Below the pieces are notes generated by a model that saw only the letters and a program-made list of their open reading frames with translations, searched no databases and had not been told where the DNA came from. Below, in pieces: positions 1-64,000 of a DNA stretch of 64,000 bases. The translations under genes and the position numbers were made by a program. The stretch is taken from contig NC_092677.1 of NCBI RefSeq assembly GCF_964355755.1, forward strand, positions 25,779,175 to 25,843,174, in the 5' to 3' direction. Source of the DNA: Antedon mediterranea (Eukaryota; Animalia; Echinodermata). Each line of letters starts with the position of its first letter. Position 1 is the stretch's first letter.

Positions 1-272
1 GAATTGGGATCCTGGTCTGGATTGCCTCCAATTTAATTCAAGTCATTTTTAATGTAGCTATACCCCTGGTCGGGCCCTGGCAGTGAGTGGATTTTGGTAT
101 TTTAAACGGGTCCGAAAATTAGTAAAATATAAAAAGTTGTGCCAGAATTGGGATCCTGTTCTGGATTGCCTCCAAAATGTAATGGAGTCTTCCGTGACCA
201 CGTACTCAGTCAGTTTTGACGTTTGAGGTAATAATAATGATGCCTCTTTATACTTTGCCGACGACGTCTTGA

Positions 273-626
273 TTAAAGATGTATTGTCCCAAAAAAAACT
301 TGAAAAATGAAGATTAATAAAATCAGACTTTAAATAGATTATTTTGTAGATTTGATAAAGTTAATCACTTTCGTAGAAAAAAAAACCGGGACAAAATAAA
401 TGTTTTCACTTATAAAATGACAAAATAAATTGTTAAATTCAACCAAAAACTCCTCATTGGCTGGCATCATCCAACTTGACAATTTCTTGTTTTAAATGAC
501 AGTTTTTTAGGTAAATACATTTTTTAGATCCATTTTTAAAAGTGGATAACCAATGTGACATTAAAATTGCATATTCAACAACAAATTGTTTAAGAATTAT
601 TTTTTCGGGGGACAATACATCTTTAA
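273..626. mobile_element. Kolobok-like non-autonomous element (TTAA target, TIR AGATGTATTGTCCC)
   Basis: ttaa-agatgtattgtccc ... gggacaatacatct-ttaa. Related copies at 12311-12570 and about 26226-26773; internal fragment at about 36654-36950. Confidence 0.75.
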
Positions 627-991
627 TATTGTCATATGTACACGTAAACAATAAAATAATAGCTCGAAAAGCAATATAATATTATTATTCATGTACACTA
701 AACAAAAAAACAAAACGGGCCTTATAAGTGACGTAAAAAATAACACATTGGGCATGCGCAGACAAACCAAACCAGTCAGTATATAATATATCAACGTCAG
801 CCGTTACTTCCACAAATTACAGTATTATAAATGATGATGTAAGTACCAGCAGTGACGTTCCGCTGCCAGTAGAATAGATCGATCTATAGAAACTACACAG
901 CAATGGATTTTATGATACGTTTCGAAAATTGAATCGGGTCACACGGGGGCACACAAAAACGCGATCCGTTCGACTGTTATTTTGTTCAAAA

Positions 992-3900
992 ATGGTAAGT
1001 TCAACAGTATATTTATTCATTCATCTTTTATTTCGGAAAAAAAATTCTCCATAGCTCAATAACAAATTAGTGTACATTATTATAAATATAGGTTTATAAT
1101 CAATTAAGCTACACACTACAGCATATACTAGATTAAACCAATATATGCACTGATTATATTTATAATTAAAATAGTATAAAAACCCATCTCGTTATTCGGA
1201 TTCAGTTTCATACTGTAGGCCTAATAGATTATGTGAGCAAACAATTCGGGAGGTATAGAATCAGTCATAAGTTTGATTGTATATGTGTAAAACTTGAAAC
1301 TTTTCTGTCTTATGTTTAATTTTAAAAGAACAATTTTAAGCTCTCCAAATCATGATGCTTTTCATGGTCAAACAAATCTTAGGCGCCCGCCTCCAAAGCA
1401 CGTTCGTTCTTCATTTTACATGGGTTATTCTTGAGGTTAAGCCGCCTTCTTCGATTGTTGCTGTGTACATCCGTATTAAATGTTGTACTTTCCAGATGCC
1501 TACTTCACATAATGACCTATTTACTTCCTGGTATAACGCTCCAGCTATCATTATTCATGTATTTCTCATCATCTATGCATATAAAAGCAGAGACACTGCC
1601 CTATACACATCGCTCAAAACACCGGCGTATTGTATGGTGGTGGTATTCTCCCCCCTCTGGCGTCCGTGCGCGCCCCTGGGGTGTGTTAGTGTAACTCAGT
1701 TTTAATGTGAAAGGAAAGAAACCCGGAAAGAAATAGGCCTAAGCAAGGGCATTAAAAAACTATATCGTTTTCAGGAGATCGCAGAAGGGCTTAATATTCA
1801 TTCATTCATTAATTCATTCATTCATTTGTCCCACGTACAATAATAGGAAACAATACATATTATAACATTTAAGTAGTAGTAACAGCAAAATAATTATATG
1901 CAAAAAAGGCAAATCTTACAAGGTTATTCATTACTTTTTTCTTTTTGTTTTTCATAAGTAAAATAAATTTTTTATTTGTTGGTTGATTAAAATAATATTG
2001 TTTTAAAAAGGAGTGTTTATAATTTCGTTGTAGTACGGACATACTAAAACAAAGTGATATTCATTTTCAATATAGGCCTATATTATAGACACTATTAATA
2101 TTATTATTATAATTATTCACTGTATCTTTTATTTCCAAAAAATATTAAAATTAAGTGGCAGCCAAATAAAGCAATACCATTGTGGTATATACGTACTTAA
2201 TAATATTACCAAAAAAAAAACTAACAAAAGAAACCGTACAAAACAACGACAATATTCGCTAAAAAATATCGATGTCTATGTAAAATATAATTATCATACC
2301 ATATTCACAAATGAATTAAAATTAAGCTTGTTTCCCACTAGCGACGCAACGTAACGCAACCGACGCAACGTAACAAAAATAATCCTTGGTTCTCACTAGA
2401 ACGTAACGCAAGGAAGTAAGCGTGGTTCCCATAAAGCGTGGTTCCGACTAGCGACGCAACGCAATGACGTAACGCAACGCAAGTGAATTGACCAATCACA
2501 AGCGATGGCTTATTCGCTTGTGATTGCTAACTGTCTATAACTTCGCTTGTCATTGGTTAAAACGCTTGCGTTGCGTTTACGTCCTTGCGTTACGTTCTAG
2601 TGGGAACCACGCTTTAGCGACGCAACACAAGGACGTAACGTAACGCAAGTGAATTGATGGCTTATTCGCCTGTGATTGCTAACTGTTTATAACTTCGCTT
2701 GCCATTGGTTAAGCTTGGTTCCCACTAGAACGTAACGCAAGGACGTAAACGCAACGCAAGCGTTTCAACCAATGACAAGCGAAGTTATAGACAGTTAGCA
2801 ATCACAAGCGAATAAGCCATCGCTTGTGATTGGTTAATTCACTTGCGTTGCGTTACGTCCTTGTGTTGCGTCGCTAGTGAGAACCACGCTTTAAAACGCT
2901 CGCGTTGCGTTTACGTCCTTGCGTTACGTTCTAGTGGGAACCAAGCTTTAATTGTGTTTTCCCCCGCCTGCGTGAAATGTTTGCAGCACTGTTGTGTCGT
3001 CGGGTCCCACTTGTGATTACGCAATACAGAACTTTCCGTCGATACGTCGCTGCGTTGCGTTGCGTTGCGTTCTAGTGGGAACCACGCTTTATTGTTATTA
3101 TCATTATATTCATACATTGTCCTAGTTACTTTAACAATCAATTCTATAAGTTATATTGCTTTCATTTATTAGCTATAAAATTATATTATTATAGGTTCAT
3201 GTGCAAAAATATTAATTTATAGCAAACGATCGACTTAACAAAGTTCACTATACTTTTATATCATTCAATATCTAAAATTTTTATCTGATTCAATCGAAAA
3301 ACATCTTTATAGGCCTATATACTTTTGAAACAAAATTTGAATAACCATTTGTTTGTGTTTTTTAAAGCTTAGGGTAGTTATACAACGATGTCGAAGTTAT
3401 TACATTTCATACTGTATATTTTTTTTATTAACATTCCAGATGTTCAGAAGGAAGAAAACAATACTTATTGGAATATTAACCACTGTTGCATTCTGGGTGA
3501 TTGCTGTTGTTCAGTACGAACAAAATGTTTTAACTCTAAATTTAAATAAATATTACGGGCGTGGAACTTTACGAGAAGTTAATATCAGGTAGGGTATATA
3601 CTCTTCATTTATGATGAGCCTCCGATGTGATTGGTTGAATTAACTGCGTTGCAGTACGCGTGCTGTGCAGCCCTCCTCTCCCCTCCCCCACACTCGTACA
3701 ACCTTGATAGATCAAACTACATTGTTGTGTTTAATTTTGTCCTAAATTAACTAACTAAACTGAATTGCATTTCTCTGTTTAATTGTGTCCTACAACAACT
3801 AACTAAACTGAATTCCTCTGTTTATTTTTTTCCTAAATCAACCAACTAAACTAAACTGCATTCCTCTGTTTAATTTTTTTGTCCTAAATCAACTAACTAA

Positions 3901-6900
3901 ACTGAACTTCATTGCTGTGTTTTATTTTGCCCTAGACAACGGGCGACGACACGTACGGTCTTATAAAGCTCTGTCTACACTATCAAACTTTATGTGATGT
4001 GCCCACATATGGACATGATGTCATATCACTACCATATTTGGGTATATCACTACCATATTTGGGCAAAAATCACACTTTAAAAAAAAGTTTGATAGGTTTA
4101 GGCGCAACAACGCGACCAATCACGGACGTCCTGTAAGTGACGTGTGATCCATAGCATCCTGTTACTTTACAATCACAGGCGAATAAGCCATCAATTCACT
4201 TGCGTTACGTTACGTCCTTGTGTTGCGTCGCTAAAGCGTGGTTCCCACTAGAACGTAACGCAAGGACGTAAACGCAACGCAAGCGTTTTAACCAATGACA
4301 AGCGAAGTTATAGACAGTTCAAATTAGTCGTGGCGCGCTTGTTGTTTTTTCACCTTTATTTTCGTTGCTTCCAAAGTGGAAAAGTAATGCTTGGTTCACA
4401 CTAGAACGCAAAACAAGGACGTATACGCAACGTATCGCTTGTGATTGCTCAAATCGCTTAAGCTTGGTTAACACTAGAACGCAACGCAAGGACGTAACCA
4501 CAACGCAAGCGAGTTGACCAATCACACGCGATGGATTATTCGAACTGACACTTGATTGGTCAACACGCTTGCGTTGCGTTTAGGTCCTTGCGTTGCGTCC
4601 TGCGTGGGAACCAAGCCTTACGTTTAATTTCGATTGCGTTCTAGTAGGAACGAAAGCTTAATGAACAAGTTGTAGATCTAACAGGTAAATCTACCTTGAT
4701 TTATGTTTTTTATAATAATAATAAAAAATGATTTTTAAATATTCATATCTATTAAATTATTTAACAACAGTTACAGTCAAAACCAGGAAAGAGTGAAGGT
4801 AATATCACTCTTGGGTCAAAACCAAACACAACCGCATCGGCATGTTCCAACAACGGTATCGCATATGTCAAGGTATGGCTTCAATTCATTATCTGCAAAT
4901 TAACTTCACTTTTTTACTTAAGCTTGGTTCCTAAAGCGTGGTTCCCACTAGCGACGCAACACAAGGACGTAACGCAACGCAAGTGAATTGACCAATCACA
5001 AGCGATGGCTTATTCGCTTGTGATTGCTAACTGTCTATAACTTCTCTTGTCATTGGTTAAAACGCTTGCGTTGCGTTTACGTCCTTGCGTTACCTTCTAG
5101 TGGGAACCAAGCTTTACGCTACGCAAGCACGTACGTATGCCCAACGCAAGCGAGTTTACCAATCACGAGCGAAAATTCGGATGATCCATCGCTTGATTGG
5201 TTACATTGCTTACGCAATGTAAGAAAATGCCCTTCCAATAATTGTGTTTGCCCCCGCCTGCATGAAATCAAACCTGCGATGTTTGCAGCACTGTTGGTCG
5301 TCGGATCCCACTTGTGATTACGCAATACATCACTTTGCGTCAATACGTCGCTGCGTTGCGTTCTAGTGGGAACCACGCTTTAGTTTGTGTCACGCACGCC
5401 TAAAGCGTGGTTCCCACTAGCGACGCAACGCAAGGACGTAACGCAACGCAAGTGAATTGACCAATCACAAGCGATGGCTTATTCGCTTGTGATTGCTAAC
5501 TGTCTATAACTTCGCTTGTCATTGGTTAAAAAGCTTGCGTTGCGTTTACGTCCTTGCGTTACGTTCTAGTGGGAACCAAGCTTAAGCAAGCGACGAGATT
5601 TGGATTCGAACCTACGACCTCACAATCAGTATGTCCAACACACTGCACCACTGGCCCCCACTTGATCACAAAGTATATGTATCAATATTACATTATTATA
5701 TTATTATATTATTGTTTTAATCCATCAGTAGTGGATTCAACTCCAGTAACAATATTAAACCTCAGCCTCTAGCAGATCTACATTTTCATATTAATGTAAC
5801 AGCAGCATCGATATTAAGGTAGGCTTTATCTCATGGACTGTTTCTCCAAAAAGGTTATAGTGTATCTCACTGACCACGAAAAATACGCCAGCTCTCGCGC
5901 GATATGCGAACTATAGCGTGTAAAGCTTGGTTCCCACACTTGCAACCTAACGTAATGCAACCTACGCAACGTAAGAAAATGCCCTTCCGATAATTGTGTT
6001 AGCCCCCGTCTGCGTGAAATCAAACCTGCGACTTTACAGCACTGTTCCGTCGTCGGTTCCCACTTGCACCTTGCGTCGATACGTCGCTGCGTTACGTTCT
6101 AGTGGGAACCACGCTTACGCAACATAATCAAATGCTCTTCCAATAATTGTGTTTGCCACTTGTGATTACGCAATACATCGCTGCGTTGCGTCACTAATGG
6201 GAACCACGTTTTACGTACATGCAGTGCCTTGAGTCCTAGTGGGACCGAGCTTTAGCTTGCGCGAACGAAAAAATAAAGAACAGGCCTACACACACTCAGA
6301 AAAACGAGTTCTTGTTATTGTCCTCTCATAATGAAAAATAAGATGAATAAAATCAAACTTAGGCCATTTTGTAGTTTTAAAATTGTAAACAATATTATTC
6401 AATACATTTTGAAAATACGCCGAATGATTTACAATTTTTTAAGTAGTTTATACAAAATGTTTTTGTTTTTTTATCAAACAGTTTATTTAATTTTTGTTAT
6501 GCTGTCGGAAGTTCCCCAACATTATTCACAACATCACCTTAAACACTTGGTGTCAATCATGGACTTACGAAAGTTGGAAAAGCTCTTGAAAAACTCCATA
6601 AATACAGGAACTGATATAAACTACTTTAAAAGTATTCAAGTTATTATATTAATGACTAATCTAAATTTAGAGGCCAATTAACATTTGTGAGAGCCTCCCT
6701 TGAGCTTGGTTCCCACTAGCAACGCAACGTAACGCAACCGACCCAACGTAACCAAATGCCCTTCCAATAATTTTGTTTTCCCCCGCCTGCGTGAAATCAA
6801 ACCTGCGATGTTTTCAGCACTATTGCGTCGTCGGTTCCCACTTGTGATTACGCAATACGGCACTTTGCGTCAATACGTCGCTGCGTTACGTTCTAGTGGG

Positions 6901-9900
6901 AACCACGCTTTAGTTTGTGTCACGCACGCCTAAGCAAGCGACGAGATTTGGATTCGAACCTACGACCTCACGATCAAAGTACAAAGGTATTGTAACAAAC
7001 TCATGCATGCATTCGTGGTGTGAACTTCTTTTGAATATAGATAACCTTGAGCTGGTATTTAACCGTCATGTGTACTTATGTGTACTTCAAAGATATAATT
7101 GTCCCCCGAAGAACAAATGTACACTGTATTCAATTCAATTTCCTTGTCAGGGGGTTTTATTCGAACATAAATATCCCTCAGACCTGCGGTACACCCCGTG
7201 TAATTATTATTATGAAAGAACTGTTGAGTTTCTCAATGGTTCGATCAACATGCTTTGATCGTCCTCATGAGTGACAATGCAGACCAGGAAGATATAATGT
7301 GATTCAGGCCCTTATATTTCACAAAAGTAAAATTATGCCATTTCAATGTCACATAATACATGAATAGAATCGAAAAGAAACTTATTTACCTGAAAATTTT
7401 TTTTTTAAAGCAAAACATAGTTAGCTTGGTTGTTGAATCATGGAGGTATACAATTACCTCCATGTTTGAATTTAACCGTTTATTTTGTCTTTTTATAAGT
7501 GAAAACATTATTTTTCAGTATTTTTCTATACGGAAGTGAATATTATTAAAACGGCAAAATTGTCTAGAGTCTAGTCACATTATGATTTTATTCATCTCAA
7601 CTTCTCTTTAGTCAGCGTAAAACGCGATCGAATGGGGACAAGTTATTGTCTCGTAATTTTACCTGTAATTGACTGCGATTCGCAGTAATTAAGCCAGCAC
7701 CTACTAACAATAGATAACGTTTTGTCATGACAACGATAACAAGGTCATAACTAGATTTAATTCGTCACTATGACGAATTATAGGTTATATGCATTGATAA
7801 TTAAAATAAAGATAATTTATTTTTAAAAGATATTTTGATTCATTGATTTTCTCAGATTCTTTAAATAATATATAATATATGATAGGACCTTGCTAACGCG
7901 AATACAATAGCCGGTATCACAATCCGATCAAAGATCCCTCTGCGTATAATGTCATAAACCACATTTGCTGTTACATAATAATAAAGACATAAGTTATTTT
8001 TTATCTAGATTTCATTATAAATCATGTGTATAATATATACACTAAGAAATAAATTTGAACAAACAATACGGATAATAAAAAAAAAAATTTATTTCGTTTC
8101 CCAAGGTGAGACTCGATCTCGGTACCTTGAGTGCGATAGACACGAGCACACACCACCGAGCCATACACAACTGACTAAAAATTGTAGAAAAATTCCTCCG
8201 TGTATTTACTATGCAGTAACCACTTTGGTGCAGATAGATTATTACATACCGCAATGAATTATAATTTTTTACTATGATGACATCTCTAAAAATGTACAAA
8301 AATGATGCACTGTCAAACTATATACTTTTAACTTTAATATATGAACTTTTGAAGGAAGAAAGTTAATGTTAAGTTTGTTATTTTGGCCTAAGAAAATGTC
8401 ATAATTTGTTTGATTGTCGAAATGAATTTTTTTAAATTTAATATGCAATTAATTATGGCTTAATCAACTTTTGTTCCCTTAGTTTAATAATAAATCATAC
8501 ATAAGATACATACACTTCAAGAAAATTAAATAAAAAATATGTGTTCCCGAGCATTCTGACGATCTATATTAATTTTAAAATTTAGCATATTTTCACCATT
8601 TTGTTAACTTACACGTGCGTAGCCTGTCACTTTTGACGTGCTCGTATAACGCAATTACGCGTTGAAAAGTGAATAAAATATGATGATATTATTAAAGAAA
8701 GGTTGTACAACCGAAATCGGACAAAAAGAGTGCGCATTAACGTATAACGCGCAGTGCGCGTGCAAAAATCTGCGCACTCATGGCAATTTTTTAAACGCTT
8801 AAAATTGCCTGAAACGTACTCTAATTTCATCGAAAATAAATTTTGACAATTTTGAACATTTTAAGCGCGCGTACGCAAGCGTTATATGCGCTACGCACGT
8901 AATTGTATTGCCATATGATAAAATATGACCTGAAATTTATGAGTACCAAATTTTGTTTAATTGTGATTCATGCTTGTGAAGATATGATTACAAACGTGAT
9001 TTCGTAAAATCGCGCGTAGACCGCGTAATTTTTGATTACGCATCGTGAAAATATAACCACATCGATTCCTGGCCATAAGGAATATACTCTGAAAAATTGA
9101 CTTAGATAGATGAAACTGATATCAAGATAATTCACGGACAAAATAGTGCTAAGGAAAGAATAAATAAATAAATAAAGATTTTGACAGAATCAAGAGGTTA
9201 TATGCATGATAATGCATATAACCTAATAATATAACCATGGAGAAATAAGTTTCTCCATGATGATATAACTAAACAAATGAAACGGTTGAGTTGCAAGATA
9301 TTATATGATCAACAGTAAAATGAATTACAAGTATAGAAATAGACATTTTGCTATATTATCTTATGGAAAATGAGTGCTTCTTAATCCGTTCTAATCAACG
9401 TAGTTAAGCTTAGTTCCCACTAGTGACGCAACGTAGCGACGTTGGCACAACGCAAACGAGTTGACCAATGACAAGCGACAGTTCGAATAATTCATCGCTA
9501 GTGATTAGTCAAATCACTTACGTTGCGTTACGTCCTTGCGTTGCGTTCTAGTGTGAATCAAGCTTAATTCAGAACGCATTTGCGCTACGTATTCTTTTAG
9601 TTACGGTCAGTTGTTTGGCACATTGAGTTCCATGTCGACACATTGAGTTCCGTGTCGACACATTGAGTTCCGTGTCGACACATTGAGTTCAGTGTCGACA
9701 CATTGAGTTCAGTGTCGACACATTGAGTTCAGTTGGTGGGGGTTGCAATGCCAGGGCGCAGGGCAGTCTAGTACCAATACAATAATGGCCCGGGACTTAG
9801 AGGCTTGTTGCGACCTCCTAGTTCCAGTGGGAACCAAGCATTAAATCGTATATATATTTTGTATCCATTTTTAGAAGTGCATTGAATTACAGTGGAATTT

Positions 9901-11846
9901 CAACGTTCAACAACTTACAGGTATATCTGTACCCGTCTCCAAAAAAAGGAGCAATTACTATCACCAGAAAGAGACTACATGTTTTTCTCAGCCCCCAGCT
10001 GGAACACAGCATGGCGAGACCAGACGGATCACCATGGTTACCAGAAGCAGAGACATGTGCTGTCATTGGAAACGGAGGAATATTAATAGGGAGCAAGTGT
10101 GGAGATGAGATAGATGCACACGATTTGGTTTTCAGATCCAATATGGCCGACATTTCTGAATTTTTTGAAGATGTTGGTGGAAAAACTAATCTTATGAGTG
10201 TTAATATGGACAACTCGAAAAATTTAAATAAATGCGTGAGATTTTCTAAATGCCGCAGTAGATTATTACAATACATGAGACGTTTCAAAGGTACAATTTG
10301 GTGGTTTTCAAAATATGGAACGTTCGAGGCGAACAGTCATTATATTCGAAGTGTTATAGCATTAAGAAGATATTTACCCGGTACTATATACGGATACCCG
10401 AGAAAAAGTATGATACCCTTAATAGAAAAGTTAGTAGTCAAACTTTATTTTTGTCAAGTTAATCTCTTGTCCGTGCTTATTCTAATAGAGCTATTACGCC
10501 ATATATAATACCAAAGAACTTATAACACAAGAATCTCCTGTTCTTCAATTTGCATTCAAAACACAGTATCGGAAGTACAGGGTTAAAAGGTCAAACTGGG
10601 CGACGCCATTTCACAGCATGGAGCAGCGCCCCCTCCAAACTAGGAAGTCAATTACTCTACCCCCCTAGAGTATTAGCAGAACCCCTCTATGATTTTGACT
10701 TTCTAATTTGATGCGGGCGCCCTACTCCTCAGTCAATTACTCTACCCCCCCTAGAGCATTAGCAGATCCCCTCTATGATTTTGACTTTCTAATTTGATGC
10801 GGGCGCCCTACTCCATGTCTCACAATGGCGCCACCCATAGCTCTATTCTATCCCACAATGCCTTTCGAAATTGTTACGCGCTTCGGACGAACAGGAGATT
10901 CTTGTGTTATAAGTTCTTTGATAATACCGATACATTGTCTATTCAGCAGTCATTATGAATATTATACACAATTTTATTAATGATAAATATTAAGGCCTAT
11001 TTACACAGACGAGCGGCCCAACGGTAAAATTAAGCGGAAAACAAAAATATAGAATCTACTCTTACTTGAACGTTTACACGAAACTCGGAGGTTAAACGGA
11101 AACACGCTCAGGGTACAGATTTACGTGGGACAAGCACGCGATTTTCCGCTTACCGTTCGTCTGTGTAAATTGGCCTTTAGGACTAAATCGACCTTTGGCA
11201 GATTTTCCTCATTCTCACAGCAGATTTCCTCATCTTCATCGTTTCAATATGAATAGGCCTATTCACTACAGCATCACTGGACGGTTTAGTATTTCTTCTT
11301 ATACCTGTAAATGATGATGTATTTGAAAAAAATGATGAAAAAAAACAATTTAAGTTAAGATGATGACGCGCGCGTGTTACGTGCAGTGGCGTAATGCAGA
11401 AGCTTGAGGCCCCTGGTTTAGGGACGAAGTGGAGGCCGTTTTTATGATTTTTCAACATATTTTAATGCCTTATTTCTCCTCCGGGTCCTGCTCATGGGCC
11501 CTTAACTTGTAAGCTCCGCCGTTACACCACTGATTACGTGTCTATAAAGTCACGTAGTATATTATTTTATGATTATTTTTCTATTAGATTTTGGAATACA
11601 ACGAAGACACCATCGAGCGGTCTTTATCTACACGCCGTCGCCGCTTCAGCTTGTAAGAAGATTTCAATGTACGGGTTTTATCCCTTCAATCAGACGAAAT
11701 CCGGCCATGCTTTGCCGTTTCATTATTACGAAAAAGTGTCATTTAAGAATAAACACAATATACCAGAAGAGTATATGAAATTAGTTGAATTTAATAGAAC
11801 AGGTGTGATAAGATTGGTTACCAAACAATGTAGGCCTACTACATAA
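992..11846 (+). CDS. Alpha-2,8-sialyltransferase-like (ST8Sia family, GT29), spliced gene
   Basis: Exons joined in frame with GT-AG boundaries: 992-994 (ATG only, tentative), 3440-3588 (MFRRKK plus transmembrane ILIGILTTVAFWVIAVV), 4771-4872, 5729-5818 (INVTAASILR), 9875-10429 (sialylmotif L CAVIGNGGILIGSKCGDEIDAHDLVFRSN), 11588-11846 (sialylmotif S PSSGLYLHAVAASACKKISMYGF, motif III HYYE, motif VS HNIPEE, C-terminal Cys KQC typical of ST8Sia). Type II membrane topology. Confidence 0.9.
2324..3089. mobile_element. Nested cluster of PIF/Harbinger-like MITEs, family A (TIR AGC(T/G)TGGTTCCCACTAG)
   Basis: Several interdigitated copies of about 180 bp with long imperfect TIRs (gacgcaacgcaaggacgtaacgcaacgcaag), flanked by TAA/TTA. 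Confidence 0.8.
3735..3932. repeat. About 50-bp tandem repeat (4 units)
   Basis: gtcctaaat.aactaactaaactgaa..gcatt..ctgtttaatt repeated. Confidence 0.75.
4170..4660. mobile_element. Family A Harbinger-like MITE cluster
   Basis: Repeated tggttc(c/a)cactag and gtgggaaccaagc ends with the same internal sequence. Confidence 0.7.
4920..5382. mobile_element. Family A Harbinger-like MITE cluster
   Basis: Complete copy at about 4935-5113 nested in a related element ending gtgggaaccacgc at about 5378. Confidence 0.75.
5404..5582. mobile_element. Complete 179-bp family A MITE with TAA target-site duplication
   Basis: TAA(5401-5403)-agcgtggttcccactag...ctagtgggaaccaagct-TAA(5583-5585). The empty site cacgcacgccTAAgcaagcg is present at 6921-6940. 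Confidence 0.9.
5924..6912. mobile_element. Further family A-related MITE copies (about 5924-6115, 6120-6250, 6703-6909)
   Basis: agcttggttcccac...gtgggaaccacgc ends with a shared interior (aaatgcccttccaataattgtg). Other copies at about 9407-9564, 41946-42098, 54633-54773 and 63149-63338. Confidence 0.7.
7185..7290 (-). mobile_element. Degenerate third copy of the hammerhead-bearing Penelope-like repeat
   Basis: Shares gcggtacacc...aaagaactgttgagtttctc...tcgatcaa.atgctttgatcgtcctca.gagtga with 15090-15178. The core is mutated (AUGAGGA, GAAC). Confidence 0.6.
7749..9230 (-). mobile_element. About 1.5-kb Helentron-associated (HINE-like) element
   Basis: Minus strand: 5' hairpin aggttatatgcat-tatc-atgcatataacct, (ttta)n microsatellite, 3' subTIR atgcatataacct, hairpin aattcgtca-tag-tgacgaatt, then ctagtt. 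Confidence 0.6.
9618..9733. repeat. 20-bp tandem repeat (about 6 units)
   Basis: (cacattgagttc(c/a)gtgtcga)n. Confidence 0.9.
10512..10920. mobile_element. P-element-like MITE (TIR CAAAGAACTTATAACACAAGAATCTCCTGTTC), 7-bp TSD ATAATAC
   Basis: Perfect TIRs of about 32 bp; ataatac at 10505-10511 and 10921-10927; internal direct duplication of about 84 bp (10647-10728, 10731-10813). The superfamily call is an inference from the CAA terminus and 7-bp TSD. Confidence 0.75.
10993..11176. mobile_element. Harbinger-like MITE family C (TIR AGGCC(T/A)ATTTACACAGACGAGCGG), TTA TSD
   Basis: tta-aggcctatttacacagacgagcgg...ccgttcgtctgtgtaaattggcct-tta. Second copy at 54026-54222. Confidence 0.75.
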
Positions 11847-11875
11847 AAAAGGACAGGGTTAGTATTATGACGTCA

Positions 11876-12077
11876 GGGGTTGGGAACCAATTCTTGTGAC
11901 AGTATTGGTTTGGATGGTCTGTCATTGTGATTGGTTGAATTTATTGCGCGTACGTCCTTGTGGGGTGGGGAGCCAATTCTTGTGACCGTATTGGTTTGCA
12001 TGATCTGTCATTATGATTGGTTGAATTCATTGCGCGTACGTCCTTGTGGGGTGGGGAGCCAATTCTTGTGACAGTAT
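11876..12077. repeat. About 88-bp tandem repeat in the sialyltransferase 3' region
   Basis: ccaattcttgtgac.gtattggtttg...gcgcgtacgtccttgtggggtggggag, about 2.3 units. Confidence 0.8.
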
Positions 12078-12310
12078 CTATTATTAACGAGAAAAATATT
12101 AACATAATTAATAGGCAGACAAATTAAACAAAACCAGAATTACACTCTCGATTAATTATTCTGGTTTCAGTTATTAAATCGTTTCATAATTTTAATTGAG
12201 AGATATTTATAGCTTATAAACTATAATATTAAACACATTTATGGACACTTAAATATATATTCACTTAAAAATGTTAATAGTTTTTTAATATAATTTATTT
12301 ATGTATAAAG

Positions 12311-12570
12311 TTAAAGATATATTGTCCCCCTGAAAAAAATATTCTTTTTTATAAATTGTTGTTGCTGAATATGCTATTTTAGTGTCACATAATAGTTACA
12401 ACTTTGGCCAAAGATTGCATCGACAACAAAATTATTGAAACATTGTAATTTAAAGTAAAAAATATTCAAATTTTTTTAATTTTGTGAGTGAAATCATTAT
12501 TTTTTTTTTTCGATGGAAAAATGGTCTATTTATCAAATCTTCGTGTTTTTGTGGGACAATACATCTTTAA
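12311..12570. mobile_element. Kolobok-like MITE, same family as 273-626
   Basis: ttaaagatatattgtccc ... gggacaatacatctttaa. Confidence 0.7.
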
Positions 12571-13672
12571 GAAATGTCATCAAGTACTATATTTGGTAAT
12601 AAAGTTCACAATATTTCTTTTAATTTTATATTTGCATTCCACAAAATAAAAGAATAAAAAATTAAAAAACATAAATAATTATGTCATTAGATCTATTCTT
12701 TGTTGTTGACACTATACCATCTATTTTTAGTCTTACTTGAGAAAATAAAAAAACTACACATTTTATCATAAATTAACGAAGAAAAAATATACTTCACTTA
12801 TAGAGAAAAATAAGTTTGATTTTGCCCCAAAAAAACATAAAAAAAGAAAATTTAAAAAAACATCAACGGGATCAAAATAGAACGATTAGTTTAAACCAAG
12901 AAAAATGTTTTGAAACAAAAAAAAATAATTGAATGCGAACAGAAGCAGATCAATACTATGATATTAGTTTCTTATTTGTAGTTTTCGATTCGATTTTCTA
13001 TTTTTAGCTCAGAATCCAATCTCCATTGTATCTTAATTCACCTTCAATCAAATATAGTTACAGCGCAGTATTACTGCACTTTCGCACCACAATCTCTCGA
13101 GCTTACCCATTTTAAAAACATTTCCCCGCTCGCTGCGCAAGACTGTGAAGTCTAACGCCCAGTTTTAGGTGCGAAAGTGCAGCAGCGCCCAATCAATTTG
13201 GTGTTTTTATTAACCAATGTTCTGAGAAGAATGATTTGTGCGGCCAAAAAATGGAGATAATTTAGACCTGTTTCTACCAAGATTTAAATACCGTATTTTC
13301 CTGCCAGAAACATGTCCTTTATAAAAAACAACCGATTTTAAATTATGATTTAAAAAAACCCAATTTATTCTGGTTTTATTTATTATTATATTATCATATA
13401 TTATTATTTACAGATTATAAATTAGGCTACATCATGATTTTTGTTATAAATTACAAAAACCGGTTTCGACAAAACCGGTTTATTTTGAATTTAATAAACA
13501 GAACCTTATTGATTGAATCACTTGATTGCCCGCAGCAGAAACTGAACCCCAAGTACTAAACTCGTCAACTCTGTACACCATTATAATCTCTTTGCTTTGT
13601 TTGTTCCAGCTGCTGAGTTCACATTTCTTCCAGCTGCTGAGTTCACATTTCTACCAGACTGGTGTTTGCAAG

Positions 13673-16600
13673 CTATAATTGTGAATGTTTTTTGCGTAGT
13701 TTATCAATTTTTTCTTTATAGTTGGATGGACTAACCAACGTATTTTGATCAATATTATATAAATCCTCTTTCATCGTTCGCACCATATCACGATCCAATT
13801 TTCTCCCACCTGTAATCATCAAACATTTATTATTATAATTGATTTTTTGCTGAATGGTAGTGACCGCACAAGTGGCAATATTTTAACATAAACAGATATA
13901 TGAATTATTCATATTTCTGTTTATGTTAAAATCATTAAGCTCTGTCTACACTATCAAACTAGTTTACTATATTTACTAATTCCAAATAAAATAAAATTAA
14001 AAAGATGTTCTACATAGTGTACTGTAAGGCTCTGTCTACACTATCAAACTGTGATGTCCCTAAATGGTAGTGATGTGCCCAAATTTTGTCACATAAAGTG
14101 GGAACCAAGCCTAAAGCTATGTCTAAACTATCAAACTTTATGTGACGAAAAATGTGATCTTCTCATATATATTATATGGACATATCATATCACTATAATA
14201 TTTAAGCATATCAAATGTTTTTTTATGTTTGAAGTTTGATAGTGTGGACAGAGCTTAAGAGTTCGAGTGTTTAAATAAACCCCACATTGAATTTGAATTC
14301 AATTGAATTGAATTGAATGTTTGCCTCTATTGTCCAAAACTACAAGCTCATGTTACGAAGGGAAATATTGCGTTTTCTTCAAGCTGTGTATTTACGCTGG
14401 GATTGATAAAGGCATTTACTTACCAATACATTTCTTTGCAATAGATTTAGATGTCAATATTAGGTTATTGACCTCATCGACCTCGTCAACAATTTCAGCT
14501 TCCAAGCACTGAGGTCCGGTAAATCGTTTGCCAAACAAAATGGCGTCACGTGCTACTTTGTTTGATTTCAATCGCAATCTTTAAATAAAAGAATCATTCA
14601 TCATAACACAATTAAGATTGTCATTATTTTATCTTTAATGTGCTTTGTCACTAAAATTTGCAGTAACTATGAACATTGTGGAGTGGAGCTGTAGCAATGT
14701 ATCTTGCTGGTTTAGATGCTTGGCTACCAATCCTAGAGTCCTGGGTTCAAATCCTGTCAGATAACAGGGTTTTTTTTCTTATGACAGAACAACTCCACTC
14801 TCAAAGACTTGTAATAATACTTTGTTTGTGAAGAGCATCTTGTGTATATGTTTGTCTCTGTGATTATTTAAGGGGGAGGGCCATTTTATCAGCCCCTAGC
14901 TTTAACAGCTATGTGGCTGCCTGGCCTCTCTGAGAAAATATAAAAATTTAAATTCTTTAATTTGCAAATATTTAGCAAGCGTTTTTGGGGTAATAGTACA
15001 CACTGTTTAGAAAAGAACTGAGTTTCTCGACGTTTCGATCAATATGCTTTGATTGTCCTCAGGAGTGAGAATGTTGATATATAAAGTTTGCGGTACACCA
15101 TGTATATTAGTTCTGAAAAGAACTGTTGAGTTTCTCAACATTTCGATCAATATGCTTTGATCGTCCTCAGGAGTGAGGAAACCGCAAACTTTACATTAAC
15201 ATTTGATTTCGCCATGCAAACATTTAAACATGCAATGCACATGGTTTATTAATTGTTATCATTTGAATGTTACTGCCTCATAAATCTGTGAAAGTTTTTA
15301 AAGAAAAATTGGACAAGTATTGGTCAAAATAATATCCTTTTTATTACCATTCTGGGCTCCAAGGCATAACTGATTATGGGTCAAAAGAGGCAAATTAGCC
15401 TACGGTATGTTGTATACACCCACACACAATAGGTTGTAATTTCAAACTAAAATCATGCAGTAAAAATGTAGTATTGTTGATCCAAAATGGTGCTACTGAA
15501 TAAAATTTTGTTTTTAAATTTATAGCTTCATGATCTAAATAACATTTGAATCACAATATTTAAGTTTTGGTCGAAAGAAACATTCTTTCTTAAAGTACTC
15601 CAAATGATTTATTTTACGGTTTTTTTGTAAATACTATTTTTGTAAAACAAAATGGTCTGTTTTGTTTCTGGACCGCTGCACCACATTTTGTGATAGTAAC
15701 AGATTTAAACTGCGTGAATAGTCAACAAATAAAAAATTCAATGAATTACATTTCGGCAGTCATAAAATTATGATCTAAAAAAAACCCAAAATATTGCAAA
15801 CAACGTGTACTGTACATTATACAGTACACGGTATTGAAATGTCGAAGTCTAGTACCTGATGAATAAAAGCGATTTTTATTATGATTTTTATCACCTTCAA
15901 AACAGTCTGTGTATAGTGTGCAAATAAAAATGTCTGGGAATGTGTTCGGTTATCATCTATCTATCTCAGCTTATAGAGTTCTGCTGTGTGATGTCACAAC
16001 GATAGATAACGCTGCATGGTTGCTAGCCAACCAAAAAATGCGTTCAACGCTACTATGTTGATAAACTGTATATATCTGTTTTTCTATCAAATTATGTATC
16101 GTAACTTGATTTTAAATATATATAAAATTAGATTATTAAAAACAAATATTTAGTGATCTTTTTAGAATTTTAGTTTGTTTTTATTGAAATTATTAAGTTT
16201 TAAAATTACTACTTCAATAGGCCTATTCCAAACGATTGGTGACCTTGGAGTCACTCAGGCAGGTTGAACGCATTTTTTTGGTTGGCTAACAACCACGCAG
16301 CGCCACCCGCTGTCGTGACGTCAGCACCGCAGAACTCTATGTACAGTGTGTAAAGTAAAATATTTTATGTTTAAATAAATAAAAGCATCTGTTTATCGAT
16401 GGAGAAATTTTGATAGCAAGACAGTTGTTGATTAAGTTATTCAGTCAAAATCAATAATATGTATACTAAATACAACAAACTCTGTATATAATTATTTTTA
16501 TTTGTGTGACGTTACAATAAACACACTTTTAAACCAATACAAACGGTAGTTAGAATATATTATCAGAATATTTATTTGAAAATTGCCTATAAAACACACA

Positions 16601-19440
16601 GCACAAGGATGAATTAGTTTTAATTGTATAAAATTATAATCTTATCTACACGGACAAAGTACAGACAAATTATATACAATATAAAAAAAACAAAAGATTA
16701 TGAAACAATACATAATGGTAGTTAAAATGGCATAAAATTCTAAATTGCAAGATTCTACTCATCCCATGCATAATGTATTTGAGGTGTTGCGTAGCGGTAT
16801 ACATTACCGGTCAATCACCTCTAGAGCGTACAAATAGGTTTCGTAACAGCTTTTATCCAGATGCTATTGAATTCTTGTCAGTATACCGAACGAGAGTGAT
16901 GTGAAACTTTGTAATTGTTTTTTTTTTCATTTATCTGTTTTTGTATATCTCATTCTCGGAGCAAACATAATTGTATGTTTTGATTAAATAAATTGAATAA
17001 ATGTATATTTTATATGCAAATGACAATAAAATTTAAAATAAGTAATTTTCCACTGATGAATGAACGAATAAAAAGCAAAAAGAATTTATAAAATACAGTT
17101 AAAAGCAGAATACACAATTAAAATCAATCTATCAATTTTTCAGAAAACCTAAATCCCAATCTAACTTTGATAGATCATAATATAGCTCTGATAGATCACA
17201 ATATAGCTCTGATAGATCACAATGTAACTCTGATAAATCGCAATGTAACTCTGATAAATTGCAATGTAACTCTGATAGATCGCAATATAGCTCTGATAGA
17301 TCGCAATGTAACTCTGATAGATCGCAATGTAACTCTGATAGATCGCAATGTAACTCTGATAGATCGCAATGTAACTCTGATAGATCGCAATGTAACTCTG
17401 ATAGATCGCAATGTAACTCTGATAGATCGCAATGTAACTCTGATAGATCGCAATGTAACTCTGATAGATCGCAATAAAATAACTCTGATAGATCCCAATA
17501 TAATAACAATACTAACTAGAGGGTACTCCGAGAGTACAAAACCTCCGCCTACTGCAAATCTTGCTGAGGTTTTTTTTTTGTGGACTTTGATATTTGACCC
17601 TGACCCTTCAAAATTTAACCACAATTATATGATGAGTCATTGATCATTGTGGCTACGTTTGGTGAGAATCGGATAAAAACTGTGGTCTCTAGGCAGTAAA
17701 ATAGTTTTTTGTTAGTTGTGACCTTGACCTATGACCCTCAAATTCGAACTCGTCCGAGCTTTTGAGGCATAGATCATTGTGTCCAAATTTGGTGAGAATC
17801 GGATAAAAACTGTGGCCTTCAGGCTGTTCACAGACACACACACAAACACCAACATACAGGGGTGAAAACATAACCTCCTTGGCGGAGGTAATAAGAACAA
17901 TGTACTGTAACTTGGATACAGAACAACTATTGACGACACATTACAGTTTATTGAAAGTACTCTTAAATAATATTAAGTTCTTACTTGGCTAACTGTATCA
18001 TAAAAGGTGAAAACTGTAGTTTGAGGTCGATTTCAGGCAGGCAGAGCCATCCGCGGTCCTTACGCATCACACGATAATCAAAGGCAAGAGCTAGAACGGC
18101 ACCTCCTGCAAAAGCGTGACCTGTCGTCGTCGTCAGAAAAAATAGAAAATTATTCAATTCAATCAATTTATTTTTGAAACATAAAACAAAGGATTAATAT
18201 TATTTGTTATGCCCAAATATGGTAGTGATATGCCCGAATATGGTAGTGATAGGACATCATCATGTCCATATATGGGCACATCACAATTTTTTGTCACAAA
18301 GTTTGATAGTGTAGACAGAACAACAAAATTTCATACCATTAATTGCGGCAACAGTTGGCATTGGAAAAAGTAATATTTGAAGTAAAACGTCTCGATAATT
18401 CTCAACACACTCATTGACATCTTCAAGCGTCGATTCGCTCATCCATTTCAGATCTAAACCGTTGCTGAAGAACTTGCCATTTCCGGTAACAATCAATGCC
18501 TTTGTGTCCGGGTTACTATAGAAATAAAATCAATTTAAATCAATTTTCCTTTTCCAATGAGTTGACTTTAAGTCCAAAATGGTTCTAAATTTTGTTTCAG
18601 AATTGACAACACAATTGGAATACCAAGATTCATATACAGTATATGGAGTTATTAAAGTCTGTAGTAATAAAAAATAAGAATGGGGTGTTTGGGGGCAAAA
18701 ATTACATATTTAACCCATTTGAGACCAAATGGTTTATTGATAATAAAATAATATTTTTTAAAAAATGGGTTATAAGTATATTAGAATTTCTAATATTAAT
18801 CACCTTTCAAAATGAAAAATAAATGTATTTTATTTTGCCTGGCTTTAATACATACATCATTGGGCCAATGACACGATCAAGTATTTATTCAGTTCAATAC
18901 AATTAGTCTACCAAGCCGGTAATGGATTTTAATCATATTTAAATACTTGATTAATAATATCTAGGCCTATATGTTTATGTTAATCCATTTAACTTTCTTC
19001 AATATTATTAAATAATTTAATAGCCTACTGGTACTGTTGCCATTGGCAATTATTAAATAATCCATTCTGTAACTGTAACGTTTAGGCATCTATTATTATA
19101 AAAGTCATGTATGTAACATGATTCAAATAGGATGTTAGCCCATTGTTAAGTTCAAAGTCCTGCCTTCACACAAAATATCACTTCCGATTGCAGGACCTGT
19201 TGTCAGGTGATACACCATCTTTTCCCGAGGTACGCCAAAAAGGGAAAAAAATTATGATTAAGATATGACGAAAACCTACCCTAAAACAACTTCTAAGCAG
19301 TGTTTTAGTGCTTTACATGAATAACTATTAAATCTATTTTCACCATAATTCATATTCAGAATCGCAAACTCTTTATCAAAGGAAACATTATAGCATTTAC
19401 TGGCACAAAGTTGGCCAGAGGTACTGGTGGCTGAATCCAT
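13673..19440 (-). CDS. Enoyl-CoA delta isomerase-like (crotonase superfamily, similar to plant peroxisomal ECI1-3), spliced gene
   Basis: Exons 19440-19280 (MDSATS...GENRFN), 18515-18337 (ALIVTGNGKFFSNGLDL...MPTVAAING), 18120-17985 (HAFAGGAVLALAFDYRVMRKDRGWLCLPEIDL), 14578-14424 (RDAILFGKRFTGPQCLEAEIVD), 13809-13673 (...KLRKKHSQL*). All phases are compatible and the crotonase oxyanion-hole motifs are present. Confidence 0.9.
14685..14945 (+). mobile_element. Degenerate tRNA-derived SINE
   Basis: B-box-like gtcctgggttcaaatcct after an A-box-like gctggtttag, with an A-rich tail. Confidence 0.4.
15024..15070 (-). ncRNA. Minimal type I hammerhead ribozyme (Penelope-like), copy 1
   Basis: Minus strand reads ctc-CUGAGGA-C-AAUCAA-agcaua-UUGAUC-GAAA-CG-UC-gag: conserved core, stem II, loopless palindromic ACGU stem III, GUC cleavage triplet and CUC/GAG stem I. 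Confidence 0.65.
15131..15178 (-). ncRNA. Minimal type I hammerhead ribozyme (Penelope-like), copy 2
   Basis: Minus strand reads ctc-CUGAGGA-C-GAUCAA-agcaua-UUGAUC-GAAA-UG-UU-gag, 108 bp from copy 1. Stem II is perfect; stem III carries CpG-type transitions. Confidence 0.6.
15973..16340. mobile_element. MITE with TIR ATAGAGTTCTGC
   Basis: atagagttctgctgtgtgatgtcac...gtgacgtcagcaccgcagaactctat, with further internal inverted similarity (ccaaccaaaaaatgcgttcaac / gttgaacgcatttttttggttgg). No clear TSD. Confidence 0.65.
17167..17495. repeat. 21-bp minisatellite (about 15 units)
   Basis: (gatagatcgcaatgtaactct)n; the source of several spurious repetitive ORFs. Confidence 0.95.
17515..17893 (-). 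mobile_element. Helentron-associated (HINE/DINE-1-like) non-autonomous element
   Basis: Minus strand: tattacctccgccaaggaggt 5' hairpin/subTIR, gt/gtct microsatellite, 3' subTIR ggcggaggt, hairpin gtactc-tcg-gagtac, then ctagtt. Confidence 0.7.
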
Positions 19441-19980
19441 GTCGACTCGAGCGTTTCCGCCCTCTGTAATTTATACCAAACTTTAAAATTCAACTCCTTG
19501 AAGCTATAGAGGGCGTAATCTAAACTTAAACATAGAGGGCAGAAAATTAGTCGAGCGTTTCGATGACTACATAAAGCTTTTAATATTTTTTTGTTTTATC
19601 GGGTGACAATTTATACTTTTTATAGGCCCTAAATAAACGATAACTATTTTTAGATATGATTTATTTGAAAGGTAGGATTATTTAGAAAAACATTTGCTAG
19701 GCCTATTTTGATAGAGATCGGACAGATTATACGGTATACAGTAACAAACAAAGAGGGACATTGTAGTGTCACTGTACTCAGTCATCATATCACTGTCTCT
19801 CTGGACTGATTAAAAAAAAAAAGGAGAGAGAGATTCATGCAGTGAACATAACATCCAGAGAGGGTGGGGTAATGTTAGAGTATTACTGTGGTATTGAGGC
19901 TTCTCTGGGCCTAGGTAGTTTGCTAATGACATTTTAAAATGTAATTTGTTATATTTAGATTTGTTTTTCAGCTCAGAAAC
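19441..19980. promoter_or_regulatory. Probable bidirectional promoter between ECI-like (-) and FBXO15 (+)
   Basis: The two start codons diverge about 540 bp apart. A CpG-containing segment holds three AGAGGGC motifs (19458-19466 on -, 19507-19515 and 19533-19542 on +) and two TCGAGCGTTTC copies. Confidence 0.55.
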
Positions 19981-22900
19981 ATGGGTGAACATCACAAGAA
20001 AGTTCTGCAACAGTACCTGAGATCACATCAATCAAAATCTAAAACACATGATGGTGAACATTCCTCCTCCTATAGGCCGAATGCCGGTGATTCAATTGAT
20101 AGGTATATCTTTTAATTAAACATACCTTAAAACCACACCCTTCCGAGATGTGCTATTATTGTACACTGTCAGTGCAGTGGTGCATCTGAGTTGTAGGCCT
20201 AACAGTATACACTCTTTTTAAGATTACTAATTAAGATTAAATTTATTTTTATACTTCAGAACAACTACTACGCTAAATGAAAAATTTAAATGGATGAAAG
20301 TTTCAAAAACAGAATCAAGCACTTCTGCTCCTAGAAATACCGCATTACGGAAGACGTTGCCAAGGATACCTGTAGCAAGACGCAAACTAAAGATTGATGA
20401 CTTACCAGATGAAATCTTGCTTATCATCTTTGAATTCCTACCAGCAAATGACCTTTTGGTGTCAGCAAGTGTTTGCAGAAGATGGTTAAAGCTGTCCAAT
20501 GATGAGTAAGTATCATTGTCACCTGACCACAACCAGTGCAGCAAGAATTGAGTAGTAATGAGTATTATGAGTGAAATTGGGGTCACCAACTCTGTGTCAT
20601 CCAGGTCAATTTAGTGTCACCAACTCTGTGTCATCCAGGTCAATTTAGTGTCACCAACTCTGTGTCATCCAGGTCAATTTGGTGTCACCAACTCTGTGTC
20701 ATCCAGGTCAATTTGGTGTCACCAACTCTGTGTCATTGGTCAAATCAGTGTCAAAACCAACTCTATGGCTGAAGAACAAAGGAGTCTACACAGACTTCAC
20801 CAGCGTAGTGACATAGTTGCTGATAATTGTAACTTGGAGAGTATATATCTAACACTTACATTGATGTGAAATAAGTGTCAAAATGTCAATATGTAATATT
20901 TCCACATGCAATGATTATTTATGTTAATTAGGTTATGATAAACTAAAATTTGATAATTCCCATAAAATGTTAAAATAAGTACATGATACGAACGACAGAT
21001 AAACATAAATGATGACAGATAAATATAAATGATGACAGATAAACATAAATGATGACAGATAAACATAAATGATGACAGATAAACATAAATGATGACAGAT
21101 AAACATAAATGATGACAGATAAACATAAATGATGACAGATAAACATAAATGATGACAGATAAACATAAATGATGACAGATAAACATAAATGCCCATGAAA
21201 ATGGTTAATTTTCTTCTTCAGTATTCTGTGGCAAGGATTGTACATAAAGTATGGACAGCTAAAGAGGAACGAATCTGTGGATGTTCAATTGAAGTGTCAT
21301 GGTGGAATAAGATGGAAACGAGAATGTATTAGAAGGTAAGAATAGAGGTTCATGGGAATGCTGATGACAATGAATATGTTATCCTAAAGCTCTGTCTGTG
21401 ATGTGCCCAAATATGGTAGTGATATGCTTAAATATGGTAGTGATATGACATCATCATGTCCATATATGGGCACATCATATTTTTTTTTCACATAAAGTTT
21501 GATAGTGTAGACAGAGCTTAAGCTGGTAATTTATTATGAGTTATTATACACAGATACATTTACAATTGTTTATGTTTTCAATCTATAGATGCATTGAGAA
21601 GAGAAACTCAAGACTTAAGTTGCTACTTAAAAAAATAAACAATTATACATTACTTCCTGGAGAAACAAAGAAGGTAATAGAGTAAGTATACATTTGTATA
21701 AACCACATGGTAATTTGCATATTTATGTGTTGTTTCCCCTTCCTCCATCCCTTAAAAGTTTCAGTTATCTATTAAAAAAAAAACCGAAAATAACTTCCAT
21801 TTTTTTCTGTTTTAAATACTACACTAGAAAACTTGGTATAAAATGGCAGTTGGTTTTAACAGACAGCGACAAGAATGAGCATATCATTGACCAATCAGAT
21901 GTCTCCCATTTTCTAACCTCCATAACAGTTCGTTGGTATAGCTTGGAGTTTCCTCCAATCAGAAACATTCGTCAAGTTGCCATATATGCCATAGCGCCTG
22001 TGTTTTTTCATAAGAATGGTAGTCCAGTTGTAAATAGGTACTATTGAGGGAAAGCATTTTATATTCAAATTTCAATTATTCAACTACAGAACAGTAACAA
22101 ATAATTAAAATAATAATATGACAATTCTACAACAGATAAAATTCTTATCTAATACAAAAGAAAGTGCATTATGATTTTCTAATGATATGATGACAAAAAT
22201 AATCATCACTGTGAAAGTGAAAGTCGTACCAAACAGGGATTGAACTCTTGGACTTGTTTAATCATTTATTTTGATTTGGAAAAAAAAAGTGATTGATAGT
22301 TCTTTTTTTAATTTAAACTTAAAATCTTGTTTCAGTCCATGTCAAAGGTCATTGCTTCTAAAGAGTAACCCACAGACGATTCTTAAAGGACAAGAAATTG
22401 GTGGAGATGACCGAGTGAGTCTTTATTACGTGCAAGGTGGTCCACTGCTTGCAGTCTGGAAGGTAAGCTTCAAGATAACGTCTTCTGGCGCACTCTCAAG
22501 CGCATAGCCACTATCGTTTATCTTTATCATCTTAAAAAAAGAGGTGGTTGGGGGAACTGTACAGAAGCTTGTTGAGAACCTTTGGTATCAATCAATCAAA
22601 ATCAACATTTATTTCCAAAATTGTGGTGTCACCAAAAAAGCAAAAGCTTGTGTCAGGGACGCCAAAACAAAACATTCAAAAGCAAACAAAACATATATAT
22701 ATAAGACACAGAAATGAAAATAACAATAAAACGTAAAGCCGTACATTTCAATTGCAGTATAAATGATATAAATACATTTTCAATTGCTAGAGGTAAATAT
22801 ATTAGCAAAAACAGTATCTCTGTGGCAGTGGCGTAATGGCCATGAGCGCTCACTGGCTAAACCCAGGGGCACCAGAACTAAGGGGGCCCCAGTGCATTAG

Positions 22901-25468
22901 CAGCCCAAATGCAATTACCCAGTGTGGGAGGGCCTTTAGGAGTGTTAAAACAGGGGCCTTTGCCCCATGCGTTACGCCACTGCCCTGTGGAAAACCACAA
23001 CAGCATTCTCCCAAAACCTAAATATACAGGTTTCTATTTTCAGTCTGGTTTCATAAATTAGAATTAGAAAATGTTCACCCTCCAAATTTTGTTTGTTAAA
23101 GGAAGACGGAGATCTTGCATTTGTAAGCCAGTCTTTCCACTGCTCACATCTCATCCAGAGGTGTCTCCATGGATCTTCTGAAAGGTCAGTGACTCTCGCA
23201 TCTACGATTTAAGTTAATGTGAAACTAAACAAACATTCTCATAGCAGAATCTTGACTCAATTAATACAGCAGACAGGGTTCAAAGCTCTCAAGGGACAGT
23301 TGAGTGCAGGGTCAGATCCAGGAGGTTTAAAACAGCGTGGCAACAGCGATTGCTATTACAATTAATATATAAAAAATTAGTTCATAATTTAATTTTAGCC
23401 GTCAAAAGAGGAAGCACGTCTCCAGCGGTATATATGTAAATGAACAGTTACGAAAGTGAAATCAAAATAAAGTTTTTTTTTACTTTAGACACTTTTTTTT
23501 CTTTTTTTTAGTATTCATCGTCCAATTCTAAAAAAACCACCAGTAGATGATATAGACCCCCAATATGGTAAGAGAAATGTATTTTTTTATTGAGTCTATT
23601 GCCTCAGAATTCAACTCGGTATATCCTCGATTTTAGGTCTATCTACATTATCAAACTGATAATGTGCCCATATATGGACATGATGTCATATATTTAGGCA
23701 TATCACTACCATATTTGGGCACATCACACTTTTTTTGTCCAACTAGTTTTATAGTGTAGACAGAGCTTTACGATATCACTGTTTTATTTCAAGGTCTCCA
23801 CGACTACACTTGTGTAGTGGAATTGCGTAACCAGAGGGCAGCCCACTGGAATCAACAATTCACATTCCTTCATACATGCAAGACAAAGATAGGTAAGAAA
23901 TAGAAATTCCATTTCATTTAAGATTGACTTTAAGCATAAATATGCAACGTAAGTGTAAAAAAAAGGACTTCCAAATGTTTACTGTTCTGTTTTTAAATTC
24001 CTTGTTTGTTTAACTTTATGTTTATTTACTTTAAGTTTAAAATTTAAAATTTTGCGATTTTTTGTGTGTTTTATATACACTTTCATAATGCTACAAAGTT
24101 GATGGAATGGCAAAACTTGTTCTGATCAGAGAAGATAAAGCAACGGATCACTCGGCCACGAGTAAGAAACTCTCATTGCCATGGAAAACGGAGATCTTTA
24201 AAGGAATCATACAGGTATAATAATGACACTTAAAAGTGAACTGTACTCGCCAGTGGCGTAACGGCTATGAGCGTTCATTGGCTAAACCCATTGGCCTCGG
24301 ATCTTAGGGCCCCCTGAGCAGTGTCCAGAGGAAAAAACAGGCATTAAAATATGTCGAAAAAGGTTAAAAACACCCGAGGCCTCCAGCGTTGAAGGCCACA
24401 GTTCCTAAGCCAGGGGGCCTCAGGTCTCTATGTTACGCCACTGGTACTCGCTCAAACATTTAGCACACTAGGTGTTGTTTGCAATGGTCTGCTGTTCCAC
24501 TCACACTAAAAAGGGTACAAAAATGGTCACCATGGGTTGTTTTTTGAGAATTTTCAACACTATAAATCACTATACTAATATATTTTTGTTTTATACTTTT
24601 TTGAAAGAATGTTTGCATTATGGATGTGACATTGCATGATGAATTCAAGGAAGTGATGTGGACCGTAAGGTACAAGATCTCTTTATGTAAATGTATATTT
24701 TTAAAAATATATAAATAATACTAGAATAGTCAAGTTTTAACTAGAAACTCGTAAGTTTAAGCACTAAATTATTTTATATATTTGTTTTTAATTACAGTTC
24801 GCCTGTAGTAATAGCTGAAACAGAAGACCACAAAGGTTAGTACAGTATGGCTATAATGTTTTAATATTACGTAGTATTTATATATACCTGCATGCTTACA
24901 AGGCAAACAAATTAGGGTTAGTCACAGAAGTTCTTGTTCAGTTTATAGCACTCCTAAGGGGCCCTCCAGTGCTGGGTAGTTGTATTGTGACTGCTCATGC
25001 TCTGGGGCCCTTTAGCCTTGGGGCCCCTGGGTTTAGCACTCCTGAAGGCTCCTCCAACACTGGGTAGTTGCATTAGACTATTCATGTTGTGGGGCCGTGG
25101 GTTTAGCCAATGAGCGCTTATAGCCATCACGCCGCTTTTCTCGATAAACTATATGTATTCTTTTACAGTGGATTTTACATATGATGGTCCTGAATATCAC
25201 ATCACATACAATGATGAGACTGGTCATGTGATGTTGCGTTTAATTTGGGTAGGTTATCAAATGTTTATTTAATACTTTTGTTAAAAACAATTTTTTTTTT
25301 AATGGTAGAAATAGTTGAATAGGCCAAATGCATAAGGTTGCCAGGTTATGTACTGAAGTTTTTAAATTTTAATTACAGATTGAAGACAGAGACATATTTT
25401 TGATAACTAAAGCGGAGTTAAATCTATCCTGTAAAGCTATCAATCAATGGTTTAAAACAAAGTACTAA
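19981..25468 (+). CDS. FBXO15: F-box only protein 15
   Basis: Exons 19981-20102, 20260-20505 (F-box LPDEILLIIFEFLPANDLLVSASVCRRWLKL), 21222-21335, 21589-21681, 21828-22037, 22336-22462, 23102-23184, 23512-23567, 23794-23892, 24099-24214, 24608-24669, 24798-24835, 25169-25248, 25379-25468 join into one ORF. The motifs DDIDPQYGLHDY, SLPWKT, IMDVTLHDE and the C-terminal INQWFKTKY* resemble vertebrate FBXO15. The start codon is tentative. Confidence 0.85.
20576..20765. repeat. About 33-bp tandem repeat (5-6 units)
   Basis: (gtgtcaccaactctgtgtcatccaggtcaattt)n. Confidence 0.9.
20995..21191. repeat. 20-bp minisatellite (about 10 units)
   Basis: (acagataaacataaatgatg)n. Confidence 0.95.
22588..22740 (-). 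mobile_element. LINE-like 3' tail repeat (second copy 62030-62170, + strand)
   Basis: Near-identical ggcgtccctgacacaagc...ggtgac.ccac.attttggaaataaatgttgattttgat stem-loop plus microsatellite tail at two places, in opposite orientation. Confidence 0.55.
24251..24443. mobile_element. hAT-like MITE (TIR CAGTGGCGTAAC) with perfect 8-bp TSD GTACTCGC
   Basis: gtactcgc-cagtggcgtaac...gttacgccactg-gtactcgc. Other copies: 11384-11532 (TSD g/attacgtg), 22826-22982 (TSD ct/cc-ctgtgg), 63104-63438 (degenerate, with a nested family A MITE), and a fragment at about 24945-25135. Confidence 0.85.
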
Positions 25469-26225
25469 AAGGAAGGAGTTACATCACAAAATGAATACAC
25501 AGAAAAATATAGTATATATATATATATACAAATTGCTTATGATCGGTATAGTGCCTCCAGGGGACGAACAGTGTTCCTCCCTTTTTTATACTTCTCCTGT
25601 AGTGTTCACTTTTATGTGCGCTTCACAACACATGGTTATAAAAGTAAATAGGATTTTTACCGCAGGGGAGTGTCCCACCGGAGGTGCTGACCAGTCGTGG
25701 GCGATCCATATTGATTTTTTTCAATTGGTTTTGTTATGTGATACATAATTTATTTCAATTTGTTTTTGTTAATGAATGTTGTTTGGTGTGTGTACTCTAC
25801 ATGTATATGGTATCCAAACTGACAAGAACTCACTTCTTTTGGTACTATTGTAATTCTGAATGAATAAAGAATTGATATATTAGTGTAAGACCATACATAC
25901 GTGTGTGTGCAATAACACAAAATTATTTATTTGACAAAAAAAGTGTGATGTGCTCAAATATGGTAGTGATTATGATATCATCGTGTCCCTCCCAAGTTTG
26001 ATAGTGTATTATAGTAGACAGATTTTTAGACCATACCTGTTTATCTGTGAAATAACAATAAATGATTTATAGAATACTTTATCATATCATCACAGTAAAT
26101 TATTTATTTATAAAATAAATACATACAGTCTGATCAGCTTTTTTTTGCAGAAAAATTGACATAAATTTTTAGCTAACTATGCAAAAAATTGAAGTACATA
26201 ACTATGCGAAAAAATCGAAATAGAT

Positions 26226-26773
26226 TAGTAAATATGCAAACAAATTTAAAATATATGTATGTCCCTTGAAACACAAAAAAATGAAAGTCAAAATATTCTA
26301 AATTTAAATTGGCCATATCAAAATAATATTAAAATTATTCACCTTAAGTCGAAAATTCGAGTCAAAAACACCAATTGTACGTAATTAACAGCTAAATTAA
26401 TTTGATTACATTTTGTCTGGATAATCGTCCCGAGCGAAAGTAAACAAAAATTTCAAACCACGAGTATGCATTATGCATGATGCTAATTAGCATTGTTTAC
26501 AACTCCTCACAGTTGTGAAGGTGTTCTCACACAGATCGCGAAGAAGTTTTACAAGCGCGTTGCATTATGAGATATGTTTTGATAGAAAACTTTGACTGGA
26601 AGTCAAAGTTATTTTTTGAACCAAAAAACGTCTGTATTTCAGTTAAATGATTTTTTTTTCGACTCATTTTTGGTAAAAATTAATAAATATTATGATACTT
26701 CAAAATGACCCACTTTTTTTCAAAATATTTTTTTTTTTTTTTTGGATTTGACAAAGGGACAATACATCTTTAA
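26226..26773. mobile_element. Kolobok-like element inserted in an aactatgc-type tandem repeat
   Basis: Right end gggacaatacatctttaa is intact; left end is degenerate (ttaaaatatatgtatgtccc). aactatgc(g/a)aaaaa repeats lie on both sides. Confidence 0.55.
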
Positions 26774-27000
26774 CTATAACTATGCGAAAAAATGAAATAC
26801 ATGTGTAACTAACTATGCCAAAAATTGAAATATTATGTTTAACTCTATGCGGAAAATTGAAATATGCAAACACATGTAACGAACTATGCGAAAAAATTCA
26901 CCTATTTACCCAAGTCGTAAGTGTACATAGGGTCTTTCAAAAGAAATCTTGATTTTTGAAAAATATGCTAGTTGCAATGTTTACTTATGACGTGGGAGAA

Positions 27001-27124
27001 TTAGTCGTCTGTTTGTAGAACAGTGTTTATGTAGTTGTGTAGTGTAGCGTTTTGAAGAATTGCATTATGTTCCCCTCCCGATATCTCAAATTCTAAAACT
27101 GGTTGTGTTTGTTCCTTCTGTCAC
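27001..27124 (-). pseudogene. Duplicated PLA2G15 terminal exon with premature stop (pseudo-exon or alternative last exon)
   Basis: Clear paralogue of exon 31021-30889 with the same acceptor context (tttctacag). It reads g TGA then QKEQTQPVLEFEISGGEHNAILQNATLHNYINTVLQTDD*. The conserved Trp codon TGG is TGA. Confidence 0.8.
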
Positions 27125-27269
27125 CTGTAGAAATTGAAACAAGTTTAATTATTTTCGTTATTCTCTTGTGGGATTCAATCTAATTTTTTATACTTATTAT
27201 TCTTGATGGTTATTTCTAAATTAACCATTTTTATACTTTGATAGGATAAATAAATAAACTGTATGGAAA

Positions 27270-27590
27270 AGAAAATTTTGGATTTTTTTAAAAACATTCT
27301 GAGAGACTAAAGAGTCTAAAATGGCAGATGGAAGATTATTCCTCAGTGTGGGTCCGGCATATCTTATTAATGTGTTAGAATGTGTTGGTTTTATAGGTGG
27401 GTACAGACATTTGTTTTGAGATCGAGTGTGGTGGTGTGGAGAGACGAATTGAAGGTAAAAGGAAAACATGAGTTGGTTAATGCAGGAGAAGACAAAAGAA
27501 CTTTGTTCGATGAGATTAATATTGTTAATTTGATGAGGCGAAGATTCCAGAATAGATTTGATGAGTGAGACAGTGGTGATGCTCCAGATT
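27270..27590 (-). mobile_element. LINE (CR1/L2-group) ORF2 3' remnant
   Basis: Degenerate translation HHTRSQNKCLYP...IRYAGPTLRNNLPSAI...FKK resembles the C-terminus of L2/CR1 ORF2. Confidence 0.5.
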
Positions 27591-29105
27591 TGTTTTTTTT
27601 TTGTTTAGTCTACTAAAATATTGCGTCACAAAATGAGTACATTACAGTGAAATAGTATAAAGCTGTCTACACTATCAAACATTACCTCAAGTTTATTATG
27701 GTTCCTTTTTATTCTGATTTTAGCTCAAGTATAGATATGGCAGGCCAAAATGGCTTCCTTGTATGAATATTAAACGGAATTGACATCTAGAACCTGGACT
27801 ATATAGGAGCTTAAAAAATACTTTTTAAAATGTGAGGAAAAACACTAAATGCTTCTATATATAAATTTACGTAAGGGCAAAATTCGGTAAATCGCGCCTT
27901 ACTTCTAGAATTTTTACTCGATGGTATATAAAGTTGGTTCGTACTTTCGATACTGATTTTAACCACCTGATGTAACCCTGTTTATTAATTAAATTAAGTT
28001 AGATAATTAGTTATTGACGATTAAAACGAATTTAGGTTCAACGATTTGCCCCAAATAGGGGTGTTTTCCGATCGTGGTATACACTGTCAGTGTCTAATGG
28101 ATGTCCATCTTGAAAAATACCCGCCACAAAAATGCGAGGAGGCTTCGCATTTTCCTATCTCCTCCTACGATAATTGTTTTTAATAGCTGAAAACAGGTTG
28201 AACAGCTAGAGTACAGCATCATAATGTTGAAGACAGGCCGATTTTCTTTAAAAAATAATATTTTGATAGATTTAATATACGATTATACAAATGTATTGAT
28301 TTGCGATGAATGGAACATCCCAATCTCTCAGTTTGCCAGAGTTTGGTTTAACACAAGTAGGTAAATATATGGGCCCTTTGAGAATAAACTTGCAATACTT
28401 TAACAATACTGTAAATACCTATTAACTATTTTTGGTCGTCATTTGAATCGAACATTTCTTACTGTGAATGTTCGTACTGTTAGATGTAATATAAAAATAT
28501 ATACAAATAAACTTTTTTACTGAGATTGTGGTTAGGCTCTACTGTTAGATATATAAACACATTATTATATACAAATAAACTTTATACTGACAGTTCCTTC
28601 TCAACGTTTGTATTAATTAATAATTACCAATAATATAAACGTCGTAGTGGTGTATCGTGACATGTACTTTAATATTTCAATCGATTATGACAGTGACAGT
28701 TTTAACAAAGTATTAAATTGCAAATGTTTTACTGTATTTAGAGGTATATTATTTATAGGCCTATAAAACATGAACAAAATATTTCGTTACTGAGTGGATA
28801 AAGAATATATTTAAAAATTGTTCCTCTTTGTACCTATCCGCTTTCCCATCCCTCAACCCTAATTTTACATTACAAAACACAAATTGGGTTTCTTTAAATG
28901 AGTCCAAATCAAAAATTTGGACTCATTTTGTGATAAGTTTCTCCTTAGGAAGTAATTCCCAGGGTGCTAATTTTAGTTGACTACATAAATCATCGTGTCT
29001 ATTTATTCGTTTCTGTAAACGAAAATGTATTGTAGTCCTGCGGTACGTACATTTGAAATCGCCAGTTTTGTTACGCTGAATTCGAGAACCATCTGTGGGT
29101 ACGAC

Positions 29106-29143
29106 CTAGATGGTACGCGAGCGAAGCGAGCGTACCATCTAGT
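29106..29143 (+). mobile_element. Helitron-type 3' end hairpin
   Basis: ctagatggtacgc-gagcgaagcga-gcgtaccatctag-t: a 13-bp stem ending in CTAG followed by T. Confidence 0.45.
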
Positions 29144-30279
29144 CATTTAAAATACGGTACACTAATTTGTTCTGTTATAAGTATTTATTGACGAAATGTA
29201 TCATACATCTGATTGGCCGATTCGCAGCAGCCATATGAGGGACCGATCCTTCGATTTGTTTAAACAATATCTAGCATTTGGTCTATAACCACACACTGCT
29301 TACCAATTTTTTGGATGAACTTATATATATTGCAGGGTGAGTTTATAACTGGATCAGTACATTAGGAATAACATATCTAATTTCATATTACACTTAAATC
29401 ATTGCAAACGAGCAAAACAAACCTACATACTAATTCTTAATACGAGGGTATTAAGTTGTTTGTAATATCACAAATAAAATATTTTCCAAATGAAAGAAGA
29501 GCATTTGTTAAAATGAGTAATTATTTAATAAAATAATAAAGCGTTAATTTAATAGCATCACGCCTTCTCTTTTAAATAATTTGTTATTTTTAAATTAAAT
29601 GTATATTTATAATAGCTAACAAATGCTTTCAATTGTTACTTTGTCAAGAATATTCTACAAAAATCTGTTTCGTAAATATTGTAAGAATATGTACAGTGTT
29701 TTATTAAACTTGTAAACGCAATCTTGTATCCCATTTTACGTACGATTGTTAAAAACTACATCATACAATAACATAAAACTTTGTACATACTTTGTAAATG
29801 TCATAATGTATACTCTTGCATATATCTTTCTATCTAAAAATAACGCAGCTTTTTTATCAGTCAATTTTAACAAGAAAAAGAAATTTTCTTAAAACCAGCC
29901 AGTCATATAAAAAAAACAAACAGTTTATGCAATATGAAAATTAGGCATATAATAATTTCTTTTTACAAACTCTTTAAAATTATGACGTCATTACTTTTCT
30001 TTTTAGGAATACATGTAATTAGTATTTGATTACTTTATTTATTAAGTTATTAAAGCCATCACCAAACAGAAAATAAAACACACAAACATTTGTTATTCCT
30101 AATCACATTATTTCACTGCCCCCAACACATCACATTTATTCTCATAGTATTAAAAACCTAACCTTTGCACAGTAGCACCTTTTGTTAGTAAGGTAGGCTT
30201 TTTAAACTGGCCTAACTCACGGGAATGCACAGTAGTATATAAAGGGGTTAGGATCATATCTCCCAATATATTTGTATTT

Positions 30280-30470
30280 TGTATTAATATTTGTCCTCAG
30301 TGAGGAAATTCGGATTAGGCCCTCCACGGACCCACGGCAGCCAGCAGTGCAGCGCCTACCAGATTAGGCAATGAGAGTAAAGCATCTTGCCTAAGGATGC
30401 AATTAGTATGGTACAGATAACCTCGAACCCATGCCTATCACATGCTATATGCGACATTACACGGTCACCA
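30280..30470 (-). mobile_element. Degenerate tRNA-derived SINE
   Basis: Minus strand has gggttcgaggt (B-box-like), then ccttaggcaagatgctttactctcattgcct and a 3' aatttcctcactgaggacaaata tail. Confidence 0.4.
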
Positions 30471-30888
30471 GTTTTATGCGCAAGAAATGCGTGCCTGATA
30501 AAAATCTGATAAAGAATCGACAGTAGCTGTGTAAATAATTGCACAACATAACTCTGTAAAAGGGGTGGCGTACCTGCGTAACTAAATTGCGAAAGAATCA
30601 ATATCTGCGTAACTAAATTGCAAAAAGAGTCAACATACCTGAACATATTAAAAACTTGTTATGTCACTGCAACTGACATGGCACAACTTATTTGTGAAAA
30701 CTTGCAGTATCCATTATTGGCATACTTAGAATTAACAAACAAGACAAACAACTATTATAAGAAAAATCGTTGTGGGTACAATTAGTTAATTAAATAAAAC
30801 AAATCGAAATATTTCATATCCAGATTATGTTTGGTAATGCAGCGTTTATGAGGTATAATAAAAACAGTTAAAAAATAAATATTGATCG

Positions 30889-33800
30889 TTATAATTTATC
30901 GTCTGTTTGTAAAACAGTGTTAATAATGTAGTTGTGTAGTGTAGCGTTTTGAAGGATTTCTAGGTGTTCCCCTCCTGATATCTCAAATTCTGAAACTGGT
31001 TGTTTTTGTTCGTTCTTCCACCTGTAGAAAACAAAACAAACATTTAAAAATCAACATATACCAGGATAATAATTACATTCGATATTTGTCCTACAGAAAA
31101 CAAAAGAAATTAGAAATGTGTAGAACAATATTAAAACATAGAATAAACAATGGGACTAAAACATTATTTCATAAAGTCACGTGGTGTAAGTGGTTATCCT
31201 AATAGTTCTAGGATGAAAATCTGTTCAATTTCTTTAAAAATGTATACCGTATATCCTCTGGTATAATCCCACTCCACTAGAACATGAAATTAGGCCGACT
31301 TTGGGGGTGGGGGGATTATACCTGGGGAAACCCTGGTTCAGGAAAAAAAATGATTGGTAAGCATTTCTTGTAAAAACTCATCTGAACTGGCTAGAGAGAG
31401 GCTAGAGTCAATAATGGGACTATACACGGGGATATGCCTGTTTGTGAAATCACACATATAAAGTAGGGGTGGGATTAGACCCAAAATGGGATTATACCTA
31501 AGGATATAAGGTACAGTATTTATCAATCTATTTATGTTCAACCTGCATAGAAACCAGTTCCCCGCAGGGATCTGGTTAATGTTCTCGATTATGATTCTAA
31601 TTAATCGTCCAATTAATCGAGTCATTAGATAGTAATACACATTTTATATTTCGCTAGGATACTAATAAACTTACTTCAGAAGATATTTTAGACTTCTCAT
31701 ATTAACTGTACCGTCCCCGTCTCCATACTTTATTGTAGGTTGCACGTCGGGAAAATCAGCATCATACGTATAATGCTCCTCTGTCGGCACATCCTTACCG
31801 TGGACAGAGAAAACCGGAACACCTTACAAAATAAATGTTAAAATATTTTTTTTAATTTACAATATTGTAAAAACATATATTTCAATTGAAATTCCCAATT
31901 TTTCCCACCTGTAGTTTAGCAAGGCAACCTAACAACAAGACACTGAACTCGCCAAGATATTAGAAACTCGTAACAGTCCTTTAATCTTATGTCTGGCTGC
32001 GACAAATACCAACAATACTGTACTATGTGCAATGTCTGTTAAGGGGTGTGGAACTGATCGTGTCGCAGCCACAGATGAACCCTTTGATCTCCAGAGCTCA
32101 GCATCCCATTAGATTGCCTTAAGTTAAGTATTTATTGTGGCAAAATTAAAACACTCAGGAATACAAATTTAACATCGCAATGGAAGTGAAAGCGCCCTCA
32201 AACAAGTATCTCATACCTGGAGGTTCCATAGCACTGATCAATGGTTTAGTATCCTTCCAAAGTTCGTAGCCAATTGGAAACTTGATATCGTTATACAACT
32301 GATGATAATCGTATGCTGTGTAGTTACGTGTTGGCGTGCTGATAATGACTTCATCTTTGTCCCACAAGCTCTGTACAGGCGCTAGAATCGCACTGCTGGG
32401 GTATGTACGCTGCGCCATTCTTGCCTTGATGGAATCAACGGCCCAAACACCAAAATTATCACCTTCAACACAAAAGTATATAATGATTATAGTGTTAGTA
32501 CAATATATGAATAAAATACTGACAGATGAGGGCATATCAATTTGATCTCTGGTGCGCGTGCGTACAACTGAGGACTAGTGCTGTTCCGCCGTACCACGTC
32601 GAGAATGTTAAAGAGTCGCTATCCAATCGGGTTTGAACTATACCATGAAAGTCCCAGTAGTCTAATGGTTAGGACATCTGCATATCCAGCAGAAGGTCCA
32701 GGTTCGAATCTCGGTTGGGGCGACTTTTTCTCATTCTCACAGATTTCCTCATTTTTATCGTTTCAAATGAATTAATCAAATTTCAGTATATCACCGGGCG
32801 GTTTTTACATACATATATACCAAATATATACAATATATCATGTAATATGCATACGTGTAAAAGCAAAGGAGCTTGTCATATAGTTGGACCTGGGGAAACG
32901 CCACCCTGTCCTGGCACTCTAAATTTTGCACATGACTTGATAACTATGTGATGTGAAATCCATGATTTCTAAACCAAGTCTCATATGAGGCTTAGGTAGT
33001 GCTGTTGGATTGGCCGACTTGAACCAAGGAGTGCATTTTAACTATCAAATCACAGTGCCACTTTTCATAGTGTTGGTTTTCATCTGTGATTGAGTAATTT
33101 AGTATATATATATAAAGTAAAAATTCAAAATGAAGTTTATACAACTATATAGTTGTATAAACTTCATTTTGAATTTTTACTTTTTTGTTAAATCAAAATA
33201 ACATACTTCTAAATTTTGTGTATTGATATCAATTTTCTGTAATACATTCCGTGTACGGTACCTGATACATAAAGTCTTAGAATTTTTGTAGCGCCACCTA
33301 GTGGTGATGCGATAGGAGCCCACGATTGTATAAACTTGTCCTTCCATGCCTGATCTTGGTGGTTGAGGAAGAAGAGGGTGTACACACAGCCTAGGCTGTG
33401 ACTAACCAACACCACTTTTGTGTTGCCATTCATCTGGTATGTCTCTTCAATGAGGGCCACTAACTTTTTAAAAAAATCCCCAGCTTCATCTGTAAATAAA
33501 AGATATTAAAAATTAATTTAAAAACTTGTTTATTTAGCAAATTTCTGGATCATATTTTTGGAATTGGCATAATTGATTTATCACTTTATTTCTTTAAAGG
33601 CAATCCCGTCACAAGGTTGTAATCTTTTTGGGATTTGCCTTCGTCCATTTTCTTGTTTTATCACTTGCCATTTTGTTTTTGTTACTTTTGTCTTTTGGAC
33701 GTAAATAAATGTTCCTTGAATTGAATTGATTTCAGAATAAAAATTCCATATATTAATATACAACAAACAATACAAAACGGAAAATCACACTAAAATAGGA

Positions 33801-36800
33801 TTTTCTCAGATTTAGTGAAGAGATTTGAAGATCGTAACAGTTCATAGTGCACCTAACAAGATCATTTTAACTATTCAAAACTATATATTAAAAAAAAAAA
33901 AACTTTCTATTATTTAAAAGTCGAAGATAGCCAGGTCTCGGGTCCATTCTATTGTCGCCACAGATTGATATCTTCATCAGTACTTCTATGAATGGATGAT
34001 TAGGTGGGAACACGAACGCTAGTTGATCATACCCAGTACCGTTTTGATCGTACGATTAATTGGGAAACCACCTCACGAACAAATAATATAATTGACTGAA
34101 TTATACCTAAATAATTACCATATTTGATCACACGCAACAAATTTTTCAGATTCTGTTCAACTTACAGAGCACAAGAAACAACTGTATGTTCTGATACGAT
34201 TTTTCGAGATTTTCTGTATAAAAACTTACTTGGTGCTAGTCGGAAATCAAACGGAGCGCCACGGACTGACACGTTTCTCGTATAACCCTTAGCGACGAGT
34301 GCATCCACTAGTCCAACATAATACATTGCTGTTAATAAAAAGAAAAATTATTCATAATTTGTTTATTAAAATATACAAAATTTATCCATTGTTTTAACAA
34401 AATGATTGTTATTATTATTATTTCTTTAATAAGTTTATAAAGATACAGAATATTTAGTAAAGGCGTCTAGTTAGTTTTCTTTCTGTTCTTTTTTTTTCTT
34501 TGTCAAGATTTACTCAAATTGTATGTTTTTTTTTGTATAAATTTGTATTACTATAATGTATTGATATTTTTCTATGTTAATGTTTTGATGTTTCTGTATA
34601 CTTTTTATACTGTTTTTATGTAAATACAATACTTTCAGCTTCTGCTGCTTTTTGTAAATATGTTTTTTTTATACCGAAATAATAAATAAATGTAATTATT
34701 TACTGTGGTTTATCCTTCTGAATTCTTTTTCTCATTACAATTAAATTCTATTCCCGTTTTTTTTAACGAAAAAATGGAAAATGTATGGTAATGCTAATTT
34801 TGATAGAAAGAAATAATAATTGTCTTTTGTGTAGCGCCTAACCAAAATAAATTTTCTCTAAAGCGCTACGACAACAAGGCTCGAACTAGGTAGAAATTAC
34901 GTAATTTTATATGCTATGTGAAGAAGATGGGTTTTAGGCAACTGTTTGAAGATGTCAATAGATAAATAAATAATCATGTGTTGATAGTAGTAATTAAGTA
35001 TTATGTATGATACTATTTTGATTAGTGTGATGTGACACTTACTGAAGCTCTCATGACTAGGATCGAACCACTCAACTGTTGACGTATTTCCAAATCCTGG
35101 CACCGTGATTTTCACACCCTTTGGAGGTGAACTTGTCCTTGTTTTTATATCATATACAAGTCTATAAATAGGAAGGATTAGGAGAGATATAGATCGGTTA
35201 GTCACCAATAACCAATAAAAGAAGAGGGTACAATAAATATAATTAGCTTTAACAACAAGGTACATACTGTAGTGGCAATACAGTACAATAAAATGTTTAC
35301 ACAATGGAATGATGTACATTTCACTAGCTTACAGTACAACCATTTTCTGATATGAGCACATATTGATTTCGCCATGCAAATGTTCAAACAAAATATGTAT
35401 TCTTTCTTCCCAAAGTTTCATTTTGTATTACAGAAAACAAAACAGGTTTAAATTGGTGATCAAAACGTAAACAATTTCATTATCACTCATTACCACAAGA
35501 ATGGAAAGGATGAGTAAGTACAGTAATACCAGCATAAATATTGCTATTATCTATAATCCTTTATCTTGTTGTACAGGAAGCCAGGAAGTGTGGTACTATA
35601 CTGTACTATATGCTGAAGACCGTTGCACCATATGGTTAATATAATTGTATGGTATGTATACCTGCTAACTTTTTCAGTGGCCAATGCGCGAGACGTTAAA
35701 TTTAAATTATATAGCGCTCTCTATGTTATTTTAACTCAAATTAACCGCTCTCTATGTTTAATTTTTTGACATATTGAGTTGGCTTTCCTGTATACAATCA
35801 ATAATAATAACTTATTTCTCAGTCAAATAAAAACAAATTACAGTTAACATTTTCTAAAATAATAGATAATAAGTTAGAATTTAGGGGTATCCCACTGGAA
35901 GCTTAAGCTTTAAAATGTGGGGACCAGGCAACATATTTAAGTACAGTAGGGTAAGGTAAGAAACATGTAAAAAATGATAAAGAACAAAAAAGGCATTTAA
36001 CTTAACGAATGCAGTAGTACACTACTGCACATCAACCATGAAATACAAATAAACATAGGCCTAGGCTATTTAAGCTCAAATTAATTAAATAACGTGCAGT
36101 CCAAGTCCCAAGTTAATTTCAACATGTTTTTCTGAATATTTTTATGGATGCGTGAAAAATAGCTACATATGCGTGAGGCATAAAAAATACACACAAGAAT
36201 TGTGCATGAGAGTTGGTACAGTAGGTATAAAGGGCCTTTCACACCTGTTCCGGCACGGTTCCAGCGAATCGAATGCCAATGTTTCGTTTTCACGACGCTC
36301 CACACGGCTATGCACCAATCGATATGCCCATAGCCGCGTAAAAATGAAACACTGACTTTCGATTGGGTTTTCCGGCGCCGGACCGGAACCGTGCCGGAAC
36401 AGGTGTAAAATTAAGAATTTAGGTCTACAATATACATTATGCTTACCTTATATTTTCAACGAAACAGTTTATAAAAGGTGGGATAAACTCGCCTACATCT
36501 AACCAGATAAAGAATGAAGTGGTGTGCTCTCGGCAGTAAAAATGTGGCGCTTCACTTTTATTCAGTGTTGCTTTTAATTGGCTACCACCATCGCCTGGCA
36601 CTGCAAAAAAATAAACACATTCAAAATGTATTGTCGCGCAAAAATATAAAATAGGAAGATTAATAAAATCAGACTTTAAATAGGCCATTTTGTAGTTTTT
36701 CACTTCTGTAAAAAAAAAACCCAAAAATAATTATTTCACATAAATAGACAAAAGAAACCATTAATTGTAACCAAAAACCATTGTCTGACAGACAATTTTA

Positions 36801-39174
36801 AGTTTATTTCTTGCTGTAAATTGCATTTTTTTAAGGTAAATAATTTTTTATTTCAATCCATTTTTTGGTCAAAGTGAATAACTACTGTATTACGTGACAT
36901 TAAAATAGCATTTTCAACAAGAAACAAATGTAATAATAATATTTATTCGGCAAAAGTTATTAAAAGTATGTTTTACATTTAATCTTGCCAGGAGCAAGTA
37001 ATAGGCAGAAAACTGTTCTTACTCCATCATTATTTAATTAATACTGCTTATTTTGATCCTAGGTTGAGATCAAGTACTGTACATTTTCTGATACATGTTC
37101 TGAATAAAACCGTATAGTATTAGTAGCATGCCATAGAAAGCTAGGAACTATCAGTATCTATCTATCTATGATACAAGACCTACACTGATAAGATTGAACT
37201 CTAATACATACATGCATTTATTTATACAGTAACCCATTTTAAAGTTGTTTTGTTTGCTTTCAAGTCAATAAAATGGTGTATTGCAAACACTCTTATCAAC
37301 TTGGAGTGATCACACCAGTTCAGCTACAGAATACACATATATGTAATATACTGCATTGCAGAGAACATTTTCAGTAACAACATTGATTATAACATCTGAT
37401 AAATCAGAATTTTGATTAGAAAAACCATAGTTTTGTATTGTATTTTTAGCTACTGAGTATAACATTTGATAAAAAAAAAAGTAGGCCTGGTGTTTTAATG
37501 ACATACAATGTTATCAAGCACATGTTATTAGAATGCCATATGTTAAATGTAATTAATATTTAAACAAAATTAAAATCAGTTGAAATATACATCTCTCCTG
37601 AAGTGAATTGATTGTTTTGGCATTGTGGAGCAGTCTTCAATCACGGACCTATAAATTATAGGCCCGTGCTTCTTCAATCTAGTAAACCTTTAATTAAATT
37701 TTTATGCATAATAATCAAATAAATAAAATAAAACGTGATGTTGGATGGCATGTATTTGATATACACTTTATTTTATGTTTTGACAAAATATTGTATGTAT
37801 GTATGTCTGTTCTGTAAACTCCTGCCTGGTCTCTGTCCGTCTCTGTACTTACTGCCCTGCCACATCATCTTTTAGAACTACTTATTGATTTCGATCCAAG
37901 TCGGCCCTAAACCGTCTCGGCCAAAGTCAAGTCGGCCCCAAGTCAACTCAGCCAAAAAATAATCGGTCAACTCGGCCCCGTTAAAGTATGGAACGCAAAA
38001 ATTGCAAATGAAGGGGATTGATAAAATAATATTTCTTCACAATTTTTTAACTATGAATAATTCTGACTTTTAATGAATATTAATATTTAGACAATAATAT
38101 ATTTTTAGCAAAAAAATAGGAATGATTTCACTAACTTTCCTTTATTTACGTTTAATAAAATTTCAAATTGCACAATTGAAAACAATTCGTAGCTGCGTCT
38201 CACTGCGCCTTTGGCAGCTTTTTCGATATCTACAACTGCTACGTGTTTTCGCTGACCGTGGGATTCCCCTTTTTTTTTAAACGCAAATCATGGACAAAAA
38301 CGATAGGTACGATCATTTTTTCTATGGCAAAATGGTGGAACGTAGGCCTCCGTCTTCGATTTACTAAAATGCGGTACCTGTACGTGTTTTTGTATCACGC
38401 GTGTACTTATATTCATATCGGCAATGAGTTCATTTTTTTATATATTATTTAATTATATAATATTTTTTATTTCTTCATTTTTTTTAAAGCGTGGATAGTA
38501 AGAATCATAATAATATTAAGCACTTTTTGCGTTCCATACTTTATTCTGGCCGAGTTGACCGATTCGTTTTTGGCCGAGTTGACGTGAGAGGCCGAGTTGA
38601 CGTGAGAGGCCGAGTTGACTTGGGGACGACTTGACGTGGGGTCGACTTGACTTTGGCCGAGACGGTTTGGGGCCGACTTGACCTGCACCCGTATTAATTA
38701 GTACTAGGCCTACTACTAGTTAAGTAGGCCTATTAATTATTCACATTAAGCCTAGGCCTAGCTAGGCTAGGCCTACTAGTCATCATACAACAGTCACCGA
38801 GTCAGTCAGTACATAATAAGAAAGAAAGTAAGACAACTAAATATTTCACGGATCCTATTTCACAACAGAATAGTTAAGACAAGTAATTAGACACCAACAG
38901 TGTTTAATTAACATATTCTCGAAAGCCTCAGCTAGTCTATGCCCACTATCATTACCCAACCAAAAGCGCGCCTGCTGCTGCCCAATTGATAGTATGTCCA
39001 CGTCCACAACAAGAAGAGCGAGGCCTAACAAAAACAACAAAGCAAACTCGACTTACGTAAAATAACTGGGTATTTTTTAAACTGCTTGACCGAACCTCCT
39101 GTTGTTAAAAGTATACTGAAAATAATAAAGCAAAAAACGGTGAATAATAAATCGATTTTCTTTCGAAAATACAT
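30889..39174 (-). CDS. PLA2G15: Group XV (lysosomal) phospholipase A2 / LCAT-family acyltransferase
   Basis: Exons 39174-39057 (signal peptide, then YPVIL), 36600-36447 (PGDGGSQL), 35161-35043 (VPGFGNT), 34328-34230 (VRGAPFDFRLAP), 33489-33262 (catalytic Ser, VSHSLG), 32462-32217, 31822-31675 (catalytic Asp, GDGDGTVN), 31021-30889 (catalytic His, GGEHLEIL, then TDDKL*). All in frame with GT-AG boundaries. Confidence 0.9.
32651..32729 (+). other. tRNA-like sequence (pseudo-tRNA or SINE head) followed by T5
   Basis: gtcccag/ttggggc acceptor stem, A box tagtctaatgg, anticodon stem tctgc/gcaga with non-canonical loop atatcca, B box ggttcgaatc, imperfect T stem, then ttttt. Its 3' flank recurs at about 11203-11288. 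Confidence 0.55.
33114..33183. repeat. Perfect 70-bp palindrome (no spacer)
   Basis: aaagtaaaaattcaaaatgaagtttatacaactat|atagttgtataaacttcattttgaatttttacttt, checked base by base. Confidence 0.95.
37892..38691. mobile_element. Mutator-like non-autonomous element with repetitive long TIRs
   Basis: Inverted ends caagtcggccc..aaaccgtctcggccaaagtcaagtcg / cgacttgactttggccgagacggtttggggccgacttg, with subterminal ggccgagttgac repeats. Imperfect 9-bp flanks tattgattt / tattaatta. Confidence 0.6.
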
Positions 39175-42100
39175 TTCTAACGAAATCGTCAGGGCTAGGC
39201 TTGCGCTTGTGTACTTTTTGTTACTACGTTTTTTGTCGTATGATGTTTGTTTGTCGCCCCCTCGCCCCTCTCATTCATTGGGGTTTAAACACAACACGTG
39301 TGTAAATAGTCCAATCTCGTGACCATCGATCACGCGAAAACTAAATAAATATAAACATGACTGGACACTCTCACGTTTAAGATGCTTTTGTTTCAATAAT
39401 AGAAATCATTTCATTTTTCAAAATAGCTTTTCAACTATTCGAAATATTGAAAAAGCAGCTTAAATCTTAATGTTTCATTTTAATAACATGTGACCAACAC
39501 ACCTCTTACACGCCCCAATCTTAATAATACTCTGCCGTAATTTGTGGCTGAATTCGACTTTTAATACACTGGAAAAAATAAGTTGTTAATACTTCCAATT
39601 TTTATTGAAAAGCGAAAAATAACGAAGTGATTAGTGGTGTTCCGTCATCAGAATGCAATTGATTGGTCAAATGAAATTGGCTCACATTTACAAACCCCAT
39701 TTAAAAATTCTCCACTTTTTGGATAGTTTGTGTTTAGTTTGTGATTTCATACCTCCATCATGGTTAATTTATGTATTACACTGTTGAAAGATAATTGAAT
39801 ATATATTAACACACACTCTTCTGAGTACAGTATTGGGAGGACGAATTATATCTTGGGAAATATTTAAATTTTAGCTCTTTTTTTAACTGAAATAGCAACA
39901 AAAAGTTGACAAATGCATGTATGTGCCTCGTACAGAAGATTAAATCAACGGTTTTTTTTAAAGCATGTATAAAACTACTGGTCACAGCGAGATTGACGTC
40001 TGCTCATACCATTTTTAGTAAACCAGCATTAGAGAGTTATCAAGAAATAACTGGGGTTACGACCGTAAAAGCCTTGTACCTTTTATCCATGGGTGCAAAC
40101 ACCGCGCCATATTACCAAAATAAATAAAAGTGACACAAAGCGATAGATTGTTTAATCCTAATCCTATATTATTAATTTAATGAGCAACATGGCGTATATT
40201 AACTACATTAACATACAAGACTCTAGCATACTTTACAATCAGCTTTAGAAAGAAACTCAAGAGAAAATAACTTTTAAAAAATATTAAAAAGAAAATTTAT
40301 AATACAAAAGGAGTGGATTATTAATTTTAGAAGGATAATCTTAATTTAGCCTTCTCATAAAAAAAAAAATTCTGGTCATTAGAATTTTTTTTAACAGTTG
40401 CCACAATAAAGATACAGTACCAGCAACAGAGTGTAACAAACTACATTATGCTTACAAACCAATTGTGCATTATTGCAGAAGCTATCACAACAATTTAGTT
40501 TCGGCGAGCATGTGTGTTACGCTCCGTTGCTTTCTCTGAAGCCACTCAGCAACCAAAAAAGTCACTACAGTAATCCATAACACATAATTTTTTATATAAA
40601 CATATAGAAATAAGTTTACTTGTATCTTAGTATATCATTGGTTATTACAATATTATGCACGGTCTATCTTTGTTTTAAAATTGAAACGTTGGGTAAAAGT
40701 TTCAATGTAACCTACGTAACCTTTACCTTCACTGTAAACGAAAATTTGTTTCAAATATCTTTCTATTGATGTGTAATCGGACACGCATCAAAAAAAAATT
40801 GTACTAATTGTATAGTAACATTTTTAATTCTTTTCGCTCCAAAATATAAGAAATCGGCTTTGCATAAACAATATATAAATAACGATGACAGGCCTATAAT
40901 AAATTATTATTTATTTATACAATAATTTAAACTATGAATATTAATTAACTTAAAATGTTAATTAATAAGTTGGAAGATGGTCATATCATCACTAGTAGCT
41001 TGCGCAAGGGGGGGGGGGGGAGGGAGGTTGCAAAACCTTAAAATCTTGATGACAATAAGTTTATTTCAATAAATTGCCTGGGAAATTCTCTATCGCGCCT
41101 GTAAATAAAAAAAAAATGCTATACATGCTATGTTTCTTACAAGCAGCTTACTTTTTTTTACCTAAAAAAATATGACACTACTGCTTTTAATAAATGGCAA
41201 AAAATGTATGGGAAGCCAAGACGTTATGTTTGATCAGTATCTGCACCGTTATGGGCAACTTACACCCACCCTCAACACACTGTATACTTATATGTATCAA
41301 ATATGTATTTTTATAAAAAGACACACACGCATATATTCCTCTCATACACACTAACACACACTATATACACATTAAACTACAGTAATGATATTGTTTTAAG
41401 TTATTAATAATTAAATATGTTTTTGCATCATGCTTGCAACGCCATATTTATAATGAGAACTTGACCTTTGACCTGTGTGTACATGTGCCACAACTAAAAC
41501 AAATTCAATAATTATACCACTTATGTTATTCAAATAATCAATAAATAAATTAAGCGTTATAGAAATTTGAAATTAGAAATGGCAACTTTAAATAGATTTA
41601 TTATTAAATAATACCGTTACAGTTTTAAAATGGTGTTCTATCTGGAACTACATTTGAGCTAAGAAAAAAAAAAGTTTCATTTATAGGCCTATGACATAAT
41701 GGCAGTACATAAAACACATAAATATAAAATTCAAATTATACGATTAGATTATATTATTATAACAGAAATGCATTTTAATACATAACAATTATACAGTTAC
41801 TACATTACAAAAAATGATTATATAAGGTTGAAAAAACTAAGTTATATAACAATCATACAAAAATAAGGACTAAGTATTTTAATATATTTGGCTCTAAAAT
41901 AATAAAGAGCAAGAAACCGGGGATTATATTTTACATGCTTTATTAAGCTTGGTTCACACTAGGACGCAACGCAAGGACGTAGATGCAACGCAAACGAGTT
42001 GACCAATGATAAGTCGAATAAATCCATCGCTTGTGATTGGTCAAATTCCTTACGTTGCGTTTTATCATTGTGTTGCGTCTCTAGTGAGAACCAATCATTA

Positions 42101-44105
42101 AACGATTTTCACAAAAGCAAATTTAATTATTTATAATAAAGACATTGTAAAAAAGACATCTTTATTAACTTTGAGAATCTTACACCCCTTTCACATTGTC
42201 TACAACATTCCGGAGTGCACACTATACAAACGCCAGTCCTCACCCGGTGTGTGTAAAGCTCTGTTTACACTATCAAACTAGTTTGACAAAAAAAAAAGAT
42301 GTGCCCAAATATGATAGTGATAGGACATCGTCGTGTCCATATATGGGCACATCACATTTTTTTGTCACAAGATTGATAGTGTAGACAGCGCTTAAGGGGA
42401 TGTGAAAGGCATATACTTGCCATGGATTATAATCTAAACACATATTCCAATATAATATTGTGGTGGGGGGGGGGGGGGGGGTTAGAAAAAATGACCACAA
42501 AAATAATAATAATAAGATGTTTGTAATATTGTATTCCCATAACCTGTGCAATATGATTTCCTCATTATTAATATGTATTACATTTTTTTTTTTATCTTAT
42601 ATATAAAAACAAGCTTACCAATAATATGGGTATAATAATAAAACTTTATAATTACAATACAAGTAGGTTCAAGATCCAAACACTTCCTACAATGTTTTCA
42701 ACATAAATCTCTGTTTACACTATCAAGCTGGTTTGACAAAAAAAAGTGTGGTATGCCCAAATATGGTAGTGATATGACATCATCATGTCCATATATGGGC
42801 ACATCACTTTTTTTTGTCATAAGTTTGATATAAGTGAGCTTAAGTCATTTCAAAATTTGTTTTATTGTATACACTATCATCATTATTGTTTGTGGACATT
42901 AAATTTAAACATTAATAATTAAATAATTAATTAATAAACACTGTATTCACTTCACTAGCAAAGTAGAAGAAAAGTTTTACCAAAATAAAAACATAACATT
43001 TGCTAAATTTCTTTTCTATAAAATATCGTAAAGTGCTCAAAAAATTGTTGAAGAATTTTGATGTTTACTACCTTGGAAAAAGAGGGTGCATCTAAATATA
43101 CCCATATTTAAAATTCATATGAAAAAATTATGGGATGGGCTTATTACCAATACAGCATTTTGTCTGAGAAGTAAAATATTAACATAATGGGTGAAATACA
43201 AGATGAATATCAACGGATACATTTGATAAAGTAATCAGTAAAGGTCAGAAACAATTGTTATAAAATATATGGTCTACAATAGTCTACTCAAAAACCATAC
43301 ACAAAATGACAAAATATTTGGATGTATACAAATACATTAAGTGGTAGAAATATATTCAGACATTTCATCCCGTATATATAACTTCTTTAATTCACAATAC
43401 CAAGTATTATATTAAAACCTCTATTAAGGGAACATTTTCCTCATGTGAAACAAACATGGGGAAATATATGTATTAACACTACATAAACCCATATTAGGGG
43501 GAAATCCCGTATTATGGGGAAATCCCGTATTCGGGGGAAGTCCCTACTCAGGGAAGTCCCTATTCAGGGGAAATCCCTATGTCTGAGGAATCCCTTAGAG
43601 AATTCCCTTCTTATGTTGGGTCCTGAAGGTGACCCCTTAATAGGAGTTCTACTGTATGATAAACCAACAAAGCAATATGATCATCTGTGCATGCTCACAA
43701 ACAAGTCCATGTTGTGATACCTTGATAGACTGCACCAAATTCTGAAATGGGGGTTGTCGAGGTAGCGACGACAAGCCATCACAATACAGATTAGTTTGTA
43801 AGCTTGCGTAGACATTGTTTACGTCTGGTTGCTTCGTTTCTTTGCGTAGTGTTGTGTAAAGTTTCTATTGCTAGCCTCTACAGCGTGAGTGATAGCACAA
43901 TCGTAAGTGATGTGCGTATCTGTCTAACGACCAGATATACTCATCTTCCCGCTCAGAATCTGTGGCCCCTCACTGAGGTCGCAATGGCATCTTCTTTTCA
44001 TCCTCTAAACATACAGGATTTGACTCAATATTATATACAATGTTGGAGAAAGGTACACAGTTCCATATTTGAAGGGAAATTCATTTTGCAAGAGCTGAGG
44101 ATGGC

Positions 44106-47100
44106 TTAAAATAAAGTCTTCTTTTTGTCCTTAGATTTCTTATCGCCCATACTCCTGTTTAAAATAAAGACAGTTATAGTTTACTTATAATATTTTATAT
44201 CTTTAATTCTGTACATATTTCTTAATTATTTAAATGGCTTTGTTTTATTTTCTATTATTGTATAATGATGATAATGACAGTCCTTTAGTGTGGTTCACAC
44301 TTGGATCCAAGCGCAACGCAAGAAAGTAAATGCTACGCAAGTAGGATGACCAATCACAATGCGATGGACCACCCAAACCGTCGAATTACTTGTGGAAACC
44401 AAGCAGTAAAGCTCGGTCTACAATATCAAACTAGTTTGACAAAAAAGTGTGATGTGCCCCAATATGGTAATATGTCAAAATGTGTTAGTATTATGCCAAA
44501 ATATGGTAGTGATATGACATCTTCGTGCCCATATATGGGCACATAATATTTTGTTGTCACATAAAGTTTGATAGTGTAGACAGAGCTTAATGTGGTGATG
44601 AGAAAGATTTGTTTTAGTGGTTATGGGGAAAATTATGAAGATAATGATGACATGACAATGATGATGAATCATATTAATATATTTAAAATGCATTACTTAT
44701 TGTTAAGCATCCTCGATCCCGACAGACGGACTGACTCATCAAATACAGCTTTGTCTTTCTCAAACTGTTTTCTCTTTTCTTCTAATTCTCGTTGCTGTTG
44801 CTCTAAACTCTTCCTCATTTGTTCATCTCGTCGTCTCAACTAAAAATTAAAAGTTAATTAAAAATTAGCTATCATCATTTGATTTATTTTATTAAATTAT
44901 TAAATAGTTTATCCATCCTGTAATTGGTGAGTTGCTCGTTGTTGAATGCGCATGGAAAAAAAAAATGATGTTTTCTCAATAGCCGGGCAAGTTCACTGCA
45001 GACTACACATTTTGGGCAAGCGCTCAGATAGAATACAGACATCATCATTTGATTTGTTTTATCACTGGCCCACCGGGCAAGTTCACCCATTTTGGGCAAG
45101 CTCTCAGATAGAATACACTGACATCACTATTTGATTTAGATATGTTTATCACTAGCCCACCGGGCAAGTTCACATATTTTGGGCAAGCCCCCAGATAGAA
45201 TACACTGACATCACTATTTGATTTAGATATGTTTATCACTAGCCCACCGGGCAAGTTCACCCATTTTGGGCAAGCCCTCAGATAGAATACACTGACATCA
45301 CTATTTGATTTAGATGTGTTTATCACTAGCCCACCGGGCAAGTTCACCCATTTTGGGCAAGCCCTCAGAAAATACACTGACATCACTATTTGATTTAGAT
45401 ATGTTTATCACTAGCCCACCGGGCAAGTTCACCTATTTTGGGCAAGCCCTCAGAAAATACACTGACATCACTATTTGATTTAGATGTGTTTATCACTAGC
45501 CCACCGGGCAAGTTCACCTATTTTGGACAAGCCCTCAGAAAATACACTGACATCACTATTTGATTTAGATGTGTTTATCACTAGCCCACCGGGCAAGTTC
45601 ACCCATTTTGGGCAAGCCCTCAGAAAATACACTGACATCACTATTTGATTTAGATGTGTTTATCACCAGCCCACCGGGCAAGTTCACCCATTTTGGGCAA
45701 GCCCTCAGAAAATACACTGACATCACTATTTGATTTAGATGTTTATCACTAGCCCACCGGGCAAGTTCACCCATTTTGGGCAAGCCTCAGATAGAATACA
45801 CTTACATCTGCTTCTGAATCTTTTAATTTCTTTTTCTTTTCCATTACTTTCATCTCAAATACTTGTTCCATCTCTGCTTCCATTTTCTTCATCTTCAAAT
45901 CGTGTTCTTTCTTTTCATCCTGGAACTGTGATAAGGGATTCTTGCCTGATACCCTGAAATTAAACAGACGTTTATAAATTAAATTTTTATTTAAAAAACA
46001 TCTGTTTCCACCGTAAAATCCCTTTTTCCTCCGAGCACTATGAGCACCTATGAACTATACTTTGTATAAAAACTTTATACAAAATCATTTATCAAATACA
46101 AATTACAGATGAAAAAAACTATGTATTAAAAATATAGCATTTGACTCTTACTTTGATGACACTTTGCGGCCTTCACCTGCGGTGATAGCGGTGAGCTTGC
46201 GACACCTGTAGTTTTCGTAATGAACGTTATTCGTCACGTCCTTCAGATCTTGCATGTGTGTTCTGATGAGCATATTTCGAAGTGTAATGAAGTCACAGTG
46301 TTCTAAATTTTCAACTGAAAATGATAAAAAAAATATTACAAATTAAGTTTTTGACATGCAAGTAATAAATGTCTTGTAAAAAAAAAACGTCTAAATATTA
46401 AATGATTACACAGAGCTTAAATGTAAAATTTAAAGGTAGTGTTCACATTTTTCTTGCATTATATTTGAGCAGCTTGGGTACATCGATGTTTGCCTGTTAA
46501 TATCATGGGTTCAAATCTTGTATATTAAGCTCTGTGTAAACTATCAAACTAGTTTGACAAAATAAAAAAGTGTGATGTGCCCAAATATGGTAGTGATATG
46601 CTTAAATATGGTAGTGATATGACATCATCATGTCCATATATGGGCACATCATACTTTTTTTCATAGTTTAGACAGTTCACTGTGTAGAACATCTTGTTGA
46701 TTTTGTTTTGTTTTTTAATTTGAAATTGGCATAGTAAATATATTATGAAACAAATTCTATATTGGGATATTAACTATAACCATTACACCGATTGTATTAG
46801 GCGCCTTGGTAAATTATTTTAAACGAAAAGAACGCGTTCAGACACATTTGCTATTGTATTACGACATTATTATTACGACATTATGTCGTAGAGGTGCGTA
46901 ACTACCATCTATAATTTTCATACCTTCTGCTACTCCCCATGGATATTGTCTTCCTCGTACCCGTTTACCGTTGACCTCCAAAACTGAGTTACTACCAACA
47001 ACAGCAAATGGTACCCTGTCCTAAAAATAAAAAAATAAATGCATCTAATATGATGTTAATTTATTAAAATTTCTCTCTAAAAAAAGAGACTCCAAAAACC

Positions 47101-47273
47101 AGAAACACTAGTATGGAACAGCTTACCAGCAACAGTTAAATGCTCAACTAGTCTAAACAGTTTCAAGACCAACCTAAAGACGTCGCTATTCGCTGATGTT
47201 CTCGCACGTTGTTAATGCACAAAGCGCCATGAGCGCCACATGGGTGGAGGATACCGGCGCTATATAAGTTTTC

Positions 47274-47304
<31 letters not shown>

Positions 47305-50300
47305 TTTAGATCGAAAATTCTTCCCCATTAATATTCAAATTACATTCAGAAAACAAGACATTTTAGATAACAATCCTATTGTCTCACTGAGTCTTATAGT
47401 ATTGTACTATACTATATGAAATTTTTAACTATCAACTAAATTAATAACTCGCTGATGCTTGTTTGCTTCGTGGAATATATTAATATTTATTAAATTATAA
47501 TATTTCTATATGAGTTGATCGCAACACTAATGTCTAATAGCATGTTGAATTATGTAAGCTAAATGCTTGGCTACCAAACTGTACATATTTCTTAAGCTTT
47601 AGCCTGACTGCAAATTCTGCATGGGAGCTACAGTAATTTCTTTCAGTTTTTTAAGTGCCCTCATTTAATAGGCCTCATGACGGAATAGTGCTCTCTATAA
47701 GCACTTCTTTCTGGCTGTTTTACTTTACCATTTCGATTCTTTTTGCTTATTTTATTTGGAGATGTTAATTGCCTTTGGATTTCATTACATGTATTTGTAT
47801 AGTACGATAATACATTTATTACTATGAACTAATATTTATATGTTATATTTTTCAATATTTGATATATTATGAATTAAAAACTAAATATCCAGCCACTGAC
47901 ACTCACGGCCTTACCATTTTTTTAAAAAAGTTATTTGCCTTTGGATTTTAATACTCTTATTATAATAATAATAGATTGTTATTATTATACTGTACTATTA
48001 CTATAAAACATCGTGTATGTTATAGTCTAAAAATACTACAAATTTTATAGTTAGCATTGTAATGTAGTTATAGTAAATTTTGATTGTAGAACGCACCTTC
48101 ATATCGAAGTGTGCCACTGTTACAATAGTGTATGTTCAAATAAATTATTATTATTATTATTATATATTATGAATTAATACATATTGCCTGGTTTTAGTAC
48201 TCCTTATTAGGTTATTCAACCTACAAGATAGCCTATGGTACAATTTGACTTCCTATTCAGCGGCTTGCACACTTCCCGCATGTCCGCCCACAATGACTTA
48301 GACGTTGTAACCTTTAACCAGGGCTTCTTTACCCTAAGGCTGTTAAATCTATCACTTCACCTTTACGGAGATCTTAAAGTGAGTCATTATCTATTTATAG
48401 CCGAGGATCAATAACAGGCAAAATGCTGTATATGGTTTTATCAACTACAAATTGTGCATTTTGTATGTTTTAATATAAGCCGATAAAATAATTTATTTAA
48501 TAATATACTACTATATTTTAAAATATGAATAAAAAGAACCAATTTAAAGATTAAATTTAGTAAATCAACACAGCACTGTTTTCTAAAATCCAAATTATTT
48601 AAACATTAGACGTACAAAAAAAAAAACAATCACATCATCACAGATATAAAAAGCCTATTTAAAATAATTTCATTTTTCAGGTTACTAGCTCAATGGGCTA
48701 TTGATACATAAACACCACCACCAATTACAAATGTTTAATAATCTTTATAATACCACACATTCACACAGCAGATATTAAGCTCTGTTTACACTATCAAACT
48801 ATGTGACAAAAAAATGTGATGTGCCCATATATGGACATGATGATGTCATATCAATACCATCTTTGGGCATATCATCACCATAATTGGGCACATCACACTA
48901 TCAAACTTTGTGACATATTACTACCATATTTGTGCACATCACACTTTTTTTGTCAAACTAGTTTGATAGTGTGGACAGAGCTTTAGAGAACAGAACATTT
49001 GTTTAAGCAATAGCAATATACCACCAATAAGCAATGCAGTTTGCAACCACAGAATACAAAGATTAATGAAGATGAAAAGGCAAAGAAAACAGAAATCATA
49101 AATATTCATTAAGGCATTGAAAATGAATATTCATTTATGCATTGATAATGAATATTCATTAAAGGCATAAATGTCATTAAGACATACATAATGAATATGC
49201 AAAAGACATACATAATGAATATACATGATCTAATGAATATACATTAAGGCATTGATAACAAATATTCATTAAAGACACAAATGTCATTAAGACATACATA
49301 ATGAATATGTATAATGGATACATAATGAATATGTATAAGGGATACATAATGAATATGCATGAAGGCATACAGTACATCCAATGAATATGCATTAAGGTAT
49401 AAGGCCTACCTAATGAATATTTATTAATATGCAAAACATTGTGATTTCTATATAAACAGAGATGAATTTTGTTATATTTAACTTTCAATGTAACACATAC
49501 ACAATACATTGCTTATGATAGGGAAATAACAACTACACAGACAAGAGAATGACACAACATCAAACAATCAAATACTAACACTAACAGTGATATAAACACA
49601 GTCAGACATGCAGCTAGTAAAATGATTACAAGTTGTATCGTCTCTGAGGAAAGTTTCAAAATGTCATCAAAATATTTTATAAATTGAGCAAAAATTAAAC
49701 AAACCGGACACCAACACCTCACGTTTTGTACGGTGTGCGCCCTGATGTGCGTATAAACTCCAGAGTTTTGCTTCGCAATGTGAAAGGGGTGTTTGTTACT
49801 CAGAGAGCGACACTACTATGACGAGTATATATAAAGCATTGGTGAATCTGATAGATGAATGCGGTGGTTATATTTTATACCTTTACATTCACACTAGCCT
49901 TTTCTTGGTCTCTCTGCAACATATTTCTCCTCTGATAAAAGAAGATGCAATGAGGAGCAGGAGGAGGAGGTAAAAGAAAGAGTAACATTAACAAACTCAT
50001 TTCAATAATTAATATCTATAATATTTCATATCTTTAAATAACTATTATCATAATATGTGCCATGCGTTTATCTGCCAGAGGGGGTTGTGACAATTGTTCT
50101 AACAGCTGAGCAGACTATTTTTGTATACTGTAGTACATTTTCAGGCAATAACTGCATTCATTCATTAATAGCGGAATAATACAATAGATTCCACTAGTTT
50201 GATGCATTGTGGGTTAAATCTTCATGAACAGAGAAGTTGTAGCTTTTTTCTACGTACAAGATTTTCTTTGATTTTCAATATTTTAGTCTTCATATATGTT

Positions 50301-53300
50301 AAAAAAATGTCATTTATTTACCATTTTTAAATAGGATAGCCTGTACAATTTCTTTTTTTTTATTACAAAAGAATTGATATTAAGGGGTCGTTAAAATGTA
50401 TGGTTCAAAGTTCAATTTAAAATTGAAGCCCACAATGCATTATTCAAAATGGTGGATTAATGAATGTCTATTGTACCGGGTACTGTAGTGTGGTACTACC
50501 AGATGTCATCTGTGGCACTACACCAGGTGAGGCGTTACCAGGTGGTACGTTACCAGGTGTGACATTACACCAGGTAGGACGTTACACCAGGTGGGGCATT
50601 ACCGGGTAGGGCGTTACCAGGTGTGTCACCAGGTGTATCAAGATTACCTTCAATACTTTGTTGTCTTTTGAGTCGTCTTCATCTTCTGGCATTTCTGGGA
50701 ATTCATAGATTTTTATCTTATTTTCTTCAATTTCTTTCATAATCTGTAAAGATAAAATAACAATGAACATTTAAACTTAAATTTTGTTATATTATATTTG
50801 GTAGAAAGTATCTACCTAATAATATTTTCGATAAAATATTTTACATAACGAATGAGAGATTGTTCTTCCTAGACATGTCCTCAAACATCATCATTATGTA
50901 AAAAAAATAAATATTTTAATATTTTAAGCTAAACTTTTTGAATGTTCCTGTATTGTATTTCTTGTGTAAATTGCCTCCTTTTTTATATATTATTATCATT
51001 GGTTTTATACTTTTATACAAATTTTAATATTGAACAAATGTAAATATCTTTGTAATTCAGCTAAGGCTGCGATAATGATATTGAAATAAATGAAATGAAA
51101 AAATGTGAAGTGCCCAAATATTGGAGTGATGCTTAAATATGTTGATGATATGACATCATCATGTCCATATATGGGCATATCACATTTTTTGTCACATAAA
51201 GTTTGATAGAGCTTAAAAGCATCATCAATAACTGATCAAAACATTCTTTCCTCTTGAATAGCATTGAGATGTGTAGTATTATCACTAGTGTGTCAACACA
51301 AACAGCCCCTGTTTATTGACATTTGAAAGTGCTAAACATGTTCTCTCTAGCTTACCTGCCAACCTAAGCCTAGACTTATCATTAGCATACCAACAAGCAT
51401 TCGGTATTCATTGACAGACATAGGACAGCTTAAAGCAGTCTTCCTGTACAAAGCTAGGCCATCATTCAATGACAGTGTTGCATACCAACACACCTGCTGT
51501 GACGTTTACTACAAATCACCATAGTGAATTATCATCACAATCTTGGATACGACAGTTCACTAGTGTTGGACGTTGTTTAACATTGTTCGGTATTCCAACA
51601 ACATATTTTATACATTGCTTTCGTTTTTCATGGCAAGGAACAACTTTGGCGGCCTATATCTTACTCTTAAAGGGCCTTTCACACTTGTTCTGGCACGGTT
51701 TCAGTCTGACAAATCAATTAGAACATCAATGTTACGATTCACAATGCTCCACGCAGCTATGTACCAAACGATATGCGTGTAGCTAACTAGAAAACGAGAC
51801 ATTGACGTTCGATTTGCCGGCGCCGTACTGGAAAAGTTGTGAAAGACCCTTTCTGAAAATTGGACATCCTTAGTTTTTTACCATATAAAAACAAAGAATT
51901 TATGGACAACAAGACATATATTCGGACAAGCACAAGGGTGTCCAGTATTTTGAGAGTTGACTGTATACATGTTACAAAATATTAAATAAAAACAAAGCTG
52001 GCTTGAAATAAACTGTTTAATTTTATATTTACTGCACAAAGTAAGCAAAAAAAAGTGGTAAAAAAAGTGGAATTGGAACAGCTATAGTCAGTAGAGCAGT
52101 AGCCTTCAACTATGAAGTTTTCTCCTAAATGAAAGAAGAACTTTTGCCTGTTTGTGGATGACCGGGTCAACTCTGTCCACCAAAAGCACAGTACAATCAT
52201 TTCATCAGAACAGTAGTATTAGCAAGATACTCGCCAAAACTAAAACAGCATCAATTTACCTGTTTCTTGAAATCCCTACATTCTTCAGCAGTCAACGTGT
52301 CAGCTTTAGCTATCAGCGGAATGATATTTACTTTATCATGTAATCGTTTCATAAACTCAACGTCCAATGCCTTCAACCTATAAAATGATAAAGGACAAGT
52401 TATGTTACTTCTGGTCAGGGCTGCGGTCTGACGTCACGGTAAGGTGTAATGTCCCTTTGTTCCTATGCAAATCAGATTTGCTTTTCTAAGGTATAGGCAG
52501 ATTTATCAACCGCTCTGTACTCTAAAACAACCCTAAAAAAAACCTCCCACCCCCAATGACTACTTCTAAAGAATAGATGAAATTTAGCCTCAGTTTTTTT
52601 TATGTTGTTTTAACAGGCACTTCACCTCTAACCAATGTCAACTTACCCATAATCCGTGTACCCCTTCTAATATTAATAACAGGGGTGGAAGGTCAACTTA
52701 CCCATGGCCTGATGGCGCAATAAAGTACAGACAAGAATGTACCCGCTTGTCTGGAATGCTTTTTCTACTAACTTGTGACTCGGCATTCAAATATTCTTCA
52801 AATTTATTATCAATGTGATCAATAATTGGTTGCCAGCTGAAAATACATCATAAATAATTCATTACAGAAATCATGAATATTCATATCATCACTATGAATA
52901 AATAATAAAACATTTGCATTATTAATCAATAAATCATAAATATTAAAATTATCTTTATAAATAAATCATAGAACATTTGCATAATTTATCAATATTTATG
53001 TAACTATAAATTATAATTATTCATATTTCTTCAATTCTGATTAGGTATATCAATTATGAATATGCATTATGTGGTAGGGTGGCCAGTTCCTTTCCACGCC
53101 ACCTCTTCCCTAGCATTTTTCACCCAGGTACTCATTTAAACTGGACTGGGAGATGCCCTTTATGGAAATTAAAGCCAGGTCTTTCTGTATGATGGTCAAG
53201 TGTGCTGACCCCTTGACCGCAATGTTTAATAAGTGACCGTACCAATTACTATTGTCCACTTGGTCACCAAAACCTGGGGTGTCTACAATTGTTAGTCGTA

Positions 53301-56300
53301 GTTGTACTCCGTTTTCTTTGAGAATAACATTTGATGTCTCAACCTACAAAAACAAATAAAATAATATATTGCAAATATTAATTACACAAAACATTGAATA
53401 TAATATAATACAGTAATTCTAATTGAAATGTATTTAAATCTTGAAATTACTACTAAATACTATAAAAATTAATATCAATATGCACTGATTATATTTGCAT
53501 AATAATCTTTAAAAAAAAATCGAGTGTGAAGTCGCGATTAACATTTTTTATCGATATTAGATAATCATGAAGATGTATAAAATAAAGATAATTAGAATAA
53601 TTGAAATCTTCTTTATGAAATATTGAAGATATAAACATTGCTAAATAAATTCAAAACAACATTCTCCTAGTGGGATGAGAGTTCTGTAAAACCTTACTAC
53701 AATCAAAATTGCGTCGCACTTAAATAAAGAAGCTGATATTGAAAGAAAATTCACATTATTTATGCTTACTCAGAGCATGGAGTAATAATTAGATTTATTC
53801 CATGCTCCAAGTAATTAACTAATTAGTATTCACATCTCGTTAAGTATTCATAATGTACTATTCAATATTTTTAGCACTTATGTTGAGAACCGTTCCATTG
53901 ATCTACTAAGAAAGAGGCCAATGCACTCTGTAAATCAATTTTCTTAAAACTGCTTTCATCAATATTTTGGAATCTCTGTATGTAAAATGTCTTCAAAACA
54001 ATTATTCACTCCACAAAAGATTTTAAGGCCAATTTATACAGACGAGCGGTAACGGTAAGCGGAAAACCATTTAGCTTGTCTTACACAGAATCTGTATCTA
54101 CAGTATCCTGAGCGGAAACCACCCATCCACTCCGTATTGTGTGTATAAATGGTCATAAGGAATAACATACAGTAAATTCTATATTTTTATTACCGTTACC
54201 GCTAGTCTGTGTGAATTGGCCTTTATGCTTCAAATGTACTCAACTCTAATGTAAAATTTAAGAACAGAAAAGAGAACACGTTGAGGTTGAAAGCAGTTAT
54301 AATCAATTACAGGAGGAAAAAAACTGGTTGCAATGTTACACAGTTTATTAAATGTATAAATATAACATGTAGTGCAGAGTAACAGTACTGTAAATCATTC
54401 TTTGGCATTTATCAAGGTTAGCTTATCCTATTCATGTTGATAATTCTACTTTATGTAATTCACAATGACATCTTAGTATCAAATGATGAATTAATGTTCC
54501 CTTGATGTGATTAGGTTCTGAACAGTTGAGTAGGTTTATGTAGATCAAATTGTGTGAATAATACTAGAGTACTTTTAGGCCATTAACCTTTCTATAACAA
54601 AGAATTTTCTAAGCTCAGTTCTCTATCATTTCTTGGTTCCCAAAAGGACGCAACGCATGGAATAGAGTGTAATTACCAAAATCAAAACTCGACGGATTAT
54701 TCATAATCGACTCATGTTTGGTCAAATTACTTGGATTTACGTCCTTCTGTTTTGTCCCAGTGGGAACCAAGCTTTAATAATAACAAATTATTTTGGTAAT
54801 TTCTCTTTTATTTTCACTGAAATGTACCTCATTGTTTTGGAAATTTATTAGCAATTTGGCAAAAACAGAAAGACAATTTTAAAATGCAGCAGCTAGGCCT
54901 GAATGATGGTCGTACGTTACCAGCTAAGCCTACAAAACTAAGACTAGCTAGGCAGGCCTAAGACTGCACGAGAGGACATTCGATGCGAGCTATTTAGGTG
55001 GTGCATTGTTTCTCTCTTATAATTTACCACAAAAAGTACATTTAAGACAAGGCATGACCTGGTTTAATGTTCTCAAAGTAATACACTCTATGCATTATTT
55101 TTACAATGGGTCTTTAAATATACAGCATATTTATATGTTTTACATATTATACACAGTAATACTGTAGATACAATACAATACATATTTAATAATAATAATA
55201 AAAAGATCCTAGATAAAAATATCTAGATGTTAGCACTGTAGGCATTGTTATGAATAAGAACGTACTTCCAGTGTCAGCTACTTAACTCGTACGACCTACG
55301 CCATCTGTCTACTTAATTCAGATTTTCTTTAAGCCAATACAATCAAAGAATACTTGGTAACTGTATTACCATAATTAAGATGTTAGCGCAAAAGAATTGT
55401 ATCATCATATTCTCTTTTTAGAAATCTGTAAATATGTAATAATACAATTTGATCTTTCTGGTCTTTAGTAAAGTGATCACAAATTTGTTTTGATTAAAGA
55501 AATAAAGTTGATATATTAAATTACAAAACTTTATTGTTAGAGTTTTCATGGGCGTGGCATATAGATTAAAACCTCAACATACTTTTATCAAGATAAAGTT
55601 TAACAAATGAAAAATGGCCCAGATAACTATTGAAATATAAACAATATTATAATCCTATTTCTTTGTAAATTATAAATAAAAGAAAATGATTAAATAATAT
55701 TATATCTGCATTTATCAATAAATGTGATTTTCACTGAAAACTTGAATATTTGAGAAGGTCCCTGAAAATGAACTTACTAGTATGAGTACATTTTAGTTAG
55801 GTCTTTTGCCTATCCCATCCATCCTGTAGATTAACCTTAAGCTATGTCTACACTATCAAACTAGTTTGACCAAAAAAGTGATGTGCCCAAATATAGTGGT
55901 GATATGCACAAATATGGCAGTGATATGACATCATCATGTCCATATATGGACACATCACATTTTTTTGTCATATAAAGTTTGATAGTGTGGACAGAGCTTT
56001 ACAGTATATACTTCTATTAGAAGATTCAGAGTGTATTAAAATTAATAAGATTATTATTCATTATCATTCAATTTATTTTGTTGCAATATTCAGAGACCAT
56101 GGCGTGTCCTGGTGTACGGTAACAAAATGAATCTTATGATATTTATAAGTTGGTTCCTCAAAAAGATAGAAGTGAAAGTGAATTAGAAGAAAAAATATCA
56201 AAAATATTTCAGACATACAAATGTACATGAAAAAAGCAATACTATAGAAGTATTGTACAATCTAGTAGTACTGTATAGAAATGTACAGTGCAATCTAAAG

Positions 56301-59300
56301 CTCTGTCCACACTATCAAACTTTATGTGACAAAAAAAATGTGATGTGCCCATATATGGACATGATGATGTCATATCACTACCATATTTGGACATATCACT
56401 ACCATAGTTGGGCACATCACAATTTTGTTGTCAAACTAGTTTGATAGTGTACACAGAGAGTTATACAACAGTTCCTGTTTTGGCCACTCCCCTAGTCATT
56501 GTTGTATGTGAAATCTCTATCATATTTTTATGGTTATTAATAATGAATAATAACCTTGATTTGGCTCCAATTCTACTTGAATTTTCAATTTCTCTTCATA
56601 AAATAACAAACAATTGGATGCAATAATTTAAATATGATAAATGCGACCTTCACAAAGAAATGTAAATATATTATTATTATTTTAGTCTCATTTTACAAGG
56701 TCTTGTTCTGTCTACAATATCAAATTAGTTTATCCCCAAAAAAAGTGCCCAAATATGGTAGTGATATTCTCAAATATGGTAGTGATATGACATCATCATA
56801 TCCATATACTGTATAGGCACTTCACATTTGTGTGAAGTTTGATAGTGTACACAGAGCTTTGATACATAAAAAAAACCTGTTTCGGTTACAAATCTTACAA
56901 AAAACTTTTACAGAATTTAAAAAACAGACAACTAATACTGGTGATGTCCAAACTGAGCCACCTTTTAATTTCTTGAGCCATTTACCTATTTTAGAAAAGC
57001 AATTTTTTTTTGTTTAAACCAATTTTTTTGCAATGGCCAAATGACACATTCAATAATAACTTCTCCTACGTCACAGTCAAAATCAATGAAATGAAATCAG
57101 GTCACGGAGAGTTCATCATAAATTCTCTAATTAGATGGACAAATAAACCGCTAGAAAATTTTGATCGTTAATACATTTTGGTACTAATCATTATCTGTTA
57201 ATATCCTCCGGATTATTCCAAATATTAAATTGAATAGTTTAGCTAACTACTCACAGACCAATTAGCTTAATTCCCAATTGGTGGATATCTAGTAATACGA
57301 TGCAGCAAGTCTAAACAGATCTGTTTAGGCTGTTAGGATGTTTGGACAAACTAGTTTAACCCCTGTTAAGTCTAAACAGATCTGTTAAAGTGTTAGGATA
57401 ATTGTACAAACTAGTTTAACCCTTGTTACGACTAAACAGATCTGTTTAGGGTGTTTGGACAAACTAGTTCAACCCCTGTTAGACTAAACAGATCTGTTTA
57501 GGCTGTTAGGGTATTTGGACAAACTAGTTTAACCCCTGTTCAGACTAAACAGATCTGTTAAAATGTTTGGACAAACTAGTTTAAACCCTTACCTGTTAAG
57601 ACTAAACAGATCTGTTTAGTCTGTTAGGGTATTTGAACAAACTAGTTAAACCCCTGTTACGACTAAACAGTTTTTGGACAAACTACTATAGTTTAGCCCC
57701 TCTTCATACTACCAAACCAAATTGTTTGAGGTCTAGCATTAGGCACATCTTATAATGTTGACCCTGGATGACCAGTTGACCGTATTAGCCTAAGTTGCAG
57801 ATGTCAATCTTTCATTTTGCAGACATACATTAGAATTTTCAATAGCCTTGAACTATTAAGTCACCCATTAAATCAATAATTATTAATTTATTAATGCAAC
57901 ATTTTATAATTTCATTAAATTATGGATTCAATATGTCAAGTGTTCAGTATTTTGAGGCCACTGTGTTTTTATGTAATCGATAAATTTAAACTTAAATTAT
58001 TTAGCCATATAATTTTGAGTAAAACTTATTAATTTTCATAATTTTATAATGTTTGATAATAATGGTAGCCTTATATACCGCCTTATACAATGTTTCTAAG
58101 CGCTTTACACACAAAAATGATCTATAAAATATCCTAAGATAAAAAGGTTATAAACCAAAATGATATGACATCAAAGCATGGCATTTATATGAAATGCCAA
58201 AGTCATTATCCATAGTAATTGTTACGCATGGATGAACAAATGATCACAAACTATTCTAAATAAACATATTTCTTACTATTTTTAGAAAATAAATAGTTGA
58301 GATTTTCAGCACCATTGACAATACTGAGTACAGAAATGACAATTTAACTCAAAATGTATCACTTTATACTGGAACATTTGCTATTTAAATATTTATACAA
58401 CTGTTGACACTGTTACCTACAACAGTATAAATGAATACATTTCAAGGCGAGGTTTTATTAGCTTAATTGGTTACAAGGTTGTCCATCCACATAGCTTTGC
58501 ATAATGTTGTACTGTACCACCATGGACGCATGGATTCAAATGCAATGGAAAATTATGGCTTGATCTATATGCCTAATTCTCTAGTACCTTTATGGTGTAC
58601 TGTGTACTACTAGCATTAAACTTTTGTTGCTTTCAACAGAATCTTGTCTAATAGAACTAAGCTTCATGTGCACAATATGGGCTAGCAATTTAACAAGCCC
58701 AGTCACTGATGGTCTAATTGATACAAATGCAATTCTCCCTTTGTATTGCCAGGGTATTACATTTGAGTGGTTAATACTAAAATTAAATCGTGGTTCCAAA
58801 CATAGATGCAGTCAGCGAGCCGTCTTTAGACAACTCGACAGGAAGCTTAAGAAGGTCCCTCCCTGTAAGCTTCACATTTTGCAACTCTATCTGTTTGACC
58901 TTGTTGTAACAAGCCTAAACAAAATAGGCTGGCAGCAGTTTATACATTAAAGCCTATTACATTACTTGTCGAGTTTTTTTTATGTACTAAATGGCATTTC
59001 TTCCACTGCCAGCCGCCAGCCTACAATAATTGTTTGTGGAGAGTGAATATAATTGGTCAATTAGCGTGTGAACAGTTCTTGTTTCTAGCAGAAACCAAAA
59101 CAAAACCATCAAGTTGATTGACTTAAAATAAAACTAGTTACTAGTAGTTTACTTGCTATGCTATGTGTGTCAAAGCACAGAATACAAAAAATAAGTCGTA
59201 TTAGCGTAATAATTTATTAGAAAACAAGAAAACAATTCTCTGTCTCTGTCACCAGATGTAACTGATTGATAAAAAAACATTTTCAATCTAATAGATCATA

Positions 59301-62300
59301 CCAAAACTTGTTTCAGCAGAAACACACCTTTATTTTATGCACCAAATAATTTGATTACTTTTTTTTATCATCAAATCTCTTATTTCATTCAATATAAATA
59401 GAAACGCATCTAAAAAGGCACTGTTACACCAAAAAGTACAAGTAACCCACTAACTGATTAGCCTACAGCAATGAAAGGTGAGATAATAAAATTGAAAAAA
59501 AAAAGACAATTTCTATTTTATATAAAGATGACCTAGATCACTTCACAATTAAATGATTATATTTGTATATTTAAAGTAGGTATCCCAATGAAGCGGATTT
59601 TCGTTACCGCGATTTTAACACGTTCGTGAAATTTCAAAAAGTGACGTGTCTTTGAAGTTAAAAATATACTATTTCTTATATACACATGTGAAAAAAAATT
59701 ATATGTCTGGAAAGATCTTGTTTAAGGGATTATTTTCATATATTTTTAATCTATGTTTATTAAATATTTTAATAGAAAACGCGAGTTAAAAATGAGGTAC
59801 AAAAGCCGGCGAGCCGAAATCCGCGCGCTAAAAATAACTTTGGAAAACACCTACCCATTTTCAAAACACGATCGCACGAGGTCCATAATAGGTGGTGGAG
59901 TAATTTTTGTTGCATGTTATCAGGCTTTAAATACTCTTTATTTTGATATGTAAATCGGTTATTATTATTATGTACATCCGCCTCAAATGTCAATTTTAAC
60001 GATAAAAATTGAATTTTTTAGTCTTTCTCATTATCAAAATTTGGCTAATTTAGTATTGAATTGAAGCTAATTTATATTTCTGTTTGATAAACCACATCGT
60101 TTTATTTGACTTTGCGTGGACCTCGTGCGAAGAGGCCAACAAGACCAACCACTGAAAAAAATAATCCCTACCAAAAATATCAGTGTTTACCATTTTCCTT
60201 ACGGGGGGGATTCAGTTCTCCGCTTATTACTAAATTACCGTCGCCCAGACAATGTGCATGGTATGCATGTATTAGCGCGTTAATTAATGATTGGATAACC
60301 CCTGCAGTGGACTGTTCCATTTTCTGAACTAGTCTTCGCCGCACACGAGGCATGTCAAAAAATGTCGCCTCTCATGGAATATTTGCTTCGAAACGTCAAT
60401 TTTACCGATTTATTAAATTATTTAATAAGTGGAATATTTATAAATCTACTATATAAAGCAAGTACGTTAGGAAGAAATGTACCGAAGAAATTTAAGAAGC
60501 TTTGATTTTGCTATGCAGCGGCCGTAAGCCATTCTATGTAGGCGGCCGAAACGCGCTTTGGCCTGTGTTGCCGTTGTATGTCTACGCTGTTTCTAGGCCT
60601 AAATTTTATTCCGTATATTTCAATTCAAAGTGCAACTTTCGGTTAGAATAATCGAAAGGGAAATAAAATTAAACATGTTACAATTATACCATTGAGGTAA
60701 TTACTTTGTTAAATAAAAAATTTCTTCCCGATATTTCTTAGTCTTAGGCAGAATTTAGCGCCAGGCTTTTATTTAGACCTTAGTCTTAGGGGCCTATATA
60801 ACTTAACTTGTAGTAGGCGCGGCCGAGTCTACGTTCGGCCCGGCGCTCCAAATGGAATCGAACACATAATAAGCACGGGCTTAATTCTTATTTTTGGCGG
60901 TTCGAAAATCAATTAAAATAATATATGATTATAAATATAACTTTAAATACTAGAATTAAAAAAAAAATGTATACTTACGAAAAATAATATTTAATGAAAA
61001 GAAACAATACCCACACAGTTTTTTAACGCATTATTTTTTTTTTTCACATTTTAACATTTTTTAACAATATTTTATGTTGTATTTCAGAATTACCTACCTG
61101 TCAATATAAATAACCTTACTAAAATACATATTACATTTTATGCAATGCAAAAAAAAAGAAGTTAATTCACACATTGGTTCAAAAGTTATGAATCATTTAA
61201 AGACAGGAACTTTTTGGGCATTTTTGAGACATTGGGAAAATCACGCGTAAAAAGCCCTCGGACGAATTTTGGAGGGCGATATCTAAAAAAAAAAATGTCG
61301 AGGACACCCAAAAAAAAAAATTCTTGTACAACTCTGTTGTATCTATGGGTTTGGAAAAAATAAGAACTTTAAAATTATTAGTATAAAAGTTATAACCCTT
61401 CAAAAATGGGTTCAAATATAATTAGAAAAAGTGCCGTTTTTCAAGCAAAAATCACTGTTTTTTGGGCACTTTAATGGACCATAACTTTTGAATGGATAAT
61501 CCGATTTCAATCATTTAAATTGCAAAAGTTTATGTTCAGTAAGTTCCTTCTGATTAACTGAAAGAAAAAGTACCATCATTAATTTGAATTTTTACATTGG
61601 GATACCTATTTAAAGGGGACAATGACATCCGAGATCCTTCCGATAATCACAAAACTGTATTTGAACAAAACAAGCACGTTTCTTTTTTTTTTGTAATATT
61701 GATAGAACTGTCAATGTTATCAGGAATCCAATCTATAATTTTAGCTTCCATTCATTTTTGGTTAAAAAAGTTTTCTTGATAAAAAAAGATTTTTACAAAA
61801 TTCTAGGACACTTGGTTTCGCAATTTAGATATAGATTTGTGAAATAATATAGATAGAGAGAAGATTCGTTACAAAATATGTAAATAATTTCAAAAAAACT
61901 TGCAAAATATTATTTATTATCAAACAATACTTAGCTGCCATGTTTCTTGTTAATATATTTACCTTTGAATAGAAATATTGAAAATGTATTAATATGATTT
62001 ATACTAAAATTGAAATGTACGGCTTTACGTCTTGTTATTATTGTTATTTTCATTTCTGTGTCTTATTTATATGTTTTGTTTGCTTTTGTCTGTTTTGTTT
62101 TGGCGTCCCTGACACAAGCTTTGCTTTTTTGGTGACGCCACCATTTTGGAAATAAATGTTGATTTTGATTTTTTATTTTGATATTATTCTGGTTAGTTAA
62201 CAACAATCTTGGGACTTTAATTATTTTTGTTTAAAAAAGCATTTATTGAAAACAGTTCTTGGTTCAATTTGGATAACTGTATACGAAATACTGTAGACAG

Positions 62301-63661
62301 AAAGAAGATATTCTGGCTACTTAACAACAAGCTTGGTTTAGTACAGTAATATTACACTTAAGTGAGATTTTCTCTTAAATATTGAGTATTTCACTTAATT
62401 TAATAATTTAATTTAAGCATTTCCTTTGTATTCACTTAGATGGAGATTTTTTTAATTTTAAGTGTTTCGCTTAGCCTAAGTGTGAATGGTGCATACGGCC
62501 GCTGGGACTAAATTAATATCCAGAGCAGTATTTCCTTGATTTTGCAATAGTCTAGCTACCGGCTACTGAGAGCATGTCCTTAGTCATTTTAATGCTTAAC
62601 TATATGAATATTAAAACAATAGACAATTCAAATGTAAACATACAGTAATATAAACAAATCAGAGCGAATGTACTTGATTAGATCAGCTTGAACAGAAGAC
62701 AAGTGGGCCTTGCCACGCTAAGCACTTCCTCTAAGACTGGTAATATGCCGTACATAAATCTACTATTTCAGTATAAACAATCATGCTATCACTGCCAAAA
62801 CATATCATTGACATTGCCTTTTTTCCATAAATTCTAACCAGGAAGATACTACTACTACTACTAATAACAATACGAATTTGTAATGTGCCAATTCCAGCAG
62901 TAGGTGATGAAAAGGCGCGGTATGAAAGCTCAATTTGAAAGAAAAAGATGTGTTTTCAAGGCAGATTTAAAGGCGATAGTAGAAGAAGATGTTGAAAAGC
63001 ATTACAGTATAAAGATTCATCAATTAAAGAAATCGTGTGTATGTTTTTAATACTGTATTTTCATTACCATATCGCCACTTTAAACGAGTTTGCACATTGA
63101 CGACAGTGGCGCTATTAATCCTTCACTGGCTAAAATCAGGGGCCCAGAGCTTGTTTGGTTCTCACTAGAGACGCAACACAAGAACGTAACTCAACGTAAG
63201 TGATTCAAACAATGACAAGTGATGGATTATTCGAAGTGGTGCTTGTCCTTGGTCAACTCATTTGTGTTGCTTGTGTTGTGTCTAAGTTCTTGTGTTGCGT
63301 CTAAGTTTTTGTGTTGTGTCTTTAGTGAGAACCAAACAAGGGCCCAGAGCATGAGCAGCCCCCAATGCAACTACCCAGCATTGGAGGGCCTTTAGGAGTG
63401 CTAAACCAGGGGCCTTTTCATCCTGCCTTACGCCACTGGATGATGCATGAAGATTTTGGCTACTTGGAAAAAAAAAATAAATAAATATGGATAATAAACA
63501 CTAATAATAGTGTTAATTTATCAAGATACAGAGTAGAGAAAGCCTAATATTTACCTGTGTGGTTTTTTTCATTCGTTGAGATGGTCCTGGATACTGGTTA
63601 GAGTAAATATCGGTCAAAAAAAGAGAATTTATCAACGTACTTTTTCCAAGACCAGATTCAC
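44106..63661 (-). CDS. SEPTIN7: Septin-7 (5' exons lie beyond the window end)
   Basis: Exons 63661-63555 (G1 [15 protein letters not shown]), 53343-53243 (G3 DTPGFGD), 52836-52702, 52377-52260 (G4 AKADTLT), 50743-50648, 47020-46924 (PFAVVGS...RGRQYPWG), 46314-46152 (HCDF...HYENYR), 45953-45806 ([17 protein letters not shown]), 44839-44697 (coiled coil), 44154-44106 (KKKTLF*). The C-terminal coiled coil is characteristic of the SEPT7 group. Confidence 0.93.
44980..45808. repeat. About 85-87-bp minisatellite (9-10 units) abutting a septin exon
   Basis: Unit tttgggcaagccctcagatagaatacactgacatcactatttgatttagatgtgtttatcactagcccaccgggcaagttcacccat; gacatca occurs at about 45039, 45120, 45207, 45294, 45379, 45464, 45549, 45634 and 45719. 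Confidence 0.95.
47112..47303 (+). mobile_element. L2-type LINE 3' end with (TTA)n tail
   Basis: [26 protein letters not shown], followed by ggcgctatataag and a (tta)n tail. A similar minus-strand tail lies at about 62850-62990. Confidence 0.6.
48779..48982. mobile_element. PIF/Harbinger-like MITE family B (TIR AGCTCTGTCTACACTATCAAACT), representative copy
   Basis: tta-agctctgtttacactatcaaact...agtttgatagtgtggacagagct-tta. Other copies or fragments at about 3967, 13938, 14028-14255, 18210-18318, 21388-21517, 23636-23767, 25930-26020, 42257-42390, 42708-42840, 44410-44587, 46529-46670, 51105-51213, 55840-55997, 56299-56458 and 56706-56857. Confidence 0.85.
49090..49425. repeat. Degenerate aatgaatat-containing tandem repeat
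   Basis: Repeated (t/c)aatgaatat(g/t/a)cat units of about 25 bp. Confidence 0.7.
49881..49931 (-). CDS. Candidate 51-nt in-frame cassette exon of septin-7 ([17 protein letters not shown])
   Basis: Long polypyrimidine tract ending ttttatcag, 17 open codons, then AAG|gtataa donor. Phase 0-0 matches the flanking intron (50648/47020). Confidence 0.45.
50495..50640. repeat. Short degenerate ttac(a)ccaggtg repeat next to a septin donor
   Basis: About 8 copies of accaggt, spaced 11-20 bp apart. Confidence 0.65.
51671..51850. mobile_element. Harbinger-like MITE family D (AGGGCCTTTCACAC...)
   Basis: Ends agggcctttcacac / gtgaaagaccct. Related copy at about 36231-36410. Confidence 0.6.
57310..57700. 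repeat. About 52-61-bp tandem repeat built from palindromes (6-7 units)
   Basis: Each unit has ctaaacagatctgtt(tag) and aaactagttt. Confidence 0.9.
59571..61613. mobile_element. About 2-kb non-autonomous TTAA-flanked (Kolobok-like) DNA transposon
   Basis: Left ttaa-agtaggtatcccaatg, right cattgggatacctat-ttaa (inverted match with one indel). CpG-richer interior; no transposase ORF recognised. Confidence 0.65.
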
Positions 63662-64000
63662 CTACAAAAAAAAAAGGAGATAAAAAAATGTTTAGCTTAA
63701 AATTCCATTAATTAACAATTAATTATCAAATATAGCTCATTAAAACAAATGTTATTATAAATGTACTGCAGTACTGTAATATTACCATAATTTTTAATAT
63801 TGTTGTGTAGGTTTTGACATGAGTGTTATTTTTGTTTGGAGAAGTTGGGCGGGAACACTTTATCTCTTACAACCACACTCAAGCTAATTCAACACATCAC
63901 CCATCCAAGAGTCACACCCGAGTACAAGAAAGTACAATTTTATTTTTTCACAGCCACCCATAACTTATTGACACCCATCCCTAGACTTCTTCAACTACCT

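What the first reader, a model, noticed from the sequence alone, without database searches (positions are those of the whole stretch)
15024..15192. Tandem pair of minimal hammerhead ribozymes (Penelope/retrozyme-type) on the sense strand of an ECI intron
Seen in the sequence: two copies 108 bp apart read on the minus strand, which is the strand of the ECI pre-mRNA. Their consensus is cuc-CUGAGGA-C-GAUCAA-agcaua-UUGAUC-GAAA-CG-UC/gag: the full hammerhead core, a 6-bp stem II, one extra nucleotide (C) between A9 and G10.1, a 3-bp stem I, and a loopless palindromic ACGU stem III. Copy 1 keeps ACGUC but has a G->A change in stem II; copy 2 has a perfect stem II but AUGUU. Copy 2 is also bracketed by a 12-bp inverted repeat (aaagtttgcggt at about 15084 / accgcaaacttt at 15181). 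Established knowledge: loopless minimal type I hammerheads occur in Penelope-like element pseudo-LTRs and are thought to cleave as dimers of tandem copies; tandem hammerhead repeats also define non-LTR retrozymes that yield small circular RNAs. Inference: this is a roughly 108-nt-unit self-cleaving retroelement family, and the two copies might complement each other as a dimer and cut the host intron.
Basis: partly seen in the sequence, partly recalled or inferred. Interest (0 to 1): 0.8.

Follow-up and report, generated by a model that had tools for sequence, protein, structure and literature searches.

The report
Decayed Penelope-type hammerhead pair in intron
Two copies of a known miniature self-cutting RNA motif lie 108 bases apart in an intron of a fat-metabolism gene; they belong to a common scattered repeat that is likely the tail end of a Penelope-type jumping gene, both copies are mutated, and the pair is predicted to be folded shut, so it is likely an inert leftover and not a new circular-RNA element.

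Summary
Two minimal type I hammerhead motifs (cores at 15170 and 15062, minus strand) lie sense in a 3.4-kb intron of an enoyl-CoA hydratase/isomerase gene; chance gives 0.013 per window. The motif fits the published PLE min-HHR consensus and shares stem I, the inserted C and (with Patiria) loop 2 with listed echinoderm motifs. Public contigs of two organisms show a dispersed family of at least hundreds of copies whose majority has the intact GAAACGUC. The 108-nt unit is not the family's unit: the head-to-tail junction has 0.4-1.7% of body depth. The locus is an inverted 50-nt 3' piece plus two 5'-truncated copies joined at a CATT microhomology, the described PLE insertion layout. All four substitutions against the family are CpG transitions. 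No PLE ORF was found; cleavage is untested. The scan reported the same kind of pair in other genomes before.

The parts
15181..15230 (+). Inverted copy of the family's 3'-most 50 nt (last 23 nt of the body plus the ~27-nt tail); its inner part pairs with 15070-15094 in the pre-mRNA
   Evidence: High depth over 15185-15230 and 98-99% of depth carrying the same two letters as the 15073-15094 arm; 37, 15 and 25 contigs leave into unrelated flank at 15230; pairing probability 0.999 or more
15070..15177 (-). Copy A: 5'-truncated family unit, from just upstream of stem I to the frequent 3' end CAACATT, without the tail
   Evidence: Contig pieces span 15078/15079-15177 in all runs; loose ends at 15177 (77, 28, 66 contigs) and 15079 (150, 39, 93)
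15134..15173 (-). Minimal hammerhead A: intact core and 6-bp stem II; 15.2 and 17 are U in place of the family's C (15140, 15137); predicted cut position after 15137
   Evidence: family letter is C in 92-97% (15140) and 90-93% (15137) of depth
15070..15073 (-). CATT microhomology at the A-to-B junction: it is both the end of unit A and the family's four letters upstream of CTCACTC
   Evidence: junction print; loose-end consensus begins AATG behind 15177; copy C has GCATT at that place
15010..15069 (-). Copy B: 5'-truncated unit that loses the family after about 15010 (perhaps to about 14995 with a deletion); 3-nt deletion at about 15020
   Evidence: Depth falls to single-copy level below 15010; alignment A1
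15026..15065 (-). Minimal hammerhead B: intact core and GAAACGUC, G10.1 changed to A (15054); predicted cut position after 15029
7185..7290 (-). Copy C: single decayed family member (AUGAGGA, GAAC, AUU) that keeps some family sequence upstream of stem I
   Evidence: 86% identity over 92 nt, E 6e-22
35358..35390 (+). Lone piece of the family's 3' tail
   Evidence: 88% over 33 nt, E 4e-5
14579..17984 (-). Host intron (GT...AG, 3,406 nt) of an enoyl-CoA hydratase/isomerase-family gene; exons about 18120-17985 and 14578-14424 flank it
   Evidence: Frames and splice sites; Pfam ECH_1 on the two upstream exons

Best explanation
The two motifs are minimal hammerheads carried by a dispersed high-copy repeat that is likely the 3' end (pseudo-LTR) of a Penelope-like retrotransposon, and at this locus they are likely an inert insertion scar. 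Shown: the motif, the family, its intact majority sequence, the locus layout (inverted 3' piece, unit A, unit B joined at CATT) and CpG-type damage in both copies. Inferred: a PLE reverse transcriptase made short 5'-truncated cDNA pieces and joined them by template jumps, giving an inverted piece and a partial tandem in one event; the 108-nt spacing is set by the CATT microhomology plus a 2-nt insertion. In the parent element the ribozyme would cut as a dimer of two pseudo-LTRs, after GUC. In the host pre-mRNA the inverted piece is transcribed first and is predicted to close a long helix around copy A, while local hairpins bury A's core and substrate strand, so cutting would be rare; a slow cut in an intron would likely not stop splicing.
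For: Motif fits the published min-HHR consensus (extra nucleotide after A9, G10.1-C11.1, long helix II, short helix I, palindromic 15.2-16.2). Against the S. purpuratus(2) and P. miniata rows of that supplement, stem I CUC/GAG, the inserted C and CGU are the same, loop 2 AGCAUA is identical to Patiria's, and stem II differs while all 18 of 18 cells (3 sequences x 6 pairs) stay paired, 3 by two-sided change (by eye). Family: 1,954, 500 and 1,651 contigs laid on 185 nt in three runs; rough lower bound 180-360 copies (the tool warns depth is no copy number). Layout matches PLE insertions: 5' truncation, partial tandem, inverted 5'-truncated copy at the 5' end, tail at one end only (passages, PMC8557442); two 3' ends about 27 nt apart (15079 side and 15230). 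Four of four substitutions are CpG transitions. Predicted cost of the A-on-B site: 33.5 kcal/mol in context, 17.1 without the inverted piece, against 14.9 +/- 3.7 for 60 shuffles of flanks and linker, 0 of 60 as high. Min-HHR monomers were inactive and dimers weak in vitro. Introns cut by slow hammerheads were still spliced (passages, PMC2995048).
Against: No RT or GIY-YIG sequence was tied to this family: none in 73 ORFs of 50 aa or more in 5-21 kb and no motif hit in six frames of the window; no genome was available. The two echinoderm rows most like it are not marked as PLE-associated in the paper. Many copies seem to start within a few letters of 15177, which is sharper than random 5' truncation. 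The tail is about 27 nt, a little under the 30-40 described. No compensatory stem II change reaches 2% inside the family. The folding model has no term for the hammerhead core, charges even the family-letter dimer 13 kcal/mol, and forbids the pseudoknot that would let the site form beside the long helix (opening cost 17.4 kcal/mol in that case).
Confidence: 0.7

Rival explanations
1. The family is a short non-autonomous element of its own (about 110-140 nt, a mini pseudo-LTR) with a defined RNA start just upstream of stem I, moved in trans by a PLE enzyme and inserted mostly as monomers; the locus is still a decayed complex insertion.
For: Loose ends pile up at 15177 (77, 28, 66 contigs) with a consensus that keeps only about 4-6 family letters before fading into AT-rich flank. 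Non-autonomous PLE derivatives are described.
Against: A share of copies continues upstream with a common sequence for at least 30 letters (33 and 38 contigs behind 15073; X5; copy C). The pile-up at 15177 is partly forced, because the window leaves the family there. Loose ends show at most 30 letters.
Confidence: 0.15
2. The pair works: copy A's intact core and copy B's GUC strand form one active site and cut the host intron 450 nt before the 3' splice site often enough to affect the gene's splicing or mRNA level.
For: All conserved core letters are present in the A-on-B site, with one U-G wobble in stem III, and the fold is nested. The motifs are sense to the gene. U at position 17 occurs in many published min-HHR rows.
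Against: Damage is CpG decay; predicted occlusion; stem I and III duplexes are worth about -0.4 and +0.1 kcal/mol in isolation; weak activity of min-HHR dimers; slow intronic cuts are tolerated.
Confidence: 0.07
3. One reading: a family of 108-nt tandem units that self-cleave to monomers, circularise and reinsert (non-LTR retrozyme).
For: Two head-to-tail units each with a hammerhead; retrozyme families can have many monomers.
Against: A circle template would put the end-to-start junction in most copies, but it has 0.42, 0.54, 0.50 and 1.67% of body depth in four runs and no joint going back about 108 is among the 15 shown of 42. Family sequence extends beyond both ends of the unit. Described retrozyme monomers are about 300 nt with canonical hammerheads. 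TRF finds no array.
Confidence: 0.04
4. A hairpin-rich DNA element (MITE-like) in which the hammerhead letters are incidental.
For: The locus folds as a long inverted repeat enclosing four or five short hairpins (z -6.05); Rfam finds no hammerhead.
Against: Chance rate 0.013 per window; full match to the min-HHR consensus and to echinoderm rows; the inverted arm joins the body at many different points in other copies (joints from 15107-15175 to 15183-15204); no target duplication.
Confidence: 0.03

Closest known systems
Minimal type I hammerheads (min-HHR) of metazoan Penelope-like element pseudo-LTRs (Cervera and de la Pena 2014, PMC4209133; read parts 1-2 of 4 and supplement file 2 part 2 of 3), above all the S. 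purpuratus(2) and Patiria miniata rows
   Same: Core, extra C after A9, G10.1-C11.1, 6-bp helix II, CUC/GAG helix I, loopless CG palindrome, loop 2 AGCAUA (Patiria); mostly single dispersed copies
   Different: Different stem II letters and A7-G in the core (CUGAGGA); here two copies lie 108 nt apart on one strand and each is damaged; no ORF linked
Complex insertions of EN+ Penelope-like elements (Craig et al. 2021, PMC8557442; passages)
   Same: 5' truncation, partial tandem, inverted 5'-truncated copy at the 5' end, tail at one end only
   Different: All three pieces are tiny (50, 108, about 60 nt); the downstream copy has no ORF and also lacks the 3' end; tail about 27 nt
Non-LTR retrozymes (Cervera and de la Pena 2020, PMC7229834, passages; Li et al. 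2026 preprint 10.64898/2026.07.22.740005, part 1 of 5 and passages)
   Same: Non-coding, type I hammerhead, two head-to-tail units at this locus
   Different: Minimal rather than canonical hammerhead, 108 nt rather than about 300 nt, and the family is not organised as tandem units

Membership tests
PLE-type minimal hammerhead (min-HHR) | Core CUGANGA ... GAAA ... NUH | tested here: met
   Both copies; family majority GAAACGUC
PLE-type minimal hammerhead (min-HHR) | [quoted passage not shown] | tested here: met
   C at 15163 and 15055; feature listed
PLE-type minimal hammerhead (min-HHR) | G10.1-C11.1 pair, long helix II, short helix I | tested here: met
   Copy A and family: 6-bp helix II, 3-bp helix I. 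Copy B has lost G10.1
PLE-type minimal hammerhead (min-HHR) | Palindromic 15.2-16.2, no loop 3 | tested here: met
   ACGU in copy B and in 92-97% of family depth; AUGU in copy A
PLE-type minimal hammerhead (min-HHR) | Compensatory changes in helix II | tested here: inconclusive
   None at 2% or more inside the family beyond CpG changes and one U-A to U-G change in X5; present against two published echinoderm rows, whose common descent with this family is not shown
PLE-type minimal hammerhead (min-HHR) | Self-cleavage as a dimer | not testable with these tools
   Needs an in vitro assay
Penelope-like element | ORF with RT and GIY-YIG endonuclease | tested here: inconclusive
   Absent near the locus (73 ORFs; motif scan), as expected for truncated ends; the rest of the genome could not be searched
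Penelope-like element | 5'-truncated copies, partial tandem, inverted 5' copy, tail at one end | tested here: met
   against the description
Non-LTR retrozyme | Family organised as head-to-tail tandem units | tested here: not met
   Junction 0.4-1.7% of body depth; TRF no array
Non-LTR retrozyme | Canonical type I hammerhead with loop 1-loop 2 contact in a monomer of about 300 nt | tested here: not met
   3-bp helix I, no loop 3, 108-nt spacing; the 2026 preprint also admits minimal motifs
Non-LTR retrozyme | Abundant circular RNA | not testable with these tools
   No run on record as RNA and only contigs were available

The most novel reading that the evidence does not exclude
The family is an active mini-element of about 110-140 nt moved by a Penelope enzyme, its ribozyme cuts in vivo (some copies would then begin at the cut site, as the 14 contigs that stop at 15136 in run X1 hint), and at this locus two individually crippled copies rebuild one working active site that cuts the host intron at 15029, a natural case of ribozyme complementation inside a gene.
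Probability: 0.07. Interest if true: 0.6.

Novelty: new member of a known kind. Interest (0 to 1): 0.17.

Why it matters
As it stands it adds one more family to a widespread, described class of retrotransposon-borne minimal hammerheads, so it matters little. Its use is as a compact test object: a 240-nt locus where the dimer model makes a sharp prediction (a cut after 15029 but hardly after 15137) and where removing the inverted 50 nt should switch cutting on. In vivo cleavage by metazoan min-HHRs was not shown in the 2014 paper read here, so a positive result would count.

Tried and rejected
No host genome is held, so no genome-wide copy count, covariance model or PLE search was possible. Rfam: no hammerhead model hit. 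Two exact-pattern scans of metagenome contigs: 0 hits. Sequence look-up in earlier scan findings: nothing; nothing near the locus. No RNA holder is listed on record; X5 is only guessed to be RNA, so nothing is claimed on expression or circles. Target-site duplication: none, at most 2 nt shared between the left flank and 22 candidate right ends. The '2 letters left out at 15077' row (depth 4,387 in X6) was first read as repeated tandem junctions and rejected, because the family's own tail gives the same letters there. A loop-2 variant at 15154 (15-25% of depth) does not appear, even for the shared run X5; unresolved and not used. Whether organism B has the insertion at the same site could not be told (63 joints not shown). 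Lunse et al. 2017 on PLE hammerhead dimers is not held; it is cited only through the review PMC6765202 (passages). The host phylum was not tested.

Full report
Observation. The minus strand carries two copies of a hammerhead-like motif 108 nt apart. Copy A (core 15170-15164) has a perfect 6-bp stem II and reads GAAA-UGUU-GAG; copy B (core 15062-15056) reads GAAA-CGUC-GAG but has A in place of G10.1. Both have CUC before the core and one extra C after A9. A descriptor for loopless type I hammerheads (3-bp stem I, at least 5 pairs in stem II, palindromic stem III) finds these two and nothing else in the window, and 0.013 hits per window in 150 composition-matched random windows. Four exons of an enoyl-CoA hydratase/isomerase-family gene lie on the same strand with GT-AG introns (ECH_1 hits on two exons; the name ECI itself was not tested). 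The pair sits in the 3,406-nt intron 17984-14579, 450-600 nt before the acceptor. Rfam has no hammerhead hit here.

More copies. A third, decayed copy lies at 7185-7279 (86% over 92 nt; AUGAGGA and GAAC in the core) and a lone 33-nt piece at 35358-35390. No genome is held and two metagenome scans found nothing, so I used public assembly contigs: nine runs of two organisms in three studies hold the region. X1 and X3 are one sample and may be the window's source. I laid six of the nine runs (X3, X5, X6, X9; X1, X5, X7). On 185 nt, 1,954, 500 and 1,651 contigs were laid. Peak depth divided by 31 and by the depth of unique-flank contigs gives a lower bound of about 180-360 copies, without the division some thousands; the tool warns that depth is no copy number, so I claim only 'hundreds or more', in both organisms.

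The family's sequence. At 15140 and 15137 the family has C in 92-97% and 90-93% of depth, so the majority reads GAAACGUC with the perfect ACGU palindrome, and one search lists no variant of 2% or more at G10.1. The four substitutions by which the window departs from the majority (15140, 15137, 15101 in A; 15054 in B) are all CpG transitions; three of three in A falling on the 12 CpG bases of 99 has P 0.0014 under uniform placement. A also has 2 extra letters near 15077 and B a 3-nt deletion. Minor variants in the family are likewise mostly at CpG (15102, 15136, 15139, 15144, 15145; 1-18%), including the catalytic G12 (2.5-12.6%). C3 to U occurs at 2.4-2.5% with no matching change at G8 listed. 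There is no compensatory change in stem II at 2% or more, which is what one expects of copies of one master and so neither proves nor refutes the fold. The loop variant at 15154 seen is missing and was not used.

The motif is of a described kind. Cervera and de la Pena (PMC4209133; I read parts 1-2 of 4 of the text and part 2 of 3 of supplement file 2; file 1 was not searchable) define min-HHRs of PLE pseudo-LTRs by a long helix II, short helix I, a nucleotide between 9 and 10.1, G10.1-C11.1 and palindromic 15.2-16.2, mostly as single dispersed copies. All are met. Their alignment lists S. purpuratus(2) and P. miniata motifs with the same CUC/GAG stem I, the same inserted C and CGU, and in Patiria the identical loop AGCAUA; their 6-bp stems II differ from ours yet all 18 of 18 cells pair, three through two-sided changes (by eye). 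Neither row is marked as found inside a PLE. An earlier scan note calls this genome likely a feather star; I did not test that.

The 108-nt unit is local. If the family moved as 108-nt circles or arrays, most copies would contain the end-to-start junction. Depth at the junction (15077) is 0.42, 0.54, 0.50 and 1.67% of body depth in the four runs. On a single-unit reference, none of the 15 joints shown (of 42) goes back by about 108, and ends run into unrelated AT-rich flanks: 77, 28 and 66 contigs behind 15177 and 150, 39 and 93 before 15079. Family sequence extends past both ends of the unit: upstream, a shared stretch of at least 30 letters in part of the copies (behind 15073; copy C), and downstream a tail of about 27 nt. 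That tail is present in the window, inverted, at 15181-15230: 98-99% of depth there carries the same letters as the 15073-15094 arm, and 37, 15 and 25 contigs end at 15230. The A-to-B junction falls on CATT, which is both the frequent 3' end of the unit and the four letters upstream of CTCACTC. TRF sees no array and I found no target duplication. An inverted 5'-truncated copy next to a partial tandem, with a tail at only one end, is the layout described for PLE insertions (PMC8557442, passages). Other copies show body-to-inverted-tail joints at other points. No RT or GIY-YIG trace was found: 73 of the 86 ORFs of 50 aa or more in 5-21 kb were scanned against Pfam (the 13 left out were minisatellite, low-complexity or known-gene frames), and recalled motifs gave no hit in six frames of the window. 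The PLE origin is therefore inferred from motif and layout, not shown.

Could the pair cut? In context the fold is disfavoured. The inverted piece pairs with 15070-15094 at probability 0.999 or more and encloses A; A's core is buried in a 6-bp hairpin (-7.1 kcal/mol, against -4.1 for B's) and its substrate strand in another (-4.3 against -0.6). Forcing the A-on-B site costs 33.5 kcal/mol in the ensemble, 17.1 without the inverted piece, and 13.3 with family letters and no inverted piece; 60 shuffles of flanks and linker cost 14.9 +/- 3.7, none as much as the real context. If the long helix stays and the site forms as a pseudoknot, opening the needed strands still costs 17.4. The model lacks core tertiary energy, so only the differences count. 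Published min-HHR monomers were inactive and dimers weak in vitro (review PMC6765202, passages), and introns cut by slow hammerheads were spliced normally in mammalian cells (PMC2995048, passages).

Verdict. A real minimal hammerhead of a known class, in a new dispersed family, at a locus best read as a decayed complex insertion (0.7). Rivals: a short non-autonomous element with a defined start (0.15), functional intron cutting by complementation (0.07), a 108-nt retrozyme (0.04), an incidental motif in a DNA element (0.03). Earlier scan notes describe the same kind of pair with an inverted lock in other genomes; they are unchecked and I give them no weight as evidence. Four literature searches were for context; I make no claim that this family is absent from print. 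Novelty: new member of a known kind. Interest 0.17.

Noticed in passing
window 15083-15129 (-): The family's 3' part holds a hairpin like the histone mRNA stem-loop (AGUUCU-UUUC-AGAACU); Rfam Histone3 19.2 bits, E 0.015, below the gathering score of 34. Broken in copies B and C.
   Followed up: no
window 15136, run X1: 14 contigs leave the family exactly at the first base after the predicted cut site; may be alignment clipping at the window's own mismatches.
   Followed up: partly
window 7185-7290 (-): Third, decayed family copy with a broken core and some upstream family sequence.
   Followed up: yes
window 35358-35390 (+): Lone tail piece of the family, flanked by a short inverted ACATAT/ATATGT.
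   Followed up: partly
window 15973-16340: Inverted repeat with arms of about 76 nt, 82% alike, 214 nt apart, in the same intron; MITE-like.
   Followed up: no
window 17087-17503: 21-nt minisatellite in the same intron.
   Followed up: no
window 14690-14862: Another high-copy repeat: very high depth at 14800-14862 next to a tRNA-like head with a B-box on the + strand at about 14690-14760 (by eye); likely a SINE.
   Followed up: no
window 32651-32722 (+): tRNA-like gene, Rfam 45.4 bits.
   Followed up: no
window 9822-11843 (+), 20231-20506 (+), 33212-33505 (-): Neighbouring genes: sialyltransferase (GT29), F-box protein, LCAT-family enzyme.
   Followed up: partly
window 44967-45808 (-): Tandem repeat of about 84 nt that copies the end of a septin-like exon (by eye).
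   Followed up: no
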